Of a stretch of DNA of 64,000 nucleotides, positions 1-64,000 are shown in pieces. Location of the stretch: NCBI RefSeq assembly GCF_006345805.1, contig NC_043000.1, positions 77,066,001 through 77,130,000 of the forward strand, read 5' to 3'. The DNA is from Octopus sinensis (Eukaryota). A model generated the notes under the pieces. That model searched no databases and was not told the DNA's origin. It saw nothing but the letters and a program-made list of their open reading frames with translations. The translations under genes and the position numbers were made by a program. Position 1 is the first letter of the stretch, and each line of letters opens with the position of its first letter.

Positions 1-1
1 G

Positions 2-2524
2 CATCCCTAAGCCACCCTTTAACGGTTTCTGACAGCAAATAGAACGTCTTACAAGAGGAGTGCTTCTCTTCCACAAAAAGCGGAAGATCTGCCTCTCCAA
101 CTTGCTTAACCACGAATCCGGACAAGGGACGACGGTCAGGCGGTAGGTGATGACCGATGCTAAAAACACATTGGCCACCTCCGCCCTCCCTTTCAAGGAT
201 AGCCACCGTCCGGACCAAGTCCCGACCGCGTGAGCCACCTTGCCCGTCACCTCAGACCAGTTCTTTTCTATCTGGAGATCTGGACCAAACCAGATCCCTA
301 GCAGCTTAACCGGGCCCTCCGTCCAGCATCCCACGATGCTATTCGAAGGCATCGACTTGCCCCTCCAGGTGCCGAGTTGCAAGCCGACCGATTTTTCCGG
401 GTTAATCTTTGCTCCTGTCGCCGTCTCGTAAGCCTTGATGGCATCTCCCACATTACGTAGGAGTTCCACCTCGGTCACGATGATGGTGATGTCGTCCGCA
501 TACGATGTCACAGATCCTCCACCTCCTGGATTCATCGGGATGGCGCTCAGCTTTCGCAGCAATGGCTCGAGAGCCATCACATACAAAATCGGGGAGAGCG
601 GACACCCTTGACGAACAGACTGTCTGATGCGGAACGGCTTCGAAAGGAAGCCGTTCACCCGAACGATCGAGTCGATGTTATCGTACAATTGTATGATCCA
701 CCTGAGGAAGCCAACACCCAGACCGAACTGCGCCAGCACGGACACCAGGTACCGATGGTTCACCCTATCGAACGCTTTACTCTGGTCTAAATGGACCAAT
801 GCCCCACCTTTGCCAGAGTCATTCCCAAACCTCTCTATTGTGTAGCGTACTAGGTGAAGATTGTCCTGGATGGTTCTTCCAGGGACCGCACAAGTTTGTG
901 CCTCCCCGATCAGACCACCTGCGACACGCGTCAACCTTTTCGCTAGCACCTTGGCCAAAATCTTCACCTCTGTGTTTAGCAGTGTGATGGGCCGAAAGTT
1001 GTCTATGTTGTCCCCCTTGCTCGGGTCCTTTCTGATCAGCGTCACCACTCCCCGACGTACAGATCTGGGAATGAACCCATTCTGTCGCCAGTTCGCGAAG
1101 ACGCCGGTCAGCACGTTCCCGAACAAGTCTGGCATTCTTTTATATAGTTCGTAAGGTAAACCATCAATCCCCGGCGCCCTGCCTTCACCGCAGTCGACCA
1201 GGACCTCAGCTATCTCCTCAGGCGAGATCGACGCTTCACAGCTCTCCGCGTCCTGCCCCGTGAGGCGCGGCAACCTGGCGAGGATGTCCGTTAGGTCCAC
1301 CCTCTCCTCCGGCCCGCCGTCGCCCCCAAAGAGCCGAGCGAAGTGCTCCTGAAACGTCCGACACATCTCCTCTGGTTCGGTGATCACATCGCCTCGCCCG
1401 TTCGTCACAGACTTAATTGTGGAATCGTTTCCACGTTGAGCCTCCACAACTCGTGCCCATCCGGCAGCCCTGATACCCTCGCACCCCATTGCGCGAATTC
1501 TAGCTCTGACGATACAACCCATATGTTGGGCTTCGAGATGCTGGTTCAACTCCAGTCTCTTCAGCCTAACTTGGGCCCCATCGCCAGCTCTCATGGCTTC
1601 CTCTAAGGCCTTAACTAGCCCCATCTCTTTCCTACGCCCAGTAGTTGCTAGACCTATGCTGTATCTAATGGACTCGTATTTGATGGCTCTTTTGAGGGCG
1701 TACCACCATTTGTTGTTAATAATGGAACCGGTTAACGCCCTCTTCACTAATAACTCGATCCGGTTTCTGTACTCCTCAATAGCCAGAAGGGACTTATTGA
1801 GTTTCCAGTAGCCGGATCCCTTACTACCTAACTTATCTAGGTTCAGTTCGCCAGTGACCATCTTGTGATCGCTGTAACTGACCAGGTGAAACTGTGGACA
1901 CTTAACTAATCCTTTATCTATTTTTCTAATAAAAATTCTGTCTATGTAGGACCTGACAGACCCGTCGCCACTTAACCACGTCCACTGTGGAGCGTTCGGG
2001 AATTCAAGTCTGTAGGGATCCACCAGCTGAAAGCGACTCAGTAGATCCCGGAAGCCAGGGTTTGGTTTTCTATCTTTTGAGCCAACGCCATCGACTATGG
2101 CATTAAAGTCCCCTAGCATGACTATGGATTTTGACGTGCCAAGAAACTTCTCTAGGTCTCGATAAAAATCAGTCTGACCCGAATTAGGTGCGTATACCGC
2201 CACCAGCCTGATTTCTTTACCACAACTGAACGTCAGATCTAAGACGACCAGCCTACCTTCTGAATCAGAAAAAATCAACTTTTTCTCTGAGACACTATCT
2301 TTTTTAAGCAGGACCAACACCCCACTCCCGCCCACATGCCGTCCAGGAGAAATAAATTTCTCGTAGCCGTTCATGAGCGGGAGTAGATCTCTTGGCCCTT
2401 CGATTCGTGTCTCAGTAGCTACAATTACATTTAAATTCCGCGCCCTGATATCGTTTAGTAAACGACCTTGTTTCCAGTTCGCTACCAGGGTGCGCACATT
2501 TATACAACCAACGTAAACAGCCAT
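2..2524 (-). CDS. ORF2 (APE endonuclease + reverse transcriptase), partial, apparently open to the window edge
   Basis: ATG at 2524 (MAVYVGCINVRTL...). VRQGCPLSP (Q codon at 610), SYADD (Y codon at 502) and GGLGM (position 4) are in the same frame. GDFN, SDH and NFRPITLLN motifs are also present. It is probably missing from the ORF track because no stop codon lies in the window. Not every codon was checked. Confidence 0.88.
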   Translation of the reverse strand, partial: MAVYVGCINVRTLVANWKQGRLLNDIRARNLNVIVATETRIEGPRDLLPLMNGYEKFISPGRHVGGSGVLVLLKKDSVSEKKLIFSDSEGRLVVLDLTFSCGKEIRLVAVYAPNSGQTDFYRDLEKFLGTSKSIVMLGDFNAIVDGVGSKDRKPNPGFRDLLSRFQLVDPYRLEFPNAPQWTWLSGDGSVRSYIDRIFIRKIDKGLVKCPQFHLVSYSDHKMVTGELNLDKLGSKGSGYWKLNKSLLAIEEYRNRIELLVKRALTGSIINNKWWYALKRAIKYESIRYSIGLATTGRRKEMGLVKALEEAMRAGDGAQVRLKRLELNQHLEAQHMGCIVRARIRAMGCEGIRAAGWARVVEAQRGNDSTIKSVTNGRGDVITEPEEMCRTFQEHFARLFGGDGGPEERVDLTDILARLPRLTGQDAESCEASISPEEIAEVLVDCGEGRAPGIDGLPYELYKRMPDLFGNVLTGVFANWRQNGFIPRSVRRGVVTLIRKDPSKGDNIDNFRPITLLNTEVKILAKVLAKRLTRVAGGLIGEAQTCAVPGRTIQDNLHLVRYTIERFGNDSGKGGALVHLDQSKAFDRVNHRYLVSVLAQFGLGVGFLRWIIQLYDNIDSIVRVNGFLSKPFRIRQSVRQGCPLSPILYVMALEPLLRKLSAIPMNPGGGGSVTSYADDITIIVTEVELLRNVGDAIKAYETATGAKINPEKSVGLQLGTWRGKSMPSNSIVGCWTEGPVKLLGIWFGPDLQIEKNWSEVTGKVAHAVGTWSGRWLSLKGRAEVANVFLASVITYRLTVVPCPDSWLSKLERQIFRFLWKRSTPLVRRSICCQKPLKGGLGM

Positions 2525-2531
2525 AGTTTGC

Positions 2532-3880
2532 TTACCTTATTTCCTCCGGGTCCGGCCGACGGGGGGGACCCGTCTCTTCTGCCTTCGAGGGCCGTGGAAT
2601 CGGCGTACTGCTGTTCTTCTTTTCTACATCCTTCAGGGCATCCCCCTTGCTCATTCTGGATGGGCCTACGTCTTTTCTAAAATCATTTGCTAACGTGTTG
2701 AACCCTCTCAGTCCCATCACGTAGCATCTCCAGTCTCCACCTCCTCGATGTGTTGTGTCTCCACTCTACGCATCACTTCCCTGTTTGCGGTGTTCATCGC
2801 GACGTACACCCTATTTTCCCTCTCCGGCTTCTTCGCCTTCTACACTTCTCTCTTCTCTTTACTTATGGTTTTCTCCGGGGAGGGGTTATTGTGTTTTCGC
2901 TTTGTAGCAGCAACCTGTGACCACCCCTCCCCTACTTCTGTTGCAGGTGTTGTTTCTATTGCCGCCACTTGCGAACTTGGCTTTGTGGGTTCGCTCTTCT
3001 CCTTCTCTGCCGGCTTGCAGTCTTTCTTGATGTGGCCCTTCTTGCCACAGGTGAAACACCTGGGCTTCCGGCCCTCCACCATTACTGCCATCCGGCTCTC
3101 TCCTATCTCAATCACCTCGCCTATCTCTTCCAAGACGTCCGGCTCGGCCTGAATGATAATTTTTACTTTCTGTCCTTGCCACTTTTTGGCGTCTTCCACC
3201 GTGGCATCGCGAATCTCTATTTTTTCTTCCAGCCCTGCAGTGACTCCAGCCACTATTAGTTCGGGCTCAACCTCTGGCGGAATATTAGCAATCGTAATTC
3301 TTGAAATGCGCCTTCCTCTATAAATAGGTAGAAGGGTTACTGCCTCTGTTTTCAGGGGTTCCATAGACTGCTCCCTTGTTTCTTCCTCTGTTTTGAACCT
3401 GGTTTCTACGGTGCCATATCTCTTACCCCTGGTTAAAAATGTAATTTTTTCCCAGATGGGTTTTAAGCACGCCTCCACTTCCTTCTCCGAAGAAAAGTCT
3501 ATTCTTCTTTCCTTATTTCTATAAGTTTTATATATTATTGTTTTTCTTTCTATCTCTTCGAGAGATTCTTTCGTCTGGTTCAGCTTAATTTTATATCCGT
3601 TTCGGGATACTATCTTTTTAACTTCGTCCAACTTGGTTAGGTTTATCTTTCTTTCTTTTGGACTCACCGCTTCAGCGAAGTTCAGCGCCTTCTTTGCCAT
3701 GCTTGGCACATCCATATTTCTTCTGACTCGCCTACTTTCCTCTTCGTCCGAGGAAATGTCGGGCAAGGCTACTGTTCCTTCTAGGCTGGACATCTCTGGA
3801 CTCAGGACCTGGGTTTGGTCTTCCGTTCTGTCCGCCTTCGGGCTGGCCATTATTGGCCTACCCCTCCTCAGCGGCTTCAC
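2532..3880 (-). pseudogene. ORF1 gag-like protein with CCHC zinc knuckle; premature stop at 2840 plus a frameshift near 2735
   Basis: CFTCGKKGHIKKDC knuckle. RGKRYGTVE.RF is shared with copy B. Homology continues past the TAG (YVAMNTAN ~ YMAVKAAN; FRKDVGP ~ FFHDVGP). Confidence 0.85.
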
Positions 3881-4489
3881 TAAAATTAGTCAAATAAATT
3901 CGACTAAAAAAGACAACTTACTTTTTCTTTTTTTCTTTCACAAATAACAACTGGTAGTAGAATGTAGAGTACAAGTTTGCTATTCTTAAACAAAAATGAA
4001 TATGTATATATTTCACATTCGTTATTACATACATATTTAAGCACTTAACGTTTTCTCATGCAAAACCATTCATACGCAAATACACATACACATGTATGTC
4101 AACACACACAAAATTCGTGAAAAACAGGAAACTTGCTAGGCAAGACTCAAGTTTTGTCAATAACCCTTTGTCCTTCAGGGATTTTTTCTCTTCTTTGCTT
4201 TGGACGGTTTTGTGCGTTTATAAGTAATGTATGTGTAGCATCTGTGTTTTGTATGTGTACATGTTTATTTGAAATCAATTTTTTGCGTTATTAGTAAGTT
4301 GATATAATTTTGCTCTCGTACTATTATCTCTGTTATTATATACTGTTGGTCTACCTGTTTTGTCTATTGTTGTCTAACTGACGAAGTCAGCCTTCGCGCG
4401 AAGACTTCGCGTTGGTGTTCCCCCCTCAGTGGGGGAAAACTACAATTAATTTGGATTTACCAAAGGCTTGTTAAAGCCATTTGTTCAAG

Positions 4490-5846
4490 ATGGAGTCCCC
4501 CATCTCTTATTCGCCCGTGACGAGCGAGGATGAATACCCGGCGTTGTCGCCAAGTAAAAAAGAGGCGTTGTCGCCGAAGAAAAAAGAGGCGGCGTCGCCC
4601 AAAAAAATGGAAAAACCAGTACCAGCATCAACTCCAGCAAAAAAATTCGCTGAAGTGGCTGGGAAAAAGATCAAAAAAATAAATATAGAAAATTTTAAAA
4701 AATTTGCAGACTGTGTAAAAAAAGAAGGCACAGAAGTGACTGTGGCCACAAACATACAAATACATGACGATATAGAAAAAAAAAGAATAATATATAAAAC
4801 TTACGACACAACGAAAAAAATGATCCAAAAATCGAAGAAAAAAAAATAGAGTCTTGTCTAAAACCTTTTATGGATAAAATAACGTATATAAACAGAGGAA
4901 AAAGATACGGCACAGTGGAGGTGCGTTTTACTACGGAGGAGATAGCGAGAGAAAAAGAATCGATGGAGCCAATCAAAGCGGAAAACATTGTCTTACTACC
5001 ATTGTATAAAGGAAAAAGGACGTCGAAAATTTCGATGAACAACATCCGCCAGAGGCAGATGCTGAATGTCTGGTGGCAGCAGTGATGGTAGGTCTGGAGG
5101 AAAAAATAAACATCCTCCAGGCCACACAGTGGAGGAAGAGGAGTTCTGGAAAGGGCAGAAAATAGTGATAGCCATTCAGGCGGAGGTGCAAACACTGGAA
5201 GAAATTCCAGAAACGGTAAAGATTAGTGAAGACGAGAAAATAACAGTTTTCGTGGAGGGCAGGAAGCCGAGGTGCTTCGGCTGCGGCAAGAAGGGTCATG
5301 TAAGGGCGGAATGCCAACCCCAACCCAAACCGCAGGAAGCACCTAAGCCAAAAGAAAAAGAAGATAATGTGTCACCAGAAGCAGCGTCGGACGGCCCAGA
5401 AGGGAAGACTGAAGGTGTGGAGGTGACGGTGACAGCAGAACCAGCGGCGGAGGAAAAAAAGAGCGAGGAAAAGATAAATGAGGAGGGGTGGGCAAAAATT
5501 ACCGGAAGAAAAAAAGAAAAACGGAAACCACCCCTCCCAGAGTAATCTAAAAAAGAAAAAAGAGTCAATGAACTCATATATGGCCGTAAAGGCAGCAAAT
5601 AGCAGACTCGGAAACGTGTTGGCAGCCATGGCCAAAGTGGAGAAAGTAGTGAAAAAAAACGACTTTGTAATTTACAGAATAGGCCGGAAGGATTACGGGC
5701 GGATAAAGTCAGAATTCTTCCATGACGTAGGCCCACTTAGATTGGATGTGACATCTCCACATATATTCGAGGGCCTACGTCAGACTCCCCCACGAGGCCC
5801 AGAAAAAGTGTTAGAAGAACAAGAAAAAACCGAACCACTGATATAA
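4490..5846 (+). pseudogene. ORF1 (zinc knuckle), several frameshifts
   Basis: ORF-track fragments 4481-4849, 4870-5085, 5066-5545 (CFGCGKKGHVRAEC) and 5478-5846 are collinear with copy A ORF1. Confidence 0.85.
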
Positions 5847-5854
5847 GGTAAGTA

Positions 5855-8800
5855 ATGGATTACATTTATGTTGGTTGTTTGAATGTGCGCGGCCTGGGAG
5901 CAGGCTGGAAGCAAGGTCGCTTCCTGCATGATATCAGTCGCGTAATTTAGATGTTATTGTTGCTACAGAAACCCGGTTAGAGGGGCCAAGAGGTCTACTC
6001 CCGCTGTTTGACGGCTACGAGAGTTTTTTCTCTCCTGGCAGTCCTACAGGCGGGAGTGGGGTGTTGGTCCTATTAAAAAGAAACGGGTTTCTGAGAAAAA
6101 GTTAATTTTTGCAGATCCAGAAGGTAGGCTGGTCGTCATGGATTTGACGTTCAGTAATGGTAAAGTTATCAGACTGGTTGCAATTTACGCACCCAACCAT
6201 ACAGGGCAAAGTGATTATTTTCGTGAACTAGAAAACTTTCTTGGTACTTCGCATTCATTAGTGGTGCTAGGAGACTTTAACACAATTTGCAAAGCGGATG
6301 TAGATTGTGTTGGCTCGCGTCCAGATAGAAAAGGCAACAGTGGCTTCATGGAACTGCTAAGCCGCTTTGAGCTAGCAGATCCTTATAGGCTGGAATTTCC
6401 GAACGCTCCATTGTGGACATGGTCAAACAGCGACGGATCTTCCAGGTCATATTTAGATAGAATACTAATTAGAAAAGTAGACAGTAAAATAGCTAAGTGT
6501 CCACAGTTTTACCCGATCAGCTACAGTGATCATAAAATGGTCACTGTAAGCTTGACATAGATAAGGTTAAAAATAGAGGATCCGGTTACTGGAAACTTAA
6601 TACGTCCCTTTTGGCGATTAAGGAGTACAAAGACCGGATTAGGAATATAATTCAGAGGGCACTATCTGGTACCATCATTAATAACAAATGGTGGTACGCC
6701 TCAAACGAGCCATCAAGTTTGAGTCTATTAGATATAGCATAGGAGTAGTGGCTAGAGAGGCTAGAAGGGAAACTACTCTAGTTAAGGAATTAGAGGAAGC
6801 CATGAAAACTGGCTCTGCGGCTCAGGTGGCGTCCAAGAGACTGGTGTTAAACCAGCACTCGAGGCCAAACACATGGGCTGCATTGTCAGGGCTAGAATCC
6901 GTCATATGGGATGTGAAGGAATCAACGCCGTGAGATGGGCCCGAGTGGTGGAAGCTCAGCATGGTAACGATGCCACGATTCGATCTTTGACGAACCAACA
7001 AGGTGAGTTGATAAACGAACCCGAGGAGATGTGTGAGGCCTTTCAGGAGCACTTCGCTCAGCTTTTCGGTGAGTGCGGCGGACTGGATAGGAGGAGGGCC
7101 TTTACGGACCTACTCGACGGTCTGCCGCGCTTATCGGGGCGAGATGCGGAGGGCTGTGAAGGGCCAATCACGCCTGGGGAGGTGTTTGAGGCAATGGCGG
7201 ACTGCGGCGCGGGCAAGGCGCCAGGTTTGGATGGTCTACCCTATGAGTTATATAAGAGTATGCCAGACTTGTTCGGGCACCTACTGCGGAGGTCTATGCG
7301 AACTGGCAGCAGAACGGGCTTATACCCAGATCTGTGCGCCGGGGAGTAGTGACTCTCGTCAGAAAGGACCCGAGCAAGGGGAGTGCATTGATAATTTCAG
7401 GCCCATCACTCTGCTAAACACAGAGTTGAAGATTTTGGCCAAAGTGTTATCGAAAAGATTGGCGCGTGTCGCGGATGGTCTGATCGGAGAGGCACAGACA
7501 TGTGCCGTTCCGGGCAGATCCATTCAGGATAATCTCCATCTAATGCGGTACACTATAGAGGTTTAATAGTGATTCTGGCAAGGGCGGGGCACTGGTCCAT
7601 TTAGACCAATCTAAAGCTTTTGATAGGGTCGACCATCGTTACCTGGTATCTGCCCTGGCACAGTTCGGGCTGAGCCTTGGCTTCCTCAGGTGGATTATCC
7701 AAATTTATGATAACATCGACTCGGTAGTTCGGGTGAACGGCTTCTTGTCGAAGCCGTTCAAAATCAAACGCTCGGTTCGTCAAGGGTGTCCGCTCTCCCC
7801 GCTTTTGTACGTGATGGCTCTTGAGCCATTACTGCGAAAACTGAGCGGCATCCCGAGACAGCAGGTAATGGAAAATCAGTGTCAGCGTACGCGGATGACA
7901 TCACCATCATCGTAACCGAAATGGACCACCTATGTAAAGTAGGCAAGGCCATAGAGGTTTACGAGACGGTGACAGGAGCAAAAGTTAATCGCGAAAAGTC
8001 AGTCGGCTTGCAACTCGGCACCTGGAGAGGCAAGTCGATGCCTCCTGACAGCGTCGTGGGACGTTGGACGGAGGGTCCGATTAAACTGCTAGGGGTCTGG
8101 TTCGGTCCAGACCTCCAAATAGAGAAGAATTGGGGCGAGGTAACGAGCAAGGTGGCTGCAGTAGCCAAGACCTGGTCTTGGCGGTGGCTATCCCTGAAAG
8201 GGAGGGCGGAGGTGGCCAATGTGTTTATCGCATCGGTTATCACCTACCGCCTTTCCGTCGTTCCTTGCCCTGACTCGTGGTTGATCAAGTTGGAAAGAGA
8301 GCTCTTCTACTTCTTGTGGAAGGGCGGGAAACCACTTGTGAAACGCTCTACTTGCTGTCAACAACCGTTAAAGGGTGGGCTAGGGATGACTTGGCTGATG
8401 ATGCGCAGACATGCGCTGAGGTTAAGACATCTGTGGCTCTACCTGGATGGTGAACGGGTGTGGTCTTCGCTAGCAAAACTGATGTTTCCCAAGTTCACTA
8501 GTTTCGGTGGATGGGAAACCTGGCTGAATCGTAGATCGAAACTTGGTACTTGGTACACGGAGTGTCGCAAGGCTCTCCTGCTATTCCGTCGCTCGGGCAA
8601 CGCCTGCGGTGGGGGTTCCACCACATTCCTCTATAGAGGGTTGGTAGAGGCGGAATGTGAAGATACCTTGGGGGAAACCCTAGGTCTCGACGATAATCAG
8701 CTGGCCAGTCTGTTCCGACGTACGTTCGAGCCGAGGACACTGGACAACTTCCAGAAGTCTCTGGCATGGCAATGCTACAGAGGAGCTCTACCTGTTCGGG

Positions 8801-9240
8801 ATAAACTCGCAAGGCACGGTGGCCAAGACAGTCCGATATGTCCAAGATGCGGGCGGGATAGGGAAACCGTCCCGCACGCTATTGTTCATTGTCCGGACGT
8901 GTCTGAGGTGTGGGTTTATGCCGAACAGCTGTTGTCAGGTACACGAAGAGTACAGCTGTCGACTGAGTCGATTACAAAAATTGACCCACCGGATTTCCTC
9001 GTGAATGAAGGTAAGTTTCGTTTTCTCGTTGTAGTAGCAATTGCGAAAGAGGTGATATGGAAGACGAGAATGAAAGGGGTACAGTCAGGCAAGTTCATCT
9101 CCGGCCCTGGTTTGATGAATTATTTCATCTTTCACCTGAAAAGGAAGATAGGGCTGGAGAGAATATGCCTGACTAGGAGAGTGTATGAAGAACGATGGAA
9201 GGATGTAGCACGAAAGTTGCGAGTGAAAGATACAACATAA
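5855..9240 (+). pseudogene. ORF2 APE-RT-CCHC, frameshifted
   Basis: LGDFN, YLDRI, SDH, KAPGLDG, NFRPITLLN, VRQGCPLSP, AYADD, GGLGM and C-terminal CPRCGRDRETVPHAIVHC. Confidence 0.92.
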
Positions 9241-9489
9241 ATGTAATACCAAGCGCAAACAAAAGTATCAGTGGGGAGGCGGGGCTCGTGGGGTCCGAGC
9301 TAAACCCGCACCCACTCCACCCGTAATGTCTTCCGGTCTGTCCCATCATTCGATTTCTGTCCATTTATTGTAATTCATGAAAATTTTTAAATCCGATTTA
9401 TTGTAAAAACCCATTCGTTTGTCTGACCCCATCATCAGATTGTATTGTCCCATCTATGTTCGCCCCTTGTGGGTAATAATAAAATCACA

Positions 9490-9941
9490 TGTTTATTTGA
9501 AATCTGGCCGAACATTTGTACTATGACAGAACAGAAAGAAGTTAAAAGGCTAATGGAAGAGTATAAATGGTATGAAGTTGGTGAGACTAGGTATGCTGTG
9601 ATTGAAAAGAAGAACATAGATGAGTTTATGGTGAGGTGTGAAAGGGAGAATTGGGAGTCGAAAGATATAAGAATGAGCGATGAATTCGTGGAAAATATGG
9701 AGGAGTATTTCGGAGTAAGAATGGATATGGAATTTATTCGTATTGGGAAAGAACATTCAAGTGACGGTGAAAACCAAAGGACAGGTAAGTGATGCTAACG
9801 GATGGGGCCTTTAGCATCGCTTTCATATTATCATTTTTTTCATGTAATAATTCATCCTTCATAAATTTAATTATAATGTTCTATGTCCCCATGTCTTGTG
9901 GTGTCCCCTCTGTGTCGCCCCTAGTGGGTAATAAAGAAAAA
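9490..9941 (+). mobile_element. Probable 5'-truncated ORF1-only (HAL1-like) relative of the Tx1 element
   Basis: Charged ORF ending at 9792 weakly resembles the ORF1 C-terminus. It is followed by CAGGTAAGTGATG, a ~150-bp UTR and a second copy of the Tx1 3' terminal motif (9916-9940). Confidence 0.5.
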
Positions 9942-10883
9942 GTATGTGTACATGTTTTTGAAAGCATGAATATACGAGTACTGATGGCAGAAACATGCTC
10001 TTTTACCTACTTCTGTGTGCTGTATATACTAGTGACATATAGTGCAGTCTATGTATGCGAGTAATGCTCAAGCTATAAACTCATACTTTCAATGTAACTT
10101 GTGTTTATCGACGATATTGCATCCATTTATTTATGTGTGAGACATATAAGGCTCATAATGCAGGTGTCTATGAAATATAACCATCCGTACATACATGAAT
10201 ACATATATATATACGTGTGTCACTTTGTATTTTATCTAGTGTCCGTCACGGCTGTGCTGAAGTATCGCTATTAAGAGTTTTAATCAAACGTATATCGATC
10301 CAGAACATATATTACCGGATTTGAATTTATCGAGTCGCTAATTTGTAGCTGTGACATAAAAGGAAAAAAGAACCCAAATCTACTGTATATTCCTTGATTT
10401 CGAAAAACCATAAGATAGGTTTAACCTCAGAATCTTATTCTTCCAGAAATATCGAAATCAAATGACGAATGGGGCACTATCATAAAAGCTAGTGGTAATA
10501 TTTGGAGTACTAAAAGCACCGCATTGAGTAGTTTTTGTTCCTGCTAATGTTGTCAGACATTGATAATTAATATACGATAAGCCACTCAGTTGTTATACAG
10601 ACAACATTAAGGTGGTGCTAAAGAACAAGACGAACAGTGTTATCAATGTATCCCAACTAGACTTTGACACTATATACAATAATATGTCGTTTAACGCCAT
10701 GAGTATATTCGTGACCGAGCATTACTATATCTTGCAGATGCAGGTTTCTCTACAACACACACACACATATACGCTTATACACATATTATATATACCATTT
10801 TTTGCTTTTTAGTTACCATCATGGTTTGAATTGAAGCACATATGTATACACACGCACGCACACACACAATATATATTATATAT

Positions 10884-11084
10884 GGAGTGGCTGTGTGGTA
10901 AGTAGCTTGCTTACGAACCACAGGGTTCCGGGTTTAGTCCCAGTGCGTGGCACCTTGCGCAAGTGTCTTCTACTATAGCCTCGGGCCGACCAAAGGCTTA
11001 CAAAGAATAAGTCTTGCGGTCGATTTGCTCGACTAAATGCGGTGCTCCAGCATGGCCGCAGTCAAATGACTGAAACAAGTAAAA

Positions 11085-11087
<3 letters not shown>
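10884..11087 (+). mobile_element. tRNA-derived SINE, family 1 (CORE-like ACCTTGGGCAAG), internally deleted
   Basis: GGAGTGGCTGTGTGGTAAG head, GGTTCCGGGTTTAGTCCC box and GCGGTGCTCCAGCATGGCCGCAGTCAAATGACTGAAAC tail; many copies in the window. Confidence 0.85.
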
Positions 11088-11139
<52 letters not shown>

Positions 11140-11140
<1 letters not shown>

Positions 11141-11950
11141 GTTGGCGAACTGAAAAGTTCATAGGCTGATTATGAAGGGGTGGTGCTAGAGCAGTGAAAT
11201 CTTGTATACATTAATTTCAACACTTATTATTAATAACTGCATTGTTTCTTTACATGTAAACGGACATCTGACTGCTCAAGAAAGATTTCAAAGGTAACTA
11301 GTAGCGACTTCTCTTGAAAATCGACATCATGTTGTTATCTTGGCATCGTGGTGTTATCAAGCACCTATAGGAAAAGGGTTTAGCCCCCAAGGATATTCAT
11401 GCTGGGATAACGTTCCAGCTTTATCAACAGTACAAAAGTGGTAGCTGAATTTAGGAGGGGTCTTGAAGATGACCCAAGATCTGGATGTCCTGTAACTGTC
11501 ACTATCAAGGAAAATATTGATCATGTTCACCACATGGATGACAGGCGATCGACTATAAATAGTCAATGCTTTTAGCATACCTCGTGAGAAGGTTGAAAAA
11601 ATTCTGCTCAATGACCTTAGCATGACGAAGGTTTCTGCTCGGTGAGTGCTGGGAAAATCTGACATTGTTTGAGACAGATCCCGCTGGTTTCCTTCAATGT
11701 TTCCTCACCCATGATGAACGTTGGTTTCATCACTTTGAGCCACAGACAAAGAGACAATCCATGCAGTGGAAACACTCCTCGTTACCTGCTCCATAGAAGA
11801 CCATGGTCGTTTCATCTGTAGGGGAGACGATGGCTTCAGTTTGGGGGATGCAAAAGGCATTGTGTTTATTATTGCCTATCTTCAAAACTGCCACACTATC
11901 GATGGAGAATACTATGCCAACATGCTGAAGCAATTCTAAAAAGGACATCT
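11140..11950 (+). mobile_element. Degraded mariner transposon, 3'-truncated
   Basis: Left TIR CTGAAAAGTTCATAGGCTGA and a decayed transposase (THDE.W.H, QSMQWKH, KTMVVSSVG), homologous to 51383-52600. Confidence 0.85.
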
Positions 11951-11959
11951 TGGCCAACT

Positions 11960-12230
11960 AAGCCTTGAGTGGATTTGGAATACGGAAACTGAAAGAAGTC
12001 CGTCTTGTGAGTGTGTGTGATAGTGCATGTCCCTTGCCACCGCTGGACAACTGGTGTTGATGTGTTTATATCTCCACATCATAGCAGTTCGGCAAAATAG
12101 ACCGATATCACAAGTACCAGGCTTTACAATAAATAAATAAAAAGTATTGGTGTCCATTCATTCGACTAAAATTCTTCATGGCGGTGCTCCAGCATGGCCG
12201 CAGTCTAATGGCTGAAACAAGCAAAAGATA
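11960..12230 (+). mobile_element. SINE family 1, 5'-truncated
   Basis: AAGCCTTGAGTGGATTTGG...GCGGTGCTCCAGCATGGCCGCAG matches the other copies. Confidence 0.8.
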
Positions 12231-13431
12231 AAAAATACACAAGCATACACATATAAACATACACGTACATATTTACAGATAATTGCATAAAGAGTGTGTG
12301 CATCTTCAGTTCGGCTGTAAAGTTACACATAAGTGACTTAAGCGTCGAGAAATTCATGAACTGCACTCCAGACCCCTCATTCACACGTGACTTTACAGGT
12401 AAGTGACGCGCGCGCAGTGTCCTAGAAAACTGAGTACACATGAGCACTTTGGTGTCCTTTTTACACACAAAAATATAACGACAAATATCAAATCTCGTTG
12501 TTTATAACACACACACATTGAAATATGGGTTAGAGCGCCAATACAAATGTAAGGTGTTTTAGCAAATAACATTGGTAAGATTAGAGAAAAGGAACGGAGA
12601 GGAGGGAGTAAAACAAACAAAAAAGAAGAGCAAAACGAAACAAAAAATAACGTCAAGTTAGGTTTTCAGAAACTATCAAAATAATGAGGAGAGATATCGA
12701 TCAGGGAAGGAAATCAATAAAAAAGAAACCAGAGTCATGGAAGAAGATGCAAAACAGTGATTTTGCTGGCAAAAAACATCATCTCTTTTCTCTCTCAGCC
12801 TTCATAAAAACTAGAGATTTCTTCGACAAAACGAGGGAACTGCTACATGGTCGTACAATATGCTATGCTAAAAGTAGTAGTCAAATCTCTCACAAATCAC
12901 ACCATATTGTATAAGAATAAGGATATATTGGAGAGTGGCGTCCAAGGCTTACAGTGAATTATAGAATGTCATTGTCAGTCAAAGCTGACAAGATTTCTTT
13001 ATCGTTCAAAGATTAACGGCGTTTCAAAAATCGCAGGATGTGTTTTTATTATTTATATACCATTACACACAAATACATCTACTAAAAAAGAAATACACAT
13101 GTACATCTAAAAACTATATTTACACATCCATCTACTAACAATCACACCCACATATGCACCAATAACTACACAAATATGATTTATAGAATCCTGACAACTA
13201 AGACGGTGCTTTATGAATATATTACTCTTACAAGGTCCTACCAGATAGAGACATTGTGTTACATTCGATCATTGTATCTTGGCAAATAGCAGAGGTGTCA
13301 CAGCATCTTCGCAAATTGCTGAGAAACTGCAGTACAAACTATCTAAATATCATGGTAAACAGCTGCGAGACTGTGGTACATACTATCAGAGTGCTGGTGA
13401 AGAAAGAGGACAGGTCTTTAGGTTTTTCTTA

Positions 13432-13800
13432 GGCACAGGAGCGGCTGTGTGGTAAGTAGTTTGCTTACCAACCACGTGGCTCTAGGTTCAGTCTCACTGT
13501 GTGACACCTTAGGCAAATGTCTTCTACTATAGCCTCGAGCCGACCAAAGCCTTGTGAGTGGATTTGGAAGACGGAAACTAAAAGAAGCCCGTCGTATATA
13601 TATATATGTGCTCCCCCCCCCCCAACATCACTTGACAACCGATGCTGGTGTATTTACGTCCCCGTAACTTAGCGGTTCGGCAAAACAGACCGATAGAATA
13701 AGTACTAGTCTTACAAAGACTTAAATCCTTGGGTCGATTTGCCCGACTAAATGCAGTGCTCCAGCATTGGCAGTCAAATGACTGAAACAAATAAAAGAAT
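13432..13800 (+). mobile_element. SINE family 1, full length
   Basis: Head, CORE-like block, central microsatellite and tail are all present. Confidence 0.88.
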
Positions 13801-14049
13801 TCTGTGAATATGTAAATGTGACAAGACATCGTTGACAAAAAAATGACAAGACATAGGACATCATTAGCATGTCAACTTGCCTTCCATATCTTTGTACTCT
13901 TAATCACTGTTGAATCACATGGCTGTCCACTAGAATGTCTGATAGTTCCTGCAACTTGATACTGTTCTTTTATTGTTCCTTTTCTTCATCTTTCCAAGCA
14001 TCTGCAAGCTTGAATCTAGCATTATAGCAAGAGTAGCAAAGACTGTACT

Positions 14050-14285
14050 AATACAGACGTGTGATGTGTATGGAGGATAACAGTTGTATAATTAAGTGCT
14101 GGGCATTCAAAATGGATGGAATCCAAGACGAAGATCTATGGTGACTTGGGACTAAGTGGTGAAAACTGACCTTAAAATACTGAACCTTACAAACATGGTG
14201 TAGGACAGCAATGAGTCGTGACAGTTTTGGAGAAGATCCGGACACCCATGCAAGCATTGGCAAAACAGACATTAAAATGATGGTA
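14050..14285 (+). mobile_element. Degraded LINE 3' end (RTE-like)
   Basis: Decayed TW..VVK.DL..L.L-type C-terminus followed by ACCCATGCAAGCATTGG...CATTAAAATGATG tail. Confidence 0.5.
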
Positions 14286-14335
14286 ATAGAGGAATTATGT
14301 ACATTAGACGGATATTTGTCCTCATCTTGTTTGTT

Positions 14336-14381
14336 AACACAACGTTTCGGTTGATATACCTTCCAGCCTTCATCAGGTGTC
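14336..14381 (-). ncRNA. Minimal type I hammerhead ribozyme motif
   Basis: Minus strand: GACAC-CTGATGA-A-GGCTG..CAACC-GAAACGTT-GTGTT; helix I GACAC/GTGTT, palindromic ACGT helix III. Confidence 0.75.
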
Positions 14382-14528
14382 TTGGGGAAATTTCGAACTT
14401 GGGTTCTCATTCCTAAGGTATTTTTCGATGTTATTAGTAATATTATTATTATTATAATTATTATTAATAATAATAACAACATCGAAAACTACCTTAGGAA
14501 TGAGAACCCAGGTTCGAAATTTCCCCAA

Positions 14529-14574
14529 GACACCTGATGAAGGCTGGAGGGTATATCAGCCGAAATGTTGTGTT
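14529..14574 (+). ncRNA. Minimal type I hammerhead ribozyme motif (helix III C>T)
   Basis: GACAC-CTGATGA-A-GGCTG GAGGGTATAT CAGCC-GAAATGTT-GTGTT. Confidence 0.7.
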
Positions 14575-16659
14575 AACAAACAAGATGAGGACAAATATCC
14601 GTCAAATGTAAATAATGTATCAACATTTAGTTCTCTCATTCATTCTTGTTAGGTCTACTTCCTTTCCCTCATTACTCTCCTCTCCTATTTACTGTGCCAT
14701 GCTGCATGTGTAACAAGGATGGCGTTGGCACTGCATGTATTCAACATTATCATTGAACCTCTCTCCCATCATTATGGTTGTGTAATGGAGAGATGGCATC
14801 AGACATCTGTCCATATTCATACTCCTTCCACATTCTTTATCCATCACACTTTCTCTCTCTCTCACACACACATTACTCCCTCCCAGCTCACTCATTATTC
14901 TTATATATTACTCTTACTTCCAGGACTGCTATCACCGTCTCCTTCCTTCCACTTTCTTTTCCCTGAGTACCGTTCATACTGTTTTGATTAAGTCCCCTTA
15001 CAAATAAAGATGTTGTTGCTATCACTGTTTCTTTTCTGTAACTCCTTCCTTTATTACTCACTTGTCACTATCACATTTGTTTTTCATACTACCACGGGTT
15101 GGGTAGGTCATCACAGTCCTGGTTTTGGCATATGGCCATTCAGTGTAGCAGGACTATGCAAGCTAAAATTATTTGGTCACTTTTGTCTTTGCTAAATCCT
15201 CATTATTCTCTCTCTGGACTTTTTCATTACTGTCACTGTCAGTTTGACGTTCTTCAACAACTTTTAAAAATCTTTCTAGAGTGAACTTAACTGTGATGTT
15301 GACTTGCTAGATGCCCTCCTGGGAGACCATAAAGAGTAAAGCAGCAGCTAGAAACATGGATTAATACCATAAAGTTAGATTTGATCCTTGTGTCTACTAC
15401 TGGAATTGAGAATTAATGCATTGACAGGTGTCTGTGATCACCACGCATGGCTTGAGAATTTATGTTTATGATGCTGTGATTTACCAGTTGGGGCTGGATC
15501 AGCCTATCTTGGATGAAACTTACAAAGATATAAATATAGTAATGAGGATGAGTGATGAGAGAGTGACAGGGGATAATGTTTAGCAATAAAGAAGGGATGA
15601 TGACCTAGGAATGGTTGGATACATAGAGATTCAATGAAATGCTGTCCCTCATAGCAAAGTTGTGATAGAAACGAAATGATAGTATATATGTACATTGATA
15701 AGGGGAGAAGGTGAGTAAGACTGGGTGAATAATGAAGAGAAAATAGTAACTGGAGAATTAATATGAACATAATGGTGAGGAGAGACCCAAATATAGACAT
15801 GCATTTTGATTTTCATCATTATCATCATTTTACATAAGTTTTCCCATGTTTGCAAGGGTTGTAAAGATTCTTCCCCAACACAGCTCTTCATCATAAGTTA
15901 TAGTCTTTTCTCATCATTTTCATGAGGCTCAGCCTTTTAAGATCAGCTTCTCATGTTTCCCTTGGTCTCTTCCTTCCTCATGCTACATCCACTGAGCTCT
16001 CAATACCTCTTTAAAAAATTGATCTCTTTATGTATCACATGTCTATATCAGCCAGTCTTCTCTCTTATAAATCACATCTGATTCTTCTTATACCCAACTT
16101 ATCTCCTAACTCATTTGTACTAAGTGGCTCAACACATGCTAACATTAAAATATTAACTGGAACATACTTTTTTCCAACATTTGCAATTCTTTTGTATTTA
16201 GGGCCAATGTCTTGCTAATGTGGAGTATTGCACATTATACACAAGCAATGAACAATATACCCCTCACTCAAGAGAGAAACTTTTTGTTGATAACCAATAG
16301 CTAAGAACTTGTCTGCTAGAGTTAAAGGTAACTATTGTGCTGATTCCACCTACTGAGGCACAAATGTGTGACAGCATTAATCCTCTTTCCCTCAATTACA
16401 TGTTAAGTTCAGAAAAGTTTTGATTCTTGAAATTATCTACTTGTTTCCAAGTTATTTCAGAGTTAATCAAACAACTAACATCGTGAACATATTTATATGA
16501 AGAACAGGAAACAAACAAGAAGCCATTGTTTACAAATCAAGGTAAATATCAACTTAGTCGCATAAATACACAGACAAACATACTTAATGTGTGTATATAT
16601 ATTCAAATATATAATGTATAAATATGCATATTTATAAATAAGCCACACACACACACACA

Positions 16660-16810
16660 CAATGGGCTTCTTTCAGTTTCTGTCTACCAAATCAACTCAC
16701 AAAGCTTTCATCAACTTGGGATGACAGCGTCACCCAAGATGACACTAGCAATGAGACTGAATTCAAAGCCATGTGATTGGGAAGTAAATATACACACAAG
16801 CCACTGGCCA
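16660..16810 (-). mobile_element. SINE family 1, 5' half, old
   Basis: ATGGGCTTCTTTCAGTTTCTGTCTACCAAATC is the reverse complement of the family body. Confidence 0.7.
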
Positions 16811-19109
16811 TGTTGTTTCATTTATGCAAATTACCTAAGCCATTAAAGTTCTTTCTTTCTTTTTCATGTTATGAGTGTCTCATTTGCTGGAGATAAGATA
16901 GGACAGCTGCTATGCTGATGATGCCTACTGGGTCAAAAACAGATGTCTACAGCTGTCCTCTTGTCTCTTGACAATCAGATTCCTTTTTCCTTAAAAGCAA
17001 AGCATATTGGAAAATTTTAGAAGAGTGTATTATCTCCTCTTTTGATTTTTAAGCTGGCACCATTCACCAACACCCTGGAAGCATAGATAATTTCAATAAA
17101 TCCAGAATCTTTCATGTATGGTATTCAATAGAAACTTATCATTGCTTTTTTTCTGTGTGTGTGGGGGGGCACTACACATAATCATACATACACCCTCATA
17201 CACATATACCAGTTTGTCTAGAGAGCAGTTATTCTGCTTGTCATAAAGTGTTTATACTTCCTTCTTTACCCCTACTCCTTAGTATGTATGTGCATGTGTG
17301 GTTAATAATGAAGCAGAGAGAGAGAGGATGTTGTTCTTAAATTTCAGGTCTTTTTTGCTGACTTTGAAATAGTGATGGAATGAACATTCTAAAGAGTTTC
17401 TCCCTTGCCCCAACTGCCATTTTAAGGAGTCTCTCTCTTTCAGTATTTCCACCACCACCATTAACACTAACACTCAAAGGAGTTTCCCCTCACTACCACC
17501 ACTTGGAAGAGTCTTCTCCTTACTGCTCACAACCTCCACCATGGTTAACACTCTCAGGTCCTCTCTCTCTATCATTGCAACGAGCATTAAGTTATCCAGA
17601 GTTAATTCTGGATGTAGTCTCACACTCCTTACAACTACATCCTTTATATTTGCTGTGTTTCAGAAAACAAAATTAGGACACATTCTCAGCATTATCAAGG
17701 TTTACTGGCTTCACTCTTCATATAGTCATTTAGAGTCATGCTCTGGTTACAATCACACCCTTTACCCCCCCCCTTACTTAGTTCCCTAAGTAGAGAGGAA
17801 ATCAACCCAACTGATTAATTTGTACATTAAAGCATTCTACATCCTCTCCCCAATATCACGTGACTCCTGATATTGTCATTTGGCATAGAAACCATTTTCA
17901 TTTCAGTCACATCTGTGAAGGGAATTGATATTAATTACCACAACAGCAGCATATGCATTTTTTAAAAAAACCTAATCTACCCCCAGTAGAAATAGTGTTG
18001 GCACTCAATTAGAATCATCTTCAACTGATTTTAAGGTCCAGGTGAAATTTCAGAATAGATGTCCTCTTTCACTTTTTTATTATTCTTATGTTTTCATACA
18101 ATGATAATTATAATTCTAAAGATTTGTGGAGAACTCACTTCAGCCATTCAAAAACTTAACTCAATCCTTTAATATGTGGTGTCAACATTTGTCAAACTAT
18201 CTGCAAGTTAGCCACTGATACAGTTTCACAGCAACTGGTTTGGGTGAAGACTGTTGGTGGATACATATACGTCTCAGGGTTTTAAATATAATTTTTTTTT
18301 CTTTCAGCCATTCCAGTTGTCATCACCTGGTATTTATTGTAAGTCAGTTCATTTGGCTTTTGGTTGAAATTGAATGCCTGATTAGAGGAAAAAACTATAA
18401 ATCTCCTAGGTCTATATAAGTTAGTCAAGTTTTGTCTTAGGCCAGTTTCTGTGTAGATAGTGTGATGGGCTGTAATTTGCTTTTGTCTTGAGAACTTTGA
18501 TATTTTTCATTTTTAACCTTTTCCCACTTCTATAACTTCTTCATAAGGTATAGGATTTCTATTCTAAAACACCAAGAATTGATATAGAACATTCCAGGCT
18601 GCCAAACATTCTTCCAACACAGACTCTTGATAGTGACAAACCATTCCTCAGACAATAGTTAAAAACAAAACAAAGATTTGTTACAAATTCTTGTATGTAT
18701 ATGCGGGAATGTGTTATGTCTGTCTGTCTATAAAATAAAGCTTGCACTGTAGGGACATTCCCTGTCTAAAAAGCAGATAATGATTTTGGCACCTGTCAAC
18801 AGTATGTCTCCCCCAGCAGTGCCAAACGGCTTTGATGCTACCATGAAATGTCCAGGTTGTTTCAACCCACAATGTAGTATACTTTTTCCTCACAGCATCC
18901 AGTCAGAAGTAACTAATCACACAAACCACGCAGCTTCCAGTTTTGGTCATTCTCTCAGAATACCTTTGCCATATCCAAGATGAACTTTGCTTCCTTCACT
19001 AAGTCACAAATCACTGCTCTGTATTAAATACAATGCTAGCAACATAGGACATTATATATTGTTTAAGCATGCATGCCCTTCAAAAGGCATGGATGAATTT
19101 ATCAAATTC

Positions 19110-20900
19110 ACATCAGTCTTAGTCAGAGCATCAGCAAAAAACGCTTTGCAGTATTTGTTCTGCATCTTTACACACTGAGTTCAAATCTTGCCAAGGTCAA
19201 CTTTGCCTTTCATCCTTTTGAGGTAATACTAGTCAATCGCTAGGATCAATGTAATCACCTAACCGCTTGCCTTCAAAACTGCAGACCTTATACCTAAATT
19301 AGAAACCATTTATTAGTAATTATTAGAATAAAGTATAAAGTTACAGGTTGGAATCTGTGAGTGGGTGGTGTCTATGCTTTTCCTAACATAGACACCACAC
19401 TCTCACAGTAGACTTAGTTGACTCCCCATCAATTTTACCTATTTTATAGATGTCTTCATATAAATTTACATACACACACACACAAGAGTAACAACAAACA
19501 TACACACAATACAGATAACAGGAAATGAAGTTAATTACATATCATTATCATCATTAAGAAATGGCAAAAAAGTCAGTGAGGTGGCAGAATCGTTAGCATG
19601 CCGGGTGAAGTGCATAGCAGCATTTTGTCTGTTTTTATGTTCTGAGTTCAAAGTTCGCCAACGTCAACTTTGCCTTTTATCCTTTTGGGATCGATAAATT
19701 AAGTACCAGTCAGGTACAGGGGTTGATGTGATTGACTTCCCCATCCCCCAAAATTTCAGGCCTTGTGTCTAAAGTAGAGAGGATCATTCAGGGGTAGCAA
19801 CAAATTGCAGATCTGGGGTATCTCAGTAAATGACTTATGGTAGTAAGTTATGATCCTTTTGTTTTGAGTTCAAATCCTACAGACATTGATTTTGCCTTAT
19901 GCACCCTCAAACCTACGATAGTGCTTATTACAACTGGATTTGTAGAATTGTTAAAGCACCAGAAAAAATGGTTTGTTGCATTTATTCTGGCTCTTAACAT
20001 TCTAGGTAAAAATTCTTTTGAGGTCAATTTTGTCTTTCAGCCTTTGGGGGCCCATAAAATAAAAGTACCAATCAAGTATTGGGTTTGAGGATTTCAACTG
20101 TCCCATTTTCTCAAAACTGCTGGTCTTGTGCCAGGCAGAATCATTAGCATGCTGGATAAAATATTTCATCCATATATACATTCTAAGTTCAAATTCCACC
20201 GATGTTGACTTTACTTTTCAACTTTTCAGTGTCAATAAGTATCAGTGAAGCACTGGAATCAATCTAATCAATTCCCCTTCCTTCCCTACAAATTTCAAGC
20301 AGTGTGCGTGTAATAGAAAGGATTATTATTACTATAAGGTGGCAAACTGGTAGACGCATTAGGACATCAGTTAAATGTCTTGAAGTATTTCTTCTGAGTC
20401 CAAATCTTGCCTGGATCAGCTTTACCTTTCAACCATTTGGAGTTGATAAAAGAATATCTGTTGAGTACTGGCATCAATTTAATCAACACATCTTCTCCCC
20501 TCAAATTGCTGGCCTTGTGCCTAAATCAAAAACCAATATTATCACTATCATTATTATTAATGTTGTTGTTCAACTCCAATCTGCGATCAAGCAGCAGAAC
20601 TATGAAAGAATGCACTTCAGCCTTGACCACTAGTTCTTGTTTTTATAGATTATACGACCCTGTGTATCTGGTGAAATTATGAGGAAGACTTGGCTATTAT
20701 CTTCTCTATAGTGCTACATTTAGTGACCACGTTTCAGCCAGGGCACAAGATTAGTAGTAATGATAGAGCAACAGACTAAAAATACTATGCAATATTTAAG
20801 TTACATATCTTTACATTCTGATTTTAAATCCAGCTAGAGTTAACTTTATTTTCCCTTATTAAATCCAGAATTGGTAACAGAACTGCTGAAGTACTGTTTT
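19110..20900 (+). mobile_element. Cluster of ~7 co-oriented, diverged tRNA-SINE family 2 copies
   Basis: Recurrent TTCTGAGTTCAAAT...GTCAACTTTGCCTTTCATCC...AAGTACCAGT with a GGCCTTGTGCC tail. Confidence 0.75.
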
Positions 20901-20979
20901 GGTCTAATGTAATGTATACATACATACACACAAACACACACGTGTATATATACATGGTCTAACATACATAATTATACAT

Positions 20980-21385
20980 CTTTTATCTGTTTCAGTCATT
21001 AGACTGCAGTCATGCTGGAGCACCACCTTGAAAACTTTTTAGTTGAATGAATTGACCCTTGTACTAATTTTTTCCTTTTAAGCCTGGTACTTCTATCAGT
21101 CTCTTTTACTGAACTGCTAAGTTACAGGGACATAATCAAACCAACACCAGCTGTCAAGTGGTGGATATAGACATAAAGACACACATACATATATATACAC
21201 ACACACACATATATATATGATGGGCTTCTTTCAGTTTCTATCTATTAAATCCACTCACAAGGCTTTGATTGGCCCAAGGCTATAGTATAAGACACTTACT
21301 TGCCCAAGGTTCCATGCAGTGGGACTGAACTTGGAACCTCGTGGTTAGGTAGCAAGCTTCTTACCACACAGCTACACCAGCACCT
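20980..21385 (-). mobile_element. SINE family 1, full length
   Basis: Reverse complement of head, body and tail. Confidence 0.85.
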
Positions 21386-21949
21386 ATGCATATGTTTATA
21401 ATTGTTGAACTTGAGAAGAGCCAAAATATCAAATGACTTTATATCATATAAACTAGCAAGAATATGAAGATATTTTTAATTATTAATAAAAGTCTGTGGA
21501 GAAGGGGAATGCTATTTGAGGCATACAAGTCATTGTTACACAAGTATATATAAGACCCTTGTCTTCACATCACATGATGGCTGTAAAATGAGCATCACCA
21601 TCATACAAGCAATACTGCTCATTTCCAATCTTCTGTGAAATACATGCCAGGCTGTGAGGAAATATTGCTTTGCTTGGAAGCATGTGATAAGTGAGAATAA
21701 GAAGGGCATCCAGCCATAGAAAATCCTTTTCAACAAATTCTGTCTGATCCATGAAAGCAAAGAAACGTGAATGATAAAGCAATGATAATGATGACAATAC
21801 ATATTTTTACTGGATATAATCTGTCTTCCCGATAAGATTCCACAACTCTGGTACCATAAATTTGGATGGAAACTCCACTTTTCAGGAGCAGCACTAACTA
21901 TGTATGCACAGGTGGGATAGGGGATACTCAAAAGTTTCAGGTTGTTGGA

Positions 21950-23240
21950 TTGGATTATGAAGTGGATCCCACTAGCCAGGAGGGTTTGCTTCCTGAAGCT
22001 GGGTGGAAGGAAGAAGTGCTGTGGCTGTTGTAAATATGTGCACCAAAGAGCAAGGGCAAATACAAATCCATCCTTGATGAAGTCATCACAGCTTTAGATA
22101 TAGATAAGACCAGATCATTTGTTCAACAAGGAAATGTTAATTTACATGTTGGCACTGATCACCAGATGGGGAATGAAGTGACTGGGAGGAATGGTGACCC
22201 TGAATTAAATGTGAATGGAGAAACCTTACTTGACTTCTGAGCTGGAAATGGGCTTTCTGTTATGAACACCTTCTTTCAACGTTGGGATATCCATAAGTAT
22301 ATCTGGTATAGAGGTCACTGATTGATTTTGTAATCATTTTGGACCTCTTTGAGTCTGTGCAGGATGTTTATGTAAAAAGAGGGGCTGAACTATCAATTGA
22401 TCACCACCTAGTTATATGCAATCTGAGACTATCAACAGCAGGGAGAACTTGCAAAACTGGTAAGGCCAATGTGACTTACAAGTGGGAAGCCCTAGTAGAT
22501 GATGGGATACATGGGCATTATTGCATCCAAGTTCAGCCTTTCCTGAACAAACTGAGTATGTTGAAGTGAAGTGGAAATTGTTCTGTTCAGCAATTTCCTC
22601 TTTGGCTATGCAATGCTGTGGGTGAAAGTAGATCTGTGTGGTGTCAGTGTTAAAGAAACTCTTGATTTAACCAGGAATTTAAAGATGCATTCCAAGCAAA
22701 GAAGGAAGCTTACAGAGCTTGGCTTAGAACTAAGTCTCCTCTTTTGTGCACATGGCACAGTGAGGCAAGAAAAGTTGCAGCAGAAACAGTTAAAACATCC
22801 AAACTGAGTCAAGGAAGAACTTTGGGGTTAAGTTGGAATCTGGTTTTAGATTGGCAATGAAGTAGTCTAGCAGTCATCAGCTGACTTCATAACAAGAAGC
22901 CCTCTTCCACACCTGCTATTAAGAAATTGATGGGAGTTCTCTCTAAAAAGAGTATCCTACAAAGATAGAGAGAATACTTTGCTGATCTGAATCCAGTCAC
23001 AATAAAATATTCTGATGAATATGAAGTACATCTGGGGAAGAAAAATTAACTTTACAGACTCATAGATGTGGTTAAAGTGCTCAAATGTAGCAAGGCCACT
23101 GAGGAGGATGTATTTTGGCCCAAGATGTTAAAAGCCTCAAGTATAGAAGGCATATTCTGGCTGATCTGTGTATGCCCAATGGCTTGGACCTCTAGAAAGA
23201 TACCAAAGCAATGGAAATCTGCAGTAATAATCCCAATGGG
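21950..23240 (+). pseudogene. Degraded RTE-like LINE (APE endonuclease to RT N-terminus)
   Basis: Relics GNVNLHVG, NGETLLDF, MNTFFQ, LIDFV, SIDHHLV and IPKQWKSAVIIP with many stops. Confidence 0.7.
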
Positions 23241-23384
23241 TTCCCAGTCCCTTATACACATGCATAGTTTGCTTATTTCTTCATTGAGCAAGTTTCACTT
23301 TGCTGTTGAATCTTAATTTTCATCAGAAACACTGTTTATTATTCAGTTTGTTCATTTAGGTACACTACTACACATGCACCCAAT

Positions 23385-23925
23385 GGGCTTCTTTCAGTTT
23401 CCATCTATCAAATCCACTCATAAGGCTTTGGTTGGCTCAGGGCTATTGTTAATGACACTTGCTCAAGGTACCACTCAGTGGGACTAAACCCAAGACCACA
23501 TGGTTGGGAAGAAAGCTTTTCAACCTCACAGCCTGGATATACACGCACGCTACTCAGTGTATGGGTGTGTGTGTGTGTATAATATGTGTATATGATGTGT
23601 TGATGCAGATTTTCTATGGTTGGATGCACTTCCTATCATTAAATTCACTGGTTTCCATGCAAGGCAATATTTCCTAAAGGCCAAACATTTTCTCACAAAA
23701 GATTGAAAATGAACACTTGTATAATGGATTGTTCATTTACAAGCATCCTATGATACCAAGACAAGGGTGTATACACACACACACATGTGCATACACATAC
23801 ATGTATATATGATGGGGTTCTTTCAGTGCCTGTTGACCAAATCTGCTCACAAGGGTGGCTTAGGGCTTTAGTAGAAGATACATGTTCAAAGTGCAGCACA
23901 GTGAGACTGAACCTGAAACCAGATG
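23385..23925 (-). mobile_element. Two partial SINE family 1 copies
   Basis: Body matches at 23385-23535 and 23810-23925. Confidence 0.65.
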
Positions 23926-23955
23926 ATTATACATATATATATGTACAAGTATCTG

Positions 23956-24009
<54 letters not shown>

Positions 24010-24349
24010 TATATATATCATGGGATGATATGTCACAAACTGCATGACCTTGGTATCATTGGGAAACTAAGGGAGTAGGTGCATGACTTTTTGAAAATAG
24101 GAGTCAGGACAGTTGCAGCTAATACTGCTCCTCCTCTGTCTTTCTCTCTGAGGAGACATCAATACCAAGTGGAGTCTTTCAAGTAGCTATACAACTACTG
24201 TTTGTGGTGGCTCTCAGAGACATGCCCTCAATCATATAGTCAGCCACTCTAACCAGCTATGCTACTGACATATCCCAACTCTGGGACTGAAAATTATACC
24301 ATTCACTGGAATTTACGTCATTGCATAGTATCAAAGAATCTACTTGCTT

Positions 24350-24580
24350 TGTTAGGACCCAATACTGCAACAGTTTAGGGTTCAAAGATCCACAACTTTT
24401 TTTAATAGTTTGTCAAGAGCCCACAGAGATCTATGAGAAGTAAATGTGGCTATGTTGCAAGAATAATTACACAAAATTTTATCTGATATATCAGATGAAC
24501 CCGCATCACAGTAAGAAACACAAAGAAGGGCATCCATGTCCAACTTACTACTTCACTAGGAGTGATTCTGGAGTCAAGGT
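24350..24580 (+). mobile_element. CR1/L2-group LINE 3' relic
   Basis: NSLGFKDPQLF...RDL...LSDISDEP-type C-terminal motif. Confidence 0.55.
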
Positions 24581-27128
24581 TAGTAAATAAGTCTAAAATA
24601 TATATATATATATCAAGTTATAATGTCATTGCTGTAAAGTATTGATTGGGTATTATCTGATGGTTGATGATTGATTGATTTAAGTATGTTTCTCCATTTT
24701 CTCATTTTGTATATATATATATATATATATATACACATAGACATCCAATGTATGTATATGATCTCTGTCATTTAAGAATGAGAATTCAGTTGTTTCATGT
24801 ACTGAATTTCCTGTTTCTAGATTAAGTGGTTTAGCATTCCACAGACACATGTACCCTTAACTTAATTCTCATGAAGAACAGTATGTGACATGACTGTATC
24901 TTTCGAATCACAGTATCTCCTTGATGGGGTTCTAAACAGTTTCCACACACCCAGTTTCACAAACATTGTATGTCTCAATCAAAGGCTCTTGAAAATGACA
25001 TTTATCTATGATGCAATGTAGTGAGGTTTAACGCGGAACCTTGTGGTTGCAAAACAAACTTTTTTGCCATTTGGTTATAATGTACCTACAAATATAAACT
25101 ATTTCTAGCACCACCTTTAATACTTCCATCACGACTCAACATCAATTTCAACTCGCTACATCTTACCCATAACCCCACCTTTATCATGGTCATCTTTCTG
25201 TCTATATGAGTGTATATTTATCTTTCTGTCTTGTTTACATTTGTTTTTGAATCTAATAACAAGTTATGATCACAAGCGTCAAACTAATACACATTGTTGT
25301 TCCCTAACCTATCTCCGTCTTTTGTACAATTTCGAATCACATACACACACACATGCTGGCATATAATAGGGATTACTGACCCCACCCCGAGGTTTTAAAT
25401 GTTTTGAAGAAACATCTTTGTGTGTAAATTACCAAATGTTGATATTCCAAGTCTATTAATCTGAAAAAAGGTGGAAAAAATACCTAAGTTAAAGTAATAG
25501 GTGTATAAAGTCTAGTTAAAAGAAGTGCATGCAAAAAAACTCTTTTCTAAATTTTATCAAGTTAACTGTACACCCTCGAGAAAAGCATCTGCAACATTTC
25601 GTTTAAAAATATGCAATTGTCAGAAAGTTGAGATGAAATAAAAGTCAGCGGCGAGGAGTAGGCACCGATCTGTAGGGATGCCATATAATTCTGAAACCAG
25701 TTGGATTGGGTGGGCATACATGTATATATTAGTGGTTTAGTAATTGCTTTTCCTCATCACTAAATTAAAATCCGTTTCGAAATACTCAAATTATGTTAGT
25801 TACAAAACCTGGTTTTGGGAATTTCGTTACACACACACACACATTTATGAGAAAGAGGCAGGCTAATATCAAACAAAAACGAGTGTGCACGTCTGTCTGT
25901 AAATGGGTGATCTGGTCATCGTTCTTTCCAAAATCTGTTAAAAAGAATAATCGAACCGTCGTTAAGAATTATCTTTAGAACTAATTTATATTGTGGTAAA
26001 GGGGCGCTAGCAAGATTCAGTGTATGATAATACTATGCCTGACAGAAACCACAGCAACGGGATACGTGCATGTATGTATAAATAGAACAAATATATGTAT
26101 ATGCATGAGTGTACACTCACACATACATGAATATAAAAATTCGTGGATGTATGGATGTGAATAAACCTTCATTAATTCCCATACCTTTTTCAAATAGTTT
26201 CTTTATCTTCAAACATCTTGTCATTGCAATTAAGAATAAAGCAATTTATATATATATATATATATATAATTTTAATCCAAAAGGGAAACAAAAAAACAAC
26301 AACAACAGGAACAATTACAGTATTATTATTAATAGGCGCTCAGGAGATGGAAACACACCCACGTATGTGTGTCTACCTTATGTGCCAAGTCAATTTACTA
26401 ACGTATGTAGATTATTTTGTTTGTATCTGCTTGTCCACCTCGGTCAGATATAATGCTTTTGTTTGCGTGCGTGTGTCTTCAAACGTTCGGAAGGAAGTCG
26501 GATTCATTAAGTTTCCAGCAAACCTTTAAAGATATTACTTCACTTTTGTATTTGGTTCACACGATTCTTAGTGTGAAATCTTGTGTTGCAACAAATCTTG
26601 TCTTGAGAGAGTCATTACATCAATAATATTGACATGTACAGTGTGTGTAGTATTATTATTGGTATAATGACCCTACTAAAATACAATAAGCTTTAAAAAT
26701 ATATCAATCTTGACATACATATATTAAAGAAATATGAAGTATGTTTCTCGTAGAAGGTATTATTCTCGTTCATTAAGCAGGAGAGGGGTGTTGTCCGAAA
26801 CATTAAACTGTTTCTCATATCGCCTGGCGGCACAAAGACTTAACTTTAATTACTATTTTAAATGTATTCATTTGGTTGGTTTCGTTTTTCATGATAAGCT
26901 TAATAACCACATCAACACTATATAACTAGTTTTCTGAGATTCTCATTTCTCATCCTATCCTTTCATAATTTTTCGGCTGATAGCTTGTATTGTTGGATGT
27001 GATGTGTCAGGTTTTCCTTAAGTAGAGGACTATGAAGCACGCATGTACGGCAAGGGTTTATATGTGTTTATTATGTGTGGTTTATATTCAGCAGCGAGGC
27101 ATTCAATCCGTGAGCGATATATATATGT

Positions 27129-27406
27129 GGCATTCCTTCGATATAACTCGACAAAATCAAAACATTTCACTTGGGGTATTTCCGTGGGTTGTGGAGTAGA
27201 GATATAACAAAATTATGCCAGCAATGTCTCATTTTAAACTTGAAAAAAAAAAAAAAAGCTTTGCATATTTGTTCTTACCTGTTTCATGTGTGTAAGTAAA
27301 ATCCGCAAATTTCCAAGCAGAAAACAGAATCGAACTGTCATTTGCTTCCACGGAAATACCCGAAGTGAAATGTTTTGATTTTGTCGAGTTATATCGAAAG
27401 AATGCC
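27129..27406. repeat. Inverted repeat with ~59-bp arms
   Basis: 27129-27187 is the reverse complement of 27348-27406 with a few mismatches. Confidence 0.8.
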
Positions 27407-27486
27407 GAAGGCATAGTTTCGGTTGTAGTAGCACCGACATGCGAAACTTCGCCAGTATCTAATTTGAAAATATTTAGTGCAGCAAA

Positions 27487-27743
27487 AACCGTAATTAATT
27501 TTTTTTTTGTTTCGGAACTCTTTTAGGCATCGTAGATTACGACAAACCAGTTAAAAAAGGAAAAGTGCCCCACGTAATTTGACTTTCTTTTGAAATGCTA
27601 TTTTATATATAATATGCCTTAAACATCAAGGAATTTGATTCTTCAAAATCACGCGTAAAATAAATCTGAAATATGTCCTTTTCGTTTCTACACATTCGTA
27701 AACTACGATGCTTAAAACCTACAGATCCGAAGAAATTACGGTT
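27487..27743. mobile_element. MITE-like foldback
   Basis: AACCGTAATT..TTCGGA..TAGGCATCGTAGATTACGA pairs with TCGTAAACTACGATGCTTA..TCCGAA..AATTACGGTT. Confidence 0.55.
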
Positions 27744-28324
27744 GGAGGAACAAAAGATAATTTCTGACTATTTTATAGGAGTGCACGCACATATGTGTAC
27801 ATGTGGGCATGTATATGTGTGTTAGGAAATGAGGAAGGATTTCTGTATACAAACTTTGTATGGGTTATTTATTATTCATCAATGGAACCCTGTCTGCAGA
27901 CAGAGAAAGAGAACAGAGAGTAGTGCGAGTGTTATTGCTCTAGATTAACATGAAATGTGACTGTATGGTTACAAACATTAACATAGAGATTTGTGCATGT
28001 TTGTATGTCGGTAAAGTGAGACAAAAACAGAGAGGACTTGGTGTGTATGTAAAAGAAAAAAGATCAAAATATAACAGTGTGCACGACTGGTATATATGGA
28101 AGGGTGCCTGTGAAAAACCCTGTTGAAATTGTCAGAGATAGCGACATAACTGTTGGCGTAAACACATTATATACGTGTGTGTGTGTGTGTAAGTATGTAT
28201 ATATATATACAGAGAGAGAAAGAGAAAGATATTTATGTATGTGTGTATCAACACAAATGAATTCTTAATGTATTTTTAAACAAATATGCCAATTAGAATA
28301 ATGTATAGGTTTATATTTACTCAC

Positions 28325-28414
28325 CTGTGACAATGGGACGGTAGTAGAGGCCTGGCTTTGTAGTACTGCCAACAGACCGAACACAAATAAAGTCGTTTTA
28401 AGTAGCATTTCCAT
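28325..28414 (-). CDS. First coding exon of a host secreted or membrane protein (signal peptide)
   Basis: MEMLLKTTLFVFGLLAVLQSQASTTVPLSQ has a basic n-region, hydrophobic h-region and SQA cleavage-like site. It ends at a consensus donor CAG|GTGAGT, phase 0, in non-repetitive sequence. Confidence 0.7.
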
Positions 28415-29259
28415 TCCGACTTTGATCTAAGTATGTATAAATATATATATGCAGATTATGAACCAATAGGAACAGGGAAACTAACTCCAATAAAGCAATC
28501 AGACATATATATATTTACACACTCAGATGTAATCTATATATATATAAGAGTATAAGATAAATATGTATATATGTATTTATCTTTCCTTTTGAAATTCCGA
28601 AATGAGCGATTGATAAAAACTGATTTGAAAAAATATAAATGGCAAGAAAGAATAGATTAAAACACCTTTCTTTCGTAATTTTTTTTGTTTTCTTTATATA
28701 TATAAATTTTTAAAATCCAGTGGGAATATATTTCGTGTGTGTGCGTGTATATATATATAAATGAAATATATATATTATATATTTATGTATATATATGTAT
28801 GTACAACGTGAAGGCGGGAGAGCGGAATATTTAGGATCAGCTCACATAAAATCTATCGCTTCTTTTGCTGTTATATATCAACACCGTCAACATTATAAGT
28901 AAACATGTGTATAGTGTGTGTGTTTTTTTGGGGTTTTTTTTGCCAATTTATATATAACTGAGTGCATATACTTATATTGAGTGAACGTATGTGCTTGAAT
29001 ATAAAAGAAAATAAAATTAAAATACAAAATATATATTATAGTCGTCGCTTTCTTACAGAATCAATGAATGTAGTTTCATATTAAACGGTGATATGGTGGC
29101 TAAAGATAACAAGAAAAAAGAATCCAACGTCGCTTTTGATTTGGAATTATTCCGTCCTCATGTATTATTGCTGTTTTAGTATAAATTGCCCAGATCGTCA
29201 ATGTATAGGTTGAAATGTGCATGTGTGTATACAGTATGGGTGTTTAAAGCGGTAATAGC

Positions 29260-29390
29260 GCTAAGCGACGGGTGGGCAGCGGTGTACAAGTATTTCTATT
29301 GAACGACAAGAGTAGCAGTGAAGCAGAGTTACTTGGCATAGGACGGCGAGTAAATTATTACGCCGAGCGCGGAAGGATATCATTGCTAAG
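29260..29390 (-). promoter_or_regulatory. Candidate promoter/TSS region of the signal-peptide gene
   Basis: Locally CpG-rich unique patch with CGGAAG (ETS-like), about 0.9 kb upstream of the ATG in TE-free sequence. Confidence 0.3.
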
Positions 29391-29621
29391 GCTTTAATGT
29401 CAAAAGGGAGGTGGTGTAGCATAAAGAGAGGCTAAGGGGGAGAAAAAGAAAATAAAGGAGGAAGAGAAAGAGGAGAGGAGGCAGAATAATAAACGAATGA
29501 GAGAAAACAGGAGAGAGAGAGAGAATGGGTAAAACTGATAGACTACCGAGCAAGAAAAAGAGAATAAGGGCGCCAATGATGTGTGTATATACATACAAAC
29601 ACACACACACACACACACACG

Positions 29622-29652
<31 letters not shown>

Positions 29653-30084
29653 ATAATTACAGCATTATATAGGGAGAACGACTAAAAGGAGAAACGGAGT
29701 GTGAGTGGGTTAGGGAAAAGCATACTGAATTAAAGAGAAAGAAAGAGATAAAGAGACGTAAGATGAAAACAAGCGAAGGTTTAAAAGACGGAGGGATAGT
29801 GAGAGGGTAAATAGAGGTTATAAAGATAGGCAAAAGAGGGCGTAAGGGAGAGAAACAGAAAGTGAGTCGGTATTAAGGGGAAGAAACGGAAAGAGCGATG
29901 AGAGAAAAAGAAGCCAGGGTGGTGTAAGTCGAGAAAGCGAAAGAAGTCTGCGTGCGCGTGTATACATGTATGTGTGTGTGTACATTTCATGTGTATTTTG
30001 TGTGTGCGCGCACGCATGGTAAGTATACATGCATTTATATATGAGTGAGTGTATATATATATGTATATATAATGTACATACACC

Positions 30085-30142
30085 TTTTATCTTTTATCTT
30101 TTACTTGCCTCAGTCATTAGACTGTGGCCATGCTAGAGCACC

Positions 30143-30184
<42 letters not shown>

Positions 30185-30343
30185 TTTATATATATATATA
30201 TTAATATTATATTTATATATTATATATTTATATAATATATATTTTATATATATATATTATATAATATATATTTATATATTATATATTTATTATATATATA
30301 TATATATATATAATATATATATATTTATATATATATATATATT

Positions 30344-30375
<32 letters not shown>

Positions 30376-30472
30376 TATATTTATATATATATATATTTAT
30401 ATATATATATATTTATATATATATATATTATATATATATATATTTATATATATATATATTATATATAATATA

Positions 30473-30517
<45 letters not shown>

Positions 30518-30665
30518 CAGGCTTCTTTCAGTTTCCGACTACCAAATCCGCTTATATGGCATTGGTCGGCCCGAGACTATTGCAAAAAACACTTGCGCAA
30601 GGTGCCATGCATTCGGACTGGGCCCGGACTCTGACTATGAAGTAAACTTTTTTACCTCAGACCCA
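30085..30665 (-). mobile_element. SINE family 1 split by a ~360-bp degenerate (AT)n expansion
   Basis: Tail at 30085-30147, AT tract at 30148-30510, head/body at 30520-30665. Confidence 0.7.
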
Positions 30666-30699
30666 CGGACATATGTATACGTACGTGTGAGTATATACA

Positions 30700-31060
30700 G
30701 GCGCAATAGTGGATGTGTGGTAAGTAGCTTGCTTACCAACTACATGGTTCCAGGTTCACTTGGGCAAGTGTCTTCTTCTATGGCTCCGGGCCGACCAAAG
30801 CCTTGTGAGTGGATTTGGCAGACGGAAACTGAAAGAAGCTTGTATATACACGACGGGCTTCTTTATGTGTGTATATGTTTGTTTGTCCCCGCAACATCGA
30901 TTGACAATCAATGCTGATGTGTTTACGTTCCCGTAAATTAGTTATTCGGCAAAGATAGAATAAGTACTAGGATTACAAAGAATAAGTCCTGGGTCGATTT
31001 GCCCGACTAAAGGCGGTGCTGCAGCATGGTCGTAGTCAAATGACTAAAACAAGTCCAAGA
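30700..31060 (+). mobile_element. SINE family 1
   Basis: Head-to-tail match. Confidence 0.85.
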
Positions 31061-31062
31061 GA

Positions 31063-31108
<46 letters not shown>

Positions 31109-31186
31109 TGTATGTATATTTTGGGAATGTGTACGAATAACAAGGAATAACATTTGCGTTTGACTCCATTTCTTAATTTATCCATG

Positions 31187-31221
<35 letters not shown>

Positions 31222-31266
31222 GCACACACACACACACACACAACACACACACACACACACACACAC

Positions 31267-31307
<41 letters not shown>

Positions 31308-31321
31308 TATATATATGGCAA

Positions 31322-31617
31322 TCTTTCGTCTCTAGTAGACCTTTCCGTCGATTTCCGTAAAAAAATTTATTTTTTTTTACATATGGGCTTGCGGGAACTT
31401 TTGAAGTAATGAGAACATTAATGTAACACTGAATCGGCCATACATACATACACACACACACACATACATACATAGATACATACACACACACACATACATG
31501 CATACATACATATACACATACACCGAGTAAAAAATTTCAGTTATCTCTCTCTTTCACACACACTAACAGAAGCACTTCACTTACACAACATACTTTCTGT
31601 CTCCCACACCCCATCAA

Positions 31618-31648
<31 letters not shown>

Positions 31649-31820
31649 CAACAATGCTTTACATGCACGGTAACTTCAAAAGAACTTCCCTCGTCATACA
31701 ATCGCTTTCTCTTAGTCTCTTTCGCTCTCATTACTTCAAAAGTTCCCGCAAGCCCATATGTAAAAAAAGAAAAAATTTTACGGAAATCGACGGAAAGGTC
31801 TACTAGAGACGAAAGATCGC
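31322..31820. repeat. Inverted repeat with ~90-bp arms around (CA)n; MITE/foldback-like
   Basis: TCTTTCGTCTCTAGTAGACCTTTCCGTCG...GCGGGAACTTTTGAAGTAATGAGA (31322-31414) is the reverse complement of 31726-31818. Confidence 0.8.
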
Positions 31821-31826
31821 CATATA

Positions 31827-31888
<62 letters not shown>

Positions 31889-31959
31889 ACACGCTGGAAT
31901 TGTTTCTCTTTCAGCACACGATCTCAGATCAGGACACGTGCTATGTAAGTACATCTCCG

Positions 31960-32022
<63 letters not shown>

Positions 32023-32127
32023 GTATATATATATACATATAAATGTATATATATATATGCATATATATACATGTGTGTCTATGTATATACGCATATATGT
32101 GTGTGCGTGTGTGCATATATATATATG

Positions 32128-32290
32128 CAGGCGTGGCTATGTAGAAAGAAGCTCGCTTCCCAACCACATGGCTTTGGGTTCAGTCTCATTGCGTGGCACT
32201 TTGGGCAAGTGACTTCGACTATAGCCTCGGGTCCACCAAAGCCTTGTGAGTGAGTGAATTTGGTAGACGGAAACCGAAAGAAGCCCGTCG
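32128..32290 (+). mobile_element. SINE family 1, 5' half
   Basis: Head and CORE-like block. Confidence 0.75.
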
Positions 32291-32291
32291 C

Positions 32292-32348
<57 letters not shown>

Positions 32349-32400
32349 TGTGTGTGTGTGTTAATTTCATGTCAATAATTACTATACAAAACTACATCAT

Positions 32401-32790
32401 ACAGTACTACATTTTAGAGATGAGGTATTCTGTACATTATTTACATTGGCCGGATATGTGTCCTTCGTCTGATTTACTCTGATGTTGTTGTTGTTGTTCT
32501 TCTTGTTCTTGTTCTTGTTCTTGTTGTTGTTGTTGTTCTTCTTCTTCTTCTTTTTATTATTATTATTATTATTATTATATTATTATTATTATTATTATTA
32601 TTCCAGGCACTGCCTTGAATAAATAATAATAATAACATCAGCAAAAAACACCTTAGGAATAAGAACCCAGGGTTGGGTTCAAAATTCTGCCAGAACACCT
32701 GATGAAGGCTGGAGAGTAAATCAAACGAAACTTTGTGGTAACAACAAACAAGATGAGGACACATATCCGTCCAATTTAAAGAAAGTAAAT
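32401..32790. mobile_element. Palindromic hammerhead element, diverged copy with short left arm
   Basis: Left arm AGAGATGAGG..TGTACATTATTTACATT. Right arm TTCCAGGCACTGCCTTGAA-(TAA)n-CCTTAGGAAT..CACCTGATGAAGGCTGG..CGAAAC. Confidence 0.75.
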
Positions 32791-33193
32791 GAATCTATAT
32801 TATTACACTAAATATGAAATCAATTGGAAAAAAATCTAAGAAATTGAAAAGTGGCAGCAAAACAGAAAAGATTCTATCTATATATATATCTATCATCTAT
32901 CTATACATATGCATGTATATATATATATATATACACACATACACACACACACTCACACTTCCCAGTACCCACACCATCATCACACACCTACACATTACAG
33001 ACGCATACACTTACACATTTACACACTCTCACATACACACGCACACGCACCTTTGTTTTGGGATCACCAATACTTTATTATCTCCCCTTCTTCCTAGCCC
33101 TCTAGTCTAACTGCCTCTGTCCAGCCAACCGCCATGATTGACTACTAGCTCCAAAGGTTTTTTTATTTTCTCTCTGTTTATTTCTTCGAGTTC

Positions 33194-33229
33194 CTTTCTG
33201 TCGAAGAGCGTAAGCTCGAAACGTAAAAG
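33194..33229 (+). ncRNA. Hammerhead-like motif with variant core CTGTCGA in a Penelope-type pLTR relic (33120-33260)
   Basis: CTTT-CTGTCGA-A-GAGC GTAA GCTC-GAAACGTA-AAAG. Confidence 0.6.
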
Positions 33230-33330
33230 ACGTTCCCGGGCGTTCAACTAATACATACATACACTCGTATGCCGTGAGCTAAACAGTAAACGTTTATCAA
33301 TCTATCTAGTTATCTCTTTATATATTATAT

Positions 33331-33391
<61 letters not shown>

Positions 33392-33409
33392 TATATATAT
33401 ATATATATA

Positions 33410-33850
33410 TGGTGGCTGCCCCCTCGTTATCGAGTATGGCCATTGCCGAAGCTTAATCAATGTTGTTATCGTGCAATGCCTGTGCAAGAAGATTTTTTTT
33501 TAAGTGAGGAAAGGCTGTGCACTGAGTTAATCCCACTCACTAAGCAACGGCAGCTATAATCCGAAAAGAAGAACAAGTCAACATCATCGGTAACCACTGA
33601 GCCGCAGGTTTTATGTCAGAGTCATCCCAGTTACCTGAGTTACCTTCTCCTAGAAGGATGCCCTAACAAAGGCTAGGAGTCCTTCACTCCCAATGGTTTA
33701 ACCGCGCGATCGGGTATTTAGTTTGATTATTTCTATGTCCCCGCGCATGATACAGCCTTAAACATTTATTGGATGGCCGTTGACTCTCAAGAGTTCCTCC
33801 GCCCTTTGACGGGTTCTGTTATTCATCCCGCAGGGTGTCCAATAAACAAG
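33410..33850 (-). mobile_element. Probable LINE 5'-region fragment (RTE-like)
   Basis: Shares CCTTCTCCTAGAAGGATGC..AGGAGTCC with 60750-60810; the clade assignment is inference. Confidence 0.4.
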
Positions 33851-33902
33851 CTTGGTGCAAAATTTTTCTGGAATAAATAAGTGACGAAAACCACAAAGAT
33901 CC

Positions 33903-33939
<37 letters not shown>

Positions 33940-33989
33940 ATGTGTGTGTGTGTGTGTATGTGTGTGTGTGTGTGTGTATAATAAAATTA

Positions 33990-34228
33990 ATGCGCCCTTT
34001 TAAAGCCTAGCCAGGCTCATGGGCCCGGTTTCAGTGGCGTATGTGTTCCCCAGCTGGACGGGACGCCAGTCCATCGCAGCGTTACTCATTTTTGCCAGCT
34101 GAGTGGACTTGAGCAACGTGAATGGAAGTGCTTTGCTCAGGAACACAACGCGTCGCCCGGTCCAGGAATCGAAACCACAATCTTACAATCATGGTGCTGA
34201 CACCCTAACCATTAAGCCAAGCGCTTCC
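33990..34228 (-). mobile_element. tRNA-derived SINE, family 3
   Basis: A box TGGCTTAATGG, B box GTTTCGATTCC and body GCGATGGACTGGCGTCCCGTCCAG. Confidence 0.8.
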
Positions 34229-34986
34229 ATACACACACACGCACACAGACACACACATATATATACACACGTGTATGTGTGTGTATGTAATTTACATATA
34301 TACCATACATACGTACACACACATATATATATGTATGTGTGTAAATACAAGTGTGTATGTTTTCGTGTTACAGCGCGCGCGTTATGGGTGCTTGTACGTA
34401 TGTATGCATGTGTGTATTAATATAAGACTGTGTAGTCATGGCTGAGTTATCTCTTGAGTATTGGTCTATTTGCTTTGAGACTATCCTGGTATTAAACAAC
34501 AACAACAATGGCAGCAGCAGCAACAATATATTTTTCTTTAATTAAGGCAAATTCTGTTGAATTCCCGAACAGCTGTAAAGGATCTGAAATCGACTTCGGC
34601 AGGATTTTCAAGGACAGCAGGATATCTCAACCCCGACACCACTTCATTTCTGCCACTTTATTGCCATTATACACGTTATATAAATAAATAATTAAATGAT
34701 TAAAGAATTATATGAAATAAGTAGTAAGTAGTTCTAATTAAATGAACAGATAGATTTTTGATATCTGAAGTGAAATTTAAGCTGAAGGGAGCTGTTGAAG
34801 GAAACGACACGAGGTCCAAAATAGTTGTTATAATGATGGTGTTGATGGTGTAGAGGAGTCGCGCTGATGGCGGTCGGGTCCTTGCGAAAGTGGTGATGAT
34901 TGTAATAAGGATGATGGTGGTGATAATAGTGGTGGTGCTAATGGCTTTATTGCTGTTGTTGTTCCTCATCCTAGTGGTTATTGTTG

Positions 34987-35018
<32 letters not shown>

Positions 35019-35646
35019 GTAGCTTACTATCATCCCTGAGCATTCAAAAATTGTCGTGACGTAGGTAAGAGTAGATAAGCATCCGAACCTACAGGGTGTA
35101 CCCTACATCCCAGTACTCCTGACTCACCCGGATATTCTTGAATTCTCAACGCATCCGGCATGTCAAAGGCCCAATGATTACTGGTGCAATAGTTTATCGT
35201 TCGACTAAGATTCCACCCATGACCATCCCATTTTTTTTCTTACTGTACTGAATTCGTTCCATATCTTCTGATATTGCAAAGTGGTTGTTTATAAGGTTTA
35301 TCAGCATCCGGGAACCTGTATTTGTTTATTCCAGCCTCTGGAAACAACAGTGAACACGTTCTCAAAACATAACCTAGTCTTTTGAAAAAATAAAAAGAAT
35401 TGTATAATGCGACTGGTAGATTTTGCAAAAGAAAAAAGACATAACGGTCAATACTGGAATGTCGTTGATCGTAGACCAACTCAGACATGTTTGTTCTAGC
35501 GCTACAGAACAACAACAAAAATAATAACATTTATCATAGAATCTCTATCCCTTCTCTGAAATATTACGAGGTTACTTTGATATTATATTATATATTTCTC
35601 TTATACTTTTCAAAATATAAGAAATTTTATAAAAGTTTTACAAATG

Positions 35647-35820
35647 TGGAGGCGCAATGGCCCAGTAGTTAGGGCAGCGGACTCGCGGTCGTAGGATCAC
35701 GATTTCGATTCGCAGACCGAGGGTTGTGAGTGTTTATTGTGCTTACCAACCACTTGGTTCCGGGTTCAGTCCCACTGCGTGGCACCTTGGGTAAGTGTCT
35801 TCTACTATAGCCTCGGGCTA
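35647..35820 (+). mobile_element. Two abutting SINE 5' fragments (families 4 and 1)
   Basis: GGAGGCGCAATGGCCCAGT head (as at 52943) fused to the GCTTACCAACCAC...TAGCCTCGGGC body. Confidence 0.7.
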
Positions 35821-35823
35821 TGC

Positions 35824-35885
<62 letters not shown>

Positions 35886-35989
35886 CCGGAGTAAACACAT
35901 AAATGTGAAACAAGGTGGAAAAAAGAGTACTCAAATACCAGTGGTAGAGTAATATGCTTTATTTTAAGCAGCAGAAAATTCAACAAAAT

Positions 35990-36027
35990 CTGTTACTCTG
36001 AGTTTCTCGTTGCCGTTCATCAGACAG
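35990..36027 (-). ncRNA. Minimal hammerhead ribozyme motif
   Basis: CTGT-CTGATGA-ACGGCAACGA-GAA-ACTC A GAGT-A-ACAG; helix I CTGT/ACAG, self-complementary helix III. Confidence 0.7.
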
Positions 36028-37026
36028 TTTTTGCTAGAATGGAACTTATATATTAATTCAATCTATACTCTTACAAACGCTACACCTTTAAAAAGAAATG
36101 GACTTGTTTGATTGGCCCTTTAGAAAAAACGGTCAATCTTCGAGCGATAAACAAAAAGGTCAAAAATATATGTATATATATATAAAAAACTTATAAAAAT
36201 TATAAAATTATAAAATCCGAGGAAAAACCTATTGCCGTTAATGAAGACAGTACAAATTAATGCATAGAAATTAAACCTGTTATAAATACTGCAATACATA
36301 TTTATATTAAAATCCACATATATATATCAACATACACAAAAGGATGCGCGTAAACGCCATACATACATATACAGGCGTATGAATATGAATCTAAATTATA
36401 CACATAAAAGCATGTGTACATATATTCACGCAAACCGTCTCGCACGCAAGCTAAAATTCATCTATGTAGCAATTCTCATATATTGAGCAAGGAGGGGGAA
36501 CGAAAGAAAGGGAAAGAGAGAAAAAGGAACGAAGGAGGGGCGGGGAAAAAACTTGTAGCGATGTTATTGGCATCTATAGAGGCCAGTATACATACACAAG
36601 TTTGAATTGATACATATACATATCGTCGTGTGTATGCGTGCTTAAGCACAAGCATACTTTCACTTACACATACACAGATACGCATGCTTACAAATACATA
36701 TGCTTTGCTATACACATACTTATATAAACATTCTAATTTTGACAACATTGCTTTTTTTAAAAAACATTGCTTTTAAAAAAGGGTGCATAATAAAAATATA
36801 TACGAAAGACATATAAAATGAAATATAACATCCTATTTTGGGTCATTTATAAATAATCAAGGTAATATAAATAATCAAGGTAATCCTATGCAATACAATA
36901 ACATGAAAACAAAGTTTGTAGGTTTTTCCTAATATATATGTAGAAACAATAAGACTTTGCTATAGATCCGTCATAGCGCCCAAGAGTCAAAATCAAAATC
37001 AAAAATCAAAATACAAAATATATACT

Positions 37027-37410
37027 CTATCCATATGGTATATTTATATTCGACATTTTAAATTTAGCCGCGTGCCTACATAAGTTCATTAACTCACTTC
37101 TTTGATTCAAAGAATTATTGTCTTTGAATAAGATGTGCATTTTCTCTAATAAGCAAAGCCTGCACTTGAAATTATATTTGTAAGCTCCATGCCTGTATGG
37201 TGCCGCCCTGTCCAGAATGATCCATGTCACGTTGAAAGGTGGGGCTTCCTTTTCTTTTAGTTCCCAGACATATTTTGCTAGGCTGGTTTTCTTCCTATTC
37301 TCTGGGTATTTAAAAGAATTCTTATGAGAATAAAATCTTGTTTTAAATGAATTTTCTGAAGCCCCTGTGTATGTCTTGTATTCCGATGAGCCTTCCACTT
37401 GCACCTTGTT
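37027..37410 (-). pseudogene. Penelope-type GIY-YIG endonuclease, N-truncated
   Basis: YTGASENSFKTRFYSHKNSF...TSLAKYVWELK...CRLCLLEK...LNQRSEL..CRH. Confidence 0.88.
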
Positions 37411-37463
<53 letters not shown>

Positions 37464-37496
37464 ACACACACATATATACATATATATATATATATT

Positions 37497-37546
<50 letters not shown>

Positions 37547-37985
37547 AAGTGATGGTTTATAGCCAGCATATTGTGACAGTCCCAGGAAAGGGATGAATGC
37601 TATTGCTATTTAGCCCCAAGAAACACCGTTTCGAGTTGTTTACGTAGCACAAGCGTTCTGTGGCCCCAAACTAAAGGGAGCAGTAAAAATAAAGCATTTA
37701 TTGGTACCCTACCAATATAGTATTACTTTAAATTCAGTTTAAATGGAACACTTGTAAGTTCTCAAATTTTGAGAGTTCTTTTAAAATTTGAATTTCCAAA
37801 TATAACGAATTTTCATCCCGTCCACATTCCAATGCTGGTTGTTCAAGAACCAAATGAAAGGCAGATTTTCAACCTGATTCCAAAAAGGTATAATATGCCT
37901 ATGTAGAGCAAATGTAGACTGAGATTCAAGGGTCCCGGAAGGACTGATAGAAAGATTTTCGGGTTTATTATTGTTATTATTATTA

Positions 37986-38820
37986 TTCAGTAGTTTTATT
38001 TTTATAGCGTGATTTCACTTCACTACCGAGCGCAGCTCTGTGTGCCTTGGGTATGTGCTGTGATTTGTTGTGATGCTCTGATGGTTATTGTATGGAAAGT
38101 GTTCTGCGTAGGATGTGTGCAGTGCCTAGTAGTGCAATTTTCTGTATGTTATATGTGTTTGTAAGTCCTGGTGTTTTTGTTATGTATTTGTCTGAATATT
38201 TTTTTATCATGCCTAATGCACCTACTATGATAGGAATTGTTTCTGTTTTCAGGTTCCACATTCTAGTTATCTCTATTTCCAGGTCTTTGTATTTTGAGAG
38301 TTTCTCCATTTCTTTTAGAGACACGTTGTCATCTGCCGGTATTGATACATCAATTAGAAAGCATTTTTTTTCTTCATGATCTCTGACAACTATATCTGGT
38401 CTGTTGGCCTTAATTTCTCTATCTGTGTGTATCGGCATATCCCAGAGTATGGTTGCTTTCTCGTTTTCTGTGACCTTTTCTGGTATGTGCCTATACCATC
38501 TTTTTCTGTTGTTATTCCATAATGTTGGCATAGCTTCCAATGTATGTAGGTTCCAACTCTGTCATGTCTGTGAATATATCCTTCTTAGCCAGGACTGGGC
38601 AGCTAGAGAAATATGATTTATTGTTTCTTGTCCATCTCCACATATTCTGCAGTTACTTGTAATATTTCTTTTCATTACATGTTTTTGGTAATTTCTGGTG
38701 GGGAGGCTTTGGTCTTGTGCTGCAATTAAAAATCCCTCTGTTTCTGCTTTGAGTCCTGAGCTTCTCAACCATTGCTGGGATTTTTCTTTGTCTATTTCTT
38801 TTGAGTTTAGTTTAGTGCAG
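37986..38820 (-). mobile_element. Dong/R4-clade LINE 3' fragment with restriction-like endonuclease, flanked by (TAA)n
   Basis: AAQDQSLPTRNY, CRICG..QETINHI, ILWD, NRPDIVV, IDVSIP, EKLSKYKDL and IPIIVGALG motifs. Both junctions lie in TAA repeats, the known Dong target. Confidence 0.9.
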
Positions 38821-38841
38821 TATTATTTTATTTTAGTTTAG

Positions 38842-38880
<39 letters not shown>

Positions 38881-39990
38881 GAGTGAGAGAGCAGTGCATG
38901 TCATCAAAGTGACCCTGTGGTAAAATATACGAAGCCCAGTATACCCATCATGTCTACCCGTCCGATAAGGGTACACCAGGCACATGCATCACAACCATAT
39001 GTGCGCGACATGGTGTCATATCAAGATAAACAGCGCATGACCTTGCAGGTGGGGCCCAGTTAGAATTTTCTTCTGGACGCGTAGCCCATCCCGCTCAAAA
39101 GGTCCCTGAATAAGGGTTGTTTAAGGATGTTGAACGAACCACCCATGTTTCCAAAGGTGAATTATCCAAACCTCTAAGAATTCCTTTCAACACACGGCTA
39201 TGATGCTCCCCCACAACTTCTGCTTGTGATCAGAGATGCGCATATCGTCAACCACAAAGGGACATGGTGAACTGGTTAAGGTCAAACAACTGGCAAGGAA
39301 ATCTGTAGTACTGTTCAGAATATTTGCTGTAGTCCATCTTTTATACCAAGACAAAATGATGTACATGATAACACTTCCGATCAGTTAAGATCAGAATCCA
39401 CGATCTTTATTATTTATTATCGTTATTATTTATTATCGTTATTATTATATTATTATTATTGAGTGAGAGAGCAGTGCATGTCATCAAAGTGACCCTGTGG
39501 TAAAATATACGAGCCCAGTATACCCATCATGTCTACCCGTCCGATAAGGGTACACCAGGCACATGCATCACAACCATATGTGCGCGACATGGTGTCATAT
39601 CAAGATAAACAGCGCATGACCTTGCAGGTGGGGCCCAGTTAGAATTTTCTTCTGGACGCGTAGCCCATCCCGCTCAAAAGGTCCCTGAATAAGGGTTGTT
39701 TAAGGATGTTGAACGAACCACCCATGTTTCCAAAGGTGAATTATCCAAACCTCTAAGAATTCCTTTCAACACACGGCTATGATGCTCCCCCACAACTTCT
39801 GCTTGTGATCAGAGATGCGCATATCGTCAACCACAAAGGGACATGGTGAACTGGTTAAGGTCAAACAACTGGCAAGGAAATCTGTAGTACTGTTCAGAAT
39901 ATTTGCTGTAGTCCATCTTTTATACCAAGACAAAATGATGTACATGATAACACTTCCGATCAGTTAAGATCAGAATCCACGATCTTTATT
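38881..39990. mobile_element. Tandem dimer of a ~530-bp non-coding element within (ATT)n
   Basis: 38881-39405 and 39461-39985 are almost identical; same family as 46415-47558. Confidence 0.85.
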
Positions 39991-40033
39991 ATTTATTATC
40001 GTTATTATTTATTATCGTTATTATTATTATTAT

Positions 40034-40092
<59 letters not shown>

Positions 40093-40119
40093 TTATTATT
40101 ATTATTATTATTATTAGTA

Positions 40120-40151
<32 letters not shown>

Positions 40152-40420
40152 TTGTTGTTGTTGTTATTATTATTAGTAGTAGTATAATTGTTGTTGTTAT
40201 TACTACTACTACTACTACTACTATTATTATTATTATTAGTAGTAGTTATATTAGTATTATTGTTGTTGTTGTTGTTGTTGTTGTTATTATTATTATTATT
40301 ACTACTACTACTACTATTATTATTATTATTAGTAGTAGTAGTAGTGGTAATAGTAGTATTGTTGTTGTTATTATTATTAGTAGTAGTATTAGTATTGTTG
40401 TTGTTGTTGTTGTTATTATT
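39990..40420. repeat. Compound trinucleotide microsatellite (ATT/ACT/AGT/GTT)
   Basis: Seen directly. Confidence 0.95.
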
Positions 40421-41387
40421 ACCTCCGCCTTCGTTAAGGCGGAGGTATTGTTTTCAGTCGTGCTTGATTGTTTGTCCATGGGCAAGATATCTCAAGAACC
40501 AATTGATGGATTCAGATGAAACTTTCAGGGATGTTTGGCCTCGTGACTGGCACGAACTGATTAAAATTTGGGATCCGGTACCGGACAAGGAGTTTGGATT
40601 ATAATTTATATTTTCTTTACTTTACATGTATATGTAAAGTTTCACATAGTTCTCTTGTACACGCACACACGTACACACATATACTCACACTGCAAATATC
40701 ATTTATCGGCTTTTTCATTCTTTCCTTCATTATTCATCTATCACCCCTTCCTTTCTCATTCATACGACGCTCTCTTTGCCATTTATCTCCTCTACTTTCA
40801 CCTCTCACTCCGACTCTATTTTATATATATATAATATAAATATATTTAAAAAAATAACGCTCATTATTATATTGGGAGATTATGCATACACTTTACAGTA
40901 TACTTACATATATACATAATCCTATACATCGATCTAAAACAACAGGATTACTTAAGGAAGACCGGAATTTAAGACTACGATACAGTATGCATTTCATTGC
41001 AATTATAATTTTTATGTTCAAATACGCTTCTCTACGAATGTTCCTGTTGCATTTCAACCAGTGTTTCTAAAACGTTTACTTAGTGACTCCCAAAGACTTA
41101 TTGACTTGTGTGCGCTCAAGTCATGCAAATATTTTCATTACCCAGACGACACACAATATTTCAAACACGGCCTGCACTCTCACTTGCACATCCCATGACT
41201 CCTATTGGGATCGATCAGGTAGCGGACAAGGTATATGGATTATTTTTTCCATTTGAAAGCGATCGGGTTCATTTTTAGTATTCCCAATTTTATTTCAGAT
41301 ATTCTCATTTTAAAAATCATCTCCGGTTAATTGTTGAGAGGACGTTGGTGTTGCCTTGGCGGAGGTTTGAGCTCTCTGAGCGCTCTT
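40419..41387 (+). mobile_element. Helentron-associated non-autonomous element (HINE/DINE-1-like)
   Basis: 5' ACCTCCGCC..GGCGGAGGT hairpin, 3' subterminal GGCGGAGGT (41358-41366), then a short stem-loop GAGCTCTCTGAGCGCTC and TT. Confidence 0.7.
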
Positions 41388-41417
41388 ATATATTTATATA
41401 TATATATATATATATAA

Positions 41418-41800
41418 CTTTTACTTGTTTCAGTCATTAGACTGCGGCCATGCTAGGGCGCTCCTTGAAGGATTTCAGTCGAACGAATCGACTCCAGTAC
41501 TGGTACTGATTCTATCGGTTTCTTTTTGCCGAACCGCCAATGCACAGGCACGTAAACACACCAGCACCGGTTGTCAGGTGGTGTGGGGAACAAACACACA
41601 CACACACACACCACACACACACACCACACACACACACACACACACGCACAAATACACACACATATGCACATATCCATACATATATGACGGGCTTCTTTCA
41701 GTTTCTGTCTACCAAACCCACTCTCAAAGCCTTAGTCGGCCCCAAGCTATAGTAGAAGACACTTACCTAAGGTGCCAAGCAAACTTGTTACCACACTGCC
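41418..41800 (-). mobile_element. SINE family 1
   Basis: Reverse-complement match. Confidence 0.8.
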
Positions 41801-42748
41801 ACGAAATATGGTTGTTTTACCATTTGATATAGTAAGACCGAAGAAGCAAAAGGAAAGTCTAAATTCAGCTTCAGACCCAGCAGAAATATGCGCCCTCGCA
41901 TCTCCTCTCTAACCTTTCACATGTACTTCGTTTGCTTTTTAACTATACACATGAACTCTTCTCAAACTCGCGCGCACGTCTTCGTATTCATATGAGTGTA
42001 AAGCATTGCCAAATCTTTTAAGAAGTTCGTGTCATAAAGATAACGTTTCCAGTTCGATCCTATCACAAAGCATCTAATGTATGTGTCTTTTACCTTACTC
42101 TCGGATAAATCGAGATCTTGTGGGTGAAAATGCGTAGAATGATATTGTGTGTAGGGCTGTCTGATGGAGCATAGTTGTTAAAGTCTAGCCTTCTCATACA
42201 CCGTAAACAAATTCTGCCTAAAGATTACGTTAAGGTTACACGTGTCTGTGAAAAACTCAAAATCTTACAATAGTATTCAATTACTGTATTTTAATTTTCG
42301 TTTCAATCCAGTCTTGTTTAGGACTTCATTGTAAGATGTTTAGTCGAAAAATTGTCTGTGCACATTCATTTTCTTTTTCTCAATGTGTTTAATTCATATC
42401 TGACTTTTGGAAAATTATTAGACAACCATTTGTGTATAATTTTCTTCCTGAATGGTTGGATATGTTGTCTAGATATTATAGTAAATAGATTTCTGCAAAT
42501 TAACAAAGTGACTAAATGTTATATTTCACGATTCTCTTGGTAAATAATGTTTTCCTATCATTCAAACTTTCTATGATTGACTTTCTTAACACACAGACGG
42601 TCAATAGTATCCCTGCATTCGGGATTTTCCCCAGTTTTAATATTGGATTAGTGTAAATATATTTCTGTGAATTACCGAATTCAAAATCTTTTATGCAGAA
42701 CTTGCGGTTAAAACACAGACACACACAGACACACACAAACGCACACAC

Positions 42749-42786
<38 letters not shown>

Positions 42787-42797
42787 CACACACAACA

Positions 42798-42847
<50 letters not shown>

Positions 42848-42989
42848 ACACACATTTCTTGCATCAGCTCTTTTTACTCCTTTCCTCATTTCACCGCCTC
42901 CATCTCCTATACAATTCTTATTCTGCAACGTACATAACCTTCTCGTAAACTGCTTCTCCTTCCTTACATCCATTCTCCCTCTGTTATTT

Positions 42990-43200
42990 TTTACCTGTAG
43001 ACATCGCTGTTACACTTGCTTTTTTTTAGTCAAACACCACTATCCTCATCGGACCCACCCACAGCACCTTCTATACTGGGGACTATTTCTTATGTACCTT
43101 TAACGACGCCATAGATGCATTCTCATATTCATTCTGGAATTCGATGTATATCGGAAAAACCAGCCGTCGACTGTCCAGCAGTTTCGTGGAGCACCTCATA
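42990..43200 (+). pseudogene. Penelope-like Cys linker/GIY-YIG relic
   Basis: CRHRCYTC and MYIGKTSRRLSSSFVEHL; homologous to 53762-54180. Confidence 0.7.
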
Positions 43201-43489
43201 CATACATATGCGATGTGATGTGTGTGTGTGTGTGTGTGTGCGTGTGTGTGTGTGTGTGTGTGTGCGTGTGTATGTGCATGTGTGTGTGTGCGTGTGTTAT
43301 TGGCTCTAACGCCAATATATAACAAAGGTAATAACCAAGGCCAGCAAACTACAAAGTGGTTACCTGAAAAATCCTTTAAAAGACTCTCAAGAGAATGAAA
43401 AATAAAACCGAAGAAGCAAAAGGAAAGAGTAAATTCAGCTTCAGACCCAGCAGAGATACAACTGAAGCAATTTTTATTGTCTGAAGAAT

Positions 43490-43570
43490 AATTGAAGAAA
43501 ACAAAAAGGCAACAAAAATTGAAGAAAACAAAAAGGCAACAAAAATTGAAGAAAACAAAAAGGCAACGAA
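43490..43570. repeat. 27-bp tandem repeat x3
   Basis: Unit AATTGAAGAAAACAAAAAGGCAACAAA. Confidence 0.9.
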
Positions 43571-44689
43571 TACTTTGACTCTTCAGCTTGTGCATTCAAC
43601 ACAATCTTGAGGAAGTCCTTGTGGCAGATGACATCAATAGGCTTAAATACCAACTTTTATATAGGACAATAGAAAAATAATGAGTTTGCCATGACCATTG
43701 ATGGTTAACTGACCGACTGGAGTATTCACAGGTCTTACACAAGGAAGCCTGCTATTCTTCATTCTTCTCAATATGACTGGAATTTATCATGAAAGATCTG
43801 AAAGATTTAGATGTAAGTTTGTAACTTGTGCAAAGAAAACAAAAATGAGATCAGATTTTATACCCAAAACTATTGTCGGCGAATCTTTTAGAAATAAGTA
43901 AACACAATATTGAATGAAAATATGTCTTTCCACTCAGTGACTTTTTTAAAAACAATCAAGAGGTTTTACCAAACAGGTTTAGCAAGTTCTGTGTGTTTTG
44001 ATGTTTACAAGTTTTTCTAAGCCTTTTGTCTGAATTTCTGATCAACCGTGACTAAACGTTTTAGAACAAACATTTGGTTTACTTACGTCATCTAACATAA
44101 TGTCTGCTGTAACAGCAACTTATCATTGAGTTCCTTATTTAATCTTGAGCCTCCGGTGAAGACTTAGTGTTCGACATAAACTCCTTGTAGTGCTTGGAAA
44201 GTAATATATTATCTCAACAGAAAATATCGGATAGATAGAGCTGCTTCAAAACGAATAAACCAGTGAAAAACAATGACAGGGACACACTCCACGTGCTAAC
44301 CAAGTGGCGCCATTGGCATGGAAACAAAAGCTAAGTAAGAGATAACGTACTAAATAAATAAGGAAAATGTTGCTTAAAGCATGTTTGATTATTACATGAA
44401 TTAAATAAGGGAAGATTTAATTAAAAATGATTGATTACTACATTATGTAAAACTAACAAAATGATTCAGACCAACTATCAACAGGAAACCTACATTGTCA
44501 CTTGACTTACAAGAAATAGCACAGAGGTGTGTTTAAAAGCAAGAAGGGCGCATTAAATAATGTACAAGTAGATAGACTATGTCTGAAAAAAAAAGGAGAA
44601 AAAGAAGACTGTTCTAGATGAAACGCCTTTGATTATAGGCAGGTTGGTTTAAACCTGAACAGGAACTGAACAACAATATTCCTTTTCTA

Positions 44690-45520
44690 TATGTTTCTAG
44701 GATGGCGAGGGATATGCACTAGAACAGCTGCTCTGACCCACGGGGTTCTCACTTGCGGACATTTATCTCCCCGCCACCAATAGTGGGATCAGGGATATCG
44801 TCCCGGGGCAGAAAATGCCGGAGAACTCCATTGCCTCAGACTCGACTATAAATCTGTCAGAGAACAATAGATACCTTGAGAGTTTGCTTTTCTCAACCTG
44901 ACAAGCAGCAGAGCCTGCACTGGTAGCTCAACACACCAAGTCACCGTTGGAGAAAGTGTCACTGATGAGAAGCCTACCGCCACGGAACAGAAAAACTGTC
45001 ATAACGTCAGGCCTTTTATCCGTCCCCTCGATCTAGTCCCGCTGGCTCGAGATGAGAAGGAAGCCTGCAGCATCTCGGCGATGCTTTATGATTTTGTTAA
45101 GGGCATGGCGTGAAAGGTGGCCAGCATTATAATGGCATGACAGTTGGTGGAACCCAAAAGAATCCACAGTGGATCAGCAGCGGCATTCACCCGGCTCACA
45201 GATCTGGAGGCCAAGCTTAGGGAATCAACGATACGCAGACAGTAGCTATCAAGTCACGAGTGATAGCACTGTACTGAGCCAAGCTCCGCTGTGCGGTTCG
45301 GCGGTTGAGCGGAAACCTGCTAGACGGTACTGGTCAAGTCAGCCACTAGCTCGTCTGAGATCATGTACAATTGATGGCATCCCGTTTCTTTTGAGAAGGA
45401 CGTCAACAGAAGGGAGAGGAGGTTGGACGTTAGCAGGGCACGGGCCGAGCTGGTTCCATGTCGCGTAGACTACTTCACGCTCCGAAATTACAGACGATTC
45501 AGTTGTGTTGTGGAGAAAAC
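44690..45520 (-). pseudogene. CRE-clade-like non-LTR retrotransposon 3' relic (zinc finger + RLE)
   Basis: Minus-strand DSFGFHQLSCHYNAGHLSRHALNKII, LEPAGLDRGDG*RPDVMTVF..DTF and terminal EPRGSEQLF*CISLAI. Confidence 0.7.
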
Positions 45521-45917
45521 TATAGGAAAGTATTTGGCAATAATCGACTTCTGCTTTACACTGAGGATTGCTAGTACTCACTTTGATGCGTGAGGCAACG
45601 CACCTAAAACATTCAAACAGGAACGCTGATACTGGACCCACCGTACACACAGGCACATACGCTTACATTCACGAAACACAGATACAGGAATCTCACAAAG
45701 AAAGACAAACTGCAAATTAAAAGCTAATAACACAACGGGTCACTGCCATTCCCATTTTAACACATGTAACAATGGATCTTGATTCACATACCCGACAGAG
45801 CCATGTTATGGCGAAACTTGTTGCTGTATAAAACGGATTATATAGCTATTAATAAATTATATATATATACACACACACACGCACACGCATACACACACAC
45901 CACACACACACACACAC

Positions 45918-45961
<44 letters not shown>

Positions 45962-46025
45962 ACGCATGTATGTGTATATGTGTGTGTACATACGAATATG
46001 TATGTACACATAAGTAGGTCTATAC

Positions 46026-46208
46026 AGTTTTATATTTAAGAGATGAGGAATTATGTACATTATTTACATTATTTACATTTGTCCTTATCTTGTTTGTTGT
46101 TAAAAACGTTTCAGGTGATATACCCTCCAGCCTTCATCAGATGTTTGGGGAAATTTCAAACCTGGGATCTCATTTCTAAGGTATTTTTCGATGTTTTTAT
46201 TATTATTA

Positions 46209-46246
<38 letters not shown>

Positions 46247-46352
46247 GTTATTATTATTATTGTTGTTGTGTTGTTGTTACTATTCTTCTTCTTCTTCTTC
46301 TTCTTCTTCTTCTTCTTCTTCTTCTTCTTCTTCTTCTTCTATTTTCTTCTTC

Positions 46353-46395
<43 letters not shown>

Positions 46396-46966
46396 CATTA
46401 TTATTATTATTATTGAGTGAGAGATCAGTTCATGCCATCAAAGTGACACTGGGGTAAAATATACGAAACCCAATATACCCATCATGACTACCCGTCTGAT
46501 AAAGGTACACCAGGCACATGCATCACAACCATATGTGCGCGACATGGTGATCTCATATCAAGATAAACAGCACATGACCTTGCAGGTGGGGCCCAGTTAG
46601 AATTTTCTTCAGGTTGAGTAGCCCATCCCGCTCAAACGGTCCCTGAATAAGGGTTGTTTAAGGATGTTGAAAGAACCACCCATGTTTCCAGAGGTGAACT
46701 ATTCAAACCCCAAAGAATCCCTCTCAACACATGGCTATGATGCTCCTCCACTACTTCTGCTCGTGATCAGAGATGCAAATATCGTCAGCCACTAAGGGAC
46801 ATGCTCAACTGGTTAAGGTCAAACAACTGACAAATAAATCTGTGGTATTGAGCAGAATATTTGCTGTAGCCCATCTTTATACCAAGAAAAACAATGTACA
46901 TGATAACACTCCAATCAGTTAAGATCAGAAGCCATGAGAGCCACTGCCTGGTACTGCATCAGGGCA

Positions 46967-46997
<31 letters not shown>

Positions 46998-47557
46998 GAG
47001 TGAGAGAGCAGTTCATGCCATCAAAGTGACACTGGGGTAAAATATACGAAGCCCAATATACCCATCATGACTACCGTCTGATAAAGGTACACCAGGCACA
47101 TGCATCAAACCATATGTGCGCGACATGGTGATCTCATATCAAGATAAAATAAACAGCATATGACCTTGCAGGTGGGGCCCAGTTAGAATTTTCTTCAGGT
47201 TGAGTAGCCCATCCCGCTCAAAGGTCCCTGAATAAGGATTGTTTAAGGATGTGAAAGAACCACCGTGTTTCCAGAGGTGAATTATTCAAACCCCAAAGAA
47301 TCCCTCTCAACACATGGCTATGATGCTCCCCCACTACTCTGCTCGTGATCAGAGATGCACATATCGTCAGCCACTAAGGGACAATGACATGGTCTCAATG
47401 TTAAGGTCAAACAACTGACAAGCAAATCTGTGGTATTGAGCAGAATATTTGCTGTAGCCCATCTTTTATACCAAGACAAAACAATGTACATGATAACACT
47501 TCCAATCAGTTAAGATCAGAAGCCATGAGAGCCACTGCCTGGTACTGCATCAGGGCA

Positions 47558-47599
<42 letters not shown>

Positions 47600-47845
47600 C
47601 ATTATTATTATTATTATTATTATTGTTGTTGTTGTTGTTGTTATTATCATTATTATTATTATTGACCTGAAAAATAATAATAATAATAATAATAACAAAA
47701 CAACAACAATAGTAATAATAATAATTATAACATCGAAAAATACCTTAGGAATAAGAACCCATGTTCGAAATTTCCCCCAAACGAGGGTACATCAGCCGAA
47801 GACAAACAAGATGAATACAAATACCCGCCAAATGTAAATAATGTA
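46026..47845. mobile_element. Palindromic hammerhead element with a nested dimer in its microsatellite spacer
   Basis: Left arm 46026-46195; right arm 47663-47845 (internally deleted); imperfect flanking repeat TAAGTAG(G/A)TC. Confidence 0.75.
46415..47558. mobile_element. Tandem dimer of the ~550-bp (TAA)n-inserted element
   Basis: 46415-46967 and 46998-47558, separated by (ATT)n. Confidence 0.85.
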
Positions 47846-48689
47846 AGTAGATCAATGCTTGCTAGACTTTACAATTTTTTCATTCAATATCCAGACAGTT
47901 CTGATCAATTACCAATTGATAATCAATACAAACCAACTGTATGACCGTTGTCAACCTAAACAAGTTACACAGTTACACTAGATTTACAGATTTCTTGTTG
48001 ACAGGAAGTTCAATTCCCACAACGACCTAAATATTTATGTTAATAATCGTACCTTATTGGTTTTATTCCGTTCTGATGTAATGTGTATTGCACAAATAAA
48101 AGACACAAACACACACACATTTATATATATACATATATATATATATATATACATATATATATACATACATACATACATACATATATACATGCGCATAGTT
48201 CTACTCATACGTTTTCATATACTTTAAATTAACTATGCGATATTTAGATCTTGAATTGATGTCTATCTACTGTTTATTATGTTCATAAACACATACCCAC
48301 ACACATACACATGACACATACATTCTTACACACATGCATAGATACATGCTTACATATATACATTCATATGTTATAGGGTCTCATACATGTAATATAGTCA
48401 TCTGAAAAATTTTGTCCAAGTGAAATTTACCAATTTACCAACAGAGGGACATAATCCCAGTGCGATCAATTCATATTCATATTTGTTTAGCGAATAGGAC
48501 AGATCTGGTCTTTAAAGCCAAATGATGGAAGCAATGGATATGTTTCAGTCATATCAGACCTTGTCACTGAAGCATAATCTACTCTGTTAGGAAGACAGAA
48601 AGGAATAATATATGTAGTTGAAATTGAAGTAATACATGTGTGTGTGTGTGTGTCCTATTGTTACATACATAAGAGAAACCCTAGTCGTA

Positions 48690-49800
48690 AGCACTAATCT
48701 TAACCTTCCTCGTTTTACCAGTATATTTTGTGACTTACTGTATGACAAAAATATTTGTTGTGTGCACTGTGTACAAGATGCGTCACAGGCTGTTGTAGCA
48801 CTTTCCCGCGAGCGCTTGGATTCTACGATCCATGGTAACTGTGAGTGTCTAACTTTCGCACCCATACAGCCAGATTGGAGGTTCTCAGGGATTGTAAAGT
48901 TTGAGCTTTGTGGGGAAAACTGACAGAATTGGTTTTCCAGATGACATTCAGCTTCGTCATAGCAGTAAGACAGGGCTAAATCACGCTTTCATTTCCATTA
49001 TTGAGCTGCTGTCCTTGCTGAAAGTAGATCCAAACAATTTAAATTGTCCGCTTCGTAATGATTTTATCATGCTTGCTGCATTCCGATTGTGGCTATCGAT
49101 CACAATATTGCCTTTTCTTGAAAAAACTTCATTGGAAGCATTTGATGCTCTTTTTAGTCCGCTGGTGAGTTCTTGAGTTTTGCTTTGCTACCTCGTCTGA
49201 GGTCAATAATGTCAACAAAATATAGGTTGTATAAAGCCCCTCTCTTATGGTAATAGAGGTGTGGAAGTCACATAATGTTTCTTGCATGAAGTTTTCCAAG
49301 ACGGCGTTGAAAAATATTGGTGGAAAGAGGGATCCTTGATGAGCTCCATCAATTGTTCGGAGACAACCCGATGTTGCTATTCAGAGGAACTGCCTTGCTT
49401 GAATTGTCATACTGTGCTTGAATCATTTGGATGTGGTTACTGTTGAAATTGAAATTTTTCACCATTTGCTATAAATCCTCATGCCAAATATAGTCAAAGA
49501 CTTTTTAAAAGTTAATGAGTTATGATGGAAGAAGCATTGGTGTTGGAGATGTTTTTCAGCAGTCTTCTTTTTTTTAATTTCTTTTTCTAATGTATTCTTC
49601 TTTTCCTTGCCTTTTGTCTGTTAGGATCTGTTCACCTCTACTTCAGTGTGTTCAGAACTTTCAGCAGTACTTTGCAGGGATGACTGATCAAATATCACAC
49701 TGATGGTTATGTAATTCTGGCAGAATGCGTATTATCAAGAATAGGATCCATTCTTTTGGCTAATGTTTTGTTTCCCATAACATCTGACATATTGTTGTGG
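48690..49800 (-). pseudogene. Degraded RTE-clade reverse transcriptase
   Basis: INF*KVFDYIWHEDL and FPTKLKLY..IWLYGCES*TL..DRRIQAL..KCY. Confidence 0.75.
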
Positions 49801-50073
49801 CTGACAGTGACTGGTTCGGTGGATAATTGTTTCATAATTTGAGTGGTTGATAGACTGGTTAATTTATTGGTCGACTGATTGCTTAGTTGATTGATCAATT
49901 AATGTAAATTGTTTAGTTAGTGTGGTCAATCAATGTTAGATAAATAGATTGGTTAACTGTAGCATTATGTTTATGTGTAGCATTATGCTTATGTGTGAGT
50001 ATGTGCGCGCGCATTTGTAAGGCGCGAGTCTGTGTGCATGTGTGTTTATGTGTATATGTACATGTATGTATAT

Positions 50074-50170
50074 ACCTACCTACCTACCTACCTACCTACC
50101 TACCTACCTACCTACCTACCTACCTACCTACCTACCTACCTACCTACTTACCTACCTACCTACATACATA
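50074..50170. repeat. (TACC)n microsatellite
   Basis: Seen directly. Confidence 0.95.
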
Positions 50171-51312
50171 CATATATACGTAAACATGTGTGAGATGTGT
50201 GTATAACCAGCTGAAATTGCAAAGATAATCTGGAACTGGATAGAGGAAAGAAAACTTCAAATGACTCATCCTTGTTTTTTCTTGTCCCTCTTTTGTATCA
50301 TCTGTCTGGATATTTTGTTGTCCCATTTTTGTATCATCTAGCTGTCTGGATGTTTTGCGTTCTTGTCTCATTTTTTGTATTCCTTTATATATATATATAT
50401 ACACACATACACACACAAATGCATATTTACATTTGTGTGTGTTTTTGTGTGCGCGCGCGCGTGTGTGTCGCTATAGACCCATATCTGCTTTTCTTAATTC
50501 CGGTTCGGCCAATATTTGTCGTTTACAGGTGCGTAGTTCGAGAGAAAACAGACGAAGTCTCTCTTAATTTGGTCTATAATCTAACGGTGATTGTTTAGCT
50601 TCTTATTCTCTTATTTCATTATTGCTTTGCCTTTCTAGTCTGAGTATGCATTTTGATGTTTATTTATATGCTATTTTAATTTATGTGTATTTTAATTTTT
50701 TTATATCCTAATGTTTCCGATTTGTTCGTTGTTCCAAAATAGCAATGGAATATATATTTAACGCTGTTCCACACCATCAGAAGTGTAGTGATCTTCCTTT
50801 AAAGTGCCGAAGTTACTAGGATATCCAATTGGGTAATATCCCTATATAATTAAAATATAATTATATAAAGCGTGTTTTCCTTCTCTCGTTTATGTTTCAG
50901 TTCCGTGTGACTGTCCTGTTTCAATTGTTTCGCGTTTAGAATAGTGCTGGTTCTTTTTATTTATTTTACTGTCCATTGATATACTATAAATCAGATGTTA
51001 ATCGGGAAATTCTATTATAGGATAATATTATTTTTACAATATAGTCATTCATTATTAGGGTCATAGTGTCATTATACAACTGATATGGAGCATACACGCG
51101 CGCGCGCGCACACACACACACACAGTGAAGGCATGTGGCCTGATGGTTAGGCTGTTATACTCACGAAAGCTAAAACGATGTAAAGCGCATTGTGACAAGC
51201 GATGTTTAACACCCGAGAGGCTGGTCGGTCACATGACCACGGTGTCACGTGATACGCGCGCGCGCACAATACACACTCGCACGCATGCCAGTACGCACAC
51301 ACACACACTTGC

Positions 51313-51381
<69 letters not shown>

Positions 51382-51382
51382 A

Positions 51383-52600
51383 GAATGGGCTGAAAAGTTC
51401 ATAGGCTGATTATAAAGGAGTGATGCTAGAGCTGTGAAATCTTGCATGCATTAATTTCATATCTTCTTATTAATAACTGCTTCGTCTCTTTTCTGGTAAA
51501 CTGACATCTGACGGTTCAAAGAATACTTCAGAAGTAATTAGTAATGACTTCTCTTGAAAATCAACAAAATTTGGCATTGTGGTGTGATCAAGTACCTGTG
51601 GAAAAAGATTTAACCCCCAAGGACACTCATGGTGAAATCGTTGTTACATTAGGGGATGGCGCTCCAGCTTTTTATCAACAGTACAAAAGTGGGCTGCTGG
51701 ATTTCGGAGGAGACGGGAGAGTCTTGAAGATCACCTGAAATCTGGACGTCCTGCAAGTGCTACTACCGAGGGGAACATTGTGCTCATCACATGGTGATGG
51801 AGGAAAGGCGATTCACTGTAAAGGAAATAGCCAATGCTATTGGTATAGCCGGTGGAAGAGTTGAGAATATTCTACACAATGACCTTAGCATAATGAAAGT
51901 TTCTGCTTGGTGGATGCCACGTTTTCTCACACCTGATCAAAAGCTCACTACGCTGATCACATCATGGGAAAATATGACATTCTTTCAGGCAGATCTAGCT
52001 GGTTTCCTTGAACGTTTCTCCATCCAGCATGAGTGATGGCTTCATCACTTTGAATCACAGACAACGAGACATTCCATGCAGTGGAAACACTCCTCGTTAC
52101 CTGCTCCAAAGAAGGGTAAGGTCGTTTCATCTGCAGGAAAGTGATGGCCTCAATTTTTGGAAATGCAAAAAGCATTGTATTTATTGACTATATTCGAAAG
52201 TGTCACACTATCAATGGAAAATACTATGCCCCCTTGCTGAGGCTGAGGCAGTTATGAAAGGCTATCAAGACCCAGTGCCCAGGAAAACTCACGAAAAGGG
52301 TCATGCTTCATCAGGACAATGCTTCAGGACTCAAGTCCTTGTTTTCAATGACTGATGTGCGTGACTGTGGCTTTGAACTGGTTGATCACCCTCAAACCAG
52401 TATCGCAGTGATGATGATGTCATATCTGCTGTTAATGACTTTTTTGGTCAAAAGGAAGGAAGCTTCTCCACCAATGGGATCCAAGCGCTGTAACACCGAT
52501 GGAAGAATTGTGTGGGCTGCAAGGGGAATTATGTTTAAAAATAAAGTTCAGTATCTTGATCAGCCTAGTCAGCCTAATAAGCTTTTCAGTCGACCCTTTT
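51383..52600 (+). mobile_element. Mariner transposon with both TIRs and a decayed transposase
   Basis: TIR CTGAAAAGTTCATAGGCTGA / TCAGCCTAATAAGCTTTTCAG; KVSAWWMPRFLTPDQK and LHQDNA motifs. Confidence 0.9.
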
Positions 52601-52639
52601 GTGTATATATATGCATACATACATGCATATATATATATA

Positions 52640-52943
52640 TCACCGTGACCGTGACCGACCAGACCATCAGATGTTGCTACACATCGCTGGTCACAATGCA
52701 TTTGCATTGTTTTAGCCTTCGAACGACGCCACCCCGCTGGCTAACCGAGCAGGCCAACAGAAGAAAGAGTGAGAGAAAGAGTGGTGAAAGAGTACAGCAG
52801 GGATCACCACCTCCTGCCGGAGCCTCGTGGAGCTTTTAGGTGTTTTCGCTCAATAAACACACACAACGCCCGGTCTGGGAATCGAAACCGCGATCCTCCG
52901 ACCGCGAGTCCGCTGCCCTAACCACTGGGCCATTGCGCCTCCA
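52640..52943 (-). mobile_element. tRNA-derived SINE, family 4
   Basis: GGAGGCGCAATGGCCCAGTGGTTAGG..GTTTCGATTCCC head and (GGTCAC)n tail. Confidence 0.85.
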
Positions 52944-52949
52944 TATATA

Positions 52950-54240
52950 TAGGGAAATTTCACAAAAAAAAAACAAATGACGAACACAGGTGGTTTAGAC
53001 AACAAACACATATATTAGTTTAACGCTCGGGAAGTGAAAAAGTCTTTAACGTTTCGAGCCTACGCTCTTCTACAGAAAGGAACACAGAAAGAAACAAGGA
53101 GAGAAAATAAAAAATGTATAGTGGCTAGCGATCTATCATGGCGAATGACGGACAGAGTGGTCACACAGGAGAGCTAAGAAGAAGAGGAGATAATAAAGTA
53201 GTGGTGATGCCAAAACGAAGGTGCGCGTGCCTGTGTATAAGATAGCATGTATATGGGTGTGGAAGAGGGCTGGTGACCTTGATGTGTGTGTATGTGTAGG
53301 TGCGTGGATGATGACATGGGGCTGGGAAGTGGTCAGTGCTAGTGTGTGCGTGGTGGTGTGATATGATGTGGTGTTGTGTGGTATAGTGGTGTATGGTGTA
53401 GTGGTGTGTGGTGTGGTGGTGTTGGGACGTGGGGAGGTGAGAGTGGGGAAAGCAAGGGTAGGGTGTGGGTTACGCTGAGGGTGAGGGTAGAGGTGGGGTA
53501 TATGGGAGTGGGTGTAAGGATGGGGTGGGGTGGATGGGGTGGATGGGATGGATAGGGAATGTAGAGTTGGATTGTGTAGGGGGTGGGGTTACGAGGGAGG
53601 GGTGACGATGAAGGGAGAGGGGGAAAGGAGAAGGTGGGTAGGAGCAAGGAGAAGAGAGAAGGAGTGTAGGAGTGAAGAGAAGAAGTAGAAGTCGGAGCAG
53701 GAGAGGAGAGGTGGGTGGGAAGAAAGTAGGTGTGAGAGGGAGAGAGGAGAGGGGAGGAGGGTTAGATGAAGAGAGGAGAAGACTTGAGCCCATGTGGCGC
53801 AAAGAAGTGAAGAGAGAAGATTAATCCCTGTTCACGGCGAAAACGGGAGTCCGGATGGCCCCTGTGCAAGGACAATTCGAATACAGACAAGTGTTGCAAA
53901 GAGTGACCGGTAGTGCGGAAATGGCGCGAGACCGGGGTGCCATTACTGAATCGGATGTCTCGGAGGTGTTCCGCGAACTGGTCAGCCAAGTAGCGTCCCG
54001 TTGTATAGAGAAGGGCAGAGAGAGCAGGAGATGTAGTAGATGATAATTGGAAAAAGTGCAGGTGAAGGAGTCGGTGATATGATGGAGTCGATGATGGGTG
54101 TCGGTGAGGAGGGTGGTGTTGGAGATGTAAGGGCAAATGCGGCAGCGTGGGCGGGAGCAGGGGAATGAGCCGAAAACTTTTCGGCATTTCTCACGCTCTA
54201 CTTCACACGTTTCGCTCACCATATGCCGAAAAGTTCCCAC
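52950..54240 (-). mobile_element. Penelope-like element 3' fragment (Cys linker + GIY-YIG, pyrimidine-rich UTR, pLTR)
   Basis: CSRPRCRICP, SFTCT, YYISCSLC, TGRYLADQFAEHL, PVSRHF, REQGLIFSL..APHGL; hammerhead-like motif at 53044-53079. Confidence 0.88.
53044..53079 (-). ncRNA. Hammerhead-like motif with variant core CTGTAGA
   Basis: CTTT-CTGTAGA-A-GAGC GTAG GCTC-GAAACGTT-AAAG. Confidence 0.65.
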
Positions 54241-54377
54241 TCTCCTATTTTGTTATACAACAACTCTACACATTTCCGTAATTTTAAACATTAATATGTG
54301 ACTAACACGCAAGAGCAATATTGGATGGTAATAATGAAATAAGCAGATGTGCATCAAGAGGAAACAGTTAAGATTTG

Positions 54378-54663
54378 CAGTTCCATATTTAAGAGATGAG
54401 GAATTATGTACATTATTTACATTTGACGGATATTTGCCCTCATCTTCTTTGTTGTTAACACAACATTTCGGCTGATATACCCTCCAGCCTTCATCAGGTG
54501 TCTTGGGGAAATTTCTAACCTGGGTTCTCATTCCCAAGGTATTTTTTGATCTTCTTCTTCTTCTTCTTCTTCTTCTTCTTCTTCTTCTTCTTCTTCTTCT
54601 TCTTCAGGTCACTGCCTGGAATCGAACTCGGAATATTGGAGTTCGATTCCAGGCAGTGAACTA

Positions 54664-54709
<46 letters not shown>

Positions 54710-54858
54710 TCGAAAAATACCTTAGGAATTAGAACACAGATTCGAAATTTCACCGAGATACCTGATGAAGGCTGGAGGGTATATCAGCTGGAACGTTGTG
54801 TTAACAACAAACAAGATGAGGATAAATATCCGTCAAATGTAAATAATGTAAATAATGT
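54378..54858. mobile_element. Palindromic hammerhead element, best copy, with central B-box hairpin and 11-bp TSD
   Basis: Inverted arms; central hairpin 54609-54659 containing GAGTTCGATTCC; AGTTAAGATTT at 54366-54376 and 54859-54869. Confidence 0.88.
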
Positions 54859-55709
54859 AGTTAAGATTTATCCTAACTACCTGTATTACATGCACACACA
54901 CACACACGCACACACACATACACACACGCATACACACACACACACACATGCATATATCTTTCTCCCCCACCCCATAAATCAAACGGTAGTAATTCGGACA
55001 ATCTCATTTAGTCCGATACTTTTGCAATCGTTTTCACACAGTGAATACTCTAATTGCTAGAAACTGCAGTCAAACTCCTTTAAATCATATTCTATCATAA
55101 GGTCACAATGGAAAATGTATTCCTAGATACACTATTTGAACAAAAGTAGAGATATTGACGCCTTCGATCAGATCAGAAGTGTGCTCGATCAGCGCTGACT
55201 TAGGGTTCAACTGCAAAATGTCAATAACGACAGCACCACGCCTGTCACTAAGTTTTAAATGGGTGGATGTGTGGGGTGAACCAGTGGTGCGATTCAATTG
55301 CAAAGGCTGTAGCCAGGAATAGAAACCAGATCGCTGAACTCGACTCTTGAAAGACATCTGTTTAGCAGACGGCACGTCGCTCTCTACAGGCAAAGCGATT
55401 TTAGATTTAAAACACCACCACCGCCGCCACCATCAGCGACTGCAAAAACGCTAATTTATATATATATATATAAAAAAATATATATAATAAGGTTTTAATT
55501 CTGTATTTTCCTGCCCCGAACTAAACAACGAAAGGTTAAACCAAGGAATTATAAACTGGAGAATTATAAAGATTTAATCTATTCTCATTTAATCTCTTTT
55601 AATCACAGGTAACAACAATTCTCCCCACCTCTCTCTTTCTCTCTCTAATTACATTTCGTTTGAAAATTTTAGATGAAGATTAATCAATAGAAGAGATTAT
55701 AATATTTCA

Positions 55710-55845
55710 TTTGGACTGAAAGGCGGTGAAGTTGTAGTAAAGATGGTAGTAATCGGAATAACTCCTTAGTGGTATTTTGGACTGAAAGGTGGTGAAGTTG
55801 CGGTAAAGATGGTAGTAACCGGAATAAATCCCTAGTGGTATTTTG
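55710..55845. repeat. ~67-bp tandem duplication
   Basis: TTTGGACTGAAAGG..TAGTGGTATT occurs twice. Confidence 0.85.
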
Positions 55846-56051
55846 GTACGACCTATTATGTGCTAAGTTCATATTTCTGCTACAGTAGACTTTGACTTTG
55901 GTTCACCTGGACTTGACATAATGGGTACCAGAGAACTACTGGAGAGAAGGTCTGTTTAATTAACTGATCACCCCCTTGTGCTTTTGTTTTAGAAATATTG
56001 TTTCGAGTTCAAAATCATAAATACATTAATGAAAATGATTTTCAACATATA

Positions 56052-56159
56052 AGAAGCTTACTTCCCAAACAACATGGTTCCGGGTTGTCTTCTACTATAG
56101 CCTCAGGCCGATCAAAGCCTTGTCAGTGGATTCGGTAGGCGGAAACTGAAAGAAACCTG

Positions 56160-56201
<42 letters not shown>

Positions 56202-56416
56202 CTGAATATATCTATATGTGTGTGTCTTTGTGCCCCTCATCACCGCTTGTCAATCGGCGGTGGTGTGTTTATGTCCTCGTAGCCTATCGGTTCGGAAAAA
56301 AGAGACCGATAGAATAAGTACTAGGCTTAGAAAAATAAGTCCTCAGGTCGATTTGTTCGACTAAAATCCTTCAAGGTGGTGCACCAGCTTGACCGCAGTC
56401 AAATGATAGATAAAAG
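56052..56416 (+). mobile_element. SINE family 1
   Basis: Body and tail match; the tail is interrupted by the next element. Confidence 0.8.
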
Positions 56417-57920
56417 GGATCTAGTTTTTTTTTATTCGCAAAATATGCATTTTTTAAAAGACAGTAAAATATCTGAAAATCGGCTATAATAGTATAGTTT
56501 TCTAGTCTAATTGCTATGAAGGTATGATTTTGTGGAGAAAAAAAAAATTGGAGGAAAAAGTTACAGAGGTTTAAAAATCGGAAAAACTCTGTATTTTTTA
56601 GCCAATAGCGAGACAGAAGTTTTCTGCGTTTAGTCAACTTTAAGGTTGTACCCTGTGAAATTTATAGTTTAGCGTCTGTGAAATGACCTCTTCATTGTAG
56701 GTTTCTAAATAAACAGAAATACCTAATAAATTCAACATGTATCATCTTACTGTTTCTTTTGTCTCTTCATAGGTTGTATGTTTCTATTATTTTTTTAAAA
56801 TTTGTTATATTAATATATTTGTCTGCATATGTTTACTTTATGCGTATTTCAGTATTATGTATACCTGTCATGTATTTGTGTACATCATTAATATATAAGT
56901 GCTTACGCGCGCGCGTGTGTGTGAAAAGGGAGCGTCTGTCTCCAAAACTTCAAACATGAGTAACGTTTTCATACTTGGATTTTTAAACTACGATAAGAAT
57001 AACACTGCTCAACAAAGAATTTGTCCAAAGAAAAGGAATACCTATATCTTACATGTTTTTACATGCAGAATTCAAAAATAATGTCAAATTATCCGTATTA
57101 AGTTCACATAATCCATTCACCTTCGTAATGCCAAGAAACTATAAACATCGCAAACAACTTTTGCTATATATGAAAAATATGTAAAATATTAAGACAATTG
57201 ATGAAAAATATCTCTCTCTATATAAACGGCAGTTTGTCTGTGCGTTTTCTGTGTGTCTGTTTTCTCGTACCCTCACTCTGACCACGGCTTTCAACCGATT
57301 CTGATGAAACTTGACACACACATAGCCCAATGTCATAATTCAAAACTAACGCAGCGAAAATTTTGAAAAGTTCCCCCAGTTCTGAAAAAGATCGATAAAT
57401 TCGACATGGGGTCGAGAATCTGAAACCCAAACCACAGACCGTCTAGGGGACGCAACTCCACCTTTTTTATCCCTCAAAAAAAATTTACCATCATTTTTTT
57501 GCTATTTTTTGGCTATAACTCTCTAAAAATGCTTTATAGTTATTTCCCTTACAAACCTGAGCAACGCCGGGCGATACTGCTAGTCTACAATAAAATTCTA
57601 ATTGATAAATATAAATTTTTATCAAAACAAAACACGCGGGTGAAGTAAATCTCGTGGTGTGAAGAATCAACACAACAATCAGGTGAAGCAAAACACAACG
57701 TGCGGTTGTCATGGTAACATGCTGTTAATGCCCCGCTGTCTGTTGATTGGCTAAAATTACCCTACTTTCCGAACTTTAATTCCAAATAACATCAGATTCT
57801 TTAATTTACGAGATAAAGTAATTGTAATCAAAATTCAGAGTTGCATCGATACACAAAAATTGAAAGCAATCAGAACAAAATTAAAGGGGTCTCATTTTGC
57901 GAATGAAAAAGACTAGATCT
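56417..57920. mobile_element. Non-autonomous TIR DNA transposon with 8-bp TSD
   Basis: TIR GATCTAGTTTTTTTTATTCGCAAAAT / ATTTTGCGAATGAAAAAGACTAGATC; GATAAAAG at 56409-56416 and 57921-57928. Confidence 0.8.
57211..57583 (+). mobile_element. Non-autonomous Helitron nested in the TIR element
   Basis: A|TC 5' end, CCTGAGCAACGCCGGG subterminal hairpin and CTAG|T 3' end. Confidence 0.8.
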
Positions 57921-59001
57921 GATAAAAGACATGTACCAGTAATTTAACAGGATTGAGCCAATCAGCTATCTCATATTTCTACCGCTTCACTTTCGCCGGG
58001 TGTGCTGTAGTCATACTAGGTTTCGCCTAGTGGTGTGTTATTGCCATGTTAAGACACCACCATATCCACCAAGTGTGTTGTTGTTATGTTACAACACTAT
58101 ATTCCTACCAATTGTAGCCATGCTAGGACACTGTGTTTCTCCTGTGTAGCTTATAATCTGTCAGGCTAGGGATCTCATCACAAACTGATGAGACCTGCTA
58201 CAGGTATCACGTAAGCCAATACTACGTGTTCCATGGTTGAGTGATCGACGACTAAACTGGCTCTTCCACTTGTGGAGCTTGCCACTCTTGGGAGGAGGGG
58301 GGGGTCTGGATATATAGAAGGACTAAAAACAAGACTTGTCAAAGCGCGGATGTGCTCTTTGTGGCCCAATGGCTATCCAGTTGAGGAAGGCAATGGTAAG
58401 CCACCCCAATACCTCTACCAAGAAAACACTATATGAAAGTAAGAATGAAGTAATGCTAAGGCTTCATCCGATCGGGAAGACTTTTGTAGTAGTATCATCT
58501 ACAACGGCGCCAAGTTTATGACCATGCTAATATACTGTAATTTCCATCAGGTGTGCTGTACTCTTGCTAGAGTATCCAGATTTTTTATTGATAGTGTTTT
58601 TGAAATTAGTCAAAAAAGAAAAGAAGAAAAAAAAAAGACAAAAGTGCAATACCATTTCTTTTGCAGGTCATCCCATTATAATGATATTATGTGGTTGTCT
58701 TTCATTTAGAATTTCAGTACGGGAACTCTGAGCAAAGAACTTTCAGAGAATGGTTACTATTCTGTGGAATAATTCTTGTTTAGTGCAATATCAGGTTGGG
58801 GGTTGAAGTGACACACAGTATAAATGACATGATGAGACGAGCATAACAGCTGTGTCAAGGTGGAAGGGATATATAACTAATGAGTTTAGAGAGGCCGAGG
58901 CCGTTATCGTAGCGGTAGAAGAGTTTGTACTTGAATGAGCCAGTAATTGCTATTGTTATTTAGCTATAAGTCAACCCTGACCCATACCTGATATATGAGT
59001 A

Positions 59002-59953
59002 ATGGGCCAGTCGTTATTTTTCCTGCGTAGCCTTAGTCCAGCTTGCAAGCGTAATTCTAGACGGAAGACAAGGCTCACAAAATGGAATCGCAGAATAATG
59101 AAACGTATTGTGTCTAAAAGCTATCGAATTACGACAGCAAAAGAGACAGCTGAGCTAAAACACCATTTTATCAATCATGTGTCAACCAAAACCGTTTGTC
59201 GTTAGCTCCATAAATTTGGATATCATGCATGATAGGGATACAATTACTAAATTTTTGTTGTCCTCCATCAGCATTTGATAAGCAGAAAATATAATATTTA
59301 GATTATCAGATGTGGTTCAATGGATAAATGGAACAATATCGCTTTTTCTGATGAATCATCATTCACCCTTTTACTGTTTAAATCGAGAGACAGTCCAAAG
59401 AAGCTGTCAGTTCTAAAAGTTTGGCTCCTATAATGAAGCATGGAGGTGACACTGTGATGATTTGGGTAGCCCTATCACGGAATTTTCTAAGTAATTTGGT
59501 TGGTGTATATGATAGAATTAACGCCTAGAATTATTTGAGTATTTTTGCTGACTGTGTTCATCCTATTGTACAAACATTGTTCCCCAATGGTATTGCAATC
59601 TTCTAGAACGATAATGTGCTAATTCGCACAGATAATATTCAAAATGGCTACGAAGTAGGCAACTTGGATTGGCCCCTATAATCACCGGATCTCAATATAA
59701 TCGAACATTTATGGTGCATTTCGGAGCATCAAGTAAGGAACTGCTTCTCTCGACCACTGTCACTGAAAGAGCTAAAGTAGGATTTACTTGAAAATGGGCC
59801 AAAATTCCCCTGACAACCGTTCAGAACCTGTACAAACCTCAATTACTTAGTGTGTCAAAGCTGTGATTGATGCTAAATGTAGACCAACACTGTTTTAAAC
59901 CATAAAACTTCCATTAAAAAAGGTGTTTCCATTACTTTACCCAGCCTTTGTGT
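59002..59953 (+). mobile_element. Tc1-like transposon relic
   Basis: FSDESSF, KHGG..VMIW and WP..SPDLNIIEHLW motifs with stops. Confidence 0.85.
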
Positions 59954-60303
59954 ATACATATATGGTAATTGCTGCATCATTACAGATGATTGCTGTCTCC
60001 TTGTGTTTCCTATTGACAATAGTATTTCTAATTTTCCATCCATGAACTCTCAGTCCCGTTGCAGATTTGCAAGATTTGAAGCATTGGTCATGTATGACAG
60101 TTGTAAGTTACTGTGCGCGTCTAACTGGTTAGCTCTGCACACATCCCCACTCTTCTATTGCTATAGGGCTTAAGTAGATGGTGGGGTATGACAAATGAGG
60201 TTATCATAAAGAGAGTTCTATACTCATTCAATTATAGTGATAAATGCTTGGAGAATATAAGTACCACTCTCTGAGTCTTCATGATTTGGGCTGTAATTTG
60301 GAC

Positions 60304-60690
60304 TGTAATTGCTATTGTTATTTAGCAATAAGTCAACCCTGACACACACCTGATATATGAGTAATGGGCCAGTCGTTATTTTTCTTGTGTAGCTTTAGCC
60401 AAGCTTGCAAGCGTAATTCTAAACCTAAGACAAGGCTCACAGAAAGAGATCGCAGAACATTGAAACGTATAGTGTCTAAAAACTGTCGAACTACGACAGC
60501 AAAAGAGACAGCTGAGCTAAAACACCATCTTACCAACCATGTGTCAACCAAAGCCGTTTGTCATCAGCTCCATAAATTTGGATACCATGATAGGGATACA
60601 ATTGCTAAATTTTTCTTGTCCTCCATCAGCATTTGACAAGCAGAAAGAATAGTATCTTGATTATCAGACGTGGTCAATGGCTAATGGAAC
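60304..60690 (+). mobile_element. Partial second copy of the Tc1-like relic with the same upstream flank
   Basis: Aligns to 58943-59335. Confidence 0.85.
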
Positions 60691-61646
60691 CTAGTGACAG
60701 GCCGAAGCGGGATGACCAGTAATCATGTGAAGCCGCAGATTTTACATCATAGTATTCCTCTTCTTGAAGGATGCTGTAACTGTAGTTAGGAGTCCCTTTC
60801 TCCCAGTCCTTTTCCTGCGCGACCTGACTCCAATGAAGGATACTTCTGTGTCCTCGCGCTCCGCTGATATGTTATCACTTTTATTAGTTAACTCATAACT
60901 GGGACCCTCATAGGGTGCTACTTCCCCGGGTCACAGTAGATCTGGGAATAATTGTGGCTAAGAGGTGATTCCACACCCCTCAAAACTATGGAACCCCAAA
61001 CCAGAGCCTCACAGTTATAGCGTACATACATACACCCGCACGCGCACATACGTACACACACACACACACACACACACATTCTCTGTGTGTAACTCAGTTG
61101 GTGAAATAAGTTATCTAAATATACAAAGGGAAGATTAACTGTTAAATCCACCTTACTCTATCGAAGAGATCAATTTTAACCCTGTTTGCAGTCAAGAAGA
61201 GATCTAACAGCCTTACGGCAAAATCTAACGCTTTGCAAATGAAATATGTCTTCGTCCCAACCAAAACAACATATTACTTAAAACATAATAGTAATTCAGG
61301 TGAACTGTAATTAAAATGTGAGGAAACTCTCGGTCGAAGCGACAGTTCGTGTTCCCAGGTTGCTCACTCAGTTTAACACCAACTGCTGAGCCCTAGATAC
61401 CTTACGCAGAGTTTACTCTGATGCAAGTATTTAGGTGTCTTGCCTGAGGATAACTTTTTTTCTGTTTACATGAAGCTCAAAAAATTTACTTGAATTTGTC
61501 AGCCATTGTAAAAATCACAGAGCCATTCTAAAATAACGTTACTCATGTTCACGTAATAACTGAACACCATGAGATAGCACGATACTAATTTGTATATTAA
61601 CTCAGTAGGTTTGTTACTAATGATTGTCAGCTCAGCACATATTTCT

Positions 61647-62063
61647 TATTTCTTTATTGCTTACAAGGGGCTAAAGATAGAAGGGACAAACAAGGACAGG
61701 CAAACGGATTAAGTCGATTATATCGACCCCAGTGCGTAACTGGTACTTATTTAATCGACTCCGAAAGGATGAAAGGCAAAGTCGACCTCGGCGGAATTTG
61801 AACTTAGAACGTAGCGGCAGACGAAATACCTATTTCTTTACTACCCACAAGGGGCTAAACACAGAGGAGACAAACAAGGACAGACAGACGGATTAAGTCG
61901 ATTATATCAACCCCAGTGTGTAACTGGTACTTAATTTATCGACCCCGAAAGGATGAAAGGCAAAGTCGACCTCGGCGGAATTTGAACTCAGAATGTAACG
62001 GCAGACAAAATACAGCTTAGCATTTCGCCCGGCGTGCTAACGTTTCTACCAGCTCGCCGCCTT
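61647..62063 (-). mobile_element. tRNA-SINE family 2 with duplicated 3' half, Tx1-type tail and 13-bp TSD
   Basis: Head AAGGCGGCGAGCTGG, B box GAGTTCAAATTCC; AGCACATATTTCT at 61634-61646 and 62064-62076. Confidence 0.9.
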
Positions 62064-62131
62064 AGCACATATTTCTATTAATTAACAGATTTGCAGCACG
62101 TTCAGACATGTGTGTATGTTTGTGTGCGCGC

Positions 62132-62212
<81 letters not shown>

Positions 62213-62291
62213 CGTGTTTGCTCATACGGGATAAACCGATATCAAGTTGTATCTCTTTGTGCCATAATGGTAATTTAAGAGTTCTATGAAC

Positions 62292-62483
62292 CGTATCAGG
62301 ACAATTACCCCCGCCCCTAGGACAATCGCCCCCGACGACAACTACCCCTAGGACAATTATCCTCCTTGGTTAATTACTCCGTCTCTAATATATTAAGAAG
62401 TTTTAAATCATCATCTGTTTTCCTCAGAGGTAATTGTCACTGGAGGGATGGTTATTGTCCATGAGGGTAAATATCCTAGACTC
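62292..62483. mobile_element. MITE with modular GGACAATT(G/A)CCC subrepeats (MULE/foldback-like)
   Basis: Subrepeats are inverted at the right end; TSD CTATGAAC at 62284-62291 and 62484-62491. Confidence 0.75.
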
Positions 62484-62679
62484 CTATGAACACAAGTAAA
62501 GTAAGTGCCGGATCGTTATAAGTGCTGGTGGGGTTGATATAATCGACTAAAACACCTGAAGACGGTTCTCCAGCATAACCACAATCCAAAGGTTAAAACC
62601 AGTAACAGAAGAAAATAATGTTGACCTAGAGTCAACCAACCAACAGACCAGACCAGCCAATCAGCAATTTAGCTTCAAT

Positions 62680-63640
62680 CAAAACAAAGTCTTTCAGATA
62701 CAAATAGCAAGCAACCCACCAGCTCTCTATTCACTGATCTTGCCAATCTGACATAGTTTTAAGCCTCCTTCCCTGTCCATTTGGTGACCCTTTCAGCTGT
62801 ACCGACTGAAAATTTTGATATTTGATCCTTAAATACATTTAACAACATTCTAAGCAGTTTCAAGATATTCTCTCTTCTTTCAGTATTTATTTAGATTTCA
62901 GCGTCACCTTTAATGCAAAGTCGGGGACGGTGAACGAATTTACAATTCCTGTTTTAATCTTTATTTTGCATGCGTCAGTGTATACCAGTACCACACACAC
63001 ACACACACACACACACACTTGTGCGCCGTCTATATGTGTTTGAAATTATACATTCTGATAAAAGAGTAAGAAATAACATTAAATTGGCAATTTCAGCAAT
63101 AAGAAGTTGAAATAAACATATACCAACGCACACGCTCGCGTGCACACACATGCATGCATGCGTCTCCCCATAAATACATATACACATTCTCAGAAACAGC
63201 AGCACGCACACACACACACACATTTATTCAAATCTTACAGTTTGCCAATGAAAGAAGAGTACTAAATATATATTTTACAGTGTATTAGTTAACTTAAGCT
63301 GAATGTCCTTTTCTCGCGTTACGAGTTTCATGTTACTACGATCTTCAGGCAAGTATTATTTTCTTTCTGTTCATGCGCCATTTCCATCCATTATCGAGGG
63401 CTTTTATTATTCTTATTAGTTGTTTCCTACAATTATTTTGGTATATTGTGTTCATATATTTATTTATCTATAGACTGAGTGTGGTTATTGTTTGGCAGGC
63501 TGGTTTCCGATGTTATAGTTTTGCTTATAAATTGATTATGGAGTTCGTCGTGTCATTTGCTAATTCATTGTTATACATTGTTTCATTGGTCGGTTTAGCT
63601 GTTCGAAACTTTTTTAAATGTGTACTCGAATTGCTTCTCT
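62680..63640 (-). pseudogene. Possible highly degraded Penelope-like RT
   Basis: IRIIKALDNG resembles IIKPADKG; only weak downstream relics. Confidence 0.3.
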
Positions 63641-63844
63641 GATTCCGACAAGAATCGAGACTAGAACCTCATTTCCAGCATATTCAAAATGCAATGCACA
63701 CTAGACAGAATTCCAAATTATGAGAAAAAACAAACGGTGAAGACAGAGTGGTGGGAAGATATTATAGAAAAGAGATTGCAGTAGAAATATACTGTAGTAG
63801 AGTGCGCGCGCGCATGTGTGTGAAAGAGAGAGAGAGAGAGAGAT

Positions 63845-63891
<47 letters not shown>

Positions 63892-63944
63892 GGAAGAGAG
63901 AGAAGTGAAATGAGAGATAAGGTTGAAACAGTTGTAGAGAGCAT

Positions 63945-64000
63945 TATTTTCATTATTTACATTATTTACACTTGACAGATATTTGTCTTCATCTTGTTTG
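63945..64000 (-). mobile_element. Start of another hammerhead-element arm at the window edge
   Basis: CATTATTTACAC TTGACAGATATTTGTCTTCATCTTGTTTG matches the arm end. Confidence 0.7.

Follow-up and report, generated by a model that had tools for sequence, protein, structure and literature searches.

The window, the whole 64-kb stretch of Octopus sinensis DNA analysed here, carries at 54366-54869 one decayed copy of a dispersed non-coding repeat family, and further copies lie elsewhere in it. The features of the copy at 54366-54869, followed by the other copies, are listed by position and strand.

54366-54376, no strand: left target-site duplication, 11 bp
54378-54409, minus: 32-nt tail, on the left (long) arm only; Penelope-type extension
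54410-54549, minus: long-arm body, including the 9-nt repeat at the short-end site
54457-54502, minus: minimal type I hammerhead motif; intact core, C>T in the helix III palindrome
54550-54605, minus: long-arm trinucleotide run; (AAT)n in most copies, another triplet in this copy
54606-54638, minus: tRNA-like head, 3' part with B box (54618-54629); A box lost
54639-54663, plus: tRNA-like head, 3' part with B box (54639-54650); A box lost
54664-54707, plus: short-arm (AAT)n run
54707-54858, plus: right (short) arm body, which stops before the tail
54757-54802, plus: minimal type I hammerhead motif; GAAA core broken
54859-54869, no strand: right target-site duplication, 11 bp
14287-14619, no strand: second copy, two bodies head-to-head, heads deleted
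32402-32790, no strand: third copy, a long left arm with an internal deletion, a head remnant and a short right arm
46026-47849, no strand: fourth copy, a long arm (46026-46237) and a short arm (~47664-47849)
63945-64000, minus: terminal piece of another arm, truncated at the window edge

The palindromic layout that an earlier note had described at 54366-54869 is present, with arms at 54403-54595 and 54664-54856 that are 84% complementary over 193 nt. The 11-bp target-site duplication is likewise there as a direct repeat, with one extra base before the left arm. A B-box-like motif had been reported in each arm, and we found exact matches on the minus (54618-54629) and plus (54639-54650) strands, the only two matches with at most one mismatch in the whole 64-kb window (chance mean, 0.16). 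The feature read as a central hairpin (54609-54659), on the other hand, consists of two 5'-truncated heads, and full heads of ~80 nt occur elsewhere in the genome. Twin hammerheads were also claimed; a motif does lie in each arm, but the majority form of the family is found in neither, the left one (54457-54502) carrying the C>T change inside its ACGT palindrome and the right one (54757-54802) having helix changes in addition to its broken core. The note itself had said that the complete ribozyme is a consensus reading. The arms are also unequal at their outer ends, which the earlier reading overlooked, with the 32-nt tail present on the left arm only.

The same design was said to recur at 14286, 32401 and 46026, with one arm beginning at 63945. 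The body is indeed shared by these copies, but the likeness is otherwise loose and the head is mostly missing. The left arm of the copy at 32402 lacks the ribozyme, and a 1.1-kb insertion within the trinucleotide run separates the arms of the copy at 46026, whose outer ends carry a 9-10-bp duplication. The 64-kb window holds five or six family loci, which is above the genome average.

The full unit of the family is ~270 nt long and comprises a tRNA-like head of ~80 nt, an (AAT)n run and a body of ~185 nt that includes the minimal type I hammerhead and the 3' end. We read 30 body-anchored, 30 head-anchored (one a duplicate) and 30 centre-anchored loci, and L031, a duplicate of L020, was dropped. 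In 26 of the 29 head-anchored loci, the head is followed by a body on its own strand, and the other three have a different repeat after (AAT)n. Based on four loci in 672 kb not chosen for the family and a genome size of 2.72 Gb, we estimate ~16,000 loci (95% range, 4,400-41,000), with L111 and L171 (the window itself) and one lone 22-nt head fragment left out. An exactly intact ribozyme motif was found in 1,852 arms genome-wide compared to 0 for a reversed control. The 95 arms compared, a sample biased to well-preserved copies, differ from their majority by a median of 4.3%, with CpG sites the most changed. The body contains a 61-codon open frame, whose sole database match is a predicted Octopus sinensis protein, a host gene model with a copy of the repeat in it. 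These properties agree with the earlier description of a non-coding family, in that the units are short, dispersed, high in copy number and flanked by target duplications.

The earlier note had made the existence of a longer tRNA-like head with A and B boxes a test of its reading, and the complete ~80-nt heads found elsewhere in the genome are of this kind. The majority sequence of the head is colinear over its full length with tRNA genes of the same genome (27 distinct genes compared), and the best match is tRNA-Arg(TCT), with 45 of 69 columns identical and a z of 7.2 against 200 shuffles; other isotypes gave z values of 2-6.5, just six amino-acid types being sampled. A strict A box is present in 18 of 29 heads and a strict B box also in 18 of 29. 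Since the sense strand of the unit has no run of four Ts (the antisense strand has one), Pol III could read the unit through, and judging from these sequence signals the family RNA is likely made by Pol III from the A and B boxes of the head. The tRNA search proposed for the head gave no call, as neither the window nor 42 loci contained a tRNA by ARAGORN, and an Rfam scan for the ribozyme and the head, at the gathering threshold on the window and at E<=10 on six loci, gave none either.

The majority hammerhead has a 5-bp helix I, a CUGAUGA core, one extra A, a 5-6-bp helix II opened by G-C, GAAA, a palindromic ACGU and a GUU triplet. A hammerhead descriptor matched the family majority but 0 of 20,000 dinucleotide shuffles. 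The majority also shows the traits of the minimal hammerhead of Penelope-like elements (PLEs), namely a conserved core, an extra base at 9/10.1, G10.1-C11.1, a helix I of 4-5 bp and a palindromic 15.2-16.2, which upholds the earlier identification at the level of the family majority and makes this motif a candidate ribozyme of the Penelope-type minimal form. Among 90 complete arms, the core is intact in 63, and both core and palindrome in 44. Covariation in helices I and II, which had been named as a test, is absent (1 compensatory, 57 one-sided, 43 broken and 804 unchanged of 905 scored cells); this says little either way because the family is star-shaped and consists of dead copies of one master, ~4% from their majority. 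Core positions are mutated somewhat less than composition-matched positions (21 changes observed, 34 expected), which we do not read as selection because about half of the arms were retrieved by their similarity to a query that covers the core. Folding of one 146-nt arm end revealed no excess stability (z 0.31). According to the accessible text of PMC4209133, the minimal PLE hammerhead shows no cleavage as a monomer and low cleavage as a dimer. The family ribozyme fits the form described there, but its helix II is shorter, at 5-6 bp compared to the 7-8 bp described for schistosome minimal ribozymes. Since the twin motifs lie on opposite strands and one transcript has only one of them in sense orientation, they are probably a by-product of Penelope-type inverted insertion and not a functional pair.

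The strongest and decisive evidence for mobilisation of the Penelope type is that paired arms end one long and one short. In a count of 39 head-to-head pairs, in which L017, with two left arms, is entered twice, L015 is compound and the copy at 14286 is scored short/short though its left arm reaches into the tail, we found 36 long/short, one long/long and two short/short pairs (p 2e-8 versus an even split). The independent centre-anchored set gave 11 long/short pairs of 12, the twelfth being truncated, and three further pairs were two long/short and one short/short by BLAST ends. The extra tail, present on exactly one arm of a long/short pair, measures 32-35 nt, and the short arm stops 25-45 nt before the tail end. 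The long ends are sharply placed and slightly favour some three additional bases; the short ends scatter over ~20 positions around the 9-nt repeat. Target duplications vary from 8 to 14 bp. A duplication score of at least 8 was reached by 23 of the 39 pairs compared to 0.9% of mismatched flank pairs, and by 8 of 12 in the centre-anchored set compared to 1 of 132.

Penelope elements, as far as they are described in PMC3846280 and PMC8557442, carry two inverted pLTRs arranged head-to-head, one of which has a 30-40-nt tail, and are flanked by 8-10-bp duplications. In vitro, both target strands are cut and extended by the anole Poseidon protein, whose two start sites delimit the tail, and Poseidon inserts equally well with a dead ribozyme, so that cleavage is not needed (PMC11167929). 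Unequal inverted arms of this kind also occur in 2 of 29 loci (L187 and L200) of a coding Hydra-like family in the octopus genome. We are highly confident that the insertion of this family is of the Penelope type. Regarding the claim that Penelope machinery mobilises it, the long/short insertion ends are as expected, but no Penelope partner was found among the coding families sampled.

Where pairs are intact, they meet at a fixed small hairpin that joins both head starts, and this junction occurs at 320 exact sites compared to 0 in the control. Among the loose ends that reads show upstream of the head, this hairpin is the most frequent. The idea that the two-base loop at the centre always faces the short arm was rejected, as it faces the long arm at nine loci and the short arm at three, in a sample drawn from 30 of the 320 sites. 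Deletions lie beside the centre in either arm, and both arms are whole in just 1 of 30 centre-anchored loci. At L040, L231 and L248, tail stubs are joined straight to the centre, and many copies consist of one full arm and an inverted stub of 9-25 nt, several of these with a duplication at the stub. Single-arm insertions with target duplications also exist. Later deletion in unstable palindromes could yield some of these shapes. Arms are 91.8% identical within a pair and 91.2% between pairs, a difference that does not separate one RNA template from two.

The autonomous partner was sought in several ways. The arm had been proposed for alignment with the pLTRs of autonomous Penelope elements, and no real similarity to the body was found in ~120 coding Penelope-like loci with 1.5 kb of flank on each side. 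The genome does contain several young coding Penelope-like families, with frames of up to ~950 aa, whose hammerheads are of the same minimal type as that of the repeat family but of different sequence. No long frame continuing from the tail was found among 150 scored of 39,087 candidates, and five of the six longest frame candidates beyond the tail were rejected as microsatellite or unrelated read-through. There was no multi-copy alternative context upstream of the ribozyme among 26 matches, no partner in five stretches picked for closely spaced ribozymes and no common continuation among loose read ends beyond the tail (agreement 0.42-0.52). A search for longer proteins gave a host gene model as its one match. 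A Pfam search of six frames from the window and loci gave matches for an L1-like frame only. Apart from GIY-YIG matches, it is from motifs that we take the neighbouring elements to be Neptune, Hydra, Naiad and Dong/R4. The partner may have died out, diverged or escaped sampling; its absence from these searches weakens the claim of Penelope membership, but not that of Penelope-like insertion.

The family is represented in RNA, with 6,407-8,811 family reads per 11.5-12.9 million records in three RNA-seq runs, counted on a 651-nt stretch that includes ~35 nt of unrelated repeat. The two mate directions are equal in depth in these three libraries, whose source species may differ from that of the window. 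We found no pile-up of molecules at the start, the end or the cleavage site in these three fragmented-cDNA libraries, perhaps from another species and of a type in which a pile-up at the cleavage site would show poorly. The RNA runs also have more A>G and T>C sites than the DNA contigs; the organisms differ, so this is not readable as editing.

We propose, as a moderately probable reading, that the family combines a tRNA-like head, (AAT)n, a minimal hammerhead and a Penelope-type 3' end, and that its transcription by Pol III and its copying in trans by a Penelope-like reverse transcriptase/endonuclease are both likely. We consider it likely that a Pol III monomer is the template, and give two-ended priming with fold-back, the simplest way to read the centre, an even chance. 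Under this proposal, Pol III would make an RNA of ~270 nt from the A and B boxes, starting a few bases upstream of the head, and in palindromic source copies the 5' end of this RNA would be the small hairpin borrowed from the neighbouring head. The Penelope protein would bind the borrowed pLTR-like 3' part and nick both target strands ~10-12 bp apart, and both 3'-OH ends would prime cDNA, one at the internal site and the other 32-35 nt further on at the tail end. One cDNA would then fold back at its 5' hairpin and join the other by full overlap or microhomology, and the outcome would be a palindrome in which a single arm bears the tail and deletions are common beside the centre. As for the hammerhead, it probably travels as part of the region that the protein recognises and need not cleave; a cut would part the promoter from the priming sites.

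Some of these observations could also arise if the whole palindrome were the template, through Pol II read-through in either direction; the family would then be a non-autonomous Penelope derivative, and its tRNA heads would stem from an old SINE that inserted into a pLTR and would ride along instead of serving as the working promoter. A copied centre would simply explain both its fixed form at 320 places and the two loop polarities, and family reads are abundant in ordinary RNA-seq. We nevertheless judge this explanation unlikely, though a serious rival: it sits poorly with the many copies made of one full arm and a stub, both boxes and the T-run-free sense strand are kept in the majority, and a long/short parent would give a sense tail in one direction only. 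We regard as very improbable that the family is an ordinary LINE-dependent tRNA SINE with an RTE, Dong/R4 or CR1/L2 partner, in which the 9-nt repeats are the tail, the inversions come from twin priming or later rearrangement and the hammerhead is incidental. Short arms do end in one to three copies of the 9-nt repeat, tandem repeat tails are known in some LINE-dependent SINEs, LINE-like ends commonly adjoin the (AAT)n run and the Penelope partner was not found. However, in each pair exactly one arm continues past the 9-nt repeat with a conserved stretch of 32-35 nt, the ends look like those of Penelope elements and not like a terminal poly(A) or repeat tail, and the LINE ends are later insertions within (AAT)n that split pairs. 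Twin priming of the L1 type leaves non-overlapping inverted parts, unlike the two overlapping full arms seen here.

The long inverted arms, the total of ~500 bp and the high copy number would also suit a foldback element or TIR MITE, in which the palindrome would serve as the terminal inverted repeats and a transposase would move the DNA. Ends of unequal length and duplications of varying size rule out a TIR MITE: one terminus is 32-35 nt longer than the other in 36 of 39 pairs, the short ends and the duplication lengths vary over the ranges given above, and insertions of single arms with duplications exist, which together leave any such origin extremely unlikely. Replication through a ribozyme-cleaved circular RNA, as proposed for tandem type I hammerhead repeats, draws on the type I hammerhead with its palindromic helix III and on the somewhat less mutated core (21 against 34, possibly a search bias). 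It is highly improbable in our view, as the copies start at the tRNA head and are not permuted at the cleavage site, read ends do not pile up at that site, and direct tandems are few (e.g., L015 and L053 among 59 loci). The distinction from direct-repeat retrozymes drawn in the earlier note therefore holds, the loci being mostly head-to-head pairs or single arms.

The combination of a tRNA head and a hammerhead is not new in itself, as Sm-alpha illustrates, and non-autonomous Penelope elements are also known. The schistosome elements Sm-alpha and Sj-alpha lie in tandem arrays. They are tRNA-related, SINE-like repeats with a hammerhead and >10,000 copies, according to the portion of PMC2770079 available, and resemble the octopus repeat in all three respects. 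Their hammerhead is described as canonical (PMC4209133, in its accessible part), unlike the minimal form in the octopus repeat, and the accessible text of PMC2770079 describes neither Penelope-type long/short inverted ends nor a Penelope partner for them. Penelope-like elements such as Poseidon, Neptune and Hydra, as far as PMC4209133, PMC11167929, PMC3846280 and PMC8557442 describe them, share with the octopus repeat the minimal type I hammerhead with its extra base at 9/10.1, G10.1-C11.1 and palindromic 15.2-16.2, as well as head-to-head arms, a tail at one end (30-40 nt in Penelope) and a variable ~10-bp duplication. Unlike them, the octopus repeat has no coding frame, is ~270 nt long and carries a tRNA-derived head that replaces their own promoter. 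Animal non-LTR retrozymes are short non-coding elements with type I hammerheads that have been proposed to be non-autonomous derivatives of Penelope pLTRs (PMC7229834; bioRxiv 10.64898/2026.07.22.740005); the available parts of these accounts describe direct tandem repeats and circular RNA, but no tRNA head or inverted tailed pairs like those of the octopus repeat. Non-autonomous elements of Chlamys such as MRC1 (PMC8557442) and short Penelope elements of Heliconius (PMC6685494) are given in the consulted sections of those papers as non-coding, with pLTR-type ends, and as inferred users of Penelope proteins. They have 3' sequence in common with a known autonomous family, whereas none was found for the octopus repeat, and those sections do not mention a tRNA head. 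A Pol III small-RNA promoter on a non-autonomous element whose non-LINE partner is often unidentified is described, in the excerpted account of PMC10886601, for Helenus, Ajax and Cassandra (TRIMp3). TRIMp3 elements use the LTR mechanism, with a PBS, a PPT and 4-5-bp duplications, and the octopus repeat would be their Penelope counterpart.

Our search of the open-access literature turned up neither an octopus hammerhead SINE nor an element that combines a tRNA head with ends of the Penelope type. The 1994 paper of Ohshima and Okada on the tRNA-derived octopus SINEs OK, OR1 and OR2 reportedly includes a likeness to tRNA-Arg and a palindromic feature flanked by (AAT)n. It is possible, though rather doubtful, that our repeat has already been named as one of these three without a Penelope link, a likeness that we draw by description only. 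Two papers list OR1 and OR2 among the CORE-SINEs (PMC4824008, PMC4758252), and their available passages cite no ribozyme or Penelope link. We suggest tentatively, at somewhat less than even confidence, that this is the first described SINE of Penelope elements, in which a Pol III tRNA promoter is joined to a Penelope recognition and priming module, the strict long/short palindromes record two-ended priming by a Penelope enzyme, and fold-back at the 5' hairpin rebuilds a source copy with two promoters at each insertion.

By definition, a SINE is a parasite of LINEs, and it is only recently that parasites of LTR elements with Pol III promoters (TRIMp3) have been described. If our proposal is true, a tRNA-headed parasite of Penelope elements fills the third case, and what the Penelope enzyme needs in cis shrinks to ~185 nt. 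Thousands of short, readable insertions would offer a test of how Penelope elements form inverted repeats with one tail, and also of whether Penelope hammerheads need to cleave. Repeat annotation would put the family in the wrong class, and a family arm is present in at least one host gene model. Octopus is known for heavy RNA editing, and the copies of this family are long hairpins in such an animal.

Two coding Penelope-like elements lie in the window on the minus strand, and one of them directly adjoins a copy of the repeat family:

52975-54250, minus strand: coding Penelope-like element, 5'-truncated, directly adjoining the repeat copy at 54366-54869
35885-37400, minus strand: young, Hydra-like coding Penelope element, embedded in (TA)n

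The adjoining element, which we take from its motifs to be of the Neptune GIY-YIG type, belongs to a multi-copy family in the genome, and it carries a minimal hammerhead of its own at ~53040-53075 as well as a short inverted repeat at 54175-54235. We rejected this family as the autonomous partner that would mobilize the repeat. The Hydra-like family displays 94-99% identity among its copies, with frames of up to 766 aa, and the window element contains a hammerhead-like motif at 36002-36023; at two further loci (L187 and L200), the family occurs as inverted copies with unequal arms, one being longer. A third young Penelope-like family (loci L062-L090, G000) has frames of up to 796 aa, and its 3' repeat contains a hammerhead-like motif whose core is non-standard. 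Also within the Penelope-like families of this genome, the GIY-YIG domains at loci L143 and L158 are, judging by motif, presumably of a Naiad-like type.

In the majority sequence of the body (window 54707-54858 together with the family), one frame is open across 61 codons, spanning the ribozyme and the tail, similar to the situation in pLTRs that overlap the Penelope ORF start. A peptide search for a continuing frame and a search for longer proteins found none extending it. The first 36 residues of P0001, a predicted O. sinensis receptor-like isoform, correspond to translated sequence of a family arm, possibly reflecting exonization or a gene-model artifact.

The (AAT)n run within the repeat is a recurrent site of LINE-like insertion (window 46415-47559; loci L004, L023, L026, L027, L037, and L270), and these inserts, presumably Dong/R4-like plus a second family, separate the arms of pairs. 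Elsewhere in the window, the 3' end of a Dong/R4-like element lies at 38085-38561 (minus strand), and 2840-9240 holds broken L1/Tx1-like LINE remnants with gag-like, endonuclease, and RT frames.

At locus L060 (1200-1850), RNA runs showed 15-21 A>G and 30-36 T>C sites versus 11 and 12, respectively, in DNA contigs, the RNA and DNA coming from different organisms. The hairpins of the repeat family are candidate substrates for A-to-I editing.
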